A stretch of DNA of 64,000 nt from an uncultured Oscillospiraceae bacterium. GTDB taxonomy: Bacteria > Bacillota > Clostridia > Oscillospirales > Oscillospiraceae. The stretch is taken from positions 153-64,152 of the forward strand of contig CALXDD010000012.1 in assembly GCA_944386985.1 (NCBI GenBank). The letters run 5' to 3'. The position numbers and the translations under genes were made by a program. The notes beneath the pieces were generated by a model. That model saw only the letters and a program-made list of their open reading frames with translations. It searched no databases and had not been told where the DNA came from. Positions 1-64,000 of this stretch are shown in pieces. The first letter of the stretch is position 1. Each line of letters opens with the position of its first letter.

Positions 1-229
1 CCTCCGGGCGCGGCTGGTGAAGGAGCTGCCCCTGGAGCGGGGCAAGCTCAGCGGCGACAGCCGCACCCTGGTCCTCCAGGCCAAGGACCGCCTTACGGAG
101 CTGGCCGACCTCAGTCTGGAGATCGCCCGGATGGCGGTGACCCCGGAGGACGGCAAAGAGCTGCCCGACTGGTTTGTGGTGGAGCTGTTCCGGGACCTGC
201 CCCGTCTGGCGGACAAGCGAAACGGATGA
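1..229 (+). CDS. 3' end of a CDS that starts upstream of the window. It may be the MoxR-like AAA+ partner of the downstream VWA protein (context inference only).
   Basis: The frame is open from base 2 to TGA at 227-229. The stop overlaps the ATG at 226 of the next gene (ATGA coupling). No domain is recognisable in the ~75 aa visible. Confidence 0.5.
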   Translation, partial: LRARLVKELPLERGKLSGDSRTLVLQAKDRLTELADLSLEIARMAVTPEDGKELPDWFVVELFRDLPRLADKRNG

Positions 230-2004
230 GCGGGAAGAAGCAGACGAAACCCAACCCGGCCCAGGAGTCCTTTCAGGCCGGCCGGGGACTGGTGGCCCTG
301 CACCCGGTGCTGGGGCCCCTGATGAAGGAGGCCGAGGTCCACTTTGACGACAGCTACCCCATGGCCCGGGAGGACTGGATCCGGGTGACCGCCAACGGCG
401 ACCTCTACGCCAACAGCCACCGCCGGGCCGCCCCCCAGGAGTGGGCCTATGTGATGGCCCACTGCCTGCTCCACCTGGCTTTAGGCCACATCCGAGAGGA
501 CCGGGCCGGGGACATGGTGTGGAACGCCGCCTGCGACTGTGTGGTCACCCGGTATCTCACCGACCTCCATATCGGCACGCCGCCGGTGGAACTTTCCGCC
601 CCCCTGCCCCCCAACACCCGGGAGGAGGAGACCCTGTACCGGTGGCTGAAGGAGCACAGCGACGCCGCCTACTTCCGCTTTTCCACCATGAGCGGCGGAC
701 GGCCGGATATGTGCTGGGAGCCCATCCGTCCCCGCTGGTGGCAGGGGCCCACAGACTGGCGGCAGCTCTTTGCCGAGAGTCTCCGGGACGCCCTGCGCTC
801 CGCCGTGGATTACGCCGGCGGCGTCATCACCCCGCCGGGGGCCCACAAGAAAATGGGCCCCATCCAGCGGGCCCGGGAGTGGTTTTTATCCAGCTACCCC
901 CTGCTGGGCGGGGTGGCCGCCGGCTTTCAGCTGGTGGATGACCCGCTGGCGGTCCAGCGGATGAACATTCCGGTGGCCGCCATCTCCATCCAGATGCGGG
1001 AGATCTATGTGAATCCCGCCGCCCGCCTGACCGAAGAGGAGTGGCGGTTTGTTCTGGCCCACGAGTATCTCCACGCCGCTTTGTGCCACGAGGCGCGGCT
1101 TGGAAAACGGGACCCGGAGCTGTGGAACGTGGCCTGCGACTATGTCATCAACCAGTGGCTGCGGGACATGGAGGTGGGCGCCATGCCGGAGGGCCTGCTC
1201 TTCGACCCGGAACTGCAGGGCCTGTCGGCGGAAGGCGTGTACGACCGGCTGGCGGCCAATCTGCGGAAATACAAGCGGATGGCCCAGCACGACATTCTCT
1301 TCGGCCCGCCGGACTGGACGGCGTCCAGGGATTTTGTGGATCTGGACGCCTGGTGCCGCTCCGCCATCCAGCGGGGGCTGGATTACCACCAGACCCATGA
1401 GCGGGGCTATCTCCCGGAGGGACTGGTGGAGGAAATCCGGGCCCTGGCCCAGCCCCCCATCCCCTGGGACGTGAAGCTGGCCAAGTGGTTTGACGAGCGG
1501 TTCGCGCCGCTGGAGAAGCGCCGCACCTACGCCCGGCTCAGCCGCCGCCAGTCCGCCACGCCGGACATTCCCCGGCCCTCCTGGCACCAGGAGGAAGCGG
1601 CTGAGGCGGGACGGACCTTCGGCGTGCTGCTGGACACCTCCGGCTCCATGGACCGCTCCCTGCTGGCCGCCGCCCTGGGCTCCATCGCCAGCTACAGCGC
1701 CGCCCGGGACGTCAATCGGGTCCGGGTGGTGTTCTGCGACACCGCCCCCTACGACCAGGGGTACATGGAGGCCGCCGACATTGCCGGAAGCGTCAAGGTC
1801 AGGGGCCGGGGCGGCACCGTGCTTCAGCCGGGCATCGAGCTTTTGGAGCACGCCTCCGACTTTCCAAAGGAGGCGCCCCTGCTGATCATCACCGACTGCG
1901 AGTGCGACCGGCTGAACCTTTATGGCCGGGATCACGCCTTTCTGGTGCCCAGGGGACGCAGCCTGCCCTTCCCCCCCAGAGGGCCGGTGTTTTATCTGGA
2001 GTAG
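226..2004 (+). CDS. VWA-like domain protein with two tandem putative metallopeptidase modules (DUF2201-type architecture)
   Basis: 592-aa ORF. Module 1 is WAYVMAHCLLHLALGH, with HExxH degenerate as HCLLH. Module 2 is WRFVLAHEYLHAALCH, with HExxH intact. The C-terminal VWA/MIDAS-like region starts at GVLLDTSGSMD. Confidence 0.85.
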   Translation: MSGKKQTKPNPAQESFQAGRGLVALHPVLGPLMKEAEVHFDDSYPMAREDWIRVTANGDLYANSHRRAAPQEWAYVMAHCLLHLALGHIREDRAGDMVWNAACDCVVTRYLTDLHIGTPPVELSAPLPPNTREEETLYRWLKEHSDAAYFRFSTMSGGRPDMCWEPIRPRWWQGPTDWRQLFAESLRDALRSAVDYAGGVITPPGAHKKMGPIQRAREWFLSSYPLLGGVAAGFQLVDDPLAVQRMNIPVAAISIQMREIYVNPAARLTEEEWRFVLAHEYLHAALCHEARLGKRDPELWNVACDYVINQWLRDMEVGAMPEGLLFDPELQGLSAEGVYDRLAANLRKYKRMAQHDILFGPPDWTASRDFVDLDAWCRSAIQRGLDYHQTHERGYLPEGLVEEIRALAQPPIPWDVKLAKWFDERFAPLEKRRTYARLSRRQSATPDIPRPSWHQEEAAEAGRTFGVLLDTSGSMDRSLLAAALGSIASYSAARDVNRVRVVFCDTAPYDQGYMEAADIAGSVKVRGRGGTVLQPGIELLEHASDFPKEAPLLIITDCECDRLNLYGRDHAFLVPRGRSLPFPPRGPVFYLE

Positions 2005-2068
2005 CCGTCCCGGAAAAAAGCCCCGGCGCAATCGGCGGCAGGCAGATGCCTCAAAAAAAGAAACAGTT

Positions 2069-2119
2069 CCCGTCTGGAAAACCGGCGCTGCCGGTTTTCC
2101 AGACGGGAACCTCTTTTTT
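2069..2119. terminator. Bidirectional intrinsic terminator between convergent genes
   Basis: Perfect 17-bp stem CCCGTCTGGAAAACCGG / CCGGTTTTCCAGACGGG with a 5-nt loop. An A-run lies upstream and CTCTTTTTTC downstream. Confidence 0.7.
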
Positions 2120-2146
2120 CAGGTCAAATTCTTTGTCCGCCTGCCA

Positions 2147-2623
2147 TCAGAAATCGCCCAGGCTCATGTCGTCGCCGCCGGTGGGAACCTCCTCGTCGGG
2201 GTCCTCGGTGATCACGGGAATAAACTCGGACAGATAGGCCTCCTCAGGCAGCCCCGCCAGGTAGGCGGGGAGATTGATGATGGGCCCATCCATATTGTAG
2301 GGCAGGTCAATGGTATAGGTGACGGGGTCCGCCTCGTCGCCGCCCTTTTCCTGGGTGATTACCAGGGTAACGGTGATCTTCTGGCCGATCTGCGTGGCCG
2401 AAGCACGCTCACCGTCATAGAGCTTGGAGAGGGCGTCGCCCTCGGCGCTGCTGCCCTGATAGATCTCGATCTTATAGGGGGAGGCATAGGTGCTGCCCTG
2501 GTAGTCCAGCGACTTGTTGTCAAAGTACACCGTATGTCCCCGGCCGATGACCATCATCGTACCGCCAATGGCAATCAGAATCAGAACCAGCAGGATCTGG
2601 AAGATCAGTCTACGACTTTTCAT
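2147..2623 (-). CDS. Small N-terminally membrane-anchored protein of unknown function, last gene of the ABC operon
   Basis: 158 aa. One N-terminal TM segment (LIFQILLVLILIAIGGTMMVIG). The start overlaps the permease stop by 4 nt. Confidence 0.75.
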   Translation of the reverse strand: MKSRRLIFQILLVLILIAIGGTMMVIGRGHTVYFDNKSLDYQGSTYASPYKIEIYQGSSAEGDALSKLYDGERASATQIGQKITVTLVITQEKGGDEADPVTYTIDLPYNMDGPIINLPAYLAGLPEEAYLSEFIPVITEDPDEEVPTGGDDMSLGDF

Positions 2624-3747
2624 TTCGCCCTCTCCTCCTCTTCCTTCTGGGCCAGCGCCAGCAGATGGCCGGTCTGGCTCTTGATCATCCGCTTCTTTGT
2701 CTCATACATGATGAGGGCCACGGTGATGACGCCGTAGGACACGAAGGTGCGGAAATACTCGCCGATCATGGAGTCGCCGGTGATGGTGGTACCGGTCTCG
2801 GGGGCCAGAATGAACATCATGTGGAACAAAATCACGCCCAAAAAGGCGTTGCCGATGGATGCCTTCTCCACGGAGGCGCCGCCCACCAGCAGGGCCGCGA
2901 TGCTGAAGGTACCGATCTGAACGTGGGCGTTGTAGGTGGGGAAGTTGCCCAGGTTCTGCAGATAGATGATCATGCCGAAGCCCGCCATCACCGTGGACAT
3001 CACAATGGCGATGATCCGGGTGCGGTCCACATTGATGCCGGCGTCCCGGGCCACTTCCATGTCCTGGGCCACCGCGCGCATGTCCTGGCCCAGCTTGGTG
3101 CGCCGGAACCAGATGATGACCAGGCAGAGGACCCCGATGATCAGGAAGGTGAGCACGGGAATCTTGACGCCGCCCACGTTGATGGCCAGCAGGTTGTCCA
3201 GCTGCTGGCGCATATTCAGAAGGCTCACGGTATTGCGGATACCGTAGCCCCGGGGCAGCTTCAGGGTGGCGTGCATAATGGGGATGATGGGACCCATCAT
3301 AAACAGCACCACCAGCTGGTAGACGCCGTTCATGAAGAAGGAGATGAAGTAGCTGGTGATCATCTCACGGCCCTTGGCCTTGTTGAGCATATTCCCGCAG
3401 AACACGCCCAGCAGGATGGAAATGGGGATGGAGACGATCATGGCCAGAACGATGCCGGGAATGCCCCAGATCTGCCAGTCGGCCACTAAGATCAGGGCAA
3501 TCTCCCCGGCCATGGCCCCCAGGGTCATGCCGAAGTTCAGGCCCATGCCCGCCATGATGGGGATCAGCAGGCTGAGGATCAAAAAGGTGTTGCGCCCCAT
3601 GCGGGTGACCAGCTCATTGAGCAGGTAGGAGGGGGAGTATCCCGCCAGCGGCAGACAGATCAGGCAGATCACAACGAACATGAGAGGAACGGAGTTGTCC
3701 TGCAAAAGCCGCTTGGGATTCAATTTGGCGTGTTCTTTCCTCATCAT
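2620..3747 (-). CDS. ABC transporter permease (simple-sugar/nucleoside CUT2-like type)
   Basis: 375 aa, polytopic membrane protein. 4-nt overlaps with both neighbouring genes. Confidence 0.9.
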   Translation of the reverse strand: MMRKEHAKLNPKRLLQDNSVPLMFVVICLICLPLAGYSPSYLLNELVTRMGRNTFLILSLLIPIMAGMGLNFGMTLGAMAGEIALILVADWQIWGIPGIVLAMIVSIPISILLGVFCGNMLNKAKGREMITSYFISFFMNGVYQLVVLFMMGPIIPIMHATLKLPRGYGIRNTVSLLNMRQQLDNLLAINVGGVKIPVLTFLIIGVLCLVIIWFRRTKLGQDMRAVAQDMEVARDAGINVDRTRIIAIVMSTVMAGFGMIIYLQNLGNFPTYNAHVQIGTFSIAALLVGGASVEKASIGNAFLGVILFHMMFILAPETGTTITGDSMIGEYFRTFVSYGVITVALIMYETKKRMIKSQTGHLLALAQKEEEERAK

Positions 3748-4838
3748 TTGGAGCCTCCCTTCACCTTGCGGGTCAGCGCGTAGAGGATCATGCCGTTGGA
3801 GATAATGATACGCACCACCTCGCTCACATCCATGTGGATCATGGCGGTCATCACGGTGGGGGTCAGGGTGACCACGCTCTGGTAGAGGATGGTGCCGATG
3901 ATCACATGGGCGATGGACGCTTTATTCACGGCGGCGCCGCCGATGAGGATGGCCGCCACTGTGGGCAGGGTCATGTTGTTGGGGGCCATATACAGCTGCA
4001 TGAAGCCGAAGCCCTGCTGATAGACCAGAATGCCTACCGCCCCCAGCCAGGTGGACATGACCACCGACAAAAGGCGCATCCGGTCCACGTTGATGCCGGA
4101 GGCCCGGGCAAACAGGGGGTTGGAGCCCACGGCGGTCATGGCGGTGCCGGTCTTGGTGCGGAAGAAGGCCCACACAGCCAGCGCCAGCACCGCAAAGAAG
4201 AGGATGGTGCCGGTGGGGAAATAGAGGCCGTTTGCCGGGTCAATGGGGATGGCCAGGAAATTGGCCAGGGCCTTCTCATAAAAGCCGGTCAGGGAGATGG
4301 TGGTACGCAGGCCCTTGCCGGCCAGGCCCCACACCATGGTGGGGCTGGTGTAGGGCAGCAGCAGCCACATCATGCACATGAAGGCGATGGAGGACAGGCC
4401 CACATAGGTGGCGATCATCATTTCGCCGCCCTTGATCCGGTTGAGCAGCCAGCCGTAGCCGCCGCCGGCCAGAAGAGCAAAGGGGGTGGCCAGCAAAATG
4501 GCCATAAAGAAGCTGACCGGTCCGGTAAAGCCCAGCTGAATGGACAGCGTGCCGCCTAAAAGGCCGGCGATGATACCCAGGGGAATGCCGAAGTTCAGGC
4601 TGCAGCCGGAGTGGATCATGGGCACCATGGCCAGCACCAAAACGGCGTTCCAGCTGAAGCGGTTGATGACGTTGCCGATCTGCATGGTCAAATCAGCGCC
4701 CACAATGGGCGCCATGATGAACAGCAGCAGGACGAACCCGGCAATAATGGTCCGGGGCAGTCCGAATCTTGCCGCAAAGCTGAAGCGCGCCATCAGATCT
4801 CTGTTTTCTAATGTTTTCTCCATGTCTGTTCTATCCAT
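3744..4838 (-). CDS. ABC transporter permease (paralog of the downstream permease)
   Basis: 364 aa, polytopic. Operon position is between the ATPase and the second permease. Confidence 0.9.
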   Translation of the reverse strand: MDRTDMEKTLENRDLMARFSFAARFGLPRTIIAGFVLLLFIMAPIVGADLTMQIGNVINRFSWNAVLVLAMVPMIHSGCSLNFGIPLGIIAGLLGGTLSIQLGFTGPVSFFMAILLATPFALLAGGGYGWLLNRIKGGEMMIATYVGLSSIAFMCMMWLLLPYTSPTMVWGLAGKGLRTTISLTGFYEKALANFLAIPIDPANGLYFPTGTILFFAVLALAVWAFFRTKTGTAMTAVGSNPLFARASGINVDRMRLLSVVMSTWLGAVGILVYQQGFGFMQLYMAPNNMTLPTVAAILIGGAAVNKASIAHVIIGTILYQSVVTLTPTVMTAMIHMDVSEVVRIIISNGMILYALTRKVKGGSK

Positions 4839-4849
4839 GACGTCCCTCC

Positions 4850-6436
4850 TTATATCACCTGGCTGACCATCAGCGCACCGAAGGCCTCGGAGGACTCGCT
4901 GGCCGGCAGAATTCCGGCGATCCGCCCTCCTGAAACAATGGCGATCCGGTCACAGGACTGGCGCAGCTCCTCCAGCTCGGAGGAGATCACCACCACGGTA
5001 ACGCCGTGCTCCCGGTTAAACCGCTTGAGGGCCTCCAGCACCAGCGCCTTGGCGCCCACGTCGATGCCACGGGTGGGCTCGGAGACGAAGAGGAACTTGG
5101 GCTGAAGGGCGAAAGCCTTGGCCAGGCATACCTTCTGCTGGTTGCCGCCGGAGAGCTCCTTGGCCTTCTGCCGGGAGCCGGTGCACTTGATCTGCAGTTC
5201 GTCGATATACTTGTTGGTCACGGCGTGGATGGCCCGCTCGTCCCGCCAGGAGAACAGACCGAAGTTCTTGAGGAATTTGTTCTGGATCTGCATGGCGGAG
5301 AAGGCCACGTTCCACTCCAGGGACTCCTCCAGCAGCAGGCCCACGCCCCGCCGGTCCTCCGAGACAAAGGCCAGGGAGGCGTCCAGACACTTTCTGGGGC
5401 TGTTGAGGGGGATGGGTTTTCCTTCAAACTCCACCGTTCCGCCCGCCTCATACAGGCCCATGATGCCGTTGGGGATGCCCAGCTTGCCCTGTCCGGCCAG
5501 GCCGCCGATCCCCAGAATCTCTCCCTCCTTGATGTCGAGGTCAATGTTGCGCACCGTCTCGCCGGGCATGTCCACCCAGAGCTTACGGATGGACATAATG
5601 GTCGGCGCATTGTCGAACTTCCGCACCTCGGCGGCGGAGGCGGCGGCCTCCACCTTCCGGCCCACCATCCAGCGGGTGATTTCCGGCACGTCGATCTCCT
5701 TCGCCGGACTCTCCTTCACCACATAGCCGTCCCGCATGATCACCACCTTGTTGCACACGGACAGGATCTCATGGAGGCGGTGGGTGATAAAGATGACAGC
5801 AATCCCCTGGGCCGACATGCTCCGAATGGAGTTCAGCAGCGCCTCGGCCTCCTTTTCGGTCAAAACGGCGGTGGGCTCGTCCAAAATCAGCAGCTTCAGC
5901 TGCTCCTTGCTGAGCTCACGGGCGATCTCCGTAAACTGTTTGTGGCCCACGGGCATGTCGCTGATCACCATGTCGGCGCTGATTTGGACCCCCATCTTCT
6001 GGATGGCCTGGGCCGAGCGCTCCGCAATGGCCTTGTAATCCAGCGTATCCAGCCTGGGGCCAAAGATTTCAGAAGCAATATTTCGTTTGGTTGGCTCCCG
6101 GTTGAGCAGGATGTTCTCGGCGGCGGTGAAGCCGGGAATCAGCGAAAACTCCTGGTGGACCATGCCGATGCCGGCAGCCAGCGCCTCAAAGGGGGTGGCG
6201 AATTTCACCGCCTGTCCGTTCAGACGGATCTCCCCCTCATAGCCGCCGGTCTCCCGGATGACGTCCATGCCAAAGAGAATCTTCATCAGGGTGCTCTTGC
6301 CGGCGCCGTTTTCGCCCACAAGGCCCAGCACCTCGCCGGCATTCAGGGTGATGTTGATGTCGCTGAGCACCTGATTGCCGAAGAAGTCCTTTTTGATGTT
6401 CCGCATTTCCAGCAAGGGAGCGTTATTATTTTCCAT
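4850..6436 (-). CDS. ABC transporter ATP-binding protein with duplicated ATPase domains
   Basis: 528 aa. Walker A GENGAGKST. Second-domain signature LSGGNQQK. Two nucleotide-binding domains, as in CUT2 importers. Confidence 0.95.
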   Translation of the reverse strand: MENNNAPLLEMRNIKKDFFGNQVLSDINITLNAGEVLGLVGENGAGKSTLMKILFGMDVIRETGGYEGEIRLNGQAVKFATPFEALAAGIGMVHQEFSLIPGFTAAENILLNREPTKRNIASEIFGPRLDTLDYKAIAERSAQAIQKMGVQISADMVISDMPVGHKQFTEIARELSKEQLKLLILDEPTAVLTEKEAEALLNSIRSMSAQGIAVIFITHRLHEILSVCNKVVIMRDGYVVKESPAKEIDVPEITRWMVGRKVEAAASAAEVRKFDNAPTIMSIRKLWVDMPGETVRNIDLDIKEGEILGIGGLAGQGKLGIPNGIMGLYEAGGTVEFEGKPIPLNSPRKCLDASLAFVSEDRRGVGLLLEESLEWNVAFSAMQIQNKFLKNFGLFSWRDERAIHAVTNKYIDELQIKCTGSRQKAKELSGGNQQKVCLAKAFALQPKFLFVSEPTRGIDVGAKALVLEALKRFNREHGVTVVVISSELEELRQSCDRIAIVSGGRIAGILPASESSEAFGALMVSQVI

Positions 6437-6525
6437 AGCGTTATCCTACCTCTCTCCCGCTTTGAAAACAGCAGGGGAAGGAATTCCTCCCCCTGCTGTT
6501 AGAAATAAACCATTGGAGAAGCCGA

Positions 6526-7779
6526 TCAGGCGGTGGTGAAGTACTCCTCGGGCACCTCCACCTGGGTGGAGCCCATGTAGTAGCCGGGATCACCCATGAT
6601 GTAGGTGTCCTGGTACACCAGGAAGATGTTCTCGGACTTGACGCCGGTGGTGGCGTTGGTGTAGCCGGAGCCGTTCCACTCAGCGCCGGGAGAGAAGACC
6701 TCATAGGCCTTGGCGATATCGTCCATATCGGCCAGGTCGCTCTCGCCGTTGATGACGTTCATGGCGTGCTGAGCCAGACCGGCAGACGTGGTGTAGCCGT
6801 AGGAGTAAGCCCAGGTGCCGAACCGGCCGGCGCCGCTGACGCCGTCATCGGTGGTGGTGGCGCAGACAGCCTCTTCCACCTTGGCCAGGATCTTCTCAAA
6901 GTCGCCGGCCTCCTCGGTGAGGTCGAGGCCCAGAGCGCCGGGATAGCCCATCAGAGGAGAGGGCAGGTCGGCCTCGATGAAGTAGCCGCCGTACTTGAAC
7001 AGCTGCTTGAGCAGAGGCTCGGTGTGGGCGTCGTTGGTGCAGAAGTAAGCGGTCTGGGTGCCGTAATTCTGGACCCACTCAGGAACCTTCTCCAGGATGT
7101 AGGCCTGGGCGCCGGCAATACCCACATCGGAGGTGGGATCGGGGGCGGTCTCCTGGTGGAACTCAATGCCGAACTCCTCGCAGGCCTTCTGCATGACGGC
7201 CACGCGGCGGCTCATGGTCTCATAAGCCATGTGCCGGGGGAAGGAGATGTGCACAAAGTCGGTGCAGCCCAGCTCGTGGGCGGTGCGGATGATCAGGTAG
7301 CCGCGGGCCACGAAGTCGTTGTTGCAGACCAGGTCGGCGGCGGAGCCGATCTCAGGCAGGTCCTCATGGGACTCGCCGGCGATGCACAGGATGTCGGGGC
7401 GGCGCTCCTTGATCTGACGGAAGGCCTCGGTGGTACCGGGAACCGCCTGGTTGACGATGATGGCCTTCATATCAGGGTCGTCGGCCAGACCGGCGATCTT
7501 CTGAATGGTGGTCTCCACCTCGTCAGTAAAGTTGTCGGGATAAGTAGCCAGGACCACACGGTCCTCGCCGTACATGGCCTGGAAGGCCTCGGCACCGCGG
7601 CGGTCGTCCTCGGACTGAGAGACGGTGCCGGTGACAATACCGATCTTGAAGGTGTCGCTGGTTTCGGAATCAGCGTCGTTCCCGCCGCCTTGATTGCCGG
7701 TACCGCTGTTGGTGCCGCTGCAGGCGACAAGTGCCAGCAGCATGACTGCCGACAGCAAGAGACTCAAAAATTTCTTCAT
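6526..7779 (-). CDS. Lipoprotein substrate-binding protein of the ABC importer (resembles DUF3798-type binding proteins); ligand unknown
   Basis: Start trimmed to MKKFLSLLLSAVMLLALVACSG (lipobox LVAC), preceded by GGAGGTAAGT. About 417 aa. Confidence 0.9.
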   Translation of the reverse strand: MKKFLSLLLSAVMLLALVACSGTNSGTGNQGGGNDADSETSDTFKIGIVTGTVSQSEDDRRGAEAFQAMYGEDRVVLATYPDNFTDEVETTIQKIAGLADDPDMKAIIVNQAVPGTTEAFRQIKERRPDILCIAGESHEDLPEIGSAADLVCNNDFVARGYLIIRTAHELGCTDFVHISFPRHMAYETMSRRVAVMQKACEEFGIEFHQETAPDPTSDVGIAGAQAYILEKVPEWVQNYGTQTAYFCTNDAHTEPLLKQLFKYGGYFIEADLPSPLMGYPGALGLDLTEEAGDFEKILAKVEEAVCATTTDDGVSGAGRFGTWAYSYGYTTSAGLAQHAMNVINGESDLADMDDIAKAYEVFSPGAEWNGSGYTNATTGVKSENIFLVYQDTYIMGDPGYYMGSTQVEVPEEYFTTA

Positions 7780-7823
7780 ACTTACCTCCATTTTTTGGAA
7801 ATCCTTACCAAGAATGTGTTTCT

Positions 7824-7851
7824 ATTCTACCAGACGTTCACAGTTTGTCAA
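7824..7851 (-). promoter_or_regulatory. Candidate sigma-A promoter of the ABC operon
   Basis: On the minus strand the sequence reads TTGACA, a 16-nt spacer, then TGgTAGAAT (extended -10). It lies about 45 nt upstream of the binding-protein start. Confidence 0.55.
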
Positions 7852-9076
7852 TATATTCCCGGCCGAAAACTGAAAATTTCTTAAATTCTCGTAATTCTTA
7901 ACAGCAACACATGTCTCTGATAGAAAAACGAAAATCACCGTTCCTCTCCCCCGTCAAAGCTGTTTTTTCTGCCGGTTCAAAGCCGTATCGGATGACCAGA
8001 CTGATGAATTTATATCCATCACTGTGGAATGGTAATAAGATTTCACTATGAGAAACTATGCAGACATTCCGCAGGAGCGGCGCACAGGGAAATCCCCTGC
8101 TTTGAATCTTCCAGCACAGCAAGCTAAGCCGCGCTTCCATATTCTGGAAGACTCTTTCCTTTTGGGATACATTTTTTCGAAAAATACAGAAAAATTGTGC
8201 GGATTTTGGAAAAATGGAACTTCATCGAAGCAGAGCAGCCGGGCCTTCCGGAAGCGCCGCGCCTGCGGCGGAGGCAGGGACGGGATCGGAAACGGCAGAG
8301 GAGCACTGGAGAAAGCACTGCATGAAACGTCTCTTTGCGTATTCCTGTCCTCAGGCATGGGGATTTTGCTCGATACAGGAATACAGCCGGAATTTGGGCG
8401 GCGCATTTCCTGTTGTGTCGGATAAGGAGGTATGGCTGGAAACGGAAGAATGCTCAGATCATTGCAAAGATACGTCAGCGCGGCTGAAACGATATTTTAT
8501 AGATGAACCCAACAGATTTTATGCAGATACATTTAGAAAAGTCCTATTCAACGGCTTTGAGCCCCCATACCGCCCCGGCATTTGCGATCCCGCCAAATTC
8601 AGTAAGCGGCGCTACAGGATGCGGAATCTGCCTCCTGACTTTTTAGACCATGACCAGCCATTTTAAGTCTTATCCTATACAGATGACGTATTCTCATGGG
8701 GCGGCGAAGCCCAAACCCGTATATTATACGCGGACGCTTCTTACCTTTATTATAAATAGGTATCGCTTCCTTTGAATCAAAAATTGCGGTGGTGAAATCC
8801 GGAAACACCTCCGCACCCCCCTCTTTGCCTATGTCCTCATCGGCGGCATTTTCCGGAACATGGACGCCAATCCGGAGGAGGCGGGCACGGTATGCGCCAG
8901 CAGTACGGCGCCCCTCTCTATGTCTATCATCGCCTATGGAGGTCTGATCGGCAAAATCATCCGTAAAACGCAGCCGTGTGCAGATCATGCGGGTGACTGC
9001 GTTTTTGCCGCAGGCAGAAAAGTCCTCCATTGCATCCGGAAATTCCGGCTTCAATGGGGGACTTCTTCTTGCGCCT

Positions 9077-10555
9077 TTATTTTAAATTTGGATGCTCCAG
9101 CAGATAGGTCAGTAAATACAGCAGCCGGTTCTGCGGAGAGTCAAAATTATCTTCGCCCAGGCACTCAAAAATCTTGGTAATCCGATAGTTGATGGTGTTC
9201 CGATGCACTCCCATGTGGACCGAGGCGTCCATAAAGCTGCGATTGTCATACAAATACCAGAAGAGCGTCTGGGCAAACTGGGTACCGCCGGATTCATCCA
9301 GCTGCCGCAGATACTGATAGTCCGGATGGAGCAGTTTGTCCAAATGGGGCGCGGTGTGCAGGTGCTCCATCAGCAGCGGCACTGCAGCCTCCCGCAGGGT
9401 CGCCCCCGGAAGCCCCTGGCTCCTGGCTCTGCCGGCAGCTAAATCGGCCAACTCCGCTTCCTCCGCAAAATTCTCCAGTCCCGTGAATTCATGGCTGACT
9501 CCCCAGACAAACTGCCCGGCGTCGGCGTATTGGCGCAGGTCCCCGACCAGCTTGCTGTAGGGGCCGTACTCCCGGAGATTGACCAGGAACACAATGCGGT
9601 CCGGCTCCACCAGCGCCTGCATGGGGGACATGTTGGCCTCCAGCTGGTCCTGGGCGGCATCAATCTCCCGCATATCCCGGCTGCTCCGGTTCCCGCCGTC
9701 CCGGTCATATAGAACAATGACGGCAAAATGGTCGTCGTCCTTCCAATTATTGAGCTGGTAGATATCACGGGTATGGTAGCGTGAGGAGCCGTGGAGGGCC
9801 CCCTGCATATACTCCTCCAGCGCCGACTGGAAGAAAAGGACGTCCGGCTTGGCATTGACATAGAAGTTGACAATCTTCTGAAAGACCGACATCAGCTGCA
9901 GGTCCTTCTTGCCGAACGGACGGTTATACTGGTAGGCGCTGATGTAGCCGATGCGGCGGTCTCCGGTGTCCGTCCAGAGATTGGCGTACATGAAATCCCC
10001 CTGATAGAGGGGGGAGTAGGCGATCTGGGGCTCCCGCTGTTCGGCCACCTCAACCGGCTCGTTGAAGGCGTGGCCGATGTTGTAGCGGTGGGAGCGGCCG
10101 GGGCGGAACTGGCGCAGATAGTCCGCCCAGAGGGGATGGGTCTGGGGACCGTAGGAATCGGTCAGCGCCACCAGCTCCATGCGGGAATTTTTGATCAGCA
10201 TCGGACGCATAATGGCTAAATGGGCCTCATCCAACAGGTCCTGAAGGGACGCCCCCTGGAACGCGGACCGGAGCAGGGACGCCTCCCAGGCGTTATAATA
10301 CTCAAAGGCCTCGTTGGCCGCGTTGAAAATCTCGCTGCCGGTGGCGTTGACCACAAAAATGACATCCTCGCCGTTGGTCACGGTGACCAGGCCGAAATCG
10401 GCATCCTTGTCGGAAATACAGGCCAGCGCCTTTTGACTCAGCTCATCCGCAATACGCGTACCCACCAGGCAGGGCTCACCCTCGTGAATGGCCGACTGAA
10501 TTTTGTAGCCCTTCGAACGGAACCAGTCCTCCAGCAGATACATGGACAGTTTCAT
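9077..10555 (-). CDS. PucR/CdaR-family transcriptional regulator
   Basis: 492 aa. C-terminal PucR-type HTH: SVHMGVHRNTINYRITKIFECLG. Confidence 0.85.
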   Translation of the reverse strand: MKLSMYLLEDWFRSKGYKIQSAIHEGEPCLVGTRIADELSQKALACISDKDADFGLVTVTNGEDVIFVVNATGSEIFNAANEAFEYYNAWEASLLRSAFQGASLQDLLDEAHLAIMRPMLIKNSRMELVALTDSYGPQTHPLWADYLRQFRPGRSHRYNIGHAFNEPVEVAEQREPQIAYSPLYQGDFMYANLWTDTGDRRIGYISAYQYNRPFGKKDLQLMSVFQKIVNFYVNAKPDVLFFQSALEEYMQGALHGSSRYHTRDIYQLNNWKDDDHFAVIVLYDRDGGNRSSRDMREIDAAQDQLEANMSPMQALVEPDRIVFLVNLREYGPYSKLVGDLRQYADAGQFVWGVSHEFTGLENFAEEAELADLAAGRARSQGLPGATLREAAVPLLMEHLHTAPHLDKLLHPDYQYLRQLDESGGTQFAQTLFWYLYDNRSFMDASVHMGVHRNTINYRITKIFECLGEDNFDSPQNRLLYLLTYLLEHPNLK

Positions 10556-10595
10556 CTTGCACCTCCCGGACTGTACTTTCAGAATTCTTGCATAA

Positions 10596-10625
10596 ATTTT
10601 ATCACAGCTTCAGGGGAATCCGCAA
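10596..10625 (-). promoter_or_regulatory. Candidate promoter of the PucR gene
   Basis: Minus strand reads TTGCGG, an 18-nt spacer, then TGaTAAAAT (extended -10 like). Located downstream of the operon terminator. Confidence 0.35.
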
Positions 10626-10638
10626 GTCTGCCAATAAG

Positions 10639-10667
10639 AAAAGGAGGACACCGCATGTCCTCCTTTT
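10639..10667 (-). terminator. Intrinsic terminator ending the URO-D/transporter operon
   Basis: Stem AAAAGGAGGACA / TGTCCTCCTTTT. On the minus strand it is followed by TTTTCTTATT, 10 nt after the URO-D stop. Confidence 0.6.
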
Positions 10668-10676
10668 CCGTTCGGA

Positions 10677-11726
10677 TCAGCCGCCGCAGTATTTCCGGCG
10701 GCTGCAGCGGTAGAACGCATCCTCTATGGAAACTTCTCTCTGCCCCATGACCAGAAGGCTCGGCAGCAGCCGCCGGGTCTTCCCCAGGCCGTCCACCAGG
10801 CCGCAGACCAGCGCCTCCGCCTCCTCGTCCGACAGCGACGGATCGATGGTAGTCATGCTCATCTGGAACAGCTTGTCGCCATATTGGTCCATGATGGCCT
10901 GCTTGTCGTTCACCGCGTTCTGGCCCTCCCAGCCGTCAAAGCCGGCGTCGATGAAGTTCTGGATGTGGATGCCAACATTGCCGCAGGAGTGAAGACTGAT
11001 ATACAGTCCCATGTCGTGGGCCGCCCTGGTGACCTTTTGATACTGGGGCATCAGCAGCCGGCGATAGAGCTGGCTGGAGAAAAATGCATTTTTCTGGGAC
11101 CCCATATCGTCATGGAGCAGGATCATATCGGCGTGGAAGAATTGTTTGGCGATTTTGATCAGCTCAATGTGCCACTGGGCCAGCCGGTCGTAGAACTCCG
11201 TCAGGGCCTCCGGCTCCTCCAGAAGGTAGCAGAAAGCGTCTTCAAAGCTGGTCAGATCGGCGGTCCGCTCAAAAAAGCCGTTGAGAATGACAAAGGTGGT
11301 AAACCGCTCCGGCGACAGGCCCTGGGCATAGTGCTCGTCGATTTCCTTTTGCCAGTCGATGCTCCATGGGTCAAACCACTCCAGCTCCTCCCGCCAGCGG
11401 GTGATGTCCGACAGGCGGCGGGTGCCGGGGGTAACCATGGCGGCACGGATGTTGGGCTCATAGGTCCACTGAATCCCGAAGCAGTCAACGCCGCCAAAGG
11501 CCCGGGCGCGGTTGTCGGGAAACGCATAGGGGCAGACTGTGGCGCAGTCCCGGCGCATATCGGGCATCCACAGCGGGTTCTCTCCCCGCAGGTAGCGGAG
11601 GATGTTTTCTCTGGGGGAAATGGGCCGGTTGAACTTGGGAATCACCTTGTCGGGTCCGCCATAGAGGCCGGGCAGCTTATACTGGCCGATGACCTCCAGC
11701 TCCCGTTCATCAAAACTCGGATACAG
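10677..11726 (-). CDS. Uroporphyrinogen-decarboxylase (URO-D) family protein, MtaA/CmuA-like methyltransferase paralog 1; start uncertain
   Basis: URO-D-like core (LHSCGNVGIHIQNFIDAGFDGW). The N-terminus aligns with paralogs 2 and 3 (ENILRYLRGENPLWMPDMRRD). The track ATG at 11828 overlaps the upstream gene. No in-frame ATG follows the RBS AAGGAGGAG, so a CTG (11726) or GTG (11645) start is possible. Confidence 0.85.
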   Translation of the reverse strand: MYPSFDERELEVIGQYKLPGLYGGPDKVIPKFNRPISPRENILRYLRGENPLWMPDMRRDCATVCPYAFPDNRARAFGGVDCFGIQWTYEPNIRAAMVTPGTRRLSDITRWREELEWFDPWSIDWQKEIDEHYAQGLSPERFTTFVILNGFFERTADLTSFEDAFCYLLEEPEALTEFYDRLAQWHIELIKIAKQFFHADMILLHDDMGSQKNAFFSSQLYRRLLMPQYQKVTRAAHDMGLYISLHSCGNVGIHIQNFIDAGFDGWEGQNAVNDKQAIMDQYGDKLFQMSMTTIDPSLSDEEAEALVCGLVDGLGKTRRLLPSLLVMGQREVSIEDAFYRCSRRKYCGG

Positions 11727-11740
11727 GGATACTCCTCCTT

Positions 11741-12037
11741 TCAGCGCTTCTTCTGGTCGCGGGCCGCCCGCTGGGCGTTGAGGTATTTCAAAATGCCGTC
11801 GCAGCCGGACATGCAGAACACGCAGCACAGAAGCATCAGTATCATATTGACCATCCGGCTGTCGGAGTCCACCGCCACGGTGACGACGATGGAAATCACA
11901 ATGCCCAGCACAATGGAGATGATCCCGCTAACCACCTGCGGCGCAAGAAAGAACGCCCGGGCGTCAAAGGACCCGTCAGACCGGTAGCAGGGCGGAATCT
12001 CCGGCATCCGGATGTTCTTGTTGTCGTTTTGACTCAT
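11741..12037 (-). CDS. Small two-TM membrane protein, unknown function
   Basis: 98 aa. Strong RBS (GGAAGGAGG, 8 nt, ATG). Hydrophobic segments VVSGIISIVLGIVISIVVTVAV and MILMLLCCVFCMSGC. Confidence 0.6.
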   Translation of the reverse strand: MSQNDNKNIRMPEIPPCYRSDGSFDARAFFLAPQVVSGIISIVLGIVISIVVTVAVDSDSRMVNMILMLLCCVFCMSGCDGILKYLNAQRAARDQKKR

Positions 12038-12078
12038 GAAAAATACCTCCTTCCAGCGTACGGCATACGGAAATAAAA

Positions 12079-13152
12079 TCAGTCGGGATCAGGGACCCGG
12101 CGGTTCTCGGGCTTCTGGTAGAAATCAGCCCGCTCCGCCACGCATTCCTCCACCGCCTGGCGGAAAAACGGCGTGGAGGAGTTGCCGAAGGGGATCAGGC
12201 AGCCGCCCCGGCACAGTTTGTCAATGCGCTGTCCGACGCACTCCTTGATCTTCTCCACCGTCATCCCCGGCAGCTGGATCTCTTTGACATCGCAGCCGCC
12301 GATCATGGTCAGCCGGTGGCCGTAGGTCTTAAGGATGGACTCGATGTCGTTGACCGCCTGGCTGGAGGTCCAGTGCTCCAGTCCGGCGTCCACAGCGGCG
12401 GGAAGGATCTTCTCCCAGCGGCCGCAGGAGTGTAGCTGGAAGATGACGCCCAGCCGTTTGCAGCAGTCGATGATCCTGGTCATCCCGGGCCGGAACAGCT
12501 CGTTCCAGGTGTCCACAGAGAAGAACGCGGCGTTTTGATGGCCCCAGTCGTCGCTCATGTCGATCAGGTCCACCTTGGGGTAATAGTACACGATCTTCTC
12601 AATGGTTTTGCACTTGTAGTCCGCCAGCGCGTCGAAAAATTCCCGCACGGCATCCGGCTCCGCCACCAGGGCCATGGCTCCGTCCTCCATTCCCATCAGG
12701 GAGTGGAGGCGCTCAAACATGCCGTGGCCGATGGAGACGTTCACCAGCTTGGTGTCGGCGTCCTCGCCGGGGTTGCTCTCCACACCGCGCATGGTGGCGA
12801 TGGGGCGCGCCTGGCCGCTGCGGACACCGGTCATATCCCGGGCCACATGGGCCTCCCAGTCATAGCTGTCCGGATCGGGGATCTTGATGAAGTCCCGCCA
12901 GTTCTCCATATCATCTATGGTCATGACATACTTGCCGGTCTTCGGATCGGGCATGGGCATATGGGCCTTGGACTTCTCCTCATACTGCCAGTAAACGCCG
13001 AAGCCGTCATGGCCGCTCTCTCCCACAGGGGGATGGGCCTCATACTGGCAGAAGGACACGTTCAGAGGGGAGAAATCCCGGCGCATGTCGGGGATGTAGT
13101 CAGGGCACTTGCGGTTATAAAACTTCAGCAGGTTTTCACGATAGGAAATCAT
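12079..13152 (-). CDS. URO-D family protein, MtaA/CmuA-like methyltransferase paralog 2
   Basis: Start trimmed to MISYRENLLKFY after the RBS AAAGGAG. 357 aa. URO-D-like core LHSCGRWEKILPAAVDAGLEHW. Confidence 0.9.
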   Translation of the reverse strand: MISYRENLLKFYNRKCPDYIPDMRRDFSPLNVSFCQYEAHPPVGESGHDGFGVYWQYEEKSKAHMPMPDPKTGKYVMTIDDMENWRDFIKIPDPDSYDWEAHVARDMTGVRSGQARPIATMRGVESNPGEDADTKLVNVSIGHGMFERLHSLMGMEDGAMALVAEPDAVREFFDALADYKCKTIEKIVYYYPKVDLIDMSDDWGHQNAAFFSVDTWNELFRPGMTRIIDCCKRLGVIFQLHSCGRWEKILPAAVDAGLEHWTSSQAVNDIESILKTYGHRLTMIGGCDVKEIQLPGMTVEKIKECVGQRIDKLCRGGCLIPFGNSSTPFFRQAVEECVAERADFYQKPENRRVPDPD

Positions 13153-13171
13153 AGGAAACTCCTTTCTTTCG

Positions 13172-14554
13172 TCAGCCGTCGGACCGAGACTTCTGCTTGG
13201 CCTCAAACTCCGCCTTGTACTGTGCCATCTTCGCATTGGTCAGCGGATAGAACAGATAGGCGATGATTCCCAGAACCAGGAAAAAGGTGGGGACAAAGGC
13301 GGTGATGACGCGGATGCCGAACACCGCCCGGTCCGTCATGGCCTCCGCATTGAAGCCGAACAGGGCGAGACCGTAGCCCAGGCAGGCGCTTTTGATCACG
13401 TTGGACAAATTGGCCACCATGGACGTCACCTGATACAAGAAGGCGCGGCAGTTGATGCCCGTGGTGTAGTAGCTCCAGTCCACCACGTTGGCCACCAGGG
13501 CGGAGTCCGTGGCGTGCTGCAGGGAGTAGCCGAACATGCCGATGGACATGAGGGCGGTGAAGGCCACGCCGTTGGTGCCGAAGAGGAAGGACAGAACCAG
13601 GGCCGCGGCGTAGAAGATGTAGCCCACGATGCAGGTCCACTTTCCGCCGATTTTCCGGGAGACAAACGGCGCCACAACGCCTCCCAGCAGCTGGATGAAG
13701 GTGGACGCCGTCAGGTACCAGGTCATGCCGGACATATCGCCGATGACGTAGGTATAGTAATAGGCCATAATGCCGTACACCAGGGAGTAGCATACGCTCT
13801 TGCCCAGAGAGCCGACGCAGCAGCAGAGCATGGGCCGGTTCAGGGCCAGCTTGATCATGGTGCCGACGGGAATGCTGTGGGTCTTTCCGGTCTTGGCGTC
13901 CTTTTCATCGGGCTTCTCCATCCCCTTGATCTGCCGGCAGACAATCAGGATGCCGATGATCAGGGCCACGGAGATGATGGTGGAAAACACCGTGTAGCCC
14001 CATGCCTCAGAGCCCACCAGGCCCACCAGGGCGGCGATGATGGAGACCTGGAAGAAGGACCAGAACAGCTTACCGATGGAGTTCATCTGGAGGCGGACGC
14101 CGGTGAGGGAGGTGCGGTCCTCCACATCGGGCGCCAGCAGGGAGATACAGCCGGTGTAGGGCGTATAGAAGATGGAGTAGCCCACGCCGCCGACAATGGC
14201 GACCATGTACCAGATGTACTTGAACGTGTCAGAGCCGCCCACAGGGGTGAACATCATGATGCCGGTGATGGCGCTCAGGCATCCGCCAAACAGCATCCAG
14301 AAGCGGAAGCGGCCCATCTTCGGGTTGGACTTCTGCATGATAAAGCCCAGGAGCAGAGAGACCACCAGTCCCACGATGCTGGAGATGGTGGAGATGTTGG
14401 CCGCCATCACCGCCGGCAGCATGGCCACCGAGTTGAGGAAGAACTGCTGGTAGTTGGAATTCATCTGGGAACGCAGGGTAGAGAACGTGTTGGCAAGACC
14501 GTAAAGCACGAAAGACTTCTTATAGATGGTCTTGGCAGAAAGCTTGTTCGCCAT
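13172..14554 (-). CDS. MFS transporter, glycoside-pentoside-hexuronide (GPH) cation symporter-like
   Basis: 460 aa with about 12 TM segments. The organisation is GPH-like. Confidence 0.9.
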   Translation of the reverse strand: MANKLSAKTIYKKSFVLYGLANTFSTLRSQMNSNYQQFFLNSVAMLPAVMAANISTISSIVGLVVSLLLGFIMQKSNPKMGRFRFWMLFGGCLSAITGIMMFTPVGGSDTFKYIWYMVAIVGGVGYSIFYTPYTGCISLLAPDVEDRTSLTGVRLQMNSIGKLFWSFFQVSIIAALVGLVGSEAWGYTVFSTIISVALIIGILIVCRQIKGMEKPDEKDAKTGKTHSIPVGTMIKLALNRPMLCCCVGSLGKSVCYSLVYGIMAYYYTYVIGDMSGMTWYLTASTFIQLLGGVVAPFVSRKIGGKWTCIVGYIFYAAALVLSFLFGTNGVAFTALMSIGMFGYSLQHATDSALVANVVDWSYYTTGINCRAFLYQVTSMVANLSNVIKSACLGYGLALFGFNAEAMTDRAVFGIRVITAFVPTFFLVLGIIAYLFYPLTNAKMAQYKAEFEAKQKSRSDG

Positions 14555-14608
14555 AGGGCACCGCCTTTCTCAAATTCTGCAGATCGATTCTCGTTTCTCG
14601 TCTTCTTC

Positions 14609-15634
14609 TCACAGTGTGGGGAGCTTGCAGTGGGCCGGGTCCTTGAAGAAATCACGGTTGGCCTGCACCACTTCAGACACCACCTGGGCCAGATGGGGCA
14701 CGCCGAAGGTGCCGTAGGGCAGGAAGCCGCCGCCGGGGCACAGGTCGTTCAGCCGCTGCTGGACGATCTCCCGCATCTTCTCGATGGGGTAGTTCTCATC
14801 ATAGAACTCCTGCAGGTCCATGCCGCCGGAGCTGATGAAGCGGTCGCCGTACCGGGCCACAATGCTGTGGAGATCGTTGATGGCCTGGCTGGAGGTCCAC
14901 ACGTCGATGCCCGCGTCGATCATATGGGGGATCAGCTTCTCGTTTTTGCCGCAGCTGTGCTGGAGATACAAAAAGCCCTTGGAGCGGACATGATCGATGA
15001 GGCGGCGGACCTGGGGAGCGATGTGTTCGTCCCAGGCGGCGGGACTGATGAAAAGGCCGTTCTTGTGGCCCCAGTCATCGCTGACCTCCAGCATATCCAC
15101 CCCCTTGTAGTATTGGGCAATTTTGTCCACCACGGCGATCTTGAAGTCGAAATAGGCGGTAAAGAAGTCATCCACCGCCTCCGGCTCCTCCAAAAGCGCA
15201 ACATTCGCCTCCGTCATGCCCATCAGAAAATGGAGCCGCTCATAGCAGCCGTGGCCAAGCCCCATATTCAGAAACTTGTCGGGATCTGCATTGGCCATAT
15301 CCCTGGCGGCCATGGCCTCCCAGTCCACGCTGTCCAAATCCGGAAAGCTGACATAGCTGCGCCACTGGGTGATGTCGGGCACCACCGGCGCCGCCTGGGT
15401 GTCCGGCGACGGGGCGGAAAAGCTGGTGGCTTCCACCCGGTACCAGACGCCGAAGCCGTCCTTGCCGCGGCCCTCCCGCAGGGGCTTCTCCGGGTCCGAC
15501 GGGTCCCGCGGGTGCTCCAGATGCTCAATTAAGCTGCACTGGACGCCCTGGCGGTCCTTCCGGTAATCCGGAAGCCACTCGGGGATATGGTGGGTGTAGA
15601 ACATGCGGAAATTTTCCTTTGGCGTGATCGACAC
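14609..15634 (-). CDS. URO-D family protein, MtaA/CmuA-like methyltransferase paralog 3
   Basis: 341 aa. LQHSCGKNEKLIPHMIDAGIDVW. The N-terminus aligns with paralogs 1 and 2. Confidence 0.9.
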   Translation of the reverse strand: MSITPKENFRMFYTHHIPEWLPDYRKDRQGVQCSLIEHLEHPRDPSDPEKPLREGRGKDGFGVWYRVEATSFSAPSPDTQAAPVVPDITQWRSYVSFPDLDSVDWEAMAARDMANADPDKFLNMGLGHGCYERLHFLMGMTEANVALLEEPEAVDDFFTAYFDFKIAVVDKIAQYYKGVDMLEVSDDWGHKNGLFISPAAWDEHIAPQVRRLIDHVRSKGFLYLQHSCGKNEKLIPHMIDAGIDVWTSSQAINDLHSIVARYGDRFISSGGMDLQEFYDENYPIEKMREIVQQRLNDLCPGGGFLPYGTFGVPHLAQVVSEVVQANRDFFKDPAHCKLPTL

Positions 15635-15739
15635 AATGTATTCCCCCTTCTCTCAATCACTTACCCGGGTCCTCCCCCGGGCCTTTCCTGCCTCTACGTT
15701 ACCACAGCTTTTTCCATCCGTCAACGAGTAATTGTAGAA

Positions 15740-15764
15740 AATTTATAATTTCATATTATAAATT
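15740..15764. promoter_or_regulatory. Perfect palindrome in the divergent promoter region
   Basis: AATTTATAAT-ttcat-ATTATAAATT, with 10-bp arms. A TATAAT hexamer is present on each strand. Confidence 0.4.
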
Positions 15765-15880
15765 CAAAATATTTTCCAAATAGCAAAGGAGCCTCTTGCG
15801 TATATCGCCATATAGATATATAATTGCTACAATGCATGTTGTAGTATTCATCCAAACGCACGAACGGGGAGGTTGGGACA

Positions 15881-17260
15881 ATGAAGAAAAAACTGCGTTT
15901 CCCGTCAGCCATGGTCATCCTGCTGGGGATCATTGTGCTGGCGGTGCTGCTGACGTGGGTGGTGCCCGGCGGCGAGTTTGGGTCTCATGTGGACCCGCAG
16001 ACCGGGGAAACCGTCACCACCCTGGAGGATTTCTATTTTGTGGATTCCCAGCCGGTGAATCCCCTGGAGATCCCGGTGCGGATCGTCCAGGCATTTATGG
16101 ACAGCTCCACTGCCGCCATTGTGCTCACCTACCTTTTTATGGGCGGCGGCGTATACATTCTGACCGATTCCGGCGCGTTCCAGGCCGTCATGGGCTGGGC
16201 GGTCAGGAAGCTGCGGGGCAACCGGCTGATCATGGTGGCCGGCTTTACCACCCTCTTCTCCCTGGTGAATCTGGTCCTCTCCCCCCACTCCTTTGTGGCC
16301 TTTGTCCCCTTCAGCATCCTCTTCGCCCGTGCCATCGGCTATGACGCCATGGTCGGCGTGGCCATGGCGCTGCTGGGCGGAGCCGTGTCCTTCAGCACAG
16401 GCGCGCTGCTGGCCACCACAGTGGCCGCCCAGACCATGGTGGGCCTGCCCATCTACTCCGGCGCCTCCTACCGTCTGCTTTGCATGGCGGTGCTGCTGAT
16501 CCCCACCATCCTCTACATCTACCGCTACGGCGAGCAGACCCGCACCGGCAAGCGGGCCAGTCTGGTGGCGGACCTGGAGCGGCAGGAGCAGGGCGCCTCG
16601 GCGGAGCTCCCCTCAGAGGTCCATTTTCACCACATCCTCACCATGCTTCTCTTCGTCATCACCATCGGCCTGTGCATCTACGGGTCGGCCTTCCGCGGCT
16701 GGACCAACATCCATCTTTCAGCCGCCTTCCTTGTGCTGGGCATCGTGGTGGGCCTGCTCCACAGGCACCCTCTGGAAGAAGTTCTGCGGATGTATCTGAC
16801 CGGCGCAAAAAATATGCTGAGCAGCGCGGTGCTGGCGGGCCTGGCCGGCGCAGCCACCGCGATCCTCAGCAGCGGCGGGATCATGTACACGATTGTCTAT
16901 TACGCCTCCCAGGTGATCACCGCGGCGCCTCCCGTGCTCTACGCCCCGGTCATGTTTACCATGCACCTGATCATCAACACCTTCATTGTCTCCGGCGGCG
17001 GCCAGGCGGCGGCCACCATGCCCATCATGGCCCCGATCGCAAAGCTCTGCAATCTCCCCATGCAGAGCGCGGTGCTGTGCTTCAATCTGGGAGACGGCCT
17101 TGGAAACTATGTCCTGCCTTACTCCAACCAGCTGATCTCCTACATCGAAGCCGGCTATATCTCCTACGGCAAGTGGATGCGCTTTTTGGGCAAGCTGTTT
17201 GTCATCTGGGTGGTTCTGGCCTGGGTCCTCACCGCCGTGTCGGTGTTTGTCTGGCGCTGA
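15881..17260 (+). CDS. YfcC-family (DcuC-like) anaerobic carrier / putative basic amino acid antiporter
   Basis: 459 aa. YfcC-like N-terminus MKKKLRFPSAMVILLGIIVLAVLLTWVVPGGEF. RBS GGGAGG. Confidence 0.9.
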   Translation: MKKKLRFPSAMVILLGIIVLAVLLTWVVPGGEFGSHVDPQTGETVTTLEDFYFVDSQPVNPLEIPVRIVQAFMDSSTAAIVLTYLFMGGGVYILTDSGAFQAVMGWAVRKLRGNRLIMVAGFTTLFSLVNLVLSPHSFVAFVPFSILFARAIGYDAMVGVAMALLGGAVSFSTGALLATTVAAQTMVGLPIYSGASYRLLCMAVLLIPTILYIYRYGEQTRTGKRASLVADLERQEQGASAELPSEVHFHHILTMLLFVITIGLCIYGSAFRGWTNIHLSAAFLVLGIVVGLLHRHPLEEVLRMYLTGAKNMLSSAVLAGLAGAATAILSSGGIMYTIVYYASQVITAAPPVLYAPVMFTMHLIINTFIVSGGGQAAATMPIMAPIAKLCNLPMQSAVLCFNLGDGLGNYVLPYSNQLISYIEAGYISYGKWMRFLGKLFVIWVVLAWVLTAVSVFVWR

Positions 17261-17321
17261 CGGCGTAAATGGTCATCCCCTTCCCCAGAGTAACCTCCTG
17301 CTTCGTCCCCACAGACACAAA

Positions 17322-17359
17322 GGCGGGAGGCCAACCGGTCATCCGGTCGGCCTCCCGCC
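17322..17359. terminator. Strong hairpin between convergent genes
   Basis: GGCGGGAGGCC..ACCGG tcat CCGGT..GGCCTCCCGCC. The outer stem is 11 bp, with an additional inner stem. Confidence 0.65.
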
Positions 17360-17416
17360 TCAGCGTTTCAGCTTATGTAGGCGTATGGATCATGCCGCAC
17401 GCCTTTGTGTGTGGAA

Positions 17417-18424
17417 TTAGTCCTCGAACTCAGCCACGTTGTCGATGGTCACGGTGGTAACACCGGTATCCACGACCTTGCCGCCCAGGTCCTCGCCCTC
17501 CATCAGAGCGATGGCAGCCTTAACAGCCTCGGAGCCCATGACGTCGGGGTTCTGAGCCATGAAGGCCAGCAGGGAGCCGTCGTTGACCAGAGCGCGGTTG
17601 GAAGCGGAGTTATCGAAGCCCACGCAGATGATGTCAGCGCCGTTGGCGTTGGCCTCCTTCACAGCGTTGCCGGCGCCGTTGGTAGCACCGTCGTTAGCGC
17701 CGTAAACAGCGATCACGCCGTCCTGAATGAGGGCGTTGGTGATCTCCTGAGCCTTCACGGCGTCGCCGTCGGAGTACTGGACCTCGCCCATGGTGAAGCC
17801 GGTGCCCTCAAAAGCGGAGATGAAGCCGTCCACACGGTCGATGCAGGACTGCACGCCGGCCTGAGCGGAGACGATGCCGATGGTGCCCTCGGTGAGGCCC
17901 TTCTCGTCCAGGTAGACCTTCATCTGCTCACCGGCCTGCTTACCGGCAGCGAAGTTGTCGGTGGCGAAGGTAGCGGAACCCTCGATGGTGGAGGGGGAGT
18001 CCACATAGACGATCTTGATGCCGGCGTCGATGGCGGCCTGGATGGCGTCGTTGCAGGCGGTGGAATCGTTGACGGCGATGATGATGACGTCGGAGCCGTT
18101 ATTGGTGGCGGTCTCGATCATCTGGATCTGCTGAGCGTTGTCCTTCTTCTCAGGAGCCAGCCAGTCCATGGTCACATCGTAGCCCTGAGCCACATACTCA
18201 TCCACAGTGGCCTGAGCGGCAGCCTGGAGCTTCACCCAGTGCACGTCCATCTGGTCCATGGTGATCAGGGAGATGTGGCAGGACAGGGCCTCGCCGTCGC
18301 CGGTGTCGCCGCCGGCGTTGCCGCCGTTGCTGGCGCCACCGTTGTTGGTGGTGGTGTTGCCGCCGCAGGCGACCAGGGCCAGAGCCATGATCAGCGCGAG
18401 AGCAAGAGCGAAGATTCTTTTCAT
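17417..18424 (-). CDS. Sugar ABC transporter substrate-binding lipoprotein (ribose/galactose PBP1 type)
   Basis: Start trimmed to MKRIFALALALIMALALVACGG (lipobox), preceded by AAAGGAGAAG. 335 aa. Confidence 0.9.
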   Translation of the reverse strand: MKRIFALALALIMALALVACGGNTTTNNGGASNGGNAGGDTGDGEALSCHISLITMDQMDVHWVKLQAAAQATVDEYVAQGYDVTMDWLAPEKKDNAQQIQMIETATNNGSDVIIIAVNDSTACNDAIQAAIDAGIKIVYVDSPSTIEGSATFATDNFAAGKQAGEQMKVYLDEKGLTEGTIGIVSAQAGVQSCIDRVDGFISAFEGTGFTMGEVQYSDGDAVKAQEITNALIQDGVIAVYGANDGATNGAGNAVKEANANGADIICVGFDNSASNRALVNDGSLLAFMAQNPDVMGSEAVKAAIALMEGEDLGGKVVDTGVTTVTIDNVAEFED

Positions 18425-18489
18425 GATTACTTCTCCTTTTTTGTTTTGATTTATGTGCAAAGCGTTGCCGCTTTGTACCGAAAAATGGG

Positions 18490-19515
18490 TCAGGCCACCT
18501 TGACGGCCTCTTTTTTCGCCTTCTTGGAGGACTTCTTGCCATCGCGGCGCAGCACGTCGAACAGCACGCAGGCCACCACGATCAGGCCAATGATGATGTT
18601 GCGGAAGGCCACGGGCACGTTGGCAAAGGTCAGGCCGCTCTGGAGGATGGCCCACACGCTGGCGCCGGCGATCACGCCCACCAGCAGGCCGCTGCCGCCC
18701 AGGGTGGACACGCCGCCGATAACGGCTGCGGCCACGGCGTACATCTCGTAGCTCATGCCGGCGCTCATATCGCCCATACCGGACTGCGCCATGGTGATCA
18801 GGCCGGTGAGGAAGGCGCAGAAGGCGGAGACCATATAGGCCTTGGTGGTGGTGGCGAAGACGTTGACGCCGGAGAGGCGGGCCGCATCCACATTGGAGCC
18901 GATGGCATAGATGTGGCGGCCGGAGCGGGTGAAGGTGAGGATGTAGAAGAAAATGGCCCAGACGATCAGACCGATCCACACGCCGTTATAGATGCCCAGG
19001 GTCTTGCCGTAGTAGAGAATATCCTTGTACATCTGGGCAGCGCCCTCGCTGCCGATGTTGTCGGTATTATAGTTGCCGTTGGCCAGCTGCGCCACGCCGC
19101 GGGCGATGGTCATGGTGCCCAGGGTGCCGATGAAGGGGGGCAGCTTGAACTTACCCACCAGAAGGCCGTTGATGAAGCCGGTGAACATGCAGGCCAGGAA
19201 GGCCACCAGCACAGCCACCAGAGGATGGGAGCCGTTGCACATCATGGTGGCGGAGATCATGGCGCTCATGCCCAGCACAGAGCCGATGGACAGGTCGATG
19301 TTTCCGGTGATACAGACATAGGCCTGGCCGATGCCCACCAGCAGGAAGGGAACCACGGAGCGCATCAGGGTCAGAAGACTGTTGGGCTTGGCGAAGTTGG
19401 GATTCAAAATGGAAAAAATGATCATCAAAACGATGACACCGGCGAAGGCAGTCAAGACAGAGGCGATGCCCCGGATAGCCAGAAACCTCTGCATCGGGTT
19501 CAGCTTTTTTTGCAT
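18490..19515 (-). CDS. Sugar ABC transporter permease (RbsC-like)
   Basis: 341 aa, polytopic. RbsC-like in sequence and operon position. Confidence 0.9.
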   Translation of the reverse strand: MQKKLNPMQRFLAIRGIASVLTAFAGVIVLMIIFSILNPNFAKPNSLLTLMRSVVPFLLVGIGQAYVCITGNIDLSIGSVLGMSAMISATMMCNGSHPLVAVLVAFLACMFTGFINGLLVGKFKLPPFIGTLGTMTIARGVAQLANGNYNTDNIGSEGAAQMYKDILYYGKTLGIYNGVWIGLIVWAIFFYILTFTRSGRHIYAIGSNVDAARLSGVNVFATTTKAYMVSAFCAFLTGLITMAQSGMGDMSAGMSYEMYAVAAAVIGGVSTLGGSGLLVGVIAGASVWAILQSGLTFANVPVAFRNIIIGLIVVACVLFDVLRRDGKKSSKKAKKEAVKVA

Positions 19516-19562
19516 GATGCAAACTCTCCTTTATTGTAGTGAAATAGGGGGGAATCACATTG

Positions 19563-21065
19563 TCAGTTGGAACCGAACCGGGTGGCGTAGGTCATGATCT
19601 CCTCCTCGGTGGTACCACGGGGGTCCACCTCGCCGGTGATCCGGCCATTGCACATGACCAGAATCCGGTCGGAAATGCCCATGACCTCGGGCAGCTCGCT
19701 GGACACGATAATAACCACCACGCCGTTCTTCTTCAGCTGGTTGATGATCTCGTAGATCTCCACCTTGGCGGCCACATCGATGCCGCGGGTGGGCTCGTCA
19801 AAGATCACCACCCGGGAGTCCCGGGCCAGCCACTTGGCCACAACCACCTTTTGCTGGTTGCCGCCGGAGAGGCTCCCGGCGTCCACCTCGGCAGAGGACA
19901 TCTTGATGGTCAGAGAGGACTTGCCCTTCTCGATCATCTTGTTCTCCTTGCCCCGCAGCACGGTGCCGAGCTTGGCACAGATCAGGTCCAGGTTGGGCAG
20001 GGCAATGTTGCTGCGGATGGAGAGCTTGGTGCACAGGCCGTCCTTCTTCCGGTCCTCCGGCGCCAGCACAATGCCCTGACGGATGGCGTCGGCGGGGTTG
20101 TGGATGGTCAGCTTCTTCCCGTCCAGAATGATCTCGCCGCCGTCCTTGGGATCCGCGCCGAAAATGGCCCGCATGGTCTCGGTGCGGCCGGCGCCCACCA
20201 GGCCGGAGAAGCCCAGCACCTCGCCCTCGTAGGCGTCGAAGCTGACGTCCTTGACCATACGGCCCGCCCGGAGGTGCTTGACCTCCAGCACCTTCTTGCC
20301 CCGGGGGACGGTGTCCCGGGGGAACTGGTTGGTGATTTCGTGGCCCACCATGTTGGCAATGATCTGCTCCATGGTGAAGTCGGTGAACTTGCCTTCGGTG
20401 ATGTAGTGGCCGTCCCGCATGATGGTGACGCTGTCCACAATGTGGTGCAGCTCCTGGAGACGGTGGCTGATGTACACGATGGCGCAGCCCTGGCTGCGCA
20501 GCTCCCGCACAATGCGGAACATCTCCTCGATCTCCGCGTTGGACAGAGCGGAGGAGGGCTCATCCATCACCAGCACCTTGGCGTTGATCAAAAGAGCCTT
20601 TGCGATCTCCACCATCTGCTGGCGGCCTACGGTCAGGTCGCCTACGGTGGTATTGGGGTCCAGATCGTGAATGCCCAGCTTGGCCAGCTGCTCCCGGGCC
20701 TGACGGTTCATTTCCGCGGTGTCCATGCGGCCGCCCTTGAGAATCTCACGCCCCAGAAACATATTGGCAGACACAGACAGGTGCTGGCACATATTCAGCT
20801 CCTGGTGGATGATGGCCACGCCCAGCTCCTGGGCCTGCTTGGTGTTCAGGTCGCCCTCCACCTTATGGCCGAAAATTTCAATACTGCCGGAATCTCTGGT
20901 ATACACGCCGGAGAGGATCTTCATCAGGGTCGATTTGCCGGCGCCGTTCTCTCCCAGCAGCGCCATGACCTCGCCTGCTCTCAGATGAAGCTGAACGTCA
21001 TCCAAAGCCTTGACGCCGGGGAAGGTTTTGGTGATATGCTCCATAGAAACAGCATATTCGCTCAT
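19563..21065 (-). CDS. Sugar ABC transporter ATP-binding protein (RbsA-like, two NBDs)
   Basis: 500 aa. Walker A GENGAGKST. Second signature LSGGNQQK. Confidence 0.95.
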   Translation of the reverse strand: MSEYAVSMEHITKTFPGVKALDDVQLHLRAGEVMALLGENGAGKSTLMKILSGVYTRDSGSIEIFGHKVEGDLNTKQAQELGVAIIHQELNMCQHLSVSANMFLGREILKGGRMDTAEMNRQAREQLAKLGIHDLDPNTTVGDLTVGRQQMVEIAKALLINAKVLVMDEPSSALSNAEIEEMFRIVRELRSQGCAIVYISHRLQELHHIVDSVTIMRDGHYITEGKFTDFTMEQIIANMVGHEITNQFPRDTVPRGKKVLEVKHLRAGRMVKDVSFDAYEGEVLGFSGLVGAGRTETMRAIFGADPKDGGEIILDGKKLTIHNPADAIRQGIVLAPEDRKKDGLCTKLSIRSNIALPNLDLICAKLGTVLRGKENKMIEKGKSSLTIKMSSAEVDAGSLSGGNQQKVVVAKWLARDSRVVIFDEPTRGIDVAAKVEIYEIINQLKKNGVVVIIVSSELPEVMGISDRILVMCNGRITGEVDPRGTTEEEIMTYATRFGSN

Positions 21066-21110
21066 TATGGGGCTCCTTTCTATTGTTGTCGCCGGGGAAA
21101 GGGGGATCGC

Positions 21111-21794
21111 TTAGTCCTTTGCGGGAGGATACTCCGTGCAGAGCAGGCGATAGGGGGGCTCATCCTCCTCGATGGTGGGGAAGCGGCCCAGAGGCTCATA
21201 GAAGCGGTTGTCGGTGTTGTCGTCGTTGCACATGCTCACCTCGCCCACCAGAGCGGTGCCGGAGCCGGGCTCGATGGTGAACTCGTGATAATAGTAGGGA
21301 TACAGGCTCAGGCTCTCGCCGGGGTGCAGAACGATCTCCGTGCCGGCGGGCACCATGTAGCGGCGGCCGTCCTGGCAGATCTCCACGTCGGTGTCAGCCA
21401 GCTTCTCGTCGGGGGTAGCGTTCCACAGGCGGAACACCACGTTGCCGCCGCCGCGGTTGATGATGTCCTCCATCTTGTTCCAGTGGAAGTGGTTGGGGGA
21501 AACCTGACCCTCACGGATCATCATGATCTTCTCAGCGTAGGTCTTGGTGTACTTGGCGTTTTTCACGTTGCCGTTGCGGATGGTGATAAGGGCCAGGCCC
21601 AGCTTGTCGTAGTTGCCCATGCCGTAGTCGGTGACATCCCAGCCCAGGGCGTTGTCCCGGATCTCATCATACTCGTGGTTCTTCTCAGCCCACTCCTCGG
21701 GGGTGAAGCTGAGGAAGGGGGGCAGCGCAAACTTATACTCCTTCAGCATGGCCTCAAACTCTTTGATAATGGCGTTGATCTCAGAACGTTTCAT
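21111..21794 (-). CDS. D-lyxose/D-mannose family sugar isomerase (cupin)
   Basis: 227 aa. The N-terminus MKRSEINAIIKEF...LPPFLSFTPEEW...LGWDVTDYG matches the D-lyxose ketol-isomerase family pattern. Confidence 0.85.
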   Translation of the reverse strand: MKRSEINAIIKEFEAMLKEYKFALPPFLSFTPEEWAEKNHEYDEIRDNALGWDVTDYGMGNYDKLGLALITIRNGNVKNAKYTKTYAEKIMMIREGQVSPNHFHWNKMEDIINRGGGNVVFRLWNATPDEKLADTDVEICQDGRRYMVPAGTEIVLHPGESLSLYPYYYHEFTIEPGSGTALVGEVSMCNDDNTDNRFYEPLGRFPTIEEDEPPYRLLCTEYPPAKD

Positions 21795-21841
21795 AGCAAT
21801 CCATCTTCCTTTCTTTTATTGATCACTCTATTTTTGTTGTT

Positions 21842-22894
21842 TTATCGTTTTAAAAGCGCCGCCGCCTGTTCCCGGGCCGCCGCCAGCTCCTCCGCGCCCT
21901 CCAAAATGGAGAAGGTGAGGACATTGGTCTCGCTGGCAAAGGGGGCCAGGTGGTGGAGCGTCCCCTCCGCCTCATGGCGGGGACGGCCGTAGACGCAGGA
22001 ATTGGAGGGCTCCAGGCCCAGAACATAGTCCCCGGAGGCGGTGGATTTCCACTCCATGAAGTAGGGCAGGTTCTTCCGGGCAAACTCCAGCTTGACGCCG
22101 AGGCCCAGTTTGTCGTTGAGGACAAACACCTGGCTGTTGCCCTTCTCGTCGGCCGCAAGATCGTGGATAAACACATACTCCGGCTCGTTGTCCTTGGGGG
22201 CGTCCATCAGATTCCAGCGGTCCTCATGGCCCGCGGTGGTCTCGTCCCGGGGCGTCACCTTCCGGGTGGCCATCACCAGCTCCGTGCCCTCGTCCAGCAG
22301 AGGATAGCCCAGGTTGATGTGGTAGAGGAGCATGAGGGGCTCGCTGCGGTAGCCCTGGTTTTCAATGGTGTCGGTAACGGTGATCTTCCGCTCCCCCAGC
22401 CGGGTCTCCACGGTGCGCCGGAGAATCAGGTTCTCCCCAAACAGCTCCGCCTCCCGCATCTCGCCGCTGCAGCGGAGGACGTACTGGTCCCCCTCCCACA
22501 CGCCGTCGGCGCTGATATGCTCGGCGGGAGTGGTGCGGATGCGGCCGTGCATGGGGTAATCCTTGCCGTTCAGGGTGCACGGCGCGCAGATATTCTCAAG
22601 GCCGGCGGTAAAGAAGAGGCCGCCCATAATGCTGCGCAGGGCCTCGTCGCCGTGGGTGTCGTAGTGGTTGCGGCCCTGAAGGCCGGGCTTGGAGAGGAAA
22701 TTGAGGTTCACGCCCTTGTAGCAGAACTCCTCCACATCCAGGCACTTGTCCGCCAGAACCCGGTAGCTCAGGGGACCGTTTTTTACCTCGTAGGCCCGAA
22801 GGCCCTTGGCCCGTCCCTCCTCAAAGGTCACAGGCCGTATGTACGCCAGCTGCTGGAGGCTTCCCACCCGGCGCAAAAGCTGTTCTCTGTCCAT
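21842..22894 (-). CDS. Aldose 1-epimerase-like protein (DUF4432-type)
   Basis: Start trimmed to MDREQLLRRVGSLQQLAYIRPVTFEEGRAKG. 350 aa. Confidence 0.8.
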   Translation of the reverse strand: MDREQLLRRVGSLQQLAYIRPVTFEEGRAKGLRAYEVKNGPLSYRVLADKCLDVEEFCYKGVNLNFLSKPGLQGRNHYDTHGDEALRSIMGGLFFTAGLENICAPCTLNGKDYPMHGRIRTTPAEHISADGVWEGDQYVLRCSGEMREAELFGENLILRRTVETRLGERKITVTDTIENQGYRSEPLMLLYHINLGYPLLDEGTELVMATRKVTPRDETTAGHEDRWNLMDAPKDNEPEYVFIHDLAADEKGNSQVFVLNDKLGLGVKLEFARKNLPYFMEWKSTASGDYVLGLEPSNSCVYGRPRHEAEGTLHHLAPFASETNVLTFSILEGAEELAAAREQAAALLKR

Positions 22895-22899
22895 GGCGG

Positions 22900-23478
22900 T
22901 TACTCCAGATTGGCGTGGTACTGCCACAGGCTCTTCATGTCAAGATTCCGCTCCTCAATGATCATCTTGGCCAGAATGTCCCCCACCAGCAGAAGGGTCT
23001 GCTCAAAAAGGGAGGTCATGGGCTGGCAGGAGTCGATCTCGTCCTCCAAGTAGAACTTGGTGCGAACGGGAATGCGGACCATGAAGTCGCAGATGTCCTT
23101 CATCTCGCTGTTGGGGTTGGAGCCGATGTGGACGATCTTGCAGTCCACCGCCGCCCGGGCCTTCTTGGCGATGCCCAGGGGGAAGAGGGAGGCCCCGGAG
23201 CCGGAGCCCACGATCAGAAGGTCGTTTTTGGTGATGGCGGGCTCGGTGATCTCCCCCACATAGTGGGTCTTGATGCCCAAGTGGGCCAGCCGCTTGCAGA
23301 CGCTCTGCAGACTCAGCAGCACCCGGCCCACGCCTACGAAAAACACCTGGTCCGCCGCCAGAATCTCCTGGCACAGCCGCTCCAAAGAGGCGGGATCGAT
23401 GCTCTGCAGCGTCCGCTGCAGCTCATTCAGCACCGCGCCGCAGGTGTCCTGATATTTCTTGGCAAATTCTTCGCTCAT
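22900..23478 (-). CDS. SIS-domain sugar-phosphate isomerase (6-phospho-3-hexuloisomerase-like)
   Basis: 192 aa. SIS motifs FFVGVGRVLLSLQSVCKRLAHLG and LLIVGSGSGAS. Confidence 0.85.
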   Translation of the reverse strand: MSEEFAKKYQDTCGAVLNELQRTLQSIDPASLERLCQEILAADQVFFVGVGRVLLSLQSVCKRLAHLGIKTHYVGEITEPAITKNDLLIVGSGSGASLFPLGIAKKARAAVDCKIVHIGSNPNSEMKDICDFMVRIPVRTKFYLEDEIDSCQPMTSLFEQTLLLVGDILAKMIIEERNLDMKSLWQYHANLE

Positions 23479-24185
23479 TTCTGGTTCCCTCCCAAAATTT
23501 CACTGCGCAGCTGATGGAGCTTGTCAAAATCCTCCTTGAGGTGGCCCTTGCGCACGCAGGTGCTGCCCACCACGAACAGGTCCACATCCTCCTTGCCGTA
23601 GTCCCGCACATTCTCCGCGGAAACCCGGCCGTCGATCTCGATCTTGGTGGCAAGCCCCCGCTCCCGGATCATCTTCCGCAGCTCCCGGATCTTCCGGGCG
23701 CCGTAGTCCACCTGCTTCTCGCCCTTCACAAAGGCGTAGCCGGGATTGATGAGCATCAGCAGCACCGTGTCGCACTTGTCCAGCACATATTCCACGGTGG
23801 AGAGGGGGGTGGCGGGCTTCAGGGCCACGCCGGCCTTCACGCCGGCGGCATGGATGCGGTTGAGCATGCCGTCGATATGGGGCTCGCTCTCGGCGTGAAA
23901 GACGATCTGCTCCACACCGATGTCCAGCAGCTCATTAATAAAGTAGTCCTGCTCCGTCACCATGACGTGACAGTCAAAAAACAGGTCTGTCCGGCCGCGC
24001 AGCTGCCGCACCGTGTCAAGGCCCAGGGGCATGCTGGGGCTGAAGTGGCCGTCCAGGATGTCCACATGGAGCATGCCGATGCCGCTCTGCTCGATCTCAC
24101 GGACCGACTGCTCCAGATTGCACAGGTCGCAGCAGGAGATGAGGGAGGGCGTATAGATCAAAGAGGTGTTCCAAATCTCGTTCAT
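23475..24185 (-). CDS. Ribulose-phosphate 3-epimerase family protein (allulose-6-phosphate 3-epimerase-like)
   Basis: Start trimmed to MNEIW after GAGGAGG. Contains HVDILDGHFSPSMPLG. 236 aa. Confidence 0.9.
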   Translation of the reverse strand: MNEIWNTSLIYTPSLISCCDLCNLEQSVREIEQSGIGMLHVDILDGHFSPSMPLGLDTVRQLRGRTDLFFDCHVMVTEQDYFINELLDIGVEQIVFHAESEPHIDGMLNRIHAAGVKAGVALKPATPLSTVEYVLDKCDTVLLMLINPGYAFVKGEKQVDYGARKIRELRKMIRERGLATKIEIDGRVSAENVRDYGKEDVDLFVVGSTCVRKGHLKEDFDKLHQLRSEILGGNQK

Positions 24186-24198
24186 CCCGCGGTCCTCC

Positions 24199-25131
24199 TC
24201 AGCTGAGATATTGCTCGATCTGCTGCCGGGTGGGCAGAGAAGGAATGGCGCCCTTGCTCTGTACGCAGATCCAGCCGGCCACGTTGCCGTACTCCATGGC
24301 CCGGCGGAGAATCTCCTCCGTGATCTGGGAGGCCCGCTCCACGCCCTGAATGCGCAGGCTGGAGAGGAAGCCGCCCCAGAAGGCGTCCCCCGCGCCGGTG
24401 GCGTCCACACACACCGCCTTGCGGCCGGGGATCTCCAACACCTTGCCCTTAAAGAAGCACCGGGCGCCGTCGCCGCCCAGGGTCTCCACCACCAGCGTCA
24501 GGCCATAGCGCTCCATGAGGGCGGGCAGATTCTTCTCGCCGCCCATCATCTCCACCTCTTCCTCGCTGATCTTCAGAAGATCCACATAGGGGAGGATCTC
24601 AAGGACCTTGGCGGTGCAGGCGTCCTGGTCGTCGTTCCACATAAGGTTGCGGTAGTTGACGTCAAAGCTGACCAGCTTGTTCTTCTCCCGGCCCAGCCGC
24701 AGCGCCCGGACCGTGGCCTCGGCCACCGGGGAAGCGGACAGGGAGCAGGAGCCGGCGTGGATGATCGCCGCGTCGGCGATGTCCTCCTCCTTCACGTCCT
24801 CCTCGGAGAGGAACATGTCTGCGCCGGGCTTCCGGGCAAACGTAAAGCTGCGGTCGCCGTCGGGAGCCAGCGTGACGAACGCCATGGTGGTGATGGCGCT
24901 GCTGCACAGCTGAGGGTGAAGGGCACGGACGCCGCAGTCCTGAAGGGTCTTCATCAAAAAGCGGCCGAAATCATCCTCTCCCACGGAGCAGCACATCCCG
25001 GCCTCCAAGCCGTTGCGGGCCACGGCAATGGCCACATTGGCCGGTGCGCCGCCTGCGTTTCTTATGTAACTTCCCTGCTCGCTGCCGGGAATAAAATCAA
25101 TGACCATCTCGCCAATGCTGAAAAGATCCAT
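24199..25131 (-). CDS. PfkB-family carbohydrate kinase (fructokinase-like)
   Basis: 310 aa. Contains NAGGAPANVA and VDATGAGDAF motifs. Confidence 0.9.
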   Translation of the reverse strand: MDLFSIGEMVIDFIPGSEQGSYIRNAGGAPANVAIAVARNGLEAGMCCSVGEDDFGRFLMKTLQDCGVRALHPQLCSSAITTMAFVTLAPDGDRSFTFARKPGADMFLSEEDVKEEDIADAAIIHAGSCSLSASPVAEATVRALRLGREKNKLVSFDVNYRNLMWNDDQDACTAKVLEILPYVDLLKISEEEVEMMGGEKNLPALMERYGLTLVVETLGGDGARCFFKGKVLEIPGRKAVCVDATGAGDAFWGGFLSSLRIQGVERASQITEEILRRAMEYGNVAGWICVQSKGAIPSLPTRQQIEQYLS

Positions 25132-25436
25132 CGGCGCGCCTCCTTTTGTATAGTTGATTTACTATCTTCCTGTGTTTTTACACTATCACACCAGATTCGC
25201 CCTGTCAATTCCCTTTTTCCCATTCTCGCACACAGGTCCTTCGAAACTGGTCATTTTTAGGAAAAAATTACTGCTTTGCAGCAAAAAATTTGCTATTCAA
25301 AAGTTGCGCGCCCTCGAAAAGAATCCGGATTATATCAAGCATTTGCATCGAAATAATTCAAATTTTACTTTTAACGATCTTGAATTTGTTAAAATCGCAG
25401 ATTTTTTGTTATCAACGGCGGGAATAAAAAGAAAAA

Positions 25437-25462
25437 GGCGTCTGCCCCGCGGGGCAGACGCC
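25437..25462 (-). terminator. Intrinsic terminator after the ROK regulator gene
   Basis: GGCGTCTGCCCC / GGGGCAGACGCC, flanked by A- and T-runs. Confidence 0.7.
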
Positions 25463-25504
25463 TTTTTCCTTAAAATGTTCTGGTTTTTGTCGAACGCAGC
25501 AGCA

Positions 25505-26674
25505 TTATCGGCGCTCAATTGTCAGATTGCCTGAAAAAATCTGAACAATTGCATTGCAGGCAGACCCGAATAATGAAGCATCCTGCATAAAGTAAGCTTT
25601 CTTTACTAATACAGGCTCCTCCCACTCCACAAAACGACGCCGGTTGATTTCCTCCTCCAAAGCGGCGACACAGCGGTCCGGCCAGTACACACTGTCGTTT
25701 CCCAGCAAAACCAGCTCGCTATTTAGTATATTGATTGTACTAACTGTGGCGGTAGCCAGCTTCTCCACCGCGTCCTGGAAGATCATATCCACCTTTTTAT
25801 CGCCCTCCAGCTTGCCGAAGGCCTCATAGGTGTAATACTTTCCGGTGTGGTATCTGAGCTTTTTGAGCAGCTCCGGAGAGCGCAGATACGCCTCCAGGCA
25901 GCCCTTGTTGCCGCACGGGCAGGGCTTGCCGTTGGCGTCGATGCTGACGTGGCCCATCTCCGGAGGGAGCCCCCGGCGGTTGCAGTAGAGCTGTCCGTCG
26001 CTCATGATGCCGCAGCCCACGCCCTCGCTGATACCGATGAACAGCACGTCGTGGTACCCTTTTGCGTTTCCGTAGAGGCTCTCCGCCAGCAGCGCGCTCT
26101 GGTTGTCGTGGTCCAAAAAGACGGGAAGATGGTAGCGTTCCTGAATGATCTGCACAATTTTCACATTTTGGATGCCAAAGAAAAAGAAGGGCTTGAGGAT
26201 CATGCCCGCGGCAATGCTGATGGGTCCCACCGACGCCACCCCCACGGCGGCCACATTGTCCTCCCCGTAGAGCACCGTATCCAGAAGCTGGTATACCGTC
26301 TGAATCAGCTTCTCCTCCGTCATATCCTCCATGGTGGCCTTCTCCCGCTTCAGCACCTGGAGATTCAGGTCACAGAGAATACACTCGCACCTGTCCCGAG
26401 AAATCACCAGCCCCGCCACCTTGGGGGCCTCGGGCGAGATCACCAGGCGGATGGGATTGCGGCCCGGCTCCTCGTTGCGAACGGTCTCCTTCTCCTCCAG
26501 AATGCCAAGCTCCATCAGCTCCGACACGATATTGGATATGGTCATCTTGCTCAGCCCGGTGCTCCGCACCAGCTCGCTTCTGGTGGTGCACTGGCCTGTG
26601 GCAACCATTTTTGTTACAAGGCCCCGGTTGGTCCTCCGGTTGTCGCTGCTGTTTTTTCCCACTCGCTCCCACAT
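25505..26674 (-). CDS. ROK-family transcriptional regulator
   Basis: Start trimmed to MWERVGKNS. N-terminal wHTH (RSELVRSTGLSKMTISNIVSEL). ROK zinc motif CPCGNKGCLE. 389 aa. Confidence 0.9.
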   Translation of the reverse strand: MWERVGKNSSDNRRTNRGLVTKMVATGQCTTRSELVRSTGLSKMTISNIVSELMELGILEEKETVRNEEPGRNPIRLVISPEAPKVAGLVISRDRCECILCDLNLQVLKREKATMEDMTEEKLIQTVYQLLDTVLYGEDNVAAVGVASVGPISIAAGMILKPFFFFGIQNVKIVQIIQERYHLPVFLDHDNQSALLAESLYGNAKGYHDVLFIGISEGVGCGIMSDGQLYCNRRGLPPEMGHVSIDANGKPCPCGNKGCLEAYLRSPELLKKLRYHTGKYYTYEAFGKLEGDKKVDMIFQDAVEKLATATVSTINILNSELVLLGNDSVYWPDRCVAALEEEINRRRFVEWEEPVLVKKAYFMQDASLFGSACNAIVQIFSGNLTIERR

Positions 26675-27009
26675 GGCTGTAAACCTCTCCGCCCTGTCCC
26701 GGGCACTCCATTTTGTAAATATTTTAGAAGATACCCCAAGGTTTGTCAAGGATACCCCGGGGAAGAGCGGGAGAAGAAGTCCGGAGGAGAAAGTAAGGGT
26801 GCGAAGAATTGTAAAAATCTGCAGGTTTGGATGCGCCGCCGTCCCGGCAGGCCGCAGCCGGAAGCGGCGGCGCCGGCAGGCGGAGCGCCGGAAAATCCGG
26901 CCGGTTCTCTCCGCCCATGCCGGAGAGCCTCTCAAAGCAAGAAAAAAGCAAGGCATCTTTTCAAGCCAACACAGCGCATTTATGATATGATGGAGCAAAA
27001 CAGGCGGAG

Positions 27010-29673
27010 GTGAGCCCAGTGAAGGAAAAACGCATTGTTCACCGGCGCGTTCTTGACTATGCCTATATGGACAGCAGCGCGCTGTTTCGCGATTTTCATA
27101 TTCCCCCCCAAGGCTACAGCGGAGAGCAGGCGGAGAAAAGCCGGGGGGAATATGGCAGGAATACGTTGTCCGGCCGGGCGTCCGATACGGTGCTCTATCG
27201 TCTGAGAAGGGCGTTCATCAACCCCTTTTCCATCATTTTACTGGTTTTGGCGAGCATTTCCTTTGTGACCGATGTTCTCCTGGCGTCCAATTTCAGTCAG
27301 GACATGACCACAGTGATCATCATCCTCTGCATGCTTCTTACCAGCGGCACCGTGCGGTTTATCCAGGAAATGCGGGCCAAGCGCGTAGCGGATCACCTGA
27401 CGGGGATGATTGCCGCCACCGTGTCGGTATACCGGGACGGCAAATGGACGCCGCTTTCCTCCGCGGAGCTTGTGGTGGGCGATCTGGTCCGCCTGTCTGC
27501 CGGCGACCGCGTCCCGGCGGATATCCGGCTGACGGCGGCGAACGGCCTGTTTGTTTCCCAGTCGGTGATCACAGGCGAGAGCGCAATACTGGAAAAGAAC
27601 GCCGGCGTCCTCCCCCCCGGGCAGGCCCGGTCCTACGCGGAGTACAGCAACATCGTCTTCATGGGCTCCACCCTCACCGGCGGCAGCGGCCAGGGGGTTG
27701 TGCTCGCGGTGGGCAAAGACACGGTTTACGGCGGCTTTTCCTCGGCAAAAGCCCACCGGAAAAACGGGTTTGATCAGGGGGCAAATTCCATCGCGCGGGT
27801 GCTCATCCGTTTTATGGCGGTCCTGATTCCCATCGTTCTGATTGCCTGCGGACTGACAAAGGGCAATTGGTTTTCCGCATTCCTGTTCGCCCTTTCCGTG
27901 GCGGTGGGACTGACGCCGGAGATGCTCCCCATGGTCATGAACGCCTGCCTGGCCAAGGGCGCCGCGGCTATGGGGAAAAAGCAGACCGTGGTCAAAAACA
28001 TCAACGCCATGCAGGGCTTCGGCAGCATGGACATCCTCTGCGTGGACAAGACCGGCACCCTGACCGGCGACACGATCTCCCTGGAGTACTACATGGATAT
28101 CCTGGGCAACGAGAGCGAAAGGGTCCTGGATCTCGCCTATTTGAACAGTCTCTGCCACACGGGAGTCAGCAATCACCTGGACAGCGCCATTCTCAGATGC
28201 CGGGACATGCCGGGGCACGAGGCGCATTTCCGGGATCTGGCGGCAACGTGCCGGAAGATCGGCGAGCTCCCCTTTGACTATGAGCGAAGGCTTGCCAGCG
28301 TCCTGGTGAGGGAGGGAGATCAGAACCTTCTGATCGTCAAGGGCAGCATCGGCGAGGTGTGCCGCCGGTGCAGCCACGCCGCCTACCGGGGGGAGCGCCG
28401 TCCCATGGGGGCCGACGGGGCGGCCAGCGTCCACGCCATTGTGGACGATCTGCTGGAAGACGGCATGAAGGTGCTGGCTGTGGCGTATAAGCCGCTGGAG
28501 CGGGACGATCTGGCGCCGGAGGATGAGCAGGGGCTCACCCTTTTAGGATATCTGGCGTTTTTTGACGCGCCCAAGCGGACCGCCGCCGCGGCCATCGGCA
28601 AGCTGCAGGACCTTCATGTGGAGATCCGGGTGCTGACCGGAGATCACAGGGATGTGGCGGTGTCCATCTGCCAAAGGCTGGGGATTGATACGGCGCAAAC
28701 CCTGACCGGCGGCGAGCTGGAGCGGCTGAGCGCCAGCGAGCTTCCGGCAAGAATCGAGCATACCACCGTGTTCGCGGAGCTGTCGCCGAGGCAGAAGGTG
28801 CAGATTCTGCAGACGCTGCAGGCCAACGGACACACCGTCGGCTTTTTGGGCGACGGCATGAACGATCTGCCCGCCATTGTGGAATCGGACGTGGGGATCT
28901 CGGTGGATACCGCGGCGGAAGCCGTCAAGGAAGGCGCAGACGTGATTTTGCTGAAAAAGGATCTGAATGTGCTGGAGGAGGGAATCCAGGAGGGACGGAC
29001 GGCCTTTGCCAACGTGTCAAAATACATCCGGATCACCGCGTCCTCCAATTTCGGCAATATCTTCTCCATCGTGATTGCCGGCGTGCTGCTCCCCTTTTTC
29101 CCCATGACCTCGGTGCAGCTTCTGCTGCTGAACCTGCTGTACGACATTTTGTGCCTTGTCCTGCCGTGGGACCGTGTGGACGGAGAGGTCCTGGCCCGGC
29201 CTTTGGAGTGGTCCGGCCGGACTCTGGGCCGCTTTATGCGGGTTTTCGGGCCTGTCAGCTCCCTGTTTGACCTTGTCACCTTCGCCTATCTGTTTTTCGT
29301 CCTGTGCCCCTCCGTCTGCGGCGGGAGCTTCTCCTCTCTGGCCGGAAGCGGCGCGCAGGCCCGGTTTATCGCGGTGTTTCAAACCGGCTGGTTTTTGGAA
29401 TCCATGTGGACCCAGGTGCTGATCCTGCATCTGCTGCGTACGCCCAGAGTACCGCTGTTCCAGAGCAAGCCCTCCCGTCCGGTGATGCTCGTCACGCTGA
29501 TGGGGATTTTGCTCTTTACCGTCCTGACCTTCACGCCTGCGGGCGCCCTGATCGGGCTGACCGCCATGCCGCTGCCCTATTTCGGCTATTTGGTGGTGAT
29601 TGTTCTGCTGTACCTTTTGCTGGTCACATGGGCAAAGAGCTGGTACAGGAAAACCTACGGGGAGCTGCTTTGA
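27010..29673 (+). CDS. mgtA: Magnesium-translocating P-type ATPase (paralog 1)
   Basis: 887 aa. Contains DKTGTLT, LGDGMNDLPA and a MgtA-like C-terminal membrane domain. The GTG at 27019 has better spacing to GGAGG than the GTG at 27010. Confidence 0.95.
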   Translation: MSPVKEKRIVHRRVLDYAYMDSSALFRDFHIPPQGYSGEQAEKSRGEYGRNTLSGRASDTVLYRLRRAFINPFSIILLVLASISFVTDVLLASNFSQDMTTVIIILCMLLTSGTVRFIQEMRAKRVADHLTGMIAATVSVYRDGKWTPLSSAELVVGDLVRLSAGDRVPADIRLTAANGLFVSQSVITGESAILEKNAGVLPPGQARSYAEYSNIVFMGSTLTGGSGQGVVLAVGKDTVYGGFSSAKAHRKNGFDQGANSIARVLIRFMAVLIPIVLIACGLTKGNWFSAFLFALSVAVGLTPEMLPMVMNACLAKGAAAMGKKQTVVKNINAMQGFGSMDILCVDKTGTLTGDTISLEYYMDILGNESERVLDLAYLNSLCHTGVSNHLDSAILRCRDMPGHEAHFRDLAATCRKIGELPFDYERRLASVLVREGDQNLLIVKGSIGEVCRRCSHAAYRGERRPMGADGAASVHAIVDDLLEDGMKVLAVAYKPLERDDLAPEDEQGLTLLGYLAFFDAPKRTAAAAIGKLQDLHVEIRVLTGDHRDVAVSICQRLGIDTAQTLTGGELERLSASELPARIEHTTVFAELSPRQKVQILQTLQANGHTVGFLGDGMNDLPAIVESDVGISVDTAAEAVKEGADVILLKKDLNVLEEGIQEGRTAFANVSKYIRITASSNFGNIFSIVIAGVLLPFFPMTSVQLLLLNLLYDILCLVLPWDRVDGEVLARPLEWSGRTLGRFMRVFGPVSSLFDLVTFAYLFFVLCPSVCGGSFSSLAGSGAQARFIAVFQTGWFLESMWTQVLILHLLRTPRVPLFQSKPSRPVMLVTLMGILLFTVLTFTPAGALIGLTAMPLPYFGYLVVIVLLYLLLVTWAKSWYRKTYGELL

Positions 29674-29690
29674 GAAAGGAGGAATCTGGC

Positions 29691-30188
29691 ATGAAAAAGA
29701 AAATCGGCCTGATCGCTCTGGATTTTGTCCTTGCAAAATGGCTCTACGAAAAGCTCCGCGTTTCCGCCCCCGATACCCCTGCCGCCGGCGAGCTGCGGGA
29801 GGGGCTTGCAGAGCTGATGGACGGCAGGGCGGATTCGCTCATGCTGGAACTGGGGGAGGCGGAGGCTCCGGTCCCGGCGGGGGATACCCTGCGCTGCGGT
29901 GAATTATCCATCGACCTGAGACTGCGCAGAGTGATCCGGTCGGGAGAGGAGATCACACTGACCCCGAAGGAATTCGACATTCTGTACTTTCTGGCCCGCA
30001 ACCGGGGAGAGGTGTTTACCAAGGAACAGATCTACCAGGCCGTGTGGGAGAAGGATTACCTGCTGGACGACAGCAACATCATGTCGTTCATCCGAAAACT
30101 CCGAAAGAAAATCGAGCCCAATCCGGACGCCCCGGAGTACATCCTGACCATTTGGGGCATCGGGTATAAGTTCAGCGACAAGCTGTAG
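29691..30188 (+). CDS. OmpR/PhoB-type winged-helix DNA-binding protein with a truncated receiver-like N-terminus
   Basis: 165 aa. RBS AAAGGAGG. C-terminal wHTH: LTPKEFDILYFLARNRGEVFTKEQIY...IWGIGYKF. The N-terminal part is only ~65 aa, too short for a receiver domain. Confidence 0.8.
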   Translation: MKKKIGLIALDFVLAKWLYEKLRVSAPDTPAAGELREGLAELMDGRADSLMLELGEAEAPVPAGDTLRCGELSIDLRLRRVIRSGEEITLTPKEFDILYFLARNRGEVFTKEQIYQAVWEKDYLLDDSNIMSFIRKLRKKIEPNPDAPEYILTIWGIGYKFSDKL

Positions 30189-30214
30189 GGGCGCGTTCTG
30201 ACCAAATCGCAAGG

Positions 30215-30257
30215 AAATCGCAAGGCTTTGACCATGGGATTCTCCTTGCGATTTTTG
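30215..30257 (+). terminator. Intrinsic terminator after the mgtA1-regulator pair
   Basis: AAATCGCAAGG, an 18-nt loop, CCTTGCGATTT, then TTTTG. A second tandem copy of the 5' arm lies at 30204-30214. Confidence 0.6.
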
Positions 30258-30459
30258 TATTCTGGGCAATGGCCGGCGGGACAGCCTCTCCTGTTTCTCT
30301 CCACCCGCCGCGGCCTCCCATTCCAGATAAAAAGCGAGGTGAAGGACATGGATACCGGCGGCAGTCCACGAAAATATTCAGGCGGCGCGGAGGGCGGCAG
30401 GTCTCCTGCCCTTCCCGCGATCCCGCCTGCTTCCATGCAAAACAAAGGAGGTAAGGCCC

Positions 30460-33225
30460 ATGACCAAGAAAGAACACCGCATTTTTATGCGCCACACGGC
30501 GGAGGCGGCCGTAATCCGCGACGAGGCGAACCGCCGGGTGACCCGCGCCGCCACCAATCCCGCCGCGCAGGTTTTGAAGGACCTGCATACCACGCTGCGC
30601 GGCCTTGACGCGGAAGCTGTCGCCGCAAGCCGGAGCAGCTGCGGCAGCAACAAAGTGACCCGCGAGAAAAAGAAGTCCCTTGCAAAACGGCTGGCCGGCG
30701 CGTTTATCAATCCCTTCACGGCCATTCTCTTCTGCCTGGCGCTGGTATCCACCATCACGGATATGGTGCTTCCATACTTCTCCCTTTTCGGCAGCACCCC
30801 GGAGGATTTTGACTGCCTGACCGCAGCCATCATCCTGACGATGGTGGTGATCTCCGGCACGCTTCGCTTCGTGCAGGAATCCAGAAGCGGAAACGCGGCG
30901 GAAAAGCTGCTGGCGATGATCACCACCACCTGCACCGTCACCCGCAAGGGGCTGGAAAAGGCGGAGATCCCCATGGACGAGCTGGTGGTGGGCGACATTG
31001 TACACCTGTCCGCCGGGGATATGATTCCCGCGGATGTGCGGATTTTAGAGGCCAAGGATCTGTTTATCAGCCAGGCCAGCCTGACCGGCGAGAGCGAGCC
31101 GGTGGAGAAAACGCCCCAGATGAACGGAGCGCGGGAGAGCGTAACCGACTATACCAACATCGCCTTCATGGGCAGCAGCGTGGTTTCCGGCAGCGCCACC
31201 GCCGCTGCAGTATGCGTGGGGGACCACACGCTGTTTGGCTCCATGGCCGCAGCGGTGGCGGGAGAGGCGGTGGAAACCAGCTTTACCAAGGGCGTCAACG
31301 CGGTTTCCTGGGTGCTGATCCGCTTTATGCTGGTCATGGTTCCTCTGGTGTTTCTCCTCAACGGCATCACCAAGGGGGACTGGCTGGACGCCTTTTTGTT
31401 CGGCATTTCCATCGCCGTCGGCCTGACTCCGGAGATGCTCCCCATGATCGTGACCACCAGCCTCGCCAAGGGCGCGGTGTCCATGAGCAAAAAGCGGACC
31501 ATCGTCAAGAACCTCAACTCCATTCAGAATTTCGGAGCAATGGACATCCTCTGCACCGACAAGACCGGAACGCTGACCCAGGACCGGGTCGTACTGGAAT
31601 ACCACCGCAACGTAAACGGCGAGGACGATCTGCGGGTACTGCGCCACGCCTATCTCAACAGCTATTTCCAGACCGGCTACAAAAATCTGATGGATCTGGC
31701 CATCATCCGCAAGACGGAGGAGGCGGAGGCGGAGGATCCCCGGCTGACGGATCTGTCGGAAGCCTACCGGAAGGTGGACGAGATCCCGTTTGATTTTACC
31801 CGCCGGCGCCTGACGACCGTGGTACAGGACAAAACCGGCAAAACCCAGATGGTGACCAAGGGCGCGGTGGAGGAGATGCTCTCCATCTGTGCCTTTGCGG
31901 AAGACGGCAGCGGCGTGCGGCCGCTGACCAACGAGGTGCGCCGCCGCATTCTTCAAGCGGTGGACGGTCTCAGCAGGGAGGGGTTTCGCGTCCTGGCCAT
32001 TGCCCAGAAGAGCACTCCGTCTCCCGCGGGCGCCTTTGGGGCAGAGGACGAGCGGGATATGGTGCTGATGGGCTATCTGGCCTTTCTCGATCCGCCCAAG
32101 GAGTCCGCGGCAAAGGCCATCCGGGCGCTGAACGCCCACGGCGTGACGGTCAAGATCCTCACCGGCGACAACGACAAGGTGACCCGCACCATCTGCAGGC
32201 AGGTGGGGCTGAAGGTCCGCGGCATGCTGCTGGGCGCGGAACTGGACGCCATGAACGACGCGGAGCTGGCAGAGGCGGCCAAATCCACGGATGTGTTTGC
32301 AAAGCTGACCCCCGGCCAGAAGGCCCGGGTAGTTTCGGTGCTCCGGGAAAACGGCCATACGGTCGGCTTTATGGGCGACGGGATCAACGACGCCGCCGCC
32401 ATGAAAGGAGCCGACATCGGCATTTCCGTGGATACCGCCGTGGATGTGGCAAAGGAGTCGGCGGACATCATCCTGCTGGAAAAGGATCTGATGGTTCTGG
32501 AACAGGGGATCATTGAGGGCCGCAAGACCTATGCAAACATGATCAAGTACATCAAGATGACCGCCTCCTCCAACTTCGGCAACATGTTTTCGGTGCTGGC
32601 CGCCGCTGCGCTGCTGCCCTTCCTCCCCATGATGAGCGTGCATCTGATCTTCCTGAACCTCATCTACGACCTGTCCTGCACCGCCATCCCCTGGGACAAT
32701 GTGGACGAGGAGTTTATTGCGAAGCCCCGGAAATGGGACGCGTCCAGCATCGGCAGCTTTATGCTCTGGATCGGACCCACCGGCTCCATCTTTGACTTTA
32801 CCACCTATCTGTTCCTCTACTTTGTCTTCTGCCCGCTGTTCCTCACAGGCGGCGTGCTGTTCAGCGACCTGCCGGCCCATTTCAGCGGCGCGGAGCTTGC
32901 CGTGATGCAGGCAAAATACATCGGTATGTTCCAGGCGGGCTGGTTTGTGGAGTCCATGTGGAGCCAGACCTTTGTGATTCACATGATCCGCACCCCCAAG
33001 CTCCCCTTTCTTCAAAGCCGCGCCTCAGCGCCTTTGACGGTGCTGACATTGGCCGGGATCACCGTCCTTACCATCATCCCCTTCACCCCCTTCGGCGCGG
33101 CGCTGGGATTCGTGGCCCTGCCCGCCGCATACTTCGCCTATCTGCTCCCGTGCATCCTGCTTTATATGGTGCTGGCCACCAGCTTGAAAAAGGCCTATGT
33201 GCGGCACTACGGAGAACTGCTGTAA
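30460..33225 (+). CDS. mgtA: Magnesium-translocating P-type ATPase (paralog 2)
   Basis: 921 aa. Contains DKTGTLT and [31 protein letters not shown]. Confidence 0.95.
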
Positions 33226-33243
33226 AGATTGGAGGCGTTATCT

Positions 33244-33459
33244 ATGAACTGGGCAAAAATCTGGATGGATCTGTTTAAAACCACTTCCTTTTTAGGGATC
33301 GACATGGGGTTCTGGGCCGCAATGGCGGCTGTGGCGCTGATCGTTATATTGATGAACGCGGTATTCTGGGGCATGAAGCCCAAACAGAAGGACCGGAACG
33401 CGGGGACTTGCGCCCCTCCTATTCCAACAGCTCCCGCCTCTTCCGGCGGCTGCAGGTGA
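33244..33459 (+). CDS. Possible small membrane protein immediately downstream of mgtA2
   Basis: 71 aa. GGAGG, 8 nt, then ATG. One TM segment (FWAAMAAVALIVILMNAVFWG). The tail overlaps the convergent gene by 41 nt. Confidence 0.35.
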   Translation: MNWAKIWMDLFKTTSFLGIDMGFWAAMAAVALIVILMNAVFWGMKPKQKDRNAGTCAPPIPTAPASSGGCR

Positions 33460-34630
33460 GGACGCACAGCCCCAGCCCTAAAAGCAGCAGAATCACGATC
33501 ACAGCAAATTCCGTCCCCTTGGGCATCCAGGGGCCGTTTTCCCAGAAGCGCCGGAAGAAGAAGGGCTGGTCCAAAAGCCAGCTCCCCAGCACCGCCCCCA
33601 CCGCCGCAAACAGCGGCAAAGCCTTCAGCAGCATGGCGATATAGCTGCCGCTGTACTGGGAGAGGAACACCGTGAGGCCGGCGGCTGCCAGGGACAACGC
33701 CAGGATCAGCCCCACCAGCACCGCGAGATAGGTCCCGTAGGTCCAGTCAAACCAGGGCGTGCCCCATTCCCAGATGCCGTCCAGGCCGCAATGGCGAAAT
33801 TGGAGGGGGCCCTGGGCCAAAAAGGGGATGGCGTAAACGACTATGTTGACGGCTGTCAGCACAAGGGCGGAGCTTAGAGCCGCCGCCATCTGGGTGGTCA
33901 GGATCGACCGGCCCCGGCGGGAGGCCCACTGCATGGGCCGGGTCCGCCGCAGCCGGTCCCGCACCAGCGTAGGGGAGAGCAGCAGCACCACGCTCAAAAC
34001 GCACCACACCGCCAGGTCCCTGCCATACTCCCGGGTGGACTCTCTGACCGCCCCGGGCAGCAGAGTGTGGCGCAGGTCGGACACAGCCAGCTGCTCCTCC
34101 CGACGGATCATGGCTTCCGGCTGTCCCTCCTCCCTTCTGCCGGAGATCACCAGGGCGCTGCGCTCTTCCTGGGTGTCATACAGCTCCATGGCATACTGGA
34201 TCTCCGTGATGATATACCAGTTGGTGCCGCCGTACACCCTGTGGACCAGGAATTCCAGATCCATATCCGCCTCACCGTCGGAGGCGGCGGCGCCGGAGTA
34301 GTACCCCTCCCGGAATCGTTCAAAGGTCTCATAGTCCGTAAGCCCCGCCGCGGCGGCCTCCGGGATGGCGGCGATCTGTTGGTCAAATTCCCCAATTTCC
34401 GCCGCCAGCCGGCCGTCCAGCTCCGCCCGCTCCTCCGGTTCCAGGGTGGGCCCGTACTCCGCCACCCACTCCGAAGCCAGCTGGAACTCGGCCCGGGCGG
34501 CAGGGCCGTTGCAGAAGTATTCGATGTAGAACTCCGGGAACATCCAGTAGTACACCGCCCCCAGCAGCAAAATCGCCGCCAGGATGCCGGGACGCCAGAT
34601 CTTCCGCAGCTCCCACGCCAAAAGTCTCAT
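33419..34630 (-). CDS. Membrane protein, probable ABC-2-type permease component
   Basis: Start trimmed to MRLLAWELRKIW (ATGA overlap with the upstream stop). 403 aa, several TM segments. Confidence 0.75.
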   Translation of the reverse strand: MRLLAWELRKIWRPGILAAILLLGAVYYWMFPEFYIEYFCNGPAARAEFQLASEWVAEYGPTLEPEERAELDGRLAAEIGEFDQQIAAIPEAAAAGLTDYETFERFREGYYSGAAASDGEADMDLEFLVHRVYGGTNWYIITEIQYAMELYDTQEERSALVISGRREEGQPEAMIRREEQLAVSDLRHTLLPGAVRESTREYGRDLAVWCVLSVVLLLSPTLVRDRLRRTRPMQWASRRGRSILTTQMAAALSSALVLTAVNIVVYAIPFLAQGPLQFRHCGLDGIWEWGTPWFDWTYGTYLAVLVGLILALSLAAAGLTVFLSQYSGSYIAMLLKALPLFAAVGAVLGSWLLDQPFFFRRFWENGPWMPKGTEFAVIVILLLLGLGLCVLTCSRRKRRELLE

Positions 34631-35775
34631 GCCAACACATCCTTTCTCTTGAAGCGGTCCAGAGCCAGGGCCGTCCCCATGCCGAGCAGCAGCAGATTTC
34701 CCGCCGCAGCGATGGTCTCCTGCCAGGGCAGCACCGCGTTGAGGCCCAGTTCCGTAAACCACCCGCCGCAGTTGATCCATACCAGGGGGAGCTGGAAGCA
34801 GGAGATCACATATCCCACCCACAGCTTCAGGTTCCGCAGAGCGGAGGTGAGTCCCAGGCCGCCAAAGCACAGGATCCCCACCGCCAGCGCCGCCAGATAG
34901 GGACTGCGGACCAGCGTGCCGCAGAGGGCGGCCAGCAGGGAAAACGCCGCCGTCAGCGCAGCCCCCAGCCCCAGCGCCGCCGCCAGATACTCCGCCACCG
35001 TGAAGTCTCCCCAGGTGAGAAAGGGCCGCGTCAGCAGCATATCCGTGAGGTAGTTGAACTGGCTGGAGACGCTGGCACTCCAGATCCCCCTGTAGTCAAA
35101 CCGCGCAAAGTACAGTCCCAGTGTGGGCACGGCCACCAGAACCAGAAGGAGCAAAGAGGCTCCAAGGGACGAGAGCACCTTGATCCGCCGCAGCCGCCGC
35201 CCGGTGCGGGAGGCGCAGGCGAGGCTCTCCGTCCTGTGGATCTCCTCATAGCTCAGAAGATACAGCGTCCCCAGCATGGCGGCTGCAGCCGCCTCCCCCA
35301 GGATGGACCGCATCAGCGTTCCGAAGAGAAACTGGTGGCTCCCCTGGGTGACAGGCCCGGCGTACAGGTCCATCCCGGCGTCCGTCCGGGCCAGATGATC
35401 CACCCGCTTCGCCAGCCCATCATATTTCCAGGCCATCCACGACGCGGCCGTGGGGGACGCCTTCACCACATCCGTGTAGAACTCCTTCAAAATGCCGGCG
35501 TCGTAAGTCTCGAAGCTGTCCTCCATACCAGTGACGGACTGGAGCAGAACGGTCCGGTTCTCCGTCTCCGGCAGGGCCGCCAGACCATCCAAAAACGTCT
35601 GATCCACCCGCTGGCCCAGGAGGGCGGCGTCCGCCGAGGTCTCGTTGAAGAAGGCCCGGTCCCACTCCGAGAGGGTGCAGATCAAAAACACATTGAACAG
35701 AAGGCTCAGCCCCAAAAACGCCCACAGGGCCGGCAGGAGGAAGAGCTTGCGCCACTCATACACGGCAAGGCTCAT
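34627..35775 (-). CDS. Membrane protein, probable ABC-2-type permease component
   Basis: 382 aa, polytopic. ATGA overlap with the ATPase gene. Confidence 0.8.
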   Translation of the reverse strand: MSLAVYEWRKLFLLPALWAFLGLSLLFNVFLICTLSEWDRAFFNETSADAALLGQRVDQTFLDGLAALPETENRTVLLQSVTGMEDSFETYDAGILKEFYTDVVKASPTAASWMAWKYDGLAKRVDHLARTDAGMDLYAGPVTQGSHQFLFGTLMRSILGEAAAAAMLGTLYLLSYEEIHRTESLACASRTGRRLRRIKVLSSLGASLLLLVLVAVPTLGLYFARFDYRGIWSASVSSQFNYLTDMLLTRPFLTWGDFTVAEYLAAALGLGAALTAAFSLLAALCGTLVRSPYLAALAVGILCFGGLGLTSALRNLKLWVGYVISCFQLPLVWINCGGWFTELGLNAVLPWQETIAAAGNLLLLGMGTALALDRFKRKDVLA

Positions 35776-36623
35776 GGCTGTCCCTCCCGGTAGATGGCGA
35801 GAAAGGCGTCCTCCAGTCCCGGAACCACGGAAACGGCCCCGGGGGGCGGGTTTTCCGTCAGAACGCGCAGCACCGGCCCCGCCTCCCCCTGTCCCTCGCT
35901 GAGGAGGAACTGGTCCGGCTGCAGATGTGTCCCCGCCGGGACCTGAAAGACCTTTCCGTGAAACCGGGCGCAGATCTTAGCGGGGGCGTCGCAGCAGTAG
36001 AGGCGGTGGTCTCGGAACATAACGATCTGCCCGGCGATGGTCTCCACATCGGAGACGATGTGGGTGGACAGCAGCACGATCCGGTCCTCCGCCAAAGAGT
36101 GGATCAGATTCCGGAACCGCACCCGCTCCCGGGGGTCCAGTCCGGCTGTGGGCTCGTCCAGAATCAGCAGCCGTGGGTCGTTCAGCATGGCGCAGGCGAT
36201 GCCCACCCGCTGGATCATGCCGCCGGAGAACTTCTTCAGCTTCCGCTCGCCGTCCTCCCCCAGCCCCACCAGCTCCAAAAGGCGGCGGATGCGCCCCTCC
36301 GCCTCCCCCTTGGGAATACACTGAAGGGCGGCCGCATACCGCAGAAACTGCCGGGGGGTGTAGTTGGGATAGTACCCGAACTGCTGGGGGAGATACCCCA
36401 GCAGCCCCCGGTAATCCGCCCCCAGGGCCAGAATGTCCTCTCCATCCCAGAGGATCTGCCCCTTTGTGGGGAACAAAAGCGTGGCCAGCATTTTCATAAG
36501 GGTGGTCTTTCCCGCGCCGTTGGGGCCCAGCAGCCCGTAGACGCCGGGAGAAAAGGTGAGGGAGATGTCCTCCAGGGCGGTGAAATTTCCATACCGCTTG
36601 GTGACGTGTTCAACCGAGAGCAT
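35772..36623 (-). CDS. ABC transporter ATP-binding protein (ABC-2 exporter type)
   Basis: 283 aa. Walker A GPNGAGKTT, signature FSGGM, Walker B LLILDEPT. Confidence 0.95.
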   Translation of the reverse strand: MLSVEHVTKRYGNFTALEDISLTFSPGVYGLLGPNGAGKTTLMKMLATLLFPTKGQILWDGEDILALGADYRGLLGYLPQQFGYYPNYTPRQFLRYAAALQCIPKGEAEGRIRRLLELVGLGEDGERKLKKFSGGMIQRVGIACAMLNDPRLLILDEPTAGLDPRERVRFRNLIHSLAEDRIVLLSTHIVSDVETIAGQIVMFRDHRLYCCDAPAKICARFHGKVFQVPAGTHLQPDQFLLSEGQGEAGPVLRVLTENPPPGAVSVVPGLEDAFLAIYREGQP

Positions 36624-37374
36624 AGGCGTTTCCTCCTTCCTCGCGCCGCCGGCAGAAGCGGCGCAGTTCCATGAAATACAAAGTCAAAGCGGCAGCGGCC
36701 AGCAGGAAAAACAGCACCGTCGGCACGCCGTTTAGCCACCGGGCGGCCCGCTCCCACAGCACCGGCACAATTCCCAGCGCCGCCCAGGCCGCCGGGGCAA
36801 TCAGCAGTCCCGCAAGCCCCCGCAGCCGCAGGCAGTAGAGGGACAGCATCCCATACAGGCACAGGCCGGAGACGGACAGGGCCGCCATCCGGGAGAGGGA
36901 AACCGTCCCGCCCGCAAGATGCCACAGCAGCAGGTTGACCGGCACACAGATCAGCACCGACGTCCCGCCGAATACCAGCATCCGCAGCGCGGTCATGGCC
37001 CGCAGGGAGACCCGGCAGGTCTCCCGCCACTCCAGCGCGCCGGACTGGGCCTCCTTCCAGGCGGTCAGCAGGTGGAGGGCGGCGTACAGCGCCGGGGACA
37101 GCAAAAACAGCGCCGGGCCCACAGGCCCCTGCTGGGCTGCCGCGGCCGCCGCCGGCAGAAGGCACAAAACCAGAACCAGCGCCGAGAGAAACAGGCAGTC
37201 CGCCTCACCGAAAAACAGGGCGCGGAAGCCCACCGCCCGGAGCGTTTCCCCCAGCACAGGCCAAAGCCCCGGCCGGGCCGGAAGTCCCTCATCCAGAATT
37301 CGGGCCACGGCGGCATCCTTTTCCTCCTCCGTGGGCATGGGAATTTCGTTCCAGCGGTTATCCATTTGGATCAA
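36610..37374 (-). CDS. Polytopic membrane protein in the anti-sigma position
   Basis: 254 aa. Overlaps the sigma-factor stop. Cytoplasmic N-terminus followed by about 6 TM segments. No recognisable zinc-finger motif. Confidence 0.7.
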   Translation of the reverse strand: MIQMDNRWNEIPMPTEEEKDAAVARILDEGLPARPGLWPVLGETLRAVGFRALFFGEADCLFLSALVLVLCLLPAAAAAAQQGPVGPALFLLSPALYAALHLLTAWKEAQSGALEWRETCRVSLRAMTALRMLVFGGTSVLICVPVNLLLWHLAGGTVSLSRMAALSVSGLCLYGMLSLYCLRLRGLAGLLIAPAAWAALGIVPVLWERAARWLNGVPTVLFFLLAAAALTLYFMELRRFCRRREEGGNAYALG

Positions 37375-37888
37375 ACTCCTCTCTCAGCCGCCCCAACAGG
37401 CGGTAATACCGGGATTTCACCGCCGCCTCCGGCTCGCCCAGGGCGGCGGCGATTTCCGGGAAGGACTGCTCCCCGTAGAGCCGCAGCCGGAACACCATCT
37501 GGACCTGCGGGTCCAGGCCGGAGACATAGGCCTCCATCTGCTCCAGCAAAGCCCGGTCGTGAATTCGGGCGGTGAAATCCTCCTTGGATGAAACCTCCAG
37601 CTCCTCTATGGGAAGGGGCGTCAGGCGGGCTTTCCGCCGGGCGTCAATGACCTTGTTGGCGGCAATGCGGAAAAGCCAGGTGCGAAACGCACCCCGCTCC
37701 GAGCGGTAGGCGGGCAGGGCCCGCAGCATGGCCAGAAAAATGGACTGGGTCAGATCCATGGCGTCCTCCTTATGGCCGGTCTGGCGGTAGACGAAGCGGT
37801 AAATCTCGTCGTAGTTGGCCCGGATCAGCTGATCGGCCGCCCTTCGGGAGCCTCTTCGCTGTATCTCCCGAATCCATTTCTCTTCCAC
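37358..37888 (-). CDS. ECF-type RNA polymerase sigma-70 family factor
   Basis: 176 aa. Region 2 (DLTQSIFLAMLRALPAYRSERGAFRTWLFRIAANKVID) and region 4 (FPEIAAALGEPEAAVKSRYYRLL). Confidence 0.9.
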   Translation of the reverse strand: MEEKWIREIQRRGSRRAADQLIRANYDEIYRFVYRQTGHKEDAMDLTQSIFLAMLRALPAYRSERGAFRTWLFRIAANKVIDARRKARLTPLPIEELEVSSKEDFTARIHDRALLEQMEAYVSGLDPQVQMVFRLRLYGEQSFPEIAAALGEPEAAVKSRYYRLLGRLREEFDPNG

Positions 37889-38004
37889 TGTCTCACCGCC
37901 TTCCCAACTCTATATTCGCACAACAGGGTACCATCGTTTCAGAAAAAGGAAAAGAAATTTTCACCCAGAGGTCTGTGCCGGCTTGGCGGCAGGGGCCGGG
38001 ATGG

Positions 38005-38045
38005 AAAAAGCGCCCCGGACAGGAATTGCTTCCTGTCCGGGGCGC
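38005..38045 (-). terminator. Intrinsic terminator after PucR regulator 2
   Basis: 16-bp stem GCGCCCCGGACAGGAA / TTCCTGTCCGGGGCGC with a 4-nt loop. A T-run follows on the minus strand. Confidence 0.65.
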
Positions 38046-38166
38046 TTGACTTCGTTCAGACCGTTTCAGCGCACGGGGCGCGGTTTGGCGGCGGGGTATC
38101 GCAGCAAAAGAGGGGGGTGGATACAAGGATGCCGTCCGGAAGCAGACGCTCTCTGCACAGGCCGCA

Positions 38167-39711
38167 TTACTCCTCCACAGGCTCCGGTGCGAAAAAGGAC
38201 AGGCTCAGGCGAAGGCGCTCCTCCGGATTCGACAGGTCCAGATTGGTGAGCTGCTGGATGCGGTCCAGGCGGTAGATCAGGGAGTTGCGGTGGATGTAGA
38301 GCTCCTGGGCGGTCTTCTGGGTGTTCTGCTCATGGTCCAGATAGCAGCGCAGAGTGTGCAGCAGCTCCCCGTTGTTGTCCCGGTCATATTGCCGCAGGAC
38401 CGTCACGGCGGGATGACACACCAGCTCCGGCGGCACATGGGCGTAGAGGGCCGAGGCCAGGTAGGGTACGGCGATCCGGGCATAGGAGAGGAGCTGACAG
38501 CTCTTGCCGCTGCGGCAGGCGTACTCCCGGGCAGCCCGGGCCTGGAGGTAATAGGTGCGGAAGCGCCGGAGGCTCAGAAAGGTCTCGCTGTAGCCCCCGG
38601 AAGTCTCAAACTGCGGGAGGATCCCCTTCACCGTCCGGCGAAGGCGCATCTCGCGGCTCTCCCCGTCTTCACAGGAGGAGAAGGCGGCGGTCTCGTTGAT
38701 CAGCACCACCAGCTGGTCCTCATAGAGGAATGCCTTCCCCTTGAGCTGGTCCTCAAACATCTGGATCTGGAGGTTGGAAAGCGTCTGATCGATGGAGTCC
38801 CGCTGGCATGCCTCCAGGGCCAGAACGCGGTAGACGTCGCTCTCCTTCCATCCCAGGTTGTCCAGCACGGCGGCGGCCATCTCATCGTCCGCCGTCCCCT
38901 CCAGCAGATCAATAAAGTAGTAGTCAAAGAAATTTCCCGTGGTGGGCAGATACTCCGGGCATCCGCTGAGCAGATCGGTCAGGCGGTTTCCGAAAAATTC
39001 CGCAATCTCCAGCTCGTAGGCCGTTGGCTCGCCGTACATGCCGATGATGTAGAAGTGGCCGATGACCCCCTTGGGAGAGAAGATGGTCTTGCTGACAAAG
39101 GCGTTGACGAAGGCGGTGGTCTTGCAAAAGCAGAGCGCGTGGGGCGTTTCGTTCATCTTCTGGAGCTCGCCGCTGGAGATCATCCGGAAAATCACATCGA
39201 TGGGCAGGTGGCCGTGGGCGGCCTGGTAGCGCCAGATGGGGGAGATCTCACAGTAGTCCGGCTCGTCCTTGATGGCCAGCATCCGAAAGCTGGGGTCCGC
39301 CAGATACCAGGGGTTGGGCGTCACCATGGTCAGCAGGCTGAAAATGTCCATCAGGGGCCTGCGCTTGGCCACGGCCTCGTAGACCAGACCGGACCAGTGA
39401 TGAAACCGCTGAAAAGTACTCTGGACCTCGTTGAAGATCTCGCTGAAGTCCCAGGCGTCCCGAAGCCACAGCACCGGCATGCCGCCGGGAGGCGTGCGGG
39501 TCCCCAGCCAGATCAGCCCCTTGCAGCGCAGGTTCTCCCTCTCCCCGGCGGAGAGGCTCCCGGCACACATGTACACCGTGTCCTCGCTGCAGGGGACGGT
39601 GCTGCTGTAGAGCCCCACCCCCAGGAAGCTGGGGTTTGCATAGCCGTTGAGCCGGAGCTCGGCTTTGCGCCGGCGCAGGGTCCGGCACAAAAAATCCAGA
39701 GAAAGGCGCAT
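38167..39711 (-). CDS. PucR/CdaR-family transcriptional regulator (paralogous context to 9077-10555)
   Basis: Start trimmed to MRLSLDF after GGAGGG. 514 aa. C-terminal HTH: TAQELYIHRNSLIYRLDRIQQLT. Confidence 0.85.
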   Translation of the reverse strand: MRLSLDFLCRTLRRRKAELRLNGYANPSFLGVGLYSSTVPCSEDTVYMCAGSLSAGERENLRCKGLIWLGTRTPPGGMPVLWLRDAWDFSEIFNEVQSTFQRFHHWSGLVYEAVAKRRPLMDIFSLLTMVTPNPWYLADPSFRMLAIKDEPDYCEISPIWRYQAAHGHLPIDVIFRMISSGELQKMNETPHALCFCKTTAFVNAFVSKTIFSPKGVIGHFYIIGMYGEPTAYELEIAEFFGNRLTDLLSGCPEYLPTTGNFFDYYFIDLLEGTADDEMAAAVLDNLGWKESDVYRVLALEACQRDSIDQTLSNLQIQMFEDQLKGKAFLYEDQLVVLINETAAFSSCEDGESREMRLRRTVKGILPQFETSGGYSETFLSLRRFRTYYLQARAAREYACRSGKSCQLLSYARIAVPYLASALYAHVPPELVCHPAVTVLRQYDRDNNGELLHTLRCYLDHEQNTQKTAQELYIHRNSLIYRLDRIQQLTNLDLSNPEERLRLSLSFFAPEPVEE

Positions 39712-40044
39712 AACATCCCTCCTGTCCGCATGGGCGGCCCGCGGTTTTTCCAGTTTTATGATAGTACACTCTGCACAAAATTGTAAGGCAGGGATTCTGG
39801 CACAATCACAGAGAAAAATCAGTTCCCGGACCCAAGGCGCGGATTTCCGGGCTATAATCTTTACTTTTCCAGCTATATCGGAGGAAAAAATGCGGTACGT
39901 CTTGTATACAGCGCCCAAATACCTTTTCCTGACATTTGGGCAGTCTATACATTTCAGAGCAGCCGGTTTTGCTTTATTCTGGAGATAACAGGTCCGGAGA
40001 GAGACTGGAAGCACCGTCTTCACGAAAAGGAAAGGGGAGCGAAT

Positions 40045-41378
40045 ATGAGACGCATCAACAAAAAGATCAAGAGCTTGTGGGGCATATCGGAGGTGGGCTT
40101 TTCCGTCATGTCCACCATGGAGACCACCTTCCTGGTCTTCTTCCTCACCGACGTGGCCCAGCTGCCTCTGGGGATCTCCGGCGTGATCACCGGTTTTTCC
40201 GCCCTGGCGGACGCCATCAGCGCCGTGGTGGCCGGCATCGTCATCGACAAGGTGAGCTTTAAGGTGGGAAAATACCGGCAGTGGCTGCTGTACTGTCCCC
40301 CCGTCGTCACCGTGTTTTTCATCTTCTGCTTTACCAAGATCGGCGGCGACGTCATGGCCGGCGTCATCATCGGCGTGGGCTACGTTCTCAGCCACTTTAT
40401 CTGGAACATCGCCTGGACCGCCAACCGCAACCTCATCCCCGTGCTCACCGACGACCCCGGCGAGCGTGCCTTCCTCTCCGGGCGCATCGCCGTGGGCTCC
40501 TCCTTAGGCAAGATCATCGCCTCCTACCTGGTGCCCTTCCTGGGCACGGCCTTCCTGGCGGTCTTCTCCGGCGTGACGGCCTATACCGTCATCGCGGTGA
40601 TCGCCTGCGTTCTGTACATGATCTGCTACTTCATCCACTACGGCATTACCGCCGGGTATGACACGGAGGTCTACGCCGGGAAAAAGGCCGTCACCTTCAA
40701 GGACATGGCCAAGGGCATCGCCTCCAATCCCCATCTCATCGCGATTTTGCTCCACGACGCCATCCGCCTGGTGGCCTATTACGGCATTGCCGCCGCCACC
40801 TCCTACTACGCCAAGGTGGTGCTGGAGGACTCCGCGGTGGCCTCCTGGCTGCTGATCATGTTCTACGCCGGAAATGTGGTGGGCTCCAACTTCTCCACCA
40901 CCTTCTCCAAGCGCATCGGCGCCCGGAAGACCTCCGCCTTCGGCTGCATCGGCTGCGCGGTATTTATGGCCCTGTGCTATATTCTGCCGGCCCAGACCGC
41001 CGTCATCGCCGTGTGCATGTTCCTGGCCCAGCTGATCTTCGGCGTGGCCTACGCAACCTCTACGCCATGTGCGGCACCTACAGCGTCTGGAAGACCGGCG
41101 AGGACACCCGGGGCGTGGTCATGGTCTTCTGCTCCCTGGCCATCAAGCTGGGCGTGGCCATCCGCGGCGTGCTGATCACCGCCCTGCTTACCTGGATCGC
41201 CTATGACCCCAACGCCGCGGTCATCACCCCCGAGGCCCAGGGGAGCATCAAGTTCATGTTCGCCATCGTCTTTTCCATCATCATGCTGGTGTCCCTGATT
41301 CCCCTGCTGGGCTTCCGTCTGGATGAACAGCGGGTGGCGGAGATGGAGCAGGAAATTGCCAAGCGGGCCCAGAACTGA
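40045..41378 (+). pseudogene. GPH/MFS transporter interrupted by an apparent 1-nt deletion
   Basis: The frame starting at 40045 reads GPH-like sequence up to ..LAQLIFGVAY (about 41052). Family-like sequence then continues in the -1 frame (NLYAMCGTYSVWKTGEDTRGVVM...) to 41378. Confidence 0.75.
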
Positions 41379-41441
41379 TATCCGCCGGTTTGTTCCTACT
41401 GTTGTCCATTCACCATATATTTTTTAAGGAGGTATTTTCCC

Positions 41442-42443
41442 ATGCTGACTGCTGTTGAAAATCTGAAGGAAACCCTGAAGGTTTCCGGCAAACCCGACCG
41501 CCTGGTCAACGACTACGAGGCCTTCGGTATTGTGGACAAGGACCCCATCTATGTCCTGACCCGGGGCAACCGCGTCAAGGGCAAGACCACCAAGGACGCC
41601 TGGGGCGTCACCATCGCCTGGCCGGAGGAGCAGCTCTATGCCTTCCCCACCGAGCAGGACAAGGTCTGCCCGGATATCACCGAGTGGAAGGACACCGTGA
41701 AGATCCCCGACCTGGCGGGCAAGTGCTCCGACCCGGCCCTGTGGAAGGACGCCATTGCCCAAGCGGAGCAGTTCCGCAAGGAGGGCAAGCTGGTCACCGC
41801 CTACATGGGCACCGGTATTTTTGAGCAGTCCCACGATCTGATGGGCATGGCCGACGCCTGCATGAATCTCCTGCTGGAGCCGGAGGATATGCACGATCTG
41901 CTGGACGCCATCGGCGAGTACCGCTACCAGTACGCCAAGCTGCTCATCGAGAACATCCACCCCGACGCCATTCTCTCCCACGACGACTGGGGCTCCAAGA
42001 CCAGCCTCTTCATGTCCCCGGACACCTGGCGGGAGTTCTTCAAGCCCCTGTACGCCCGGATTTACGGGCTGATGAAGGAGAACGGCGTCATGGTCATCCA
42101 CCACGCAGACAGCTTCCTGGAGCCTCTGGCGGAGGACATGGTGGACCTTGGCATCGACATCTGGCAGGGCGTTTTGAACACCAACAACATCCTGAAGCTC
42201 CAGGAGCAGCTCCAGGGCAGAATGACCCTGATGGGCGGCGTGGACTCCTGGGTGGACCGTCCCGACTCCACCGAGGCGGAGATCCGCGCCGAGGTGCGGA
42301 AGGTCTGCGAGACCTACGGTCCCGGCGGCCACTTCATCCCCAGCATCACCTACGGCCGCCCCGGCACCCTCTACCCCCATGTCAACCCGACCCTGGCGGA
42401 CGAGATCCGCAAGTACAATCAGGAGACCTACGGCATCGGCTGA
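41442..42443 (+). CDS. URO-D family protein, MtaA/CmuA-like methyltransferase paralog 4
   Basis: 333 aa. RBS AAGGAGG. URO-D-like core VIHHADSFLEPLAEDMVDLGIDIW. Confidence 0.9.
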   Translation: MLTAVENLKETLKVSGKPDRLVNDYEAFGIVDKDPIYVLTRGNRVKGKTTKDAWGVTIAWPEEQLYAFPTEQDKVCPDITEWKDTVKIPDLAGKCSDPALWKDAIAQAEQFRKEGKLVTAYMGTGIFEQSHDLMGMADACMNLLLEPEDMHDLLDAIGEYRYQYAKLLIENIHPDAILSHDDWGSKTSLFMSPDTWREFFKPLYARIYGLMKENGVMVIHHADSFLEPLAEDMVDLGIDIWQGVLNTNNILKLQEQLQGRMTLMGGVDSWVDRPDSTEAEIRAEVRKVCETYGPGGHFIPSITYGRPGTLYPHVNPTLADEIRKYNQETYGIG

Positions 42444-42471
42444 TATCCCGCCGCTGCTCTCCGCCGTCTCT

Positions 42472-42504
42472 GCTGCCCCGGCTTTCCGCCGGGGCAGCTT
42501 TTTT
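42472..42504 (+). terminator. Intrinsic terminator
   Basis: GCTGCCCCGGC tttcc GCCGGGGCAGC followed by TTTTTT. Confidence 0.75.
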
Positions 42505-42669
42505 GTCTCCCGGCAAAAGGCCCTGACAATGGAGCCCCTTGCAAGAAGCATCCATCACATTTATAATAAAGGAAGCTTATCAAATCAGGACAGTCTCCCG
42601 GAACAGCCGGGGGCAGGGCGCGATACAGGTGGTGAAACCGTGGGCAATTCCATACCGGACGAGGCACAG

Positions 42670-43134
42670 ATGACAATATTATATCAGGAAATGTACGGGC
42701 GGATGGTTGCCTATGCCTCCAGTGTTCTGGGGAGTCGGAATTTGGCGGAAGAGGCGGTGCAGGACACCTTCTGTATTTTTTGTACGAAAGCGGAGACGGC
42801 TTTGCGGCACGAAAACCCCCAGGGGTGGCTGATGCGGACGCTCCAGAATGTGATGCGGAACATGCAGCGGCGCCGGGCCGCCATGAACCGGCTGATCATG
42901 CAGTCTTTGCAGGTGGAGGATTTGGAGGAGCTGCTGGTCTATGACCAGGAGGATGTGGATCTTCTCTACGGCGATCTGGCCGCCCGGGCTGATTTTCAGC
43001 TGCTCAAGCGGGTCGTGCTGGACGGCTGCACCATGCTGGAGGCTGCGGAGGAGTGCGGAATCTCCGTGGAGGCGTGCAAGAAGCGGATCCAGCGGATTCG
43101 AACCTATCTGAAAAAGAAACTCTCTGATTTTTGA
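42670..43134 (+). CDS. Sigma-70 family RNA polymerase sigma factor (small, ECF-like)
   Basis: About 154 aa. Region 2-like EEAVQDTFCIFCTK and region 4 HTH MLEAAEECGISVEACKKRIQRIR. An alternative GTG start lies at 42640. Confidence 0.8.
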   Translation: MTILYQEMYGRMVAYASSVLGSRNLAEEAVQDTFCIFCTKAETALRHENPQGWLMRTLQNVMRNMQRRRAAMNRLIMQSLQVEDLEELLVYDQEDVDLLYGDLAARADFQLLKRVVLDGCTMLEAAEECGISVEACKKRIQRIRTYLKKKLSDF

Positions 43135-43174
43135 GTTTCATGTCCCGAATTCAACCTTCTTGCACATAAACTTT

Positions 43175-44116
43175 ATGAAAGGGGGGAGCGCGGTGTCCGC
43201 ACCAGAGGAGAAGAAAAAGCGGGAGTATTCCCGTTACGACCAGATGAGCACGGCAGAGCTGGAACAGCTTCTCCGTCTGGATTTCTATGGGTCTGAAGGC
43301 GGAGCTGCCGATCTGGATACCATTTTGTATCTCTCGGACCTGCTGGCCAGGCGAAACGGGCCATCCGATCCAGAGGCCGCCTGGGAGCAGTTCCAGACCA
43401 AATACCGCCCCTATGCCCATGGGCGCTCCCTGTATGATTTTGAGGACGGGGAAGACGTCTCCCCGGCAAAGGCGGAGCAGGTCCCTCCCGCAGTCCGGCC
43501 CCGGCGCACCCGGCGCCTGCGGCGGCTGGCCGTGCTGGCCGCCGTCCTGGCGGCGCTCTTTCTGTGCGGCATGGCGGCCCAGGCCGGCGGCATGGATATT
43601 TTAGACGCTATCGCCCAGTGGACGGATGAAACCTTCCGCTTTACTTCCGCTGCCTCCGGCTCCGGCACAGGCCAGGAGAACACTGTGCAGTATCAGGCCC
43701 CTCTCCAGGCAGTCGGGATGGACAGCCTGTTTCCCACATGGAGTCCCGACGGCTTCACCCCCGGAGAACTGAAAATTACCGAGCTGAACGACAGCGTGTC
43801 CGCACATGTGAACTTCTTCGGAGAGGACCGGACCTATTCGGTTACGATTGTGCATTTCACGCAGCCCACCGACAACACCGGCACCTTTGAAAAGGACGAC
43901 ACCCCCGTGGAGGAGTATGACCACAGCGGCCAGACCTTCTATATTCTCTCCAATATAGACACCCTGACCGCCGCCGCCTTTGACGGGGAGTTTATGACCA
44001 TGATCTGCGGCAGCCTGACCCGGGAGGAGATCAAAGCCGTCATCGACTCCATCCCCAGCCCGCAGGCCCTGCAAAACCAGGAACAGGTACAGGATTCCCC
44101 GGCGGAGCAGGGGTAG
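43175..44116 (+). CDS. Single-pass membrane protein in the anti-sigma position (DUF4367-like C-terminal domain)
   Basis: About 313 aa. TM segment LAVLAAVLAALFLCGMAA. Sits immediately downstream of the sigma gene. The start is ambiguous (43160, 43175 or 43193). Confidence 0.75.
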   Translation: MKGGSAVSAPEEKKKREYSRYDQMSTAELEQLLRLDFYGSEGGAADLDTILYLSDLLARRNGPSDPEAAWEQFQTKYRPYAHGRSLYDFEDGEDVSPAKAEQVPPAVRPRRTRRLRRLAVLAAVLAALFLCGMAAQAGGMDILDAIAQWTDETFRFTSAASGSGTGQENTVQYQAPLQAVGMDSLFPTWSPDGFTPGELKITELNDSVSAHVNFFGEDRTYSVTIVHFTQPTDNTGTFEKDDTPVEEYDHSGQTFYILSNIDTLTAAAFDGEFMTMICGSLTREEIKAVIDSIPSPQALQNQEQVQDSPAEQG

Positions 44117-44185
44117 CAGCATACTTGAAACATTTCCGGCGGCGCTCAGCAGCGTCACCCCGCAGACAGACCATCCAGCCCCCGC

Positions 44186-44229
44186 ACGGAGGGGACCGTT
44201 TTTTTGAGAACGGTCCCCTCCGTCTTTTG
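44186..44229 (+). terminator. Intrinsic terminator
   Basis: 15-bp stem ACGGAGGGGACCGTT / AACGGTCCCCTCCGT followed by CTTTTG. Confidence 0.7.
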
Positions 44230-44633
44230 CTGTCCCGCCATAAAAATCAGCCGCTCCAAATTTTTTGTCCCCCCGCCGCATTCTCATGACATCAACCAAT
44301 ATGGAGGGAATCATTTCCAGGCGCGGCGGGCCGGCGGGCAGACAACGGATCTTGCAATCCGGTGAATTGCGGCCCGGCAGCGCAATACAATGAAGGTGTG
44401 TGTTAAAGATCAGTATTCTTCTTGTCTTTGACATATCTGTGCCGTATTCCTGCGTCAAGCATCAGAATCTACGCAAATCCGCTCCATTTGTTTTCCAGCG
44501 CGCAGACGGAATTACGGGGATGCAATCCACAAGAAAAGCCTCTGCTTTTCTGTGATTTGATTCAAAACCGGCGTCCGCCGAACCGGACGGCCGCGGCTTG
44601 ACCCAAGGAATGCGAGAAAGGAAGAAGGAATAA

Positions 44634-46403
44634 ATGAAAACAGAGAGAAAAGAAAATGTGCTGACCGGTCTGGTGGGAGCGTTTTTGGGCTCCCTCATCG
44701 GCGTGGCCTGTATTGTGTGGATTGGCCAGCTGGGCTATGTGGCCTCCCTCAGCGGCGTAGTGATGGCCGTATGCGCCATCAAGGGCTACTCCCTGCTGGG
44801 CGGCGCCATGAGCCGGAAGGGCGCGGTGATCGCCTGCTTTTTGACCATCATCATGACCTATTTGGGCAACCGGCTGGACTTTGCCGTCAGTGTGGCCCGG
44901 GCGGCAGAGGTGGACATCTTTACCGCGTTTCAGGCCATGGGGGAGCTGCTGAACGGCGGCTACATCAACGGCGCGGCCTACTGGGGAACCCTTATCATGC
45001 TGTATCTGTTTACCCTGGTGGGAGCGGTGCCTACCCTCATCTCCGCCTTTCGCCGGGCCACGCCGGTCAGCATGCCCGAGAGTGCAAGCGGCGCGGCGGT
45101 CCCTTCGGAGACAGCGGCGTCCTCCGCCCAGCTCTACCCCTTCGCGGGGCTTTCCTGGACCCGCCGCCTGCGGCTGAGCCTTTGCCTGCCCCTCCTTCTG
45201 CCCATTGTTGTGATCATTGCCGCCATTTTCTTCCTGCTTACCCGCTTCGGCGACAACCTCAACTCGTCGATTCCCTCCCTCTCAGCGCTGCTGGGCGCGA
45301 CGGTGGGGCTGATTGCGGGGGCGCTGTGGATGCTGCACCGGCTGTACGCCCTCCAGTGCCCGCAGCTTGTGTTCGTGCGGATGGACGGGGAGCTGTGGCG
45401 GGTGGATTTGGCACGGCTCAACTGTGTTGAGCCCTACCGCTTCAGCACCAAGTCCAGCGCCGTGCGGCTTCTGCGGTGGGAGATTCTCACGGAGGAGGAG
45501 CGGCAGCGGGCCCGCTCCGCCATAGAGCGGGTCATCCGCTCCATCCGCGCCGGAGAGATCATGCCCGACAGCATGCTGCGGCGGATCGTACTGTACTTAC
45601 CGGACCCCCAGCTGCTGCAGGAGACCACCTGGACCTGGAAGATCTCCTACGCCCTGAACGCCGGGGGAAACAGCCGCCGGAAAACCATGACCATCGGCAA
45701 GGTCTACCCCGGCTTCACCCCGGCGCCGGGAGCCACCCCGCCCAAGGGGCCTCTGCCCGCCCAGTGGAGCTTTGTCCTCCTGCCCCTGGCCCTGACCCTC
45801 CTCCTGGCGCTGGTAGGACTGGGTATGGGGTTGTCCCTGTCCGGCGGTCTGAACAGCGGCAGCCGGCCGGACAGCAGCGGAGCCGGCGGCGAAGCGGGCT
45901 CCGCTATCCCCCAGGTACAGCCGGAATCTTTTGTGGATTATGAGCAAAACGGCGTCCGCTTCCAGATCGACAGCACCTTCCAGGATATGGACGGCGCCGG
46001 GGAGTTCATGGACCCGGACACCGGCACGATCTACATGATCGGGGTGCAGCCGGGGCTGGACGCGGAGACGGCCCTGGATGTGCTGCTGGCGCCTCTCGGG
46101 GACGCCAGAATGCTGGACACCTATCAGGATTTCGCCTTCGCCTACCCCTATGAGGAGGAGGATCTGGTGGATCTGCAGGCGGAGGACGGCGCCGTCTATC
46201 AACACAATCTGCTGACCATCCACTTCACCGACGGCCAGGCCTTCCACAGCGCCGTCTCCCTGTCCGATTCCGGCACGCTGATCCAGATCATGGCCATTCA
46301 GGACAGCCGGGACGAGGAGGCGCAGGTCATGGGTATGATCCGGTACCTGCTGACCACCCTGACAACCACACAGGCTTCGGGGCAGGGAGAAAATCCCCTG
46401 TAA
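44634..46403 (+). CDS. Large polytopic membrane protein, unknown function
   Basis: 589 aa. RBS AGGAAGAAGGA. TM clusters lie at the N-terminus, at about residue 180-250 and at about residue 385-410. The C-terminal domain is soluble. Confidence 0.75.
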   Translation: MKTERKENVLTGLVGAFLGSLIGVACIVWIGQLGYVASLSGVVMAVCAIKGYSLLGGAMSRKGAVIACFLTIIMTYLGNRLDFAVSVARAAEVDIFTAFQAMGELLNGGYINGAAYWGTLIMLYLFTLVGAVPTLISAFRRATPVSMPESASGAAVPSETAASSAQLYPFAGLSWTRRLRLSLCLPLLLPIVVIIAAIFFLLTRFGDNLNSSIPSLSALLGATVGLIAGALWMLHRLYALQCPQLVFVRMDGELWRVDLARLNCVEPYRFSTKSSAVRLLRWEILTEEERQRARSAIERVIRSIRAGEIMPDSMLRRIVLYLPDPQLLQETTWTWKISYALNAGGNSRRKTMTIGKVYPGFTPAPGATPPKGPLPAQWSFVLLPLALTLLLALVGLGMGLSLSGGLNSGSRPDSSGAGGEAGSAIPQVQPESFVDYEQNGVRFQIDSTFQDMDGAGEFMDPDTGTIYMIGVQPGLDAETALDVLLAPLGDARMLDTYQDFAFAYPYEEEDLVDLQAEDGAVYQHNLLTIHFTDGQAFHSAVSLSDSGTLIQIMAIQDSRDEEAQVMGMIRYLLTTLTTTQASGQGENPL

Positions 46404-46474
46404 TAGGCAAAGACGCACAGCTGCCCCCTGCCGCCTTTGCCGGAGTATAACTTAGAATATTGGGAGAAAAATCT

Positions 46475-47308
46475 ATGCCATTCAAAATTATCGCTTTACT
46501 GCTTATTCTTATTTTTGGTTCCTTTATCTTCGCAAAAGTCTATGAAACAGGCCCCATCATCTGGCTCAAGCGGTCTGCCCGGCGCAGCCGGGCCCTGGAG
46601 GGAGCCGACCGCCGGGAGCTGGTGGCCAGAGTCCAGCAGCTGCTGCCCCAGGCCAATGACGGCAACGTGGTGTTCTCTCTCCACCGGGAGAGCTCCAGCA
46701 GCGGCGGCAGCCAGTTTACCATCCTGAGCACCACTTACTACCCCATGGTATTTGTGGTGGACGGGGATTCCTTCTGGATGATCCCCATGGCTTATGACAA
46801 GCGGAAGCGGGTCTATGCCCTGGGCGCTCCCCAGCGATTCTCTGCCGCCGATGTGCGCCAGATGCGCCTCACCGGAAAGCGGGGGAAAACCCTGACCTTC
46901 ACTTTTCATCTGGAGCTGGACGGCCGGAAGCGGGAGATTGACATGGATCTGACCCCCTACCAGTTCCGCAAGAACGCCTTCTATCCCTTCGACTTCATGC
47001 AGGAGGCGGCCTGTGAGCGAGCCATGGAGCTGGCGGAAAGGATGGCCCTTACCGCCTGCCAGATGACTCCGGAGGCGCTGGAGGAAGGGCGGCTGAAGGA
47101 TGAGTGCGACAACTACGCCACCTACGCCGCCGGCATCGGTATGCTGGGCTTCTTTGCCTCCCCCTCGAAAAGCCTGATCGCTGTGGCGCCCTTTTTCGCA
47201 GTCTCCCTGATCCTCTTCGGCGTGATGATTTCCAAAAAACGCTTCCCCAAGATCAGCGCGGTGATCGTGCTCCTCGAGGCCTTTGCCTCCTACCAATTTA
47301 TGCGCTGA
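46475..47308 (+). CDS. Membrane protein with a PH-like central domain, unknown function
   Basis: 277 aa. N-terminal TM segment and two C-terminal TM segments. Confidence 0.7.
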   Translation: MPFKIIALLLILIFGSFIFAKVYETGPIIWLKRSARRSRALEGADRRELVARVQQLLPQANDGNVVFSLHRESSSSGGSQFTILSTTYYPMVFVVDGDSFWMIPMAYDKRKRVYALGAPQRFSAADVRQMRLTGKRGKTLTFTFHLELDGRKREIDMDLTPYQFRKNAFYPFDFMQEAACERAMELAERMALTACQMTPEALEEGRLKDECDNYATYAAGIGMLGFFASPSKSLIAVAPFFAVSLILFGVMISKKRFPKISAVIVLLEAFASYQFMR

Positions 47309-47355
47309 GTGTTCCAAGTCCGTTTGATAAATGACATAGAAAAGGAGAAGCCCAT

Positions 47356-47787
47356 ATGGATTATACACTTGTTTTTATCAGTTCCATCCTCCCCATTCTT
47401 ATGGTTGTGGCCGTTGTTGTACTGATTGTGGTCTTGGCCAAAAAGGGCGCGTTCAGCACAAAGGCCGCGCCCCAGATCACCATGCGGGAGGGAGAGTTTT
47501 CCATACTGGCCGCCCATGTGGTTTGGATGCAGAAAAAAATCTATCTCAACAAATACAGCATCCCCCACGGGGTCCTGGACATCACCAATCAGCGGGTGGT
47601 CTATACCAGGCTCTCCGGCGACAAGGTGGACTTCGCGCTGGAGAAATCCGAAATCGCAACGGTGATCCACAGGGGAAAGATCGGCGTCAAGATCGTTGCC
47701 ACAAACGGCGCCGACTACGTCATCAACATCATGCCTCCCACCCATGTGGAAAACGCCATGGCCCAGATGGGCGTTCCTATTCAGTGA
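47356..47787 (+). CDS. Small membrane-anchored PH/GRAM-like protein, unknown function
   Basis: 143 aa. RBS AAAAGGAGAAG. One N-terminal TM segment. Confidence 0.7.
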   Translation: MDYTLVFISSILPILMVVAVVVLIVVLAKKGAFSTKAAPQITMREGEFSILAAHVVWMQKKIYLNKYSIPHGVLDITNQRVVYTRLSGDKVDFALEKSEIATVIHRGKIGVKIVATNGADYVINIMPPTHVENAMAQMGVPIQ

Positions 47788-47908
47788 TTGCCGGCGGGCA
47801 GCACCTGGATCATTCCATCCATTCTGCCCTGCACAAGCGGCAGACAGCCGCGCCGCGGTACATACAGCAAGTCTGCCCTTTTCCACAGATCCTGCCCCTT
47901 TTCAGCAT

Positions 47909-47940
47909 CAGAGCGAGGACCGGCTATGGTCCTCGCTCTG
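47909..47940. terminator. Hairpin between convergent genes
   Basis: 13-bp stem CAGAGCGAGGACC / GGTCCTCGCTCTG with a 6-nt loop. No clear T-run. Confidence 0.5.
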
Positions 47941-47948
47941 TCATATCC

Positions 47949-48671
47949 CTATATGTTATTATTTGACTCCAGAGAATTTAATATGCTTTCCAACGGATCC
48001 CAGAAGCAATATCTCCGGATCTCCTTCGACAGCTCCGGGTGCTGGCGCAATTGACGTACGATCACCGGGAATTCTGTGCATCCAAGAATCACGTTGGAGG
48101 ACGGAAATCCAGACAGGAAGTCCACCAACCGAAGAAGAATCTCTTCGTTCACGTTGTTTTGCTTTACCGCCTCAATAAAAAGTCTCAATGTGGGATACTG
48201 CTTTTCTGTGGGGCTGGTGCAGTCGATATGAAAATTCGCCAGACGCAGGCCGTACAGGTTCTTTGCCAAAGTTCCCTCCGCAGCCAGGACGGTGACGTCA
48301 TGGACCTGTGCTGACTGCAATTCGGCGCCCAGCGTATCCACCATATGAATCACTCGCGGCTCTGCTTCAGGGACCACTTGGAATACGTCCTCCAGGAAGC
48401 AATGGGCCGCGCCACACACCAGAATAATTTTTTCTACATTTTCCCGCAGCATCAGCCGCATGGACTGCGCCATCGCCTGTACAATTTCCTCCCGGCCTGA
48501 GCCGCTCAGGAGGCATCTGGTTCTGCTGGGCATTTTGAAATTGTTGTCCATGACGATGCGGGGATAATTTCGTTCACAGTCTGAACGGAATCTGATAAAG
48601 AGGCGCGATAAGAAATCCAAGGTTGCAAATGCGCCGAAGCCGCCTATAATGCCAATGCTGTCATACTTCAT
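47949..48671 (-). CDS. Aspartate/glutamate racemase family protein
   Basis: 240 aa. GIIGGFG start, with Cys motifs LVCGAAHCF and ILGCTEFPV. Confidence 0.85.
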   Translation of the reverse strand: MKYDSIGIIGGFGAFATLDFLSRLFIRFRSDCERNYPRIVMDNNFKMPSRTRCLLSGSGREEIVQAMAQSMRLMLRENVEKIILVCGAAHCFLEDVFQVVPEAEPRVIHMVDTLGAELQSAQVHDVTVLAAEGTLAKNLYGLRLANFHIDCTSPTEKQYPTLRLFIEAVKQNNVNEEILLRLVDFLSGFPSSNVILGCTEFPVIVRQLRQHPELSKEIRRYCFWDPLESILNSLESNNNI

Positions 48672-48849
48672 CGGTCATGCCTTTCTCCCTTTCCAAGGCC
48701 AGCGCAAAGAGTTCCGGATCAATCTTTTCTCTCTGATACGACTGGCTTGAAACGCAGCTGCAGCAAAATCCCATCCAAGCCAGGGCGTTGGTCCATCGCA
48801 TCTCCCGTGTAACTTCTCTTGATAGCGTTGTGCTAAATTTATTGTTTCC

Positions 48850-49515
48850 TTACCAGCAATAACCATATTGGGGGTCAGACAGCACCGCCTGTGCATATTG
48901 AATATCCTTCGGCGTGTCAATTTCCAAACGCTCCACAAGGCACGCCGGAAGCGGCAAAAAATGTTCCAGCTGTTGATAGACATATGTATTTTTATCTGCC
49001 AGCAGCTTGGAGTGTACAACAGCAATATTGGACCACTCATATTCACTTCTGGCCGTTCGGGAGAAGGAGTGAATACAGTGATTTTGGTCCAGGTGAACAA
49101 AGACCGCGTCCTCACTGTTCACCGGAGCGATTCCTATCACCGTCTCTCCCTGTGCATAGTCCAGGAAAGCAGACAGGCTCTCCCGCTGCGGAATAATATC
49201 CCCGTCCAGCAGAAGAAACGGCTCATCCAGATCTTTGACGCCCAGATAGTAGCTTTGCAGCGTGTTGGTCGTGGCGTAATCCCGGTTGACAACGATCTCA
49301 ATGTCAGGCCGCAGCGCCTTTGCGGCGGCGGCGGCTTCTTCCCCATGGTAGCCCACAACAATGCGTACATGGGGGAATTCACGCAGCAATTCCAACTGGT
49401 AGGAGAGGATACTGCGTCCGTTGACCTCAACAAGGGCTTTAGGAATGCCGCGCTGCAGTCTGCTCCCCATTCCCGCGGCTGCAATGACCGCATATCGAAC
49501 GGAGTCTTTCATCAC
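48850..49515 (-). CDS. Nucleotidyltransferase (LicC/cytidylyltransferase-like)
   Basis: 221 aa. The N-terminal AVIAAAGMGSRL...PKALV is an NTP-transferase signature. The start overlaps the methyltransferase stop (GTG at 49515 or ATG at 49512). Confidence 0.85.
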   Translation of the reverse strand: MMKDSVRYAVIAAAGMGSRLQRGIPKALVEVNGRSILSYQLELLREFPHVRIVVGYHGEEAAAAAKALRPDIEIVVNRDYATTNTLQSYYLGVKDLDEPFLLLDGDIIPQRESLSAFLDYAQGETVIGIAPVNSEDAVFVHLDQNHCIHSFSRTARSEYEWSNIAVVHSKLLADKNTYVYQQLEHFLPLPACLVERLEIDTPKDIQYAQAVLSDPQYGYCW

Positions 49516-50258
49516 TTCATCCCCAAATTCTTTCTTAGAATAAAATAGAATTGTGCCGTTTCCTTGCGGTTATTGAGGGCGGCATTGTCAAACATCGGAC
49601 CATGCTCACAGAGGGTAAAGGCCGGCGCATTTTCGGTAAGCATGGCCAGATATTCCTCCTTGGTCCGGTAAATGGTATTGTACTCATGCTGCAGCTCCTC
49701 GGAGTAGAACTCCTTCAGGGTAAGCCGGTCAGACAGGCCCATCGGCTCACGCAGGTATACAACCGCATGGTCCTGCGTCAGCCCGTCCAGCGCTTGAAAA
49801 ACTTGTTTGACATCTCTGTCATTCAAATACATCATGACGCCGGAAATAATGACGTGCGTGGCCGGAGGAATCTGATTTTTGTGATAAAATTCTTCAATGT
49901 GGGGGGCTGAAACACATGCAAACGTAAAATTTGATTTCTTATTCCTCTGCTTTGAAATGCTTATGAGTTCTTCTGAAAAATCGCATCCCAAATAGGCGTC
50001 TATTTCCTGTGAAATGGCATCTGCCCAGCGCCCTACGCCACAGCCAATATCCAAAACGCGGGAATGGCTGTCAAGCTGGAGCAACGGCAGGATCTTTGCG
50101 ATTTCGATCTGATTTCTCTCTTCGGCAATCTCCGGATGATTGTCCTGATACATAGTGGAGATGTACGGATGCTCAGGATCATATTTTTTCGCTCTGTCCG
50201 CATAGAAGACCTTCGTCTTTTCATATGCAATCTCTACCTGTTCACCAACAATTCTCAT
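49512..50258 (-). CDS. Class I SAM-dependent methyltransferase
   Basis: 248 aa. Motif I VLDIGCGVGRWA. Confidence 0.9.
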   Translation of the reverse strand: MRIVGEQVEIAYEKTKVFYADRAKKYDPEHPYISTMYQDNHPEIAEERNQIEIAKILPLLQLDSHSRVLDIGCGVGRWADAISQEIDAYLGCDFSEELISISKQRNKKSNFTFACVSAPHIEEFYHKNQIPPATHVIISGVMMYLNDRDVKQVFQALDGLTQDHAVVYLREPMGLSDRLTLKEFYSEELQHEYNTIYRTKEEYLAMLTENAPAFTLCEHGPMFDNAALNNRKETAQFYFILRKNLGMK

Positions 50259-50315
50259 GCAAGCAATTCCTTTTCATTTTTGTAAAACCACTCTCATCCG
50301 CCATATGCGGCCGGA

Positions 50316-51758
50316 TCAAAGGCACTCCTCAAAAAGCGCTTCCCAGAGATGATCGCAGATCCGTTCCGCCGCCCTTCCATCCGCCAGCGGAAGGTATTGG
50401 GCACGCACCTCTGCCCGGATGGCGCGATTGGGATCTTCTCCCCTCCTCACGCGCTCCAAAAAGGCAATGATCCCCTCGCAGTCTGTCGCCTGCTCCATCC
50501 AGTGGTTGCTCACCATTTGTTCCTCAGACGTTTTCACTGCCAAAGTCTTTCCAGGAATCTGGACCCAGAGCAGCGGCTTGTCCAACAGCAGATACTGGAT
50601 CATCATGGAGCTGAAATCCGAGACCTGGCCATGGGAACAGACAAAGGAGGGGCCGTATTCCGGTTCTGTGTCCAGCACCAGATTGCTGCCGGCGCGCACC
50701 GTGTCCATCATACGTTCCAGCTTGCGGTACTGCTCCGGCTCATGGAGCTTCATCACTGCTTCCGACATGGGGTGCGGCCGCCAAATCAGCGCGTACTCCT
50801 GATGCGCAGCAAACCAGGGGAGCATCTGGTCCAGCAAATCCAGGGAGGAAGCATTGCCATCAAACCAGGTGTTCCAGAGAATGACTGTCCGCCCCTCCAC
50901 CTTCGGCTGCCATGCCTGAGGAATCCCACAGGGATTTTGCTTCAAATGAACCGCATAGTCCATTTTGGGGATTCCGGTCACCATCAGGTTTTCGCCGTGG
51001 CGCTGGTTGTACCGCGCGAAATAATTGGCAAAACGCGGGGATGAGCCGGCAATGCGCCAGGCATAGGTGTGGATGGGCATGTTGCACAGGGTCACCCTGG
51101 AATCCGAATACATCATATGGGGGATAAAATAGGGCAGATACACCAGACGCGTATATTTTGCAATATTTTCCGCCCAGAATTCCGGCGTGGTGACGCTCTC
51201 ATAGGGCTGGCAGGTGAACGCCAGCTCCGGGCAGTCCTGCTCGGGATTGTACTCCCAGTAGTTCTGAAAGGGAATTCCCATCCCGGTCAAATAGTCCTCA
51301 TAAATGAGCTCCACCTCGGTCTTCCCATCGATCTCCCTGGCCCGGAAAATAGGGGTCAGGACTACCATCGGGTCAAAGCGGGGATCCTGCCGCATGGTCT
51401 GATAGACCGAGTCCATGGAATCCCACTTGCCCCCCAGCTCCGCAAAGAAGACCGCCCGGACCTGAACGGAGATATCGTCCCGCATAGAGCGGCGCAGATG
51501 CTCCAGCCGCTCGGCCACATCATCCGGCAGCGGCAGACGCCATTGGGTTTGCACCTGCTCCAGCAGATCCATCGGCGTTGTGTTTTTCCAGTCGGGCTGC
51601 GCTTGACGCAGAATCGTTTCAATCTGCCCAAACATCTGCGCACCACTTTGAATCAAGTCTTGACACAATTCTGAATTGCCGCTGCTGTGAATATACTCAG
51701 CGGCTTCCGTCAGTGTGCGGCACACTTCATCCAGTTGTACCAGTCTTGAAAAGCGCAT
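50316..51758 (-). CDS. CDP-glycerol glycerophosphotransferase (TagB/TagF) family protein
   Basis: 480 aa. TagF-like C-terminal half (ALIWRPHPMSE...SDFSSMMIQYLLLDKP). Confidence 0.85.
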   Translation of the reverse strand: MRFSRLVQLDEVCRTLTEAAEYIHSSGNSELCQDLIQSGAQMFGQIETILRQAQPDWKNTTPMDLLEQVQTQWRLPLPDDVAERLEHLRRSMRDDISVQVRAVFFAELGGKWDSMDSVYQTMRQDPRFDPMVVLTPIFRAREIDGKTEVELIYEDYLTGMGIPFQNYWEYNPEQDCPELAFTCQPYESVTTPEFWAENIAKYTRLVYLPYFIPHMMYSDSRVTLCNMPIHTYAWRIAGSSPRFANYFARYNQRHGENLMVTGIPKMDYAVHLKQNPCGIPQAWQPKVEGRTVILWNTWFDGNASSLDLLDQMLPWFAAHQEYALIWRPHPMSEAVMKLHEPEQYRKLERMMDTVRAGSNLVLDTEPEYGPSFVCSHGQVSDFSSMMIQYLLLDKPLLWVQIPGKTLAVKTSEEQMVSNHWMEQATDCEGIIAFLERVRRGEDPNRAIRAEVRAQYLPLADGRAAERICDHLWEALFEECL

Positions 51759-51771
51759 ACTCTCTCCCTCT

Positions 51772-52965
51772 CTATTTCCCGCAGGTTTCGATCAATTCTT
51801 TTAGAATGGCCGTGGTCTTTTTCGCGCCTGATGGGCTCAAATGATCCTGGTCAATGTAATCTACAGGCTGAAGCAGGCTGACCTCATGGAAGTCCAGAAA
51901 ATGGTACTCCCCTTCTACTGCGTCCAGCGCTGCAAAATAGTCCTCTTTCAACCTGGGGTCCAAATGGCGCAGATAGTACTCAGTCTGCGGCATGCACAAA
52001 ATGTAAACATTGATTTTTTTCTCATTGCAGTATGAGACAAAATCCTTCAAAACGGCGCTGTTTTCCCGGTAACTCTCCACATGACGCAGCAGTTTGTTAT
52101 GGTCCCGGCACCGAGCCTGGGCAAAGACGTCTTTCACAGATGGCGGAAGCATTTTCCAGGCAAACTCGCCGGGAGTCCTCTGATCTGACAGCTCCCGCAA
52201 GCAGCGGTTGCATATCCTCCATCCATCGGTACTGCTGAAAGCGAAGCTCCGTGTTATTTTCACGGACTCCCCGCCCATCTGCTCATAAAACTGCCTGCAA
52301 TAGTGCTCCAATACCCGATGCTCGTCCAAAAAAGAGAGTTCCTCCAAAAGCATCCTATCCGGCGCCGCAGCATCCGAAATACCGGCGTGGTGCGCATCCT
52401 TTAAAACAGGGTAGTAGGTATCCCGGATCAGTCCTCTGGCATAGGCGCTGTCCGCCCGGGAGATATCGGAATAAAACCAGTAGTAGCCGCTGGCCAGAAC
52501 GATGTGGCGGAGGTTGGGGTTGCGCCGGATCACCGTTTCGGCCAGTTTGCAGGTATAATAGATGTCCTGGGCGTCCAGACCCAAATTTACACAGGAGGCT
52601 CCCAGCCCCGGCGCCCACAGGCCGTATTTGGCATAGGAGGAACCCAGAATCACCGTGTCGGTGGAGGGCCTGCTTGCTTTTTCCAGGGCATACTCCAAAT
52701 AGTACTGCTCCGCTTCACAGTAGGCCGTCCAGGAGATTTCCTGAAGATAGGCGTCCAGAGTATCCCAGCAAAGGATCGGCGGATTCTTTTCAATCTCCAC
52801 AAAAGGCAGACGTTTTATGTCGGCTTTGGTGGGAATGACAAGGAGAGAGACGTCGTCCGGGACCACAGCTTCTCTCGGGAGGCTTGTCAGCTGCACTCCC
52901 TCGGCCATCATTTGCTTGAGAAGCTCAAAAGTCTCATCATCCAAGAATTTGCAATATATCTGCAC
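51772..52965 (-). CDS. Uncharacterised protein with SGNH/DltD-like features
   Basis: 397 aa. VILGSSYAKYG (a possible nucleophile Ser block) and a C-terminal DQDHLS (DxxH-like block). Assignment is tentative. Confidence 0.7.
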   Translation of the reverse strand: MQIYCKFLDDETFELLKQMMAEGVQLTSLPREAVVPDDVSLLVIPTKADIKRLPFVEIEKNPPILCWDTLDAYLQEISWTAYCEAEQYYLEYALEKASRPSTDTVILGSSYAKYGLWAPGLGASCVNLGLDAQDIYYTCKLAETVIRRNPNLRHIVLASGYYWFYSDISRADSAYARGLIRDTYYPVLKDAHHAGISDAAAPDRMLLEELSFLDEHRVLEHYCRQFYEQMGGESVKITRSFAFSSTDGWRICNRCLRELSDQRTPGEFAWKMLPPSVKDVFAQARCRDHNKLLRHVESYRENSAVLKDFVSYCNEKKINVYILCMPQTEYYLRHLDPRLKEDYFAALDAVEGEYHFLDFHEVSLLQPVDYIDQDHLSPSGAKKTTAILKELIETCGK

Positions 52966-53051
52966 GGTTTCACCTAATTTCTATTTCAAGATACGGTCCC
53001 ACTCTTGTCTGACTGCCAGCAATAAAAGGTCTGCTTAAAATCTGAGTTCTA

Positions 53052-55190
53052 TCAGAGCTCAACATCCTCAATCAAATAGGCTACCTTCTGATAGGCCGCA
53101 CTTTGCTTCAACGCCGCTACCGCAGGGTCGTTAGAGGGGTATTGCACCAAAATGGCGCGGACATTTTTTGCCAATGCCAAAAGTTCAGGCGACACTTGTT
53201 GCTGCATCTCTTTTTTTTCGTACTCCACCAAAAATGTCACAAAAGCTTTCATTTGAGGAGCAGCGCGAAGGGCCGAACGAAGGGAACGAATATACGCAGC
53301 CTTGTCTCCTTGTATCTGTAACGAACGAGCTGTCAGATAGATTAACGAAAACTTGTCGATTTCGTTGAGCGCACAGCAGGCACCTTGACAAGCCAGCACT
53401 TCCGGAGCGTAACAGTGGTTCAGAAAGTTCTCTGCCGTATTCGAATAAGCTTCACTTAGCAAAAGAGCGGTCTCTGAGTCTGAAAAATTCTTTTTTTGCA
53501 TCAGCGCTGCCGCCAGCATCCAATAGAGCATCTGAATCTGGGACAGAGAATCAAGGTCAATTTTCTCCTTTTGCGAGAGGATCAGTGAAGCAAAATCTTC
53601 ACACATTTCCGCCAATGTCAGGGCGGTTGTCTGCAGCCATTTTACGCTCTGTTGCGCCATACTGTCTGGGAATATGGCCCCATATTTCAATGCATGGGCC
53701 AACGCCTGGGGCGGAAATGCATCCCAGTCCTCTACCTCAGACAAAAACTTACTAATCTCTTTATCATCAGAAGCCGCCATTACTTTTGCCGCCAGCCCGA
53801 AGGAGCCCGGTGACATCAATAAAATCCGCCATGCTTCTTCCGGCTCATCCGCTGATTCCGCCTTTTTGCTTGAGAATAGCACCTGACAAATTGCCTGGAA
53901 AGCATCGCGCTGCCTTTTTTCCCACGCAGAAACCTCTGCATTCATATAGTTCGCGTCGATTGTATGCACCATCTGTGCCATAAGCTCCTGTGCATTAGGG
54001 TTGTCTTTGTGCAGAATAAGCGCTTTGACCCAGTCCTGAATACTTTCTCCCGGTACTTGATGAATAGGCCAGTCAGCCAGCATGTCCAGCGACTTTTTTG
54101 ATTTTCCTATTTTCTCCAGGGCAATCGAAGCAATGGCTTTCACCTTAAAGCTGTGTGTAATATCTGCCGCACCCAAAACGCTGGTTGCCGACTCTAAAAC
54201 GGGCACGTCCTTTTTCTGATATTGCGTAAACGTCCGCAGATACTTTTTGGTCAATTCCGGCAGCCTGTCATAGTGTTTGCGCTCATATTCCAGCAAAATC
54301 TCGGCAAATGTTGTATCCAGTTTGGTCGCTATGTGGGTAGGATAATGTTCTTTACTCCACCGAATCCACTCCTCTGCCTGGGGCAATTGCAGCACTGTCC
54401 CAAATAGGGCGCAGTGGGCAGCAAGACCGGGTGCGCTGACACTTTGAAGGACATTCTGATCCGCATGCTGCAATACCTGAGCACTCTGTACCACATACGC
54501 AGCCCGCCTGTTGGGAAATCTGCTGGAGGATTCTATACACTGGCCCAAACGGGTCAAGTCATCTGGGTGCTGCTCCAGTTCCTTATCCAGCAAGTCCAGA
54601 TTGCGCCTTGCCTTGGCCTCCTGGGCTTCAGGCGACTCCAATGCATAGCCGTCATGGTGCAGAATGATTCCCGGCAAACATCCTATCAGCTCCGCAGTAA
54701 GCTGGCGTCCGTTTTTGCTGAAAACCTCATGAATGGTTCCCCTATAACGAATGCCAATCCCCAGCCGCGCCATTCTCAATACCAAAAAATCGGAGCATAC
54801 GCCCTCCTGCATCTCAGGAGTCAGGTAATTGCGCACTGTAATAAGGCAGGTATCCGGCCAGCTGGATTCCGGTTCACAAAACAGGCATCGCAGTTCATCA
54901 ATATTGGGGTCCAAATATTCGTCGGCATCTATGGCTAAATACCATTTTCCGCTACAGCGCTCCATTACAGCATTTCGCGCTGCGGAAAAGTCGTTGACCC
55001 ACGGAAAATCAAACAAAATATCCGCATACTGTTCCGCTATCTCCCGGGTACCATCCGTGGAACCGGTATCGGCAATTACCAGTTCACAAGAAATGGCCTT
55101 CCGTAAGGGCTGAAGAGCTTTCATGCATTTTTCAATGCATCGAATCTCATTTTTTACAATCATGCCAATGGAGAGGACAGGGGATTCCAT
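53052..55190 (-). CDS. Family-2 glycosyltransferase with a long helical (TPR-like) C-terminal region; candidate flagellin glycosyltransferase
   Basis: 712 aa. N-terminal GT2 motifs LSIGMIVKNE..., ADTGSTDGT, DADE. First gene downstream of the flagellin. Confidence 0.85.
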   Translation of the reverse strand: MESPVLSIGMIVKNEIRCIEKCMKALQPLRKAISCELVIADTGSTDGTREIAEQYADILFDFPWVNDFSAARNAVMERCSGKWYLAIDADEYLDPNIDELRCLFCEPESSWPDTCLITVRNYLTPEMQEGVCSDFLVLRMARLGIGIRYRGTIHEVFSKNGRQLTAELIGCLPGIILHHDGYALESPEAQEAKARRNLDLLDKELEQHPDDLTRLGQCIESSSRFPNRRAAYVVQSAQVLQHADQNVLQSVSAPGLAAHCALFGTVLQLPQAEEWIRWSKEHYPTHIATKLDTTFAEILLEYERKHYDRLPELTKKYLRTFTQYQKKDVPVLESATSVLGAADITHSFKVKAIASIALEKIGKSKKSLDMLADWPIHQVPGESIQDWVKALILHKDNPNAQELMAQMVHTIDANYMNAEVSAWEKRQRDAFQAICQVLFSSKKAESADEPEEAWRILLMSPGSFGLAAKVMAASDDKEISKFLSEVEDWDAFPPQALAHALKYGAIFPDSMAQQSVKWLQTTALTLAEMCEDFASLILSQKEKIDLDSLSQIQMLYWMLAAALMQKKNFSDSETALLLSEAYSNTAENFLNHCYAPEVLACQGACCALNEIDKFSLIYLTARSLQIQGDKAAYIRSLRSALRAAPQMKAFVTFLVEYEKKEMQQQVSPELLALAKNVRAILVQYPSNDPAVAALKQSAAYQKVAYLIEDVEL

Positions 55191-55219
55191 GCTTGCTCAC
55201 ATCCTTTTCTGCGAGAGTT

Positions 55220-55285
55220 CCCTTTCCTTACCTGGAGAATGCCTCTCCAGGTAAGGAAAGGGGCCGGCCCAATCGGGCCGGCCCC
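55220..55285 (-). terminator. Two tandem GC-rich hairpins between flagellin and the glycosyltransferase (terminator, attenuator or processing site)
   Basis: Hairpin 1: GGGGCCGGCCC-gatt-GGGCCGGCCCC. Hairpin 2: CCCTTTCCTTACCTGGAGA-ggcat-TCTCCAGGTAAGGAAAGGG, a 19-bp stem. No T-run. Confidence 0.55.
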
Positions 55286-55330
55286 GCCATCTGCCATATA
55301 GTCCGTTGATTCGTAATGCGGTCAATAGGC

Positions 55331-56143
55331 TTACTGCAGCAGCTGCAGCACACCCTGAGGCACCGCGTTGGCCTGGGCCAGCATGGCCTGGGCAGACTGG
55401 ATGAGAATATTGTTCTTGGTGTAGGCCATCATCTCTTCGGCAACGTCGGTGTCGCGGATGGTGGACTCGGCGTCCTGAATGTTCTCGGTCATGACGCCCA
55501 GGTTGTTGATGGTATGCTCCAAACGGTTCTGGACGGCGCCCAGTTTGCCACGGATGGTGGAAACCGACTTTATCGCGGCATTGATGGTGCTGATTGCAGC
55601 CTGAGCACCGGTCTGAGTGCTGATATTCAGCTTGCTGATACTCAAAGAAGAGGTGCTCAACTGACCCACAGTAACGGTGAGACGGTTTACGGCGTTGTTC
55701 GTCTCGCCGATCTGGAAGGTGATGCCGGCGGTGGTGAACATATTCTGGCCGTTAAAATTGCTGGCGCTGCCGATACGATTGATTTCTTTTAACAGAGCGG
55801 TTACCTCTTCCTGCAGGCTGTCACGGTCGGTCTTCTCATAAGTGCCGTTAGCGGACTGGGTGGCCAGCTCCACCATACGGTTGAGCATATCGTGGACCTC
55901 GGTCAGGGCGCCTTCAGCGGTCTGCACCAGGGAGATACCGTCCTTGGCGTTGTCCTGAGCCTTCTCCAGGCCGGTGATCTGAGCGCGCATCTTCTCGCTG
56001 ATGGCCAGACCGGCGGCGTCATCACCGGCGCGGTTGATCTTGTAGCCGGAGGACAGCTTCTCCAGATTCTTGCTCAGAGCGCTGGTGTTGGTGTTGTAGT
56101 TACGGTAGGCGTTCATCGCCATGATGTTGTGTTGAATCCTCAT
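55331..56143 (-). CDS. fliC: Flagellin (short, D0/D1-only type)
   Basis: 270 aa. N-terminus MRIQHNIMAMNAYRNYNTNTSALSKNLEKLSSGYKINRAGDDAAGLAISEKMR. C-terminus LAQANAVPQGVLQLLQ. The centre is Ser/Thr-rich. Confidence 0.97.
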   Translation of the reverse strand: MRIQHNIMAMNAYRNYNTNTSALSKNLEKLSSGYKINRAGDDAAGLAISEKMRAQITGLEKAQDNAKDGISLVQTAEGALTEVHDMLNRMVELATQSANGTYEKTDRDSLQEEVTALLKEINRIGSASNFNGQNMFTTAGITFQIGETNNAVNRLTVTVGQLSTSSLSISKLNISTQTGAQAAISTINAAIKSVSTIRGKLGAVQNRLEHTINNLGVMTENIQDAESTIRDTDVAEEMMAYTKNNILIQSAQAMLAQANAVPQGVLQLLQ

Positions 56144-56149
56144 TTTAAT

Positions 56150-56320
56150 TGCTTCCTTTCAATATAAAATGGCTGTTTTTAGAGGAGTGCTGCGTTGCGC
56201 CTCAATTTCCTTATTTCAGCGCATCTGGTTTGGCGCGTTCAAAGCCGGACTCCGTGGCCTTTGTCATCCGGCCTCTCCCGCACGGTTTATCTATTCCAAC
56301 CGGCTCGCGAGGCCGGATGA
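56150..56320 (-). promoter_or_regulatory. Flagellin leader and promoter region
   Basis: Minus strand reads TAAA, 13 nt, GCCGGATGA, an imperfect match to the sigma-D/sigma-28 consensus TAAA-N15-GCCGATAA. A 12-bp perfect inverted repeat TCATCCGGCCTC (56264-56275) / GAGGCCGGATGA (56309-56320) competes with the hairpin CCGGC..GCCGG (56300-56316). Two A(N)GGA motifs are present (56207-56212 and, in the SD, 56153-56157). Confidence 0.4.
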
Positions 56321-56344
56321 AATCAAAACAAAAAATAATATTAT

Positions 56345-56620
56345 GCTGAGTGGACTGCCCGGAGGCACCGGGCTTCGGGCGCGTCTCCCGTCCTCTCGGC
56401 GGGGGAGTAGCCCTCTGTTCTTCCCACCCGGCGGCTTTTGGGGGAAGCGCCAACCGAACCGGCAAACGCTTTTGCCGGTCAGGTCAGCACTCCCCGGCCG
56501 CACCCATGGGCATTCACCGGCGTCCCGACCGGCATAGCAAGGGGAAATCGGCAGGCTCAGGCGACGCCCGCCTGCTGATCAAAGGCCGCAAGGCCAAAGT
56601 CCCGGATATTCCGGGCGGTA
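56345..56620 (-). ncRNA. Candidate omega-RNA / guide-RNA scaffold of the TnpB-like gene
   Basis: About 200 nt of GC-rich, hairpin-dense sequence follows the tnpB-like stop (for example CCGGCAAA-agcg-TTTGCCGG and GCCCGG-tgcct-CCGGGC). It ends abruptly at about 56350, where AT-rich sequence begins. The assignment rests only on this position, which is where TnpB-family omega RNAs lie. Confidence 0.3.
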
Positions 56621-57723
56621 TTTTCATCGCGGTTCAGCTGCTCTCCGCAGTGGGGGCATACCCAGGTTCTGCGGCGCGCCGGCAGCTTCTCATTCACACA
56701 GCCGCAGGCGTGGCAGGTCCTGGCAGCGGGGAGATAGGGGTCTACATCGATGTACTGCTTGCCCTGCTCCTCCAGCTTGTAGCGCAGGAACTCCCGGAAC
56801 ATGCCGAAGCCGGAGTCCAGCACGTTTCCGCCCTCGAGGCGCTGGGCCATCACATTCAGGTCGGCCCCCCGCACACACACGGCGTCCCAGGCGTTGGCTA
56901 TCCGCCTGCTCTGCTGGTGCGCGAAGTCCCGGCGCTGGTTTGCGATATGCTCATACTGGAGCCGGACTTTCTGAAGCTGCTTTTCGTAGTTTCCGGAGCC
57001 CCTCTGCATCCGGGAGAGCTTGCTTTGCATCCGGGCCAGCTTCTCTCTGGCGGCCGCCATCTGCGGCGGGATCTCCGGACTGCCGCCGCTGCTGTCTACA
57101 TAGAAATGGGCCATGGAGTAATTGAGGCCCACAGTCCGCTGAGGGGTTGGGACGACAGGCTCCGGAATCTCGGTCTCATATCCGAAGGCCATGGAACAGA
57201 AATACTTTCCGGTTTTTGTCTTGGTGATGGTCACAGACCGCAGCGACCACCAGTGCAGAGGCTTCCTGTACAGCTTCACCTTGAGCAGCCCCAGCTTGGG
57301 CATCTGCAATCCCGCGCCGGTGAGGCGCAGGGACGGCCCGGTGTGATAGGGGCGGCTGTAAACGGTAAAGGAGTCCTTGCGTGCCTTCTTGGTCTTGGGC
57401 CTGGGGTACTGGAAAACCCTCGGGTTTCGGAAAAAATCCAGAAAAGCTTTGCGCAGGCTCTGGTGCACCGCACAGAGGGCCTGACTGTCCACCTCCTTGA
57501 GGAAGGGGGCGCCCTTTTTGTACCGGGCGGGGGTAGGGATATAGTGGACGTCCGTGGCCGCATAGAACTCCTGAACGTCAGAGAGCATCTGATTCCAGAG
57601 GTAGCGGCAGCAGCCAAAGGTTTTTTCCATCAGCTCCGCCTGCTCCGGCGTGGGGTAGACGGGAACCTTGAGGACGGTATATCGGACGGTTTTGGCGGGA
57701 CTCTCTTTGGGTTTGCTTGGCAT
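56557..57723 (-). CDS. tnpB: TnpB-like (IS605 OrfB family) protein with substituted RuvC catalytic residues
   Basis: Start trimmed to MPSKPKESPAKTVRY. 388 aa. OrfB hallmarks: TFGCCRYLWNQ, LKEVDSQAL, zinc ribbon CHACG..CPHCG, and RDENTARNI. RuvC-I reads VGLN (Asn201 where Asp is expected). RuvC-II reads VCVRGADLNV (no Glu). The RuvC-III Asp366 is retained. Confidence 0.9.
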   Translation of the reverse strand: MPSKPKESPAKTVRYTVLKVPVYPTPEQAELMEKTFGCCRYLWNQMLSDVQEFYAATDVHYIPTPARYKKGAPFLKEVDSQALCAVHQSLRKAFLDFFRNPRVFQYPRPKTKKARKDSFTVYSRPYHTGPSLRLTGAGLQMPKLGLLKVKLYRKPLHWWSLRSVTITKTKTGKYFCSMAFGYETEIPEPVVPTPQRTVGLNYSMAHFYVDSSGGSPEIPPQMAAAREKLARMQSKLSRMQRGSGNYEKQLQKVRLQYEHIANQRRDFAHQQSRRIANAWDAVCVRGADLNVMAQRLEGGNVLDSGFGMFREFLRYKLEEQGKQYIDVDPYLPAARTCHACGCVNEKLPARRRTWVCPHCGEQLNRDENTARNIRDFGLAAFDQQAGVA

Positions 57724-57831
57724 CTCCGTCCGCGCTCCTTTCCTTCTGCTTCGGGTCTCCGTCTCCGGCCCGCCGGCAATCACGTTCCCCCGCGTCTGAC
57801 AGGAGGCAGTCAAAAACTCATGTGCAATGGA

Positions 57832-58305
57832 TCAGGCCCCGGTCTGTTCATGGCGGGCCGTATTCTCCTGAGCGCTGCCGCTTTGGGCGGCCTCTATGGC
57901 GGCGAATCTGCCGCACAGGGCTTTCAGCTTTTCCTGTACCCCTGCGCTTCCATGCGCTGCCATCCACTCGTCCAGATGATCCGCAACCTCCGCCAGCTCC
58001 CGCAGCGTCTCTTCTCTTTCTTCCGCTGCGCTTTGGCGCTGCCGTTCACGCTCGGCTTTCTCTTCCAGCCGCTCCGCGTGACGTTTCGCGTCGTATCTGC
58101 GCCTGGCCATACTTTTCGGCCGCTTTTCCAGCAGGCCGTCCGGACGTTCGCCCGAGCGCTCGTGAACCTCGCCCCGGAGAACGGAAACCTCCCTGGGAGC
58201 CTTCACCGACACGCAAAAAGCCGAGCCGGACTGCTTGAACACCTGCACGGTGATGTCCTCCCCGATGGTGAGGTACTCGCCGGATTTCAGTTGCAGCGAG
58301 AGCAT
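57832..58305 (-). CDS. CsrA-like RNA-binding protein with a ~95-aa charged, helical C-terminal extension
   Basis: Start trimmed to MLSLQLKSGEYLTIGEDITVQVFKQSGSAFCVSVKAPREVSVLRGEVHER, which matches the CsrA pattern ML.L.R..GE...IGD.I.V.V......V.IGI.AP..V.V.R.E. Strong RBS GAAGGAGA. 157 aa versus about 70-75 aa for canonical CsrA. Confidence 0.8.
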   Translation of the reverse strand: MLSLQLKSGEYLTIGEDITVQVFKQSGSAFCVSVKAPREVSVLRGEVHERSGERPDGLLEKRPKSMARRRYDAKRHAERLEEKAERERQRQSAAEEREETLRELAEVADHLDEWMAAHGSAGVQEKLKALCGRFAAIEAAQSGSAQENTARHEQTGA

Positions 58306-58360
58306 AAAAGTCTCCTTCTCCAGCCGGGCGCTTCCCTGCGCCGTGCGGGTTTGCGCTTGT

Positions 58361-58492
58361 GTAGGTTTACAAATACACTTTTTCAAACTGCCTTCACTAT
58401 TTCTTTCGGCTGAATTTTTAGAAAATTAAGGTCTCTGACAGAATTTTTTTATTCGCCTGATCAGTTTGTAAACCTACACTTTTTCAAACTGC
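58361..58492. repeat. Inverted and direct repeat array between the recombinase and the CsrA-like gene
   Basis: Perfect 13-bp inverted repeat: GTAGGTTTACAAA (58361-58373) / TTTGTAAACCTAC (58465-58477). Perfect 18-bp direct repeat TACACTTTTTCAAACTGC at 58374-58391 and 58475-58492. Confidence 0.9.
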
Positions 58493-59122
<630 letters not shown>

Positions 59123-59371
59123 TCATAGGCAAATCTCCTAACTTTTTAGTTTACAATAAAATAATCTCCCGTTCCTACCCACCAGGTTCCTGCCCGGGAA
59201 GAAGAAACGGGAGGCTGATCCAATTTTGAACGCCGGAAAAGCGGGCTTTCGCCGCCTGCAGAAGCGCCCATGAATCCCTCCGCTGCATACCGCCGGCTGA
59301 AAAAGATCCCTGTGGAAAGCAATCTGTCTGAGCCGTGTTTTGAGTTTCCGCGAAAAGTCATTTTCTACAGC

Positions 59372-59409
59372 AAAAAAGCCTTGAAAACCGAAGTTTTCAA
59401 GGCTTTTTT
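59372..59409. terminator. Perfect bidirectional intrinsic terminator
   Basis: AAAAAAGCCTTGAAAAC-cgaa-GTTTTCAAGGCTTTTTT. Confidence 0.8.
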
Positions 59410-59460
59410 GGGCTGCCGGACGGATTTGAACCGCCGCTCTTATCCTCGCCGGCGCAGGCT
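59409..59460 (-). other. tRNA 3'-end-like fragment (T-arm plus acceptor 3' strand) with no 5' half; possible att-site remnant
   Basis: Minus strand reads GGCGG-TTCAAAT-CCGTC-CGGCAGC-C. No complementary GCTGCCG lies within 150 nt upstream. AT-rich sequence lies on the 5' side and the terminator directly on the 3' side. Confidence 0.4.
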
Positions 59461-59587
59461 TCTTATTTTTTTAATCTTTTATAGTAAGCAGAATCTGCAT
59501 CGCTGTAAACAATGAATCAGCGCGGCGCACCTTTTCTGCTTCCCTTTCCTGCAGCCAATGTGACAATAGTCTGCCCCATGCTCAGCT

Positions 59588-60166
59588 TTATTCCACGGCC
59601 TCCACTGTCACAGCACCTGCGGTATCCAGCGATTCCAAAAGCTCAAGGCCGGACTCCACCTCGCCCAGAGGCATCAGAGATTCTGAGGCGCGGAAATCCT
59701 GGTAAAAGAAGCAGAAATTGCCCCAAGGAATGTAGTAACAAAAGCTGCCCGCATTCGGGTCACATTGGGCAGGAGCCCCTTTTGCAGGAAGCCCCTCATC
59801 GGGATAGGCAATTTTCTCCGTTCCGTTATAATCCTCAAAGGTCAGTTCCATGGGAAGGCGTGCGTAGAGTGCGTCAGCGGCGGGATGATCCTCCAGCGAC
59901 ACAATGATCTCCTGGCCGTCCACAAGAAAACGAATCCTTTTTACTTCGTTCCCTTCAGAGTCCTCCTGTTCTGTTTTTTCCTGAGATGCCTGCTCCGGCG
60001 TGCGAGCGGGTATATCGGCGGGTTCCATCTCTTCGCTGTCCTCAGGCAGAGCCTGTGTAATTCCAGAAAAATCGGATTCCTGCGGCGTCCCATGGCCTGT
60101 CCCACAGCCAGCCAAGGACAGGGCGAAAAGGGACCATATACAAATCAAAATATTTTTGCGCATCAT
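59588..60166 (-). CDS. Lipoprotein with a cyclophilin-like-fold C-terminal domain
   Basis: 192 aa. Lipobox LSLAGCG, acidic linker, then IRFLVDGQEIIVSLEDHPAADALYARLP... Confidence 0.75.
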   Translation of the reverse strand: MMRKNILICIWSLFALSLAGCGTGHGTPQESDFSGITQALPEDSEEMEPADIPARTPEQASQEKTEQEDSEGNEVKRIRFLVDGQEIIVSLEDHPAADALYARLPMELTFEDYNGTEKIAYPDEGLPAKGAPAQCDPNAGSFCYYIPWGNFCFFYQDFRASESLMPLGEVESGLELLESLDTAGAVTVEAVE

Positions 60167-60331
60167 CTCACCTCCAAGTCCAGTCCGGCAGCCCCTTGCT
60201 GAATATCTCGCCGGGCACGGGAAACATCCGGGCGGTGCACACCAATGGGGGCCAGACTCGTCACATCATTTCCAAAGGTCATACATTCTCCGAGAACATC
60301 CCCTGTTCTCAGATAGCGGTAAGCAGGCATC

Positions 60332-61000
60332 TCAAACAGCACCGGCTGCGCCGTCCACACTGGAGCCGCCCACATGAAAGCCCTCCAGAATGGCTGCACC
60401 CTCCGCAGCAGCTTCCATGCTGTCGATCCCGTTGCCAAAACCACCTCTGCCGCTGGTGCAGAAAGGAATTAAGGCTTTGCCGCTCCAGTCATCGCTCTCC
60501 AGAAAAGTAAGCGCCGCCATAGGGACATCGCTTCACCAGTTGGGGTAGCCGATAAAGACGGTATCATACTCCTCCATGTTCTCCACTTGGGCAGCCAGTG
60601 GGGGACGGATATTGTCCGCCCGCTCCTGCTTGGCCTGGTCGACCGCCGCATCGTAATCATCGGTGTAAGGGGTCTCTGTCTCAATGGCGAACAGGTCGCC
60701 GCCAACGACCTCCTGAATCATTCCGGCCAGAGTTTCCGTGTTGCCGGACCAGGAGAAATAGGCAATGAGCGTTTTATCTTCATCTTCCACAGGAATTTCA
60801 GCAGATGCCTCTTCAGAACTCCCGCCGCCATCAGGCGTTTCCTCCATCTGTTCAGAGGGAGCCGGAGGGAGATCTCCCTCCGGCTGAGAGCCGGCGCCGT
60901 CAGGCGGAGCAGAGGTTCCGCTCTGCCCTCCGGAAGCGCCGCAGGCCGCCAGCATAAAGACCATTGCGAAAGACAAAAGCAGGGAAAGCATTTTTTTCAT
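60332..61000 (-). pseudogene. Lipoprotein-anchored flavodoxin-like protein interrupted by an in-frame TGA
   Basis: Lipobox FMLAACG. Flavodoxin-like LIAYFSWSGNTE...FIGYPNW, then TGA (60533-60535), then in frame SDVPMAALTFLE...FCTSGRGGFG. The paralog at 61014-61487 reads PNWWSS at the same position. Confidence 0.75.
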
Positions 61001-61013
61001 GGGAAGGTCCTCC

Positions 61014-61487
61014 TTACTTCGTGAAACTGATTTTCTTCAGCCACTTCTGGATGTCCGCTGCTTTGCCGGAGCCGCCGTAAACGGACAGCTCGGGCAAAAT
61101 CGCCGCGCCGCGGCCGGCCTTTTCCATGTCCCGGCGAATGTGGCCGGAGCCGCCGCCCCCATGAGTACAGAAGGGTGCGATCTGTACTCCTTTGATGTCG
61201 GCCTGCTCCAGAAAGGTCAGGACCGGGGGTGCGGGGGAGCTCCACCAGTTGGGGGTCCCTACAAAGACCATATCATAGGCGGACAGGTCGGGCAGCGCCG
61301 TTTTCAGCGCGGGCCGGAAGCCGCTCTGAAGCTCTCGCTTGGCCTGAGCCACCACGGTGTTATAGTCCCCCGGATATGCGGTTTCCGGAACAAGCTCCAG
61401 CAGGTCGCCGCCGGTCTCCTTGGCGATCAGCTCCGCCAGACGGCGGGTGGTGCCGGAATGGGAATAGTAAACGATCAGGGTTTTCAT
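61014..61487 (-). CDS. Flavodoxin-like protein (cytoplasmic)
   Basis: 157 aa. MKTLIVYYSHSGTTRRLAE...GTPNWW...FCTHGGGGSG. Confidence 0.9.
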   Translation of the reverse strand: MKTLIVYYSHSGTTRRLAELIAKETGGDLLELVPETAYPGDYNTVVAQAKRELQSGFRPALKTALPDLSAYDMVFVGTPNWWSSPAPPVLTFLEQADIKGVQIAPFCTHGGGGSGHIRRDMEKAGRGAAILPELSVYGGSGKAADIQKWLKKISFTK

Positions 61488-61499
61488 AAATGAGCCTCC

Positions 61500-62360
61500 T
61501 CACTGCTCAAAGCGAATGTTGTGGAGCCGATAGACCTCATCCAAACTGGGGACATCCAGAATCAGGCTGTGTCCTCTGTCCAGCTTGCCAATCTCCTCCA
61601 TATCCTCGGCAGACAACACGAAGTCGTCTACATCGAAATTCTGACGGATGCGCTCGGCATGGACCGATTTGGGAATGGTGATGATATTGCTCTGGCGCAT
61701 CCACCGCAGGATGACCTGGGCGGGCGCCTTGCCGTACTGCGCGCCGATGCCGGATAGAGTGGGATTCTGGAAAATGCCCTCCCGCCCTTCGGCGAAAGGG
61801 GCCCAGGCCATGGGGCAAATGCGGTATTGCGCCATCGCCCGCCGCAGTTCTCTCTGCTGACAGAAAGGATGCAGTTCGATCTGATCGACCGCCGGGACGA
61901 CCTCATGGCTCAAAATCAGATCCAGCAATCGGTCCGGCAGGAAATTGCACACCCCAATGGCCCTGACCCTCCCGGCCCGGTACAGTTCTTCCATAGCCCG
62001 CCAGCTTCCGTGATAATCGCCGTAAGGCATATGGATCAGGTAGAGGTCCAAATAGTCGGTCTGGAGATTTTTGAGGGTTTTCTCAAAGGAACCCATGGTC
62101 TTGTCGTAACCCGCATCCTGAATCCAGACCTTGGAGGTCAGAAACAATTCCTCCCTGGGAATCCCGCTGCCTTTGACCGCTTCTCCCACAGCCCGCTCGT
62201 TGCCGTAGCAGGCGGCGGTATCAATGAGGCGGCAGCCGGTCTCCAGGGCCGTCCGAACACTCGCTTTGCAAACCGCCTGGTCCGTCACCTGGAAAACGCC
62301 CAGCCCCAGCAGAGGCATCCGGACATTGTTGTTCAACTGAATGGTATCCATATCTGTCAC
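61500..62360 (-). CDS. Aldo/keto reductase
   Basis: 286 aa. MPLLGLGVFQ..., IDTAACYGNE, LTSKVW. ATGA overlap with the MerR stop. Confidence 0.9.
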   Translation of the reverse strand: MTDMDTIQLNNNVRMPLLGLGVFQVTDQAVCKASVRTALETGCRLIDTAACYGNERAVGEAVKGSGIPREELFLTSKVWIQDAGYDKTMGSFEKTLKNLQTDYLDLYLIHMPYGDYHGSWRAMEELYRAGRVRAIGVCNFLPDRLLDLILSHEVVPAVDQIELHPFCQQRELRRAMAQYRICPMAWAPFAEGREGIFQNPTLSGIGAQYGKAPAQVILRWMRQSNIITIPKSVHAERIRQNFDVDDFVLSAEDMEEIGKLDRGHSLILDVPSLDEVYRLHNIRFEQ

Positions 62361-62716
62361 TCCTTTCGCTCCTGTGCTTTTTGAATTTCATATCGGAGAT
62401 AGTCCAGCCGCTGAAGCCGGTGTTCCCGGAAATGGAGTTCATCCAGCGCGGCGTCCCGTTTTCGGCTGAGCATCCGAAGGCGCTCCCGCTCACTGTCCGA
62501 CTGTTCCAGGGTCAGGCGCATATAGGTCTCCACTTCCTCTGTGGTAAATCCGATGTCATGGAGGGTCATCATGAGGCTCAGACGCTCCAAATCCTCATCA
62601 TCGTACTGCCATGTTCCCATGACCTTCTTGACCGCCCCGCACAGGCCCCAGCTCTCATACTTCTTCAAGATGTTCACAGGGATTTGGTAGCGATCACTTG
62701 CTTCTTGAATGGTCAT
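62357..62716 (-). CDS. MerR-family transcriptional regulator
   Basis: Start trimmed to MTIQEASDRYQIPVNILKKYESWGL after AGGAG. 119 aa with a coiled-coil C-terminus. Confidence 0.85.
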   Translation of the reverse strand: MTIQEASDRYQIPVNILKKYESWGLCGAVKKVMGTWQYDDEDLERLSLMMTLHDIGFTTEEVETYMRLTLEQSDSERERLRMLSRKRDAALDELHFREHRLQRLDYLRYEIQKAQERKE

Positions 62717-62821
62717 ATCTTCGCTCCTAAACAAAAAAATGTAGGCGCCCGTTCAGGACACCTACATTTTAAAACAAGGTTTCTGATATGTCGAATGCCT
62801 ATTTTGAGTAATCAAAAATGC

Positions 62822-63466
62822 TTAATCCGCATTTTTAATGTGCTGATGGAATTGACCGGCCGCAGGAGAGAGCGGCTTGTCCTTTTTCCAAGCCAACACA
62901 GTTCCTGTCTCCAGTTTAGGTGACAGGGGGACAAATTTCAGAGCATCGGAGATGTTCTCCAAATAGAAGCACAGTGCTGCGCCCACACCATTTTTGACCA
63001 TATTTGCGGCATTCAAAATCAGGTTGAAGGTAGCGGCTACCTCAATGCGTCCATAGTCCTCGCCAAACCAGTTGGCCAGTTCACCGCGCACCTGTTCCCG
63101 TCCGCTCAAAAGCAGAGGGACACCCAGCAGGTCCTGGGAAGTGACGGTTTCTTTTTCCGCCAGAGCCGAGTCCTTTGGCACCAACACACCCCAGCGATCC
63201 TTTTGGGGAAGGCGCAGAAAAGCATATCTGCCAATATCCACCGGTTCTGTCAGAAGCCCCATATCCAGAAGACCTTTTTCCATGCGCTCTTTTATATCGT
63301 CTGCGTTGGCGCTGTATATACGAAACTGCACCTTTGGATGGAGCGATCGGAATGCGCGGATATGCCGGGAGAGGGTGGGCTGCGTCACATGGAGCAATGC
63401 CGCCGCTTTTGTGATATTCTCCTCCTGTGCCACTGCCAAAAAATAACGCAAAACCCGCAGTTCCAT
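62822..63466 (-). CDS. LysR-family regulator with an apparent in-frame internal deletion (probably non-functional)
   Basis: 214 aa. MELRVLRYFLAVAQEENITKAAALLHVTQPTLSRHI runs directly into RAFRSLHPKVQFRIYSANADD (effector-domain start). About 70-80 aa, covering the rest of the wHTH and the linker helix, are missing relative to typical LysR proteins of about 290 aa. Confidence 0.7.
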   Translation of the reverse strand: MELRVLRYFLAVAQEENITKAAALLHVTQPTLSRHIRAFRSLHPKVQFRIYSANADDIKERMEKGLLDMGLLTEPVDIGRYAFLRLPQKDRWGVLVPKDSALAEKETVTSQDLLGVPLLLSGREQVRGELANWFGEDYGRIEVAATFNLILNAANMVKNGVGAALCFYLENISDALKFVPLSPKLETGTVLAWKKDKPLSPAAGQFHQHIKNAD

Positions 63467-63966
63467 AAAATCCCTCCTCCAGCATTTTATTTTATCACAG
63501 GCCAGCTCTGCCGTCGATCCCTATCCCCGCACCACAATATCCCAGCGCCACAATTGATAGGCACCGGAAGGCTGCAGCGATCGCAGGCGGCTTTCTCGCA
63601 GACTGCTTGGAAGAGGAGATACCCCATAGTAAATCGCAGAAAACGCGGCAGACTACTGCGCCTACTTCACAGACGAAACACAGAGAATTGCGGCGGCAAA
63701 GATTGATTTTGGAATTTGCAAAAAGATCCCAAAACAGATGCAAAAGCTGCTCTTCTCCCCCCCCTTTTCAAGCTTACAAAGGCCGGCAACGCAAGCCAGG
63801 AGCAGGCTGCATCAGCCAGATCGAAAGAAATAGCAAGCTAAAGAAGCAGCGGGCCTCCGGAGGCAAAACACCTTCGGAGGCCCATTTTTCTCTGTCTGCC
63901 GCTTGTTGTGTAGTCAACGCTTTGACCACTTATCATTGCTCAGCTAAAAAATAGCAAAGCGCAAAT

Positions 63967-64000
63967 AAAAACCGCCTTTTCAAATATAAAAGGCGGTTTT
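63967..64000. terminator. Hairpin at the window edge
   Basis: AAAACCGCCTTTT-caaatat-AAAAGGCGGTTTT. Context beyond the window is unknown. Confidence 0.5.

Follow-up and report, generated by a model that had tools for sequence, protein, structure and literature searches.

A double-length, flagellin-linked CsrA-fold protein in a putative phase-variable cassette of an uncultured Oscillospiraceae bacterium

The window, a stretch of 64,000 nucleotides from an uncultured Oscillospiraceae bacterium, encodes a csrA paralogue of 157 residues (57832..58305, minus strand). Judged by sequence comparison, its product is a real CsrA-fold protein of about twice the usual length that is linked to a flagellin gene. 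We consider it probable that this CsrA is dedicated to flagellin and belongs to a phase-variable cassette, in which an invertible promoter would serve as the switch, CsrA would bind flagellin mRNA leaders, the nuclease-dead TnpB homologue TldR would repress rival flagellin genes and the C-terminal tail of CsrA would tune its dimer. The architecture of the cassette has already been published, and our work adds another member and an independent view of its inverton in both states.

Results

A divergent CsrA with a uniform start

The long CsrA was characterized using Pfam, a family profile, an alignment of homologues, AlphaFold2 and dN/dS. Residues 1-50 (58156-58305, minus strand) match the CsrA family PF02599 with 49.2 bits against a cut-off of 27 (E 5e-13), covering 50 of the 53 model positions, and the family profile matched solved RsmE/CsrA structures over residues 1-51 (E 9e-9). 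Across 84 homologues, R44, L2, L4, A36 and P37 are invariant, while K7 and I/V42 are nearly so. The Pfam score and the invariance of R44, L2 and L4 bear out the CsrA fold proposed in the earlier note. In E. coli CsrA, the RNA-binding residues on strands beta1 and beta5 are reportedly L2, L4, R/K7, V40, V42, R44 and I/V47. In the window protein V40, V42, R44 and V47 are present and position 6 is L, not R; by sequence comparison, it carries the RNA-binding residues of the CsrA/RsmA family. The scores against the housekeeping CsrA equivalogs NF002469 and TIGR00202 of NCBIfam missed their cut-offs (40.0 versus 73 and 34.2 versus 70.1 bits, respectively). As such, the protein is a divergent CsrA paralogue that may not share the RNA specificity of canonical CsrA. 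The N-terminal domain in the full-length AlphaFold2 monomer had a pLDDT of 45-61, and this low confidence is expected of a swapped dimer.

The ATG of csrA at 58305 is preceded by GGAGAAGGAGAC-N4, and the N-terminus MLSLQLKSGEY... is identical in all 120 homologues among the matches listed, so this ATG is the right start. A longer alternative ORF with a TTG start, running from 58386, would overlap the inverton. The 157-residue minus-strand ORF reported earlier is exact, and the objection that its start might lie elsewhere fails, since the 120 listed homologues share it. The neighbours named in the same note, a serine recombinase (58493..59101), a TnpB-family gene (56557..57813) and a flagellin (55331..56143), were recovered as well, all on the same strand. 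A GGA-rich Shine-Dalgarno sequence of csrA lies at 58303-58321, and the minimum-free-energy fold of the csrA leader includes the hairpin GGCGC-AGGGAA-GCGCC (58327..58342, minus strand), which places a GGA in its loop. The hairpin is kept in two related loci (L016 and L026), with similar hairpins in L001 and L056, and may be an autoregulatory CsrA site.

A conserved helical tail

The CsrA domain is followed by an extension of 107 residues (51-157), 53% of which are E, R, A or K. In the alignment, it starts with a conserved linker, ERxGxRPDGLxxKRPKSxxxR (residues 51-66; 58108-58155, minus strand). From the alignment and AlphaFold2, an E/R/K-rich helix (residues 67-98; 58012-58107, minus strand) and two amphipathic heptad helices with a conserved AHG turn between them (residues 99-140; 57886-58011, minus strand) come next, and an end tail of residues 141-157 completes the protein. 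AlphaFold2 modelling of the tail gave helices at residues 66-118 and 121-154 with a pLDDT of 87.6. The conserved hydrophobic residues at 100/101, 104, 107, 111 and 114, and at 123, 127, 130, 134 and 137, follow a/d heptad spacing. These properties agree with the E/R/A-rich, coiled-coil-like character that had been noticed from the sequence.

We regard it as highly improbable that the extension is an artefact of a wrong start, of read-through past a lost stop or of fusion to a downstream ORF. Such an origin could be suspected from the short relatives, as many cassettes of the same architecture carry a CsrA of 61-87 residues without the helices, and a variant of 107 residues with an internal deletion (P0007) and a truncated form of 104 residues (L026) also occur. 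However, the reading frame of the tail is intact in 84 homologues, down to approximately 40% identity, and its indels are in-frame. The dN/dS values against the closest genome relative are below 1, namely 0.39 for the helices, 0.09 for the linker and 0.19 for the CsrA domain; the helices are predicted at high confidence, and the N-terminus is uniform behind a ribosome-binding site. Because the ORF is kept in relatives and dN/dS is low, the tail is translated and constrained, and is not a product of read-through. Most members of the flagellin-linked CsrA subfamily carry the conserved helical tail. It is nevertheless not essential to the module, since cassettes of the same layout work with a CsrA of 61-87 residues. 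An association between the tail and TldR was also considered and rejected, as long forms of CsrA are found both with and without TldR.

A profile search with the tail against 1.84 billion representatives returned 24 proteins. All but three spurious long coiled coils were attached to CsrA or were fragments of such proteins, which rules out the tail as a module common to other proteins. Pfam gave no family in the tail beyond sub-threshold coiled-coil noise, the PDB sequence profile search gave nothing significant past residue 51, and the best hit of the tail model in a Foldseek search of the PDB had an E of 9.3. These Pfam, profile and Foldseek searches revealed no resemblance of the tail to FliW, to FliS or to proteins outside its CsrA clade. 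The tail is thus a clade-specific appendage, and its helices most likely form a coiled coil or a four-helix bundle; the idea of a dimeric coiled coil is drawn from monomer predictions and heptad spacing.

The tail and the absence of FliW

Bacillus FliW is said to dock on the C-terminal region of CsrA. No FliW domain was found among the 14 annotated genes of the window or the Pfam-annotated genes of the related loci L001-L013, in agreement with the earlier observation that no fliW is visible. These points, together with the purifying selection on the tail and the fliS gene that overlaps the long csrA at its 3' end in one cassette type, could suggest that the tail serves as a sensor or antagonist within CsrA itself. 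On binding the cognate flagellin, the export chaperone or the export apparatus, it would set the RNA-binding domain free from the mRNA or free to bind it, which would give each cassette a self-contained, FliW-free switch. We consider this unlikely. The tail resembles neither FliW nor FliS nor any other family, and many cassettes of the same layout have a helix-less CsrA of 61-87 residues. Moreover, the helices keep only their heptad hydrophobics, whereas flagellin termini are nearly invariant, so a structural coiled coil fits better than a flagellin-binding surface. For the same reasons, the lack of similarity to FliW and the absence of the extension from many cassettes of this architecture, there is no support for the suggestion in the earlier note that a FliW-like partner or antagonist is built into the protein. 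When the family profile was compared with Geobacillus CsrA of the FliW complex (5dmb_D), the alignment covered residues 7-47 only.

Linkage to flagellin and its leader

The linked flagellin (55331..56143, minus strand) has 270 residues and consists of D0/D1 only, as delimited by Pfam Flagellin_N and Flagellin_C. Both GGA motifs anticipated in its leader (56144..56223, minus strand) are present. One, AUAAGGAAAU (56205-56214), lies between UGCGC/GCGCA arms (56196-56223), and the other, GAAAGGAAGC (56151-56160), is located at the Shine-Dalgarno sequence. The single-sequence fold of the window leader was no better than that of shuffles (z 0.6). Among csrA-linked flagellin leaders, 39 of 44 have a hairpin with GGA in its loop and differing or compensating stems, along with a Shine-Dalgarno sequence that contains GGA, compared with about 20 of 44 in shuffles. 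This comparative count is better evidence than the fold of the single leader. Downstream of the flagellin gene, Pfam identified a GT2 glycosyltransferase, a glycerophosphotransferase and a methyltransferase along with an unannotated ORF (49512..55190, minus strand). The corresponding position in related loci is taken by GT2, FliB_C and methyltransferase genes, and the genes in the window are probably flagellin modification genes.

A flagellin gene follows csrA in every genome locus with enough downstream sequence (44 of 44), and in 32 of these csrA is only 108-300 bp upstream of it. TldR or a remnant of it stands between the two genes in 11 of the 44 loci and upstream of csrA in one, and only about a quarter of the flagellin-linked loci of the subfamily carry TldR. 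Several paralogues of the subfamily are found within a single genome, each beside a flagellin gene. Judging from these loci, adjacency of csrA and flagellin is the ancestral state of the CsrA subfamily. The earlier note had raised the co-occurrence of such CsrA proteins with recombinase, TnpB or flagellin genes; for the subfamily as a whole, flagellin is found in 44 of 44 loci, Hin or a Hin-like ORF in 21 of 39 and TldR in about a quarter. One metagenomic cassette (L001) adjoins conjugation genes. An origin from mobile elements was examined separately, and a tblastn search with the CsrA protein found nothing in plasmid or phage collections.

Bacillus CsrA reportedly acts as a homeostatic repressor of the neighbouring hag gene, in a csrA-hag synteny like the present one. 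It is possible, though we do not favor it, that the window CsrA is likewise a cis repressor of its own neighbouring flagellin and not of rival flagellins. The universal adjacency of csrA and flagellin in the subfamily would fit such a role, as would the GGA hairpin and the GGA-containing Shine-Dalgarno sequence in the linked leader. On the other hand, a repressor that shares one switchable promoter with its own target has no obvious switch logic, and in RIP-seq the 5' UTR bound by the Oscillibacter homologue belongs to the flagellin targeted by TldR, a gene other than the linked one (PMC13418256). Repression of the own flagellin in cis and repression of rivals are not mutually exclusive.

An inverton in both orientations

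Upstream of csrA lies a gene for a hin-like serine DNA invertase of 202 residues (58493..59101, minus strand; Pfam Resolvase, 103 bits), which among solved structures is closest to Sin/Bin3 and Gin DNA-invertase. A repeat search located an inverton of 121 bp (58359..58479) in which perfect 15-nt inverted-repeat arms (58359-58373 and 58465-58479) enclose an invertible core of 91 nt. In a metagenome contig whose CsrA is 99% identical (L015), the 91-nt core is the exact reverse complement of that in the window and in L014. The inverton therefore flips, as both orientations occur in near-identical metagenome contigs. Inverted repeats spaced 100-125 bp apart are found upstream of csrA in many related loci. 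Among the 39 related genome loci having upstream sequence, 10 have a Hin homologue under 400 bp upstream of csrA and a further 11 a partial Hin-like ORF, giving 21 in all.

Using the pattern TAAA-N15-GCCGATAA with at most three mismatches, we found a putative sigma-28/FliA-like promoter, TTAATTTT-N11-GCCGAAAG, inside the inverton and aimed at csrA (58403..58429, minus strand). The same motif was present in 19 of 35 other loci scanned, directed only toward csrA in eight, only away from it in nine and on both strands in two. The window would thus represent the ON state, with the predicted promoter pointing at csrA. An inversion of about 120 bp that carries a FliA-dependent promoter, with hin upstream, has been described in Flavonifractor plautii (PMC13418256).

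A nuclease-dead TnpB homologue with a flagellin guide

The gene between csrA and flagellin encodes a TnpB homologue with a likely ATG at 57723 (56557..57723, minus strand; 388 residues; NCBIfam TnpB subfamily, 229 bits), although the mechanical ORF runs further, to a TTG at 57813. The distance from the csrA stop to this ATG is 108-109 nt, in the window and with the start chosen by gene callers in L014 and L015, and the distance from its stop to the fliC ATG is 413 nt, which puts both csrA and fliC at less than 3 kb from the gene. In an alignment with ISDra2 TnpB (8h1j/8bf8), D191 is replaced by N and E278 by R, while D361 is retained. Because two of the three RuvC catalytic residues are lost, the TnpB-like gene is a TldR. 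With these replacements and no TnpA seen among the neighbours, the locus lacks the features of an active IS200/IS605 transposon. The position of tldR between csrA and fliC recurs across genera.

The guide-RNA scaffold of TldR (56350..56537, minus strand) is conserved 3' of tldR in 10 loci, and RNAalifold on nine of them gave 49 pairs, 21 with compensatory changes. A search of Rfam gave no family for the guide RNA, only two sub-threshold miRNA matches. After the conserved scaffold end GGGCAGTCCAC comes a 16-nt guide, TCAGCATAATATTATT (56334..56349, minus strand), which reads as codons 3-8 of flagellin (I Q H N I M) in the sense direction. Its first 15 nt match perfectly the 5' ends of flagellin genes in three related loci (L019, L036 and L037). 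The linked flagellin reads ATT CAA CAC AAC ATC ATG and has four synonymous mismatches to the guide. No rival flagellin gene that could be the guide target is present in the 64-kb window. Two metagenome scans gave no guide-matching flagellin start, the patterns used (a fixed leader, or an AGG codon) being too specific for this to indicate absence. TldRs associated with csrA are known from Clostridia (Wiegand et al. 2023 preprint, PMC10705468; Nature 2024), with targets inside fliC ORFs and demonstrated guide-dependent DNA binding (PMC13418256).

It had been proposed that the normal fliW-csrA-flagellin synteny was remodelled here by insertion of the TnpB-like gene. Insertion into a csrA-flagellin unit fits, given that the two genes are adjacent in 32 of 44 loci and interrupted in 11 of 44. 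A merely selfish insertion does not, as the gene encodes a TldR whose RuvC site is inactivated and whose conserved guide RNA is directed at flagellin start codons. The same evidence bears on whether the protein is a housekeeping global CsrA beside which a TnpB gene and a recombinase have landed as unrelated mobile DNA. The Pfam CsrA match would allow this, and TnpB and serine recombinases are common genes of mobile elements. However, the equivalog cut-offs of NCBIfam were missed, several flagellin-adjacent paralogues share a genome, the TnpB homologue combines a dead RuvC with a guide against flagellin, the recombinase flips the adjacent promoter and the gene order recurs across genera. We therefore consider a housekeeping role very unlikely.

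Discussion

Based on these results, we propose how the cassette may work. Its order is hin, the 121-bp promoter inverton, csrA as the first gene, tldR with its guide RNA and the flagellin gene; in the window orientation, the sigma-28-type promoter in the inverton would read into csrA and tldR. A swapped CsrA dimer would bind the GGA motifs in flagellin mRNA leaders, that is, the hairpin with GGA in its loop and the Shine-Dalgarno sequence, and block translation. The complex of TldR and guide RNA would block the transcription of rival flagellin genes by occupying their first codons, an effect that the linked flagellin would evade through its four synonymous mismatches. For an Oscillibacter homologue, RIP-seq of CsrA showed RNA binding to the fliC 5' UTR (PMC13418256). 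The leader of the linked flagellin also has both GGA motifs, and the own flagellin, its rivals or both may be targets. In the tail, the strongly conserved proline-containing and basic linker would sit beside the RNA-binding face, the E/R/K-rich helix would act as a spacer, and the two heptad helices may tie together the two C-termini of the dimer or link dimers, thereby tuning RNA binding or the docking of a partner.

A more specific role of the tail, to which we assign a low likelihood, is that, through its conserved RPDGL..RPKSPSE linker and helical hairpin, it makes the CsrA of each cassette a FliW-independent partner switch, either by binding the cognate flagellin or chaperone or by enforcing paralogue-specific dimers. 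If true, such a switch would allow each of the several CsrA paralogues in a cell to discriminate between the mRNA of its own flagellin and those of rivals, and the escape of the linked flagellin from its own repressor would be explained.

The closest known systems are the csrA-associated TldR loci of Clostridia. The window shares with them the order of hin, an inversion of about 120 bp with a FliA promoter, csrA, a RuvC-mutated tldR, guide RNA and fliC, as well as a guide aimed inside flagellin ORFs and a CsrA motif in the stem-loop of the flagellin leader. The taxa also agree (Flavonifractor, Oscillibacter and other Oscillospiraceae). There is no essential difference, and the window is another member. 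The csrA-tldR-fliC system is the subject of 'Temperate phages enhance bacterial host fitness via RNA-guided flagellar remodeling' (Nat Microbiol 2026, PMC13418256). While the published group was defined via TldR, the CsrA subfamily found here is broader, with about three quarters of its flagellin-linked loci lacking TldR. The consulted portions of PMC10705468 and PMC13418256 make no mention of a double-length CsrA, of C-terminal helices or of FliW (0 occurrences of the last). The wider subfamily and the helical tail, undescribed in those portions, are thus what is new beyond the published picture.

In the hin-fljBA switch of Salmonella, a Hin-type invertase flips the promoter of a flagellin and of a repressor of the alternative flagellin, and this repressor, FljA, acts on the fliC mRNA leader. 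The likeness lies in an invertase that flips the promoter of both a flagellin and a repressor, and CsrA would here play a role similar to that of FljA. In contrast to the Salmonella switch, the window repressor is no homologue of FljA but a CsrA-fold protein, its gene is located upstream of the flagellin gene, an RNA-guided transcriptional repressor is added and the promoter is sigma-28-like. This parallel has been drawn in PMC13418256. The FliW-CsrA-flagellin switch of Bacillus, Campylobacter and Clostridioides likewise has csrA upstream of flagellin and two GGA sites in the leader, one at the Shine-Dalgarno sequence. Unlike that switch, the window cassette is without fliW, its CsrA falls below the equivalog cut-offs, and its tail bears no sequence relationship to the part of Bacillus CsrA that FliW binds; its CsrA subfamily also has multiple paralogues per genome, and expression would be phase-variable. 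The ICE-encoded CsrT of Legionella and RsmN/RsmF of Pseudomonas are likewise extra CsrA-fold paralogues with specialised regulons, some of them on mobile elements, as may be compared with L001. To our knowledge, none of these has a helical C-terminal extension of about 100 residues or a tie to flagellin.

Since hin-csrA-fliC without TldR is the commoner form among the surveyed loci, our comparison suggests that TldR is a later addition to an existing CsrA-based switch. Taken together, the locus would stack three flagellin controls in gut Oscillospiraceae, namely DNA inversion, RNA-guided transcriptional repression and translational repression of the CsrA type. Because flagellins are major ligands of TLR5 and serve as phage receptors, the choice of flagellin affects host immunity and susceptibility to phage. 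The conserved, clade-specific tail may offer a concrete handle on how one CsrA paralogue separates its own flagellin mRNA from those of its rivals.

A divergent CsrA paralogue with a long extension

The long csrA gene (57832..58305, minus strand) encodes 157 residues with the N-terminus MLSLQLKSGEYLTIG, and the ribosome-binding site GGAGAAGGAG precedes its start codon. Residues 1-50 significantly matched the Pfam CsrA family (49.2 bits against a threshold of 27), and solved RsmE/CsrA structures were aligned over residues 1-51 using a profile built from 84 homologues. L2, L4 and R44, which we take to be the CsrA residues of greatest importance for RNA binding, were invariant across the CsrA family alignment, while E, R, A and K made up 53% of the remaining 107 residues. 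As such, the earlier note was accurate in describing a long CsrA-like protein here; its start codon is correct and the CsrA match is far beyond chance. Considering that the NCBIfam equivalog models of housekeeping CsrA gave 40 vs 73 bits, well under their cut-offs, the predicted protein is a divergent paralogue and not an orthologue of the global regulator.

The genes around csrA all share its strand. They include a 202-aa serine recombinase, hin (58493..59101, minus), with unrelated metabolic genes upstream of it, a TnpB-family gene (56557..57813, minus; start more likely the ATG at 57723) and, after 413 bp of non-coding DNA, the gene for a flagellin of 270 aa (55331..56143, minus). The 64 kb holds one each of flagellin, CsrA, TnpB homologue and recombinase. 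Beyond the flagellin gene, on its 3' side, lie genes for a GT2 glycosyltransferase (712 aa), an unannotated ORF (397 aa), a glycerophosphotransferase and a methyltransferase (49512-55190, minus). GT2, FliB_C and methyltransferase genes occupy the same position in related cassettes, so each flagellin allele may be accompanied by its own modification genes.

An invertible predicted promoter upstream of csrA

The gap between the recombinase gene and csrA contains two perfect inverted repeats of 15 nt (58359-58373 and 58465-58479), which enclose 91 nt. Two metagenome contigs, L014 and L015, encode a CsrA 99% identical and a recombinase 100% identical to those of the window. The 91-nt core has the window orientation in L014 and is the exact reverse complement in L015, while the flanks stay collinear in both, which is direct evidence of site-specific inversion of the core. 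The closest solved relatives of the recombinase are Sin/Bin3 and Gin DNA invertase. Within the core, TTAATTTT-N11-GCCGAAAG (58403-58429, minus) matches the FliA/sigma-28 consensus well, and this predicted promoter is aimed at csrA in the window orientation. Many related loci also carry, 5' of csrA, inverted repeats 100-125 bp apart and a FliA-like motif in either direction.

An 18-nt direct repeat, GCAGTTTGAAAAAGTGTA (58374-58391 and 58475-58492, minus), lies by the csrA-side arm inside the inverton and by the hin-side arm outside it; in the flipped state (L015), both copies make a 46-nt palindrome directly after the hin stop codon. The repeat may supply the recombinase with an additional half-site, or act as a terminator whose effect depends on the inverton state. 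At loci with short CsrA (61-83 aa; L030, L049, L054, L056, L058-L060 and L062), an ORF lies ~55-220 bp upstream of csrA whose similarity to the window Hin is confined to residues ~89-189 (37-48% identity); a complete hin is often found a few hundred bp beyond it. The ORF may encode either a shortened recombinase or a DNA-binding factor in its own right.

TldR as an addition to a csrA-flagellin unit

A family-profile scan of one genome per species yielded 49 loci, mostly in Oscillospiraceae (Flavonifractor, Oscillibacter, Dysosmobacter, Evtepia, Acutalibacter, Butyricicoccus, Agathobaculum, Neglectibacter). Counts rest on the 44 with at least ~250 bp downstream, the 5 others being too short. 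A flagellin gene followed csrA in all 44, directly and at 108-300 bp in 32. TldR, a nuclease-dead TnpB homologue, or its remnant intervened in 11 (eight and three loci, respectively), and TldR lay upstream of csrA in one. Full-length Hin was encoded <400 bp upstream of csrA in 10 loci and a partial Hin-like ORF in 11. Based on these counts, the basic unit is hin-inverton-csrA-fliC, to which TldR is added in about a quarter of cases. The earlier note, whose observation was confirmed, had offered as an alternative that insertion of the TnpB-like gene remodelled the fliW-csrA-flagellin synteny. Its interpretation was right in part: the counts fit an insertion into a csrA-flagellin unit, in the form of domestication and not disruption.

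The cassette on the metagenome contig L001 (L001:1-16474, JGI 3300029305) encodes a chaperone and two paralogues of CsrA. Its gene order is hin, csrA (157 aa), fliS, tldR, csrA (121 aa) and flagellin (765 aa), with fliS overlapping the 3' end of the 157-aa csrA. This cassette immediately follows MobL, DUF3991-Toprim, TraG-type coupling protein and HTH genes, a conjugative-element context; PMC10705468 and PMC13418256 call csrA-TldR loci chromosomal.

A guide RNA matching other flagellin alleles

The TnpB-like protein was alignable to ISDra2 TnpB across nearly its whole length. Of the catalytic positions, D191 is replaced by N and E278 by R, and D361 is retained, so the gene is a TldR. A conserved RNA scaffold common to ten loci lies 3' of tldR; the consensus fold, computed from nine of these, contains 49 pairs, of which 21 show compensatory changes. 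The scaffold ends in GGGCAGTCCAC, followed at once by a 16-nt guide, TCAGCATAATATTATT (56334-56349, minus), equal to the sense strand of flagellin codons 3-8. The csrA-linked flagellins collected begin with MRIQHN(I/V), with one exception (MIIQHNI), and their genes vary over the guide-matching stretch almost solely at synonymous positions. Guide nt 1-15 are identical to the flagellins of loci L019, L036 and L037, while the window's own flagellin (ATT CAA CAC AAC ATC ATG) has four mismatches, all at third-codon positions. The cassette therefore appears, from these matches, to be built to silence other flagellin alleles and spare its own.

Relative to the other clade members compared (L031, L033, L035, L036), the window, L016 and L026 have a guide that starts 6 nt deeper in the flagellin ORF; at the junction (window 56334-56360, minus), GTCCAC is followed by TCAGCATAAT in these three and by GCGTATTCAGCATAAT in the other members. 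The two groups must accordingly also differ in the target-adjacent sequence, and hence in the presumed TAM register. Directly after the guide and its T-run, a hairpin, CCGGC-N6-GCCGG, then TTGGAATAG (56291-56316, minus), is conserved in position among TldR loci; it may mark where the guide RNA ends on the 3' side, or belong to the flagellin promoter.

A Clostridial TldR group was tied to flagellin genes and csrA in a 2023 preprint and in Nature 2024 (PMC10705468). PMC13418256 (Nature Microbiology 2026) reports that TldRs of csrA loci bind inside alternative fliC ORFs via guide RNAs, that the CsrA of one such Oscillibacter locus pulls down the targeted fliC's 5' UTR at a CAAGGAUG stem-loop, that hin lies upstream in most csrA-tldR loci, and that ~120-bp inversions with a FliA-dependent promoter occur at Flavonifractor plautii loci. 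Every part matches the window locus, which is a further member of this system. Among genomes, Flavonifractor sp. An306 holds the nearest relative of the window locus (CsrA 69%, TldR 83% and Hin 89% identity).

Candidate CsrA operators

Of the 44 linked flagellin leaders, 39 have GGA in the Shine-Dalgarno as well as a hairpin with GGA in its loop, the stems differing but compensating, compared with about 20 of 44 shuffled leaders under the same test. The window flagellin leader has AUAAGGAAAU within UGCGC/GCGCA arms (56196-56223) and GAAAGGAAGC at the Shine-Dalgarno; its single-sequence fold was no better than those of shuffles. The csrA leader itself bears a hairpin, GGCGC-AGGGAA-GCGCC (58327-58342), and a GGA-rich Shine-Dalgarno, so autoregulation of csrA is possible.

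A clade-restricted helical tail

CsrA length across the 44 loci was 61-209 aa (median 121; at least 100 aa in 26 and at most 90 aa in 17), reaching 217 aa among the loci that the survey left out as too short, and long forms occurred with TldR present or absent. The extension aligned as four parts: a conserved linker, then a segment rich in E/R/K whose length varies, then a pair of helices and finally a variable tail. The linker, ERxGxRPDGLxxKRPKSPSER, is strongly conserved, with R54, P55, G57, L58 and P63 nearly invariant, and is also present in 87-aa forms. Conserved hydrophobics at 100/101, 104, 107, 111 and 114 of helix 1 and at 123, 127, 130, 134 and 137 of helix 2 have a/d heptad spacing, and a conserved AHG turn divides the helices. 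AlphaFold2 modeled the full-length monomer (pLDDT 72) with one long helix; confidence was low in the CsrA domain, as is to be expected when a swapped dimer is modeled as a single chain. The tail by itself (pLDDT 87.6) formed helices 66-118 and 121-154.

In the comparison with Flavonifractor sp. An306, the CsrA domain had a dN/dS of 0.19, the linker 0.09 and the helices 0.39. Among 1.84 billion representative proteins, the tail profile matched only 24, all CsrA-attached or fragments thereof except three spurious coiled-coil giants, and Pfam, a PDB sequence profile and Foldseek gave no match for the tail. Taken together with the conservation, these results indicate that the tail is real, constrained and limited to this CsrA clade, and none of the searches supported derivation from FliW, FliS or another recognisable module. 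The accessible text of PMC10705468 and PMC13418256 makes no mention of CsrA length, a C-terminal extension or FliW.

The earlier note had suggested that the extension could be a built-in partner or antagonist. Such a switch would address how the linked flagellin, whose leader bears the same candidate operators, escapes repression; however, the tail resembles no FliW, FliS or other recognisable module and many cassettes function without it, and we consider this idea improbable. Our best guess is instead that the tail would form a coiled coil or four-helix bundle joining the dimer's two C-termini, or linking dimers, and that the basic linker would extend the RNA-binding face.

A probable phase-variable flagellin switch

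We conclude that the window CsrA acts as the translational repressor within a phase-variable flagellin switch. When the inverton has the window orientation, the sigma-28-type promoter would drive csrA, tldR and the guide RNA; CsrA would bind the GGA operators of flagellin leaders, acting in cis, in trans or both, as may be the case, and TldR would block transcription of guide-matching flagellin alleles. The logic parallels that of Salmonella hin-fljBA, with CsrA in the place of FljA.

A metagenomic 107-aa homologue, P0007, is near-identical to the window protein except for a clean internal deletion of ~93-142, which takes out both amphipathic helices but leaves the linker and the tail in place; this natural tail-less allele offers a potential comparison. 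The flagellin-linked CsrA subfamily defined by our survey reaches well past the TldR-bearing loci, and its helical, clade-restricted tail is previously undescribed.
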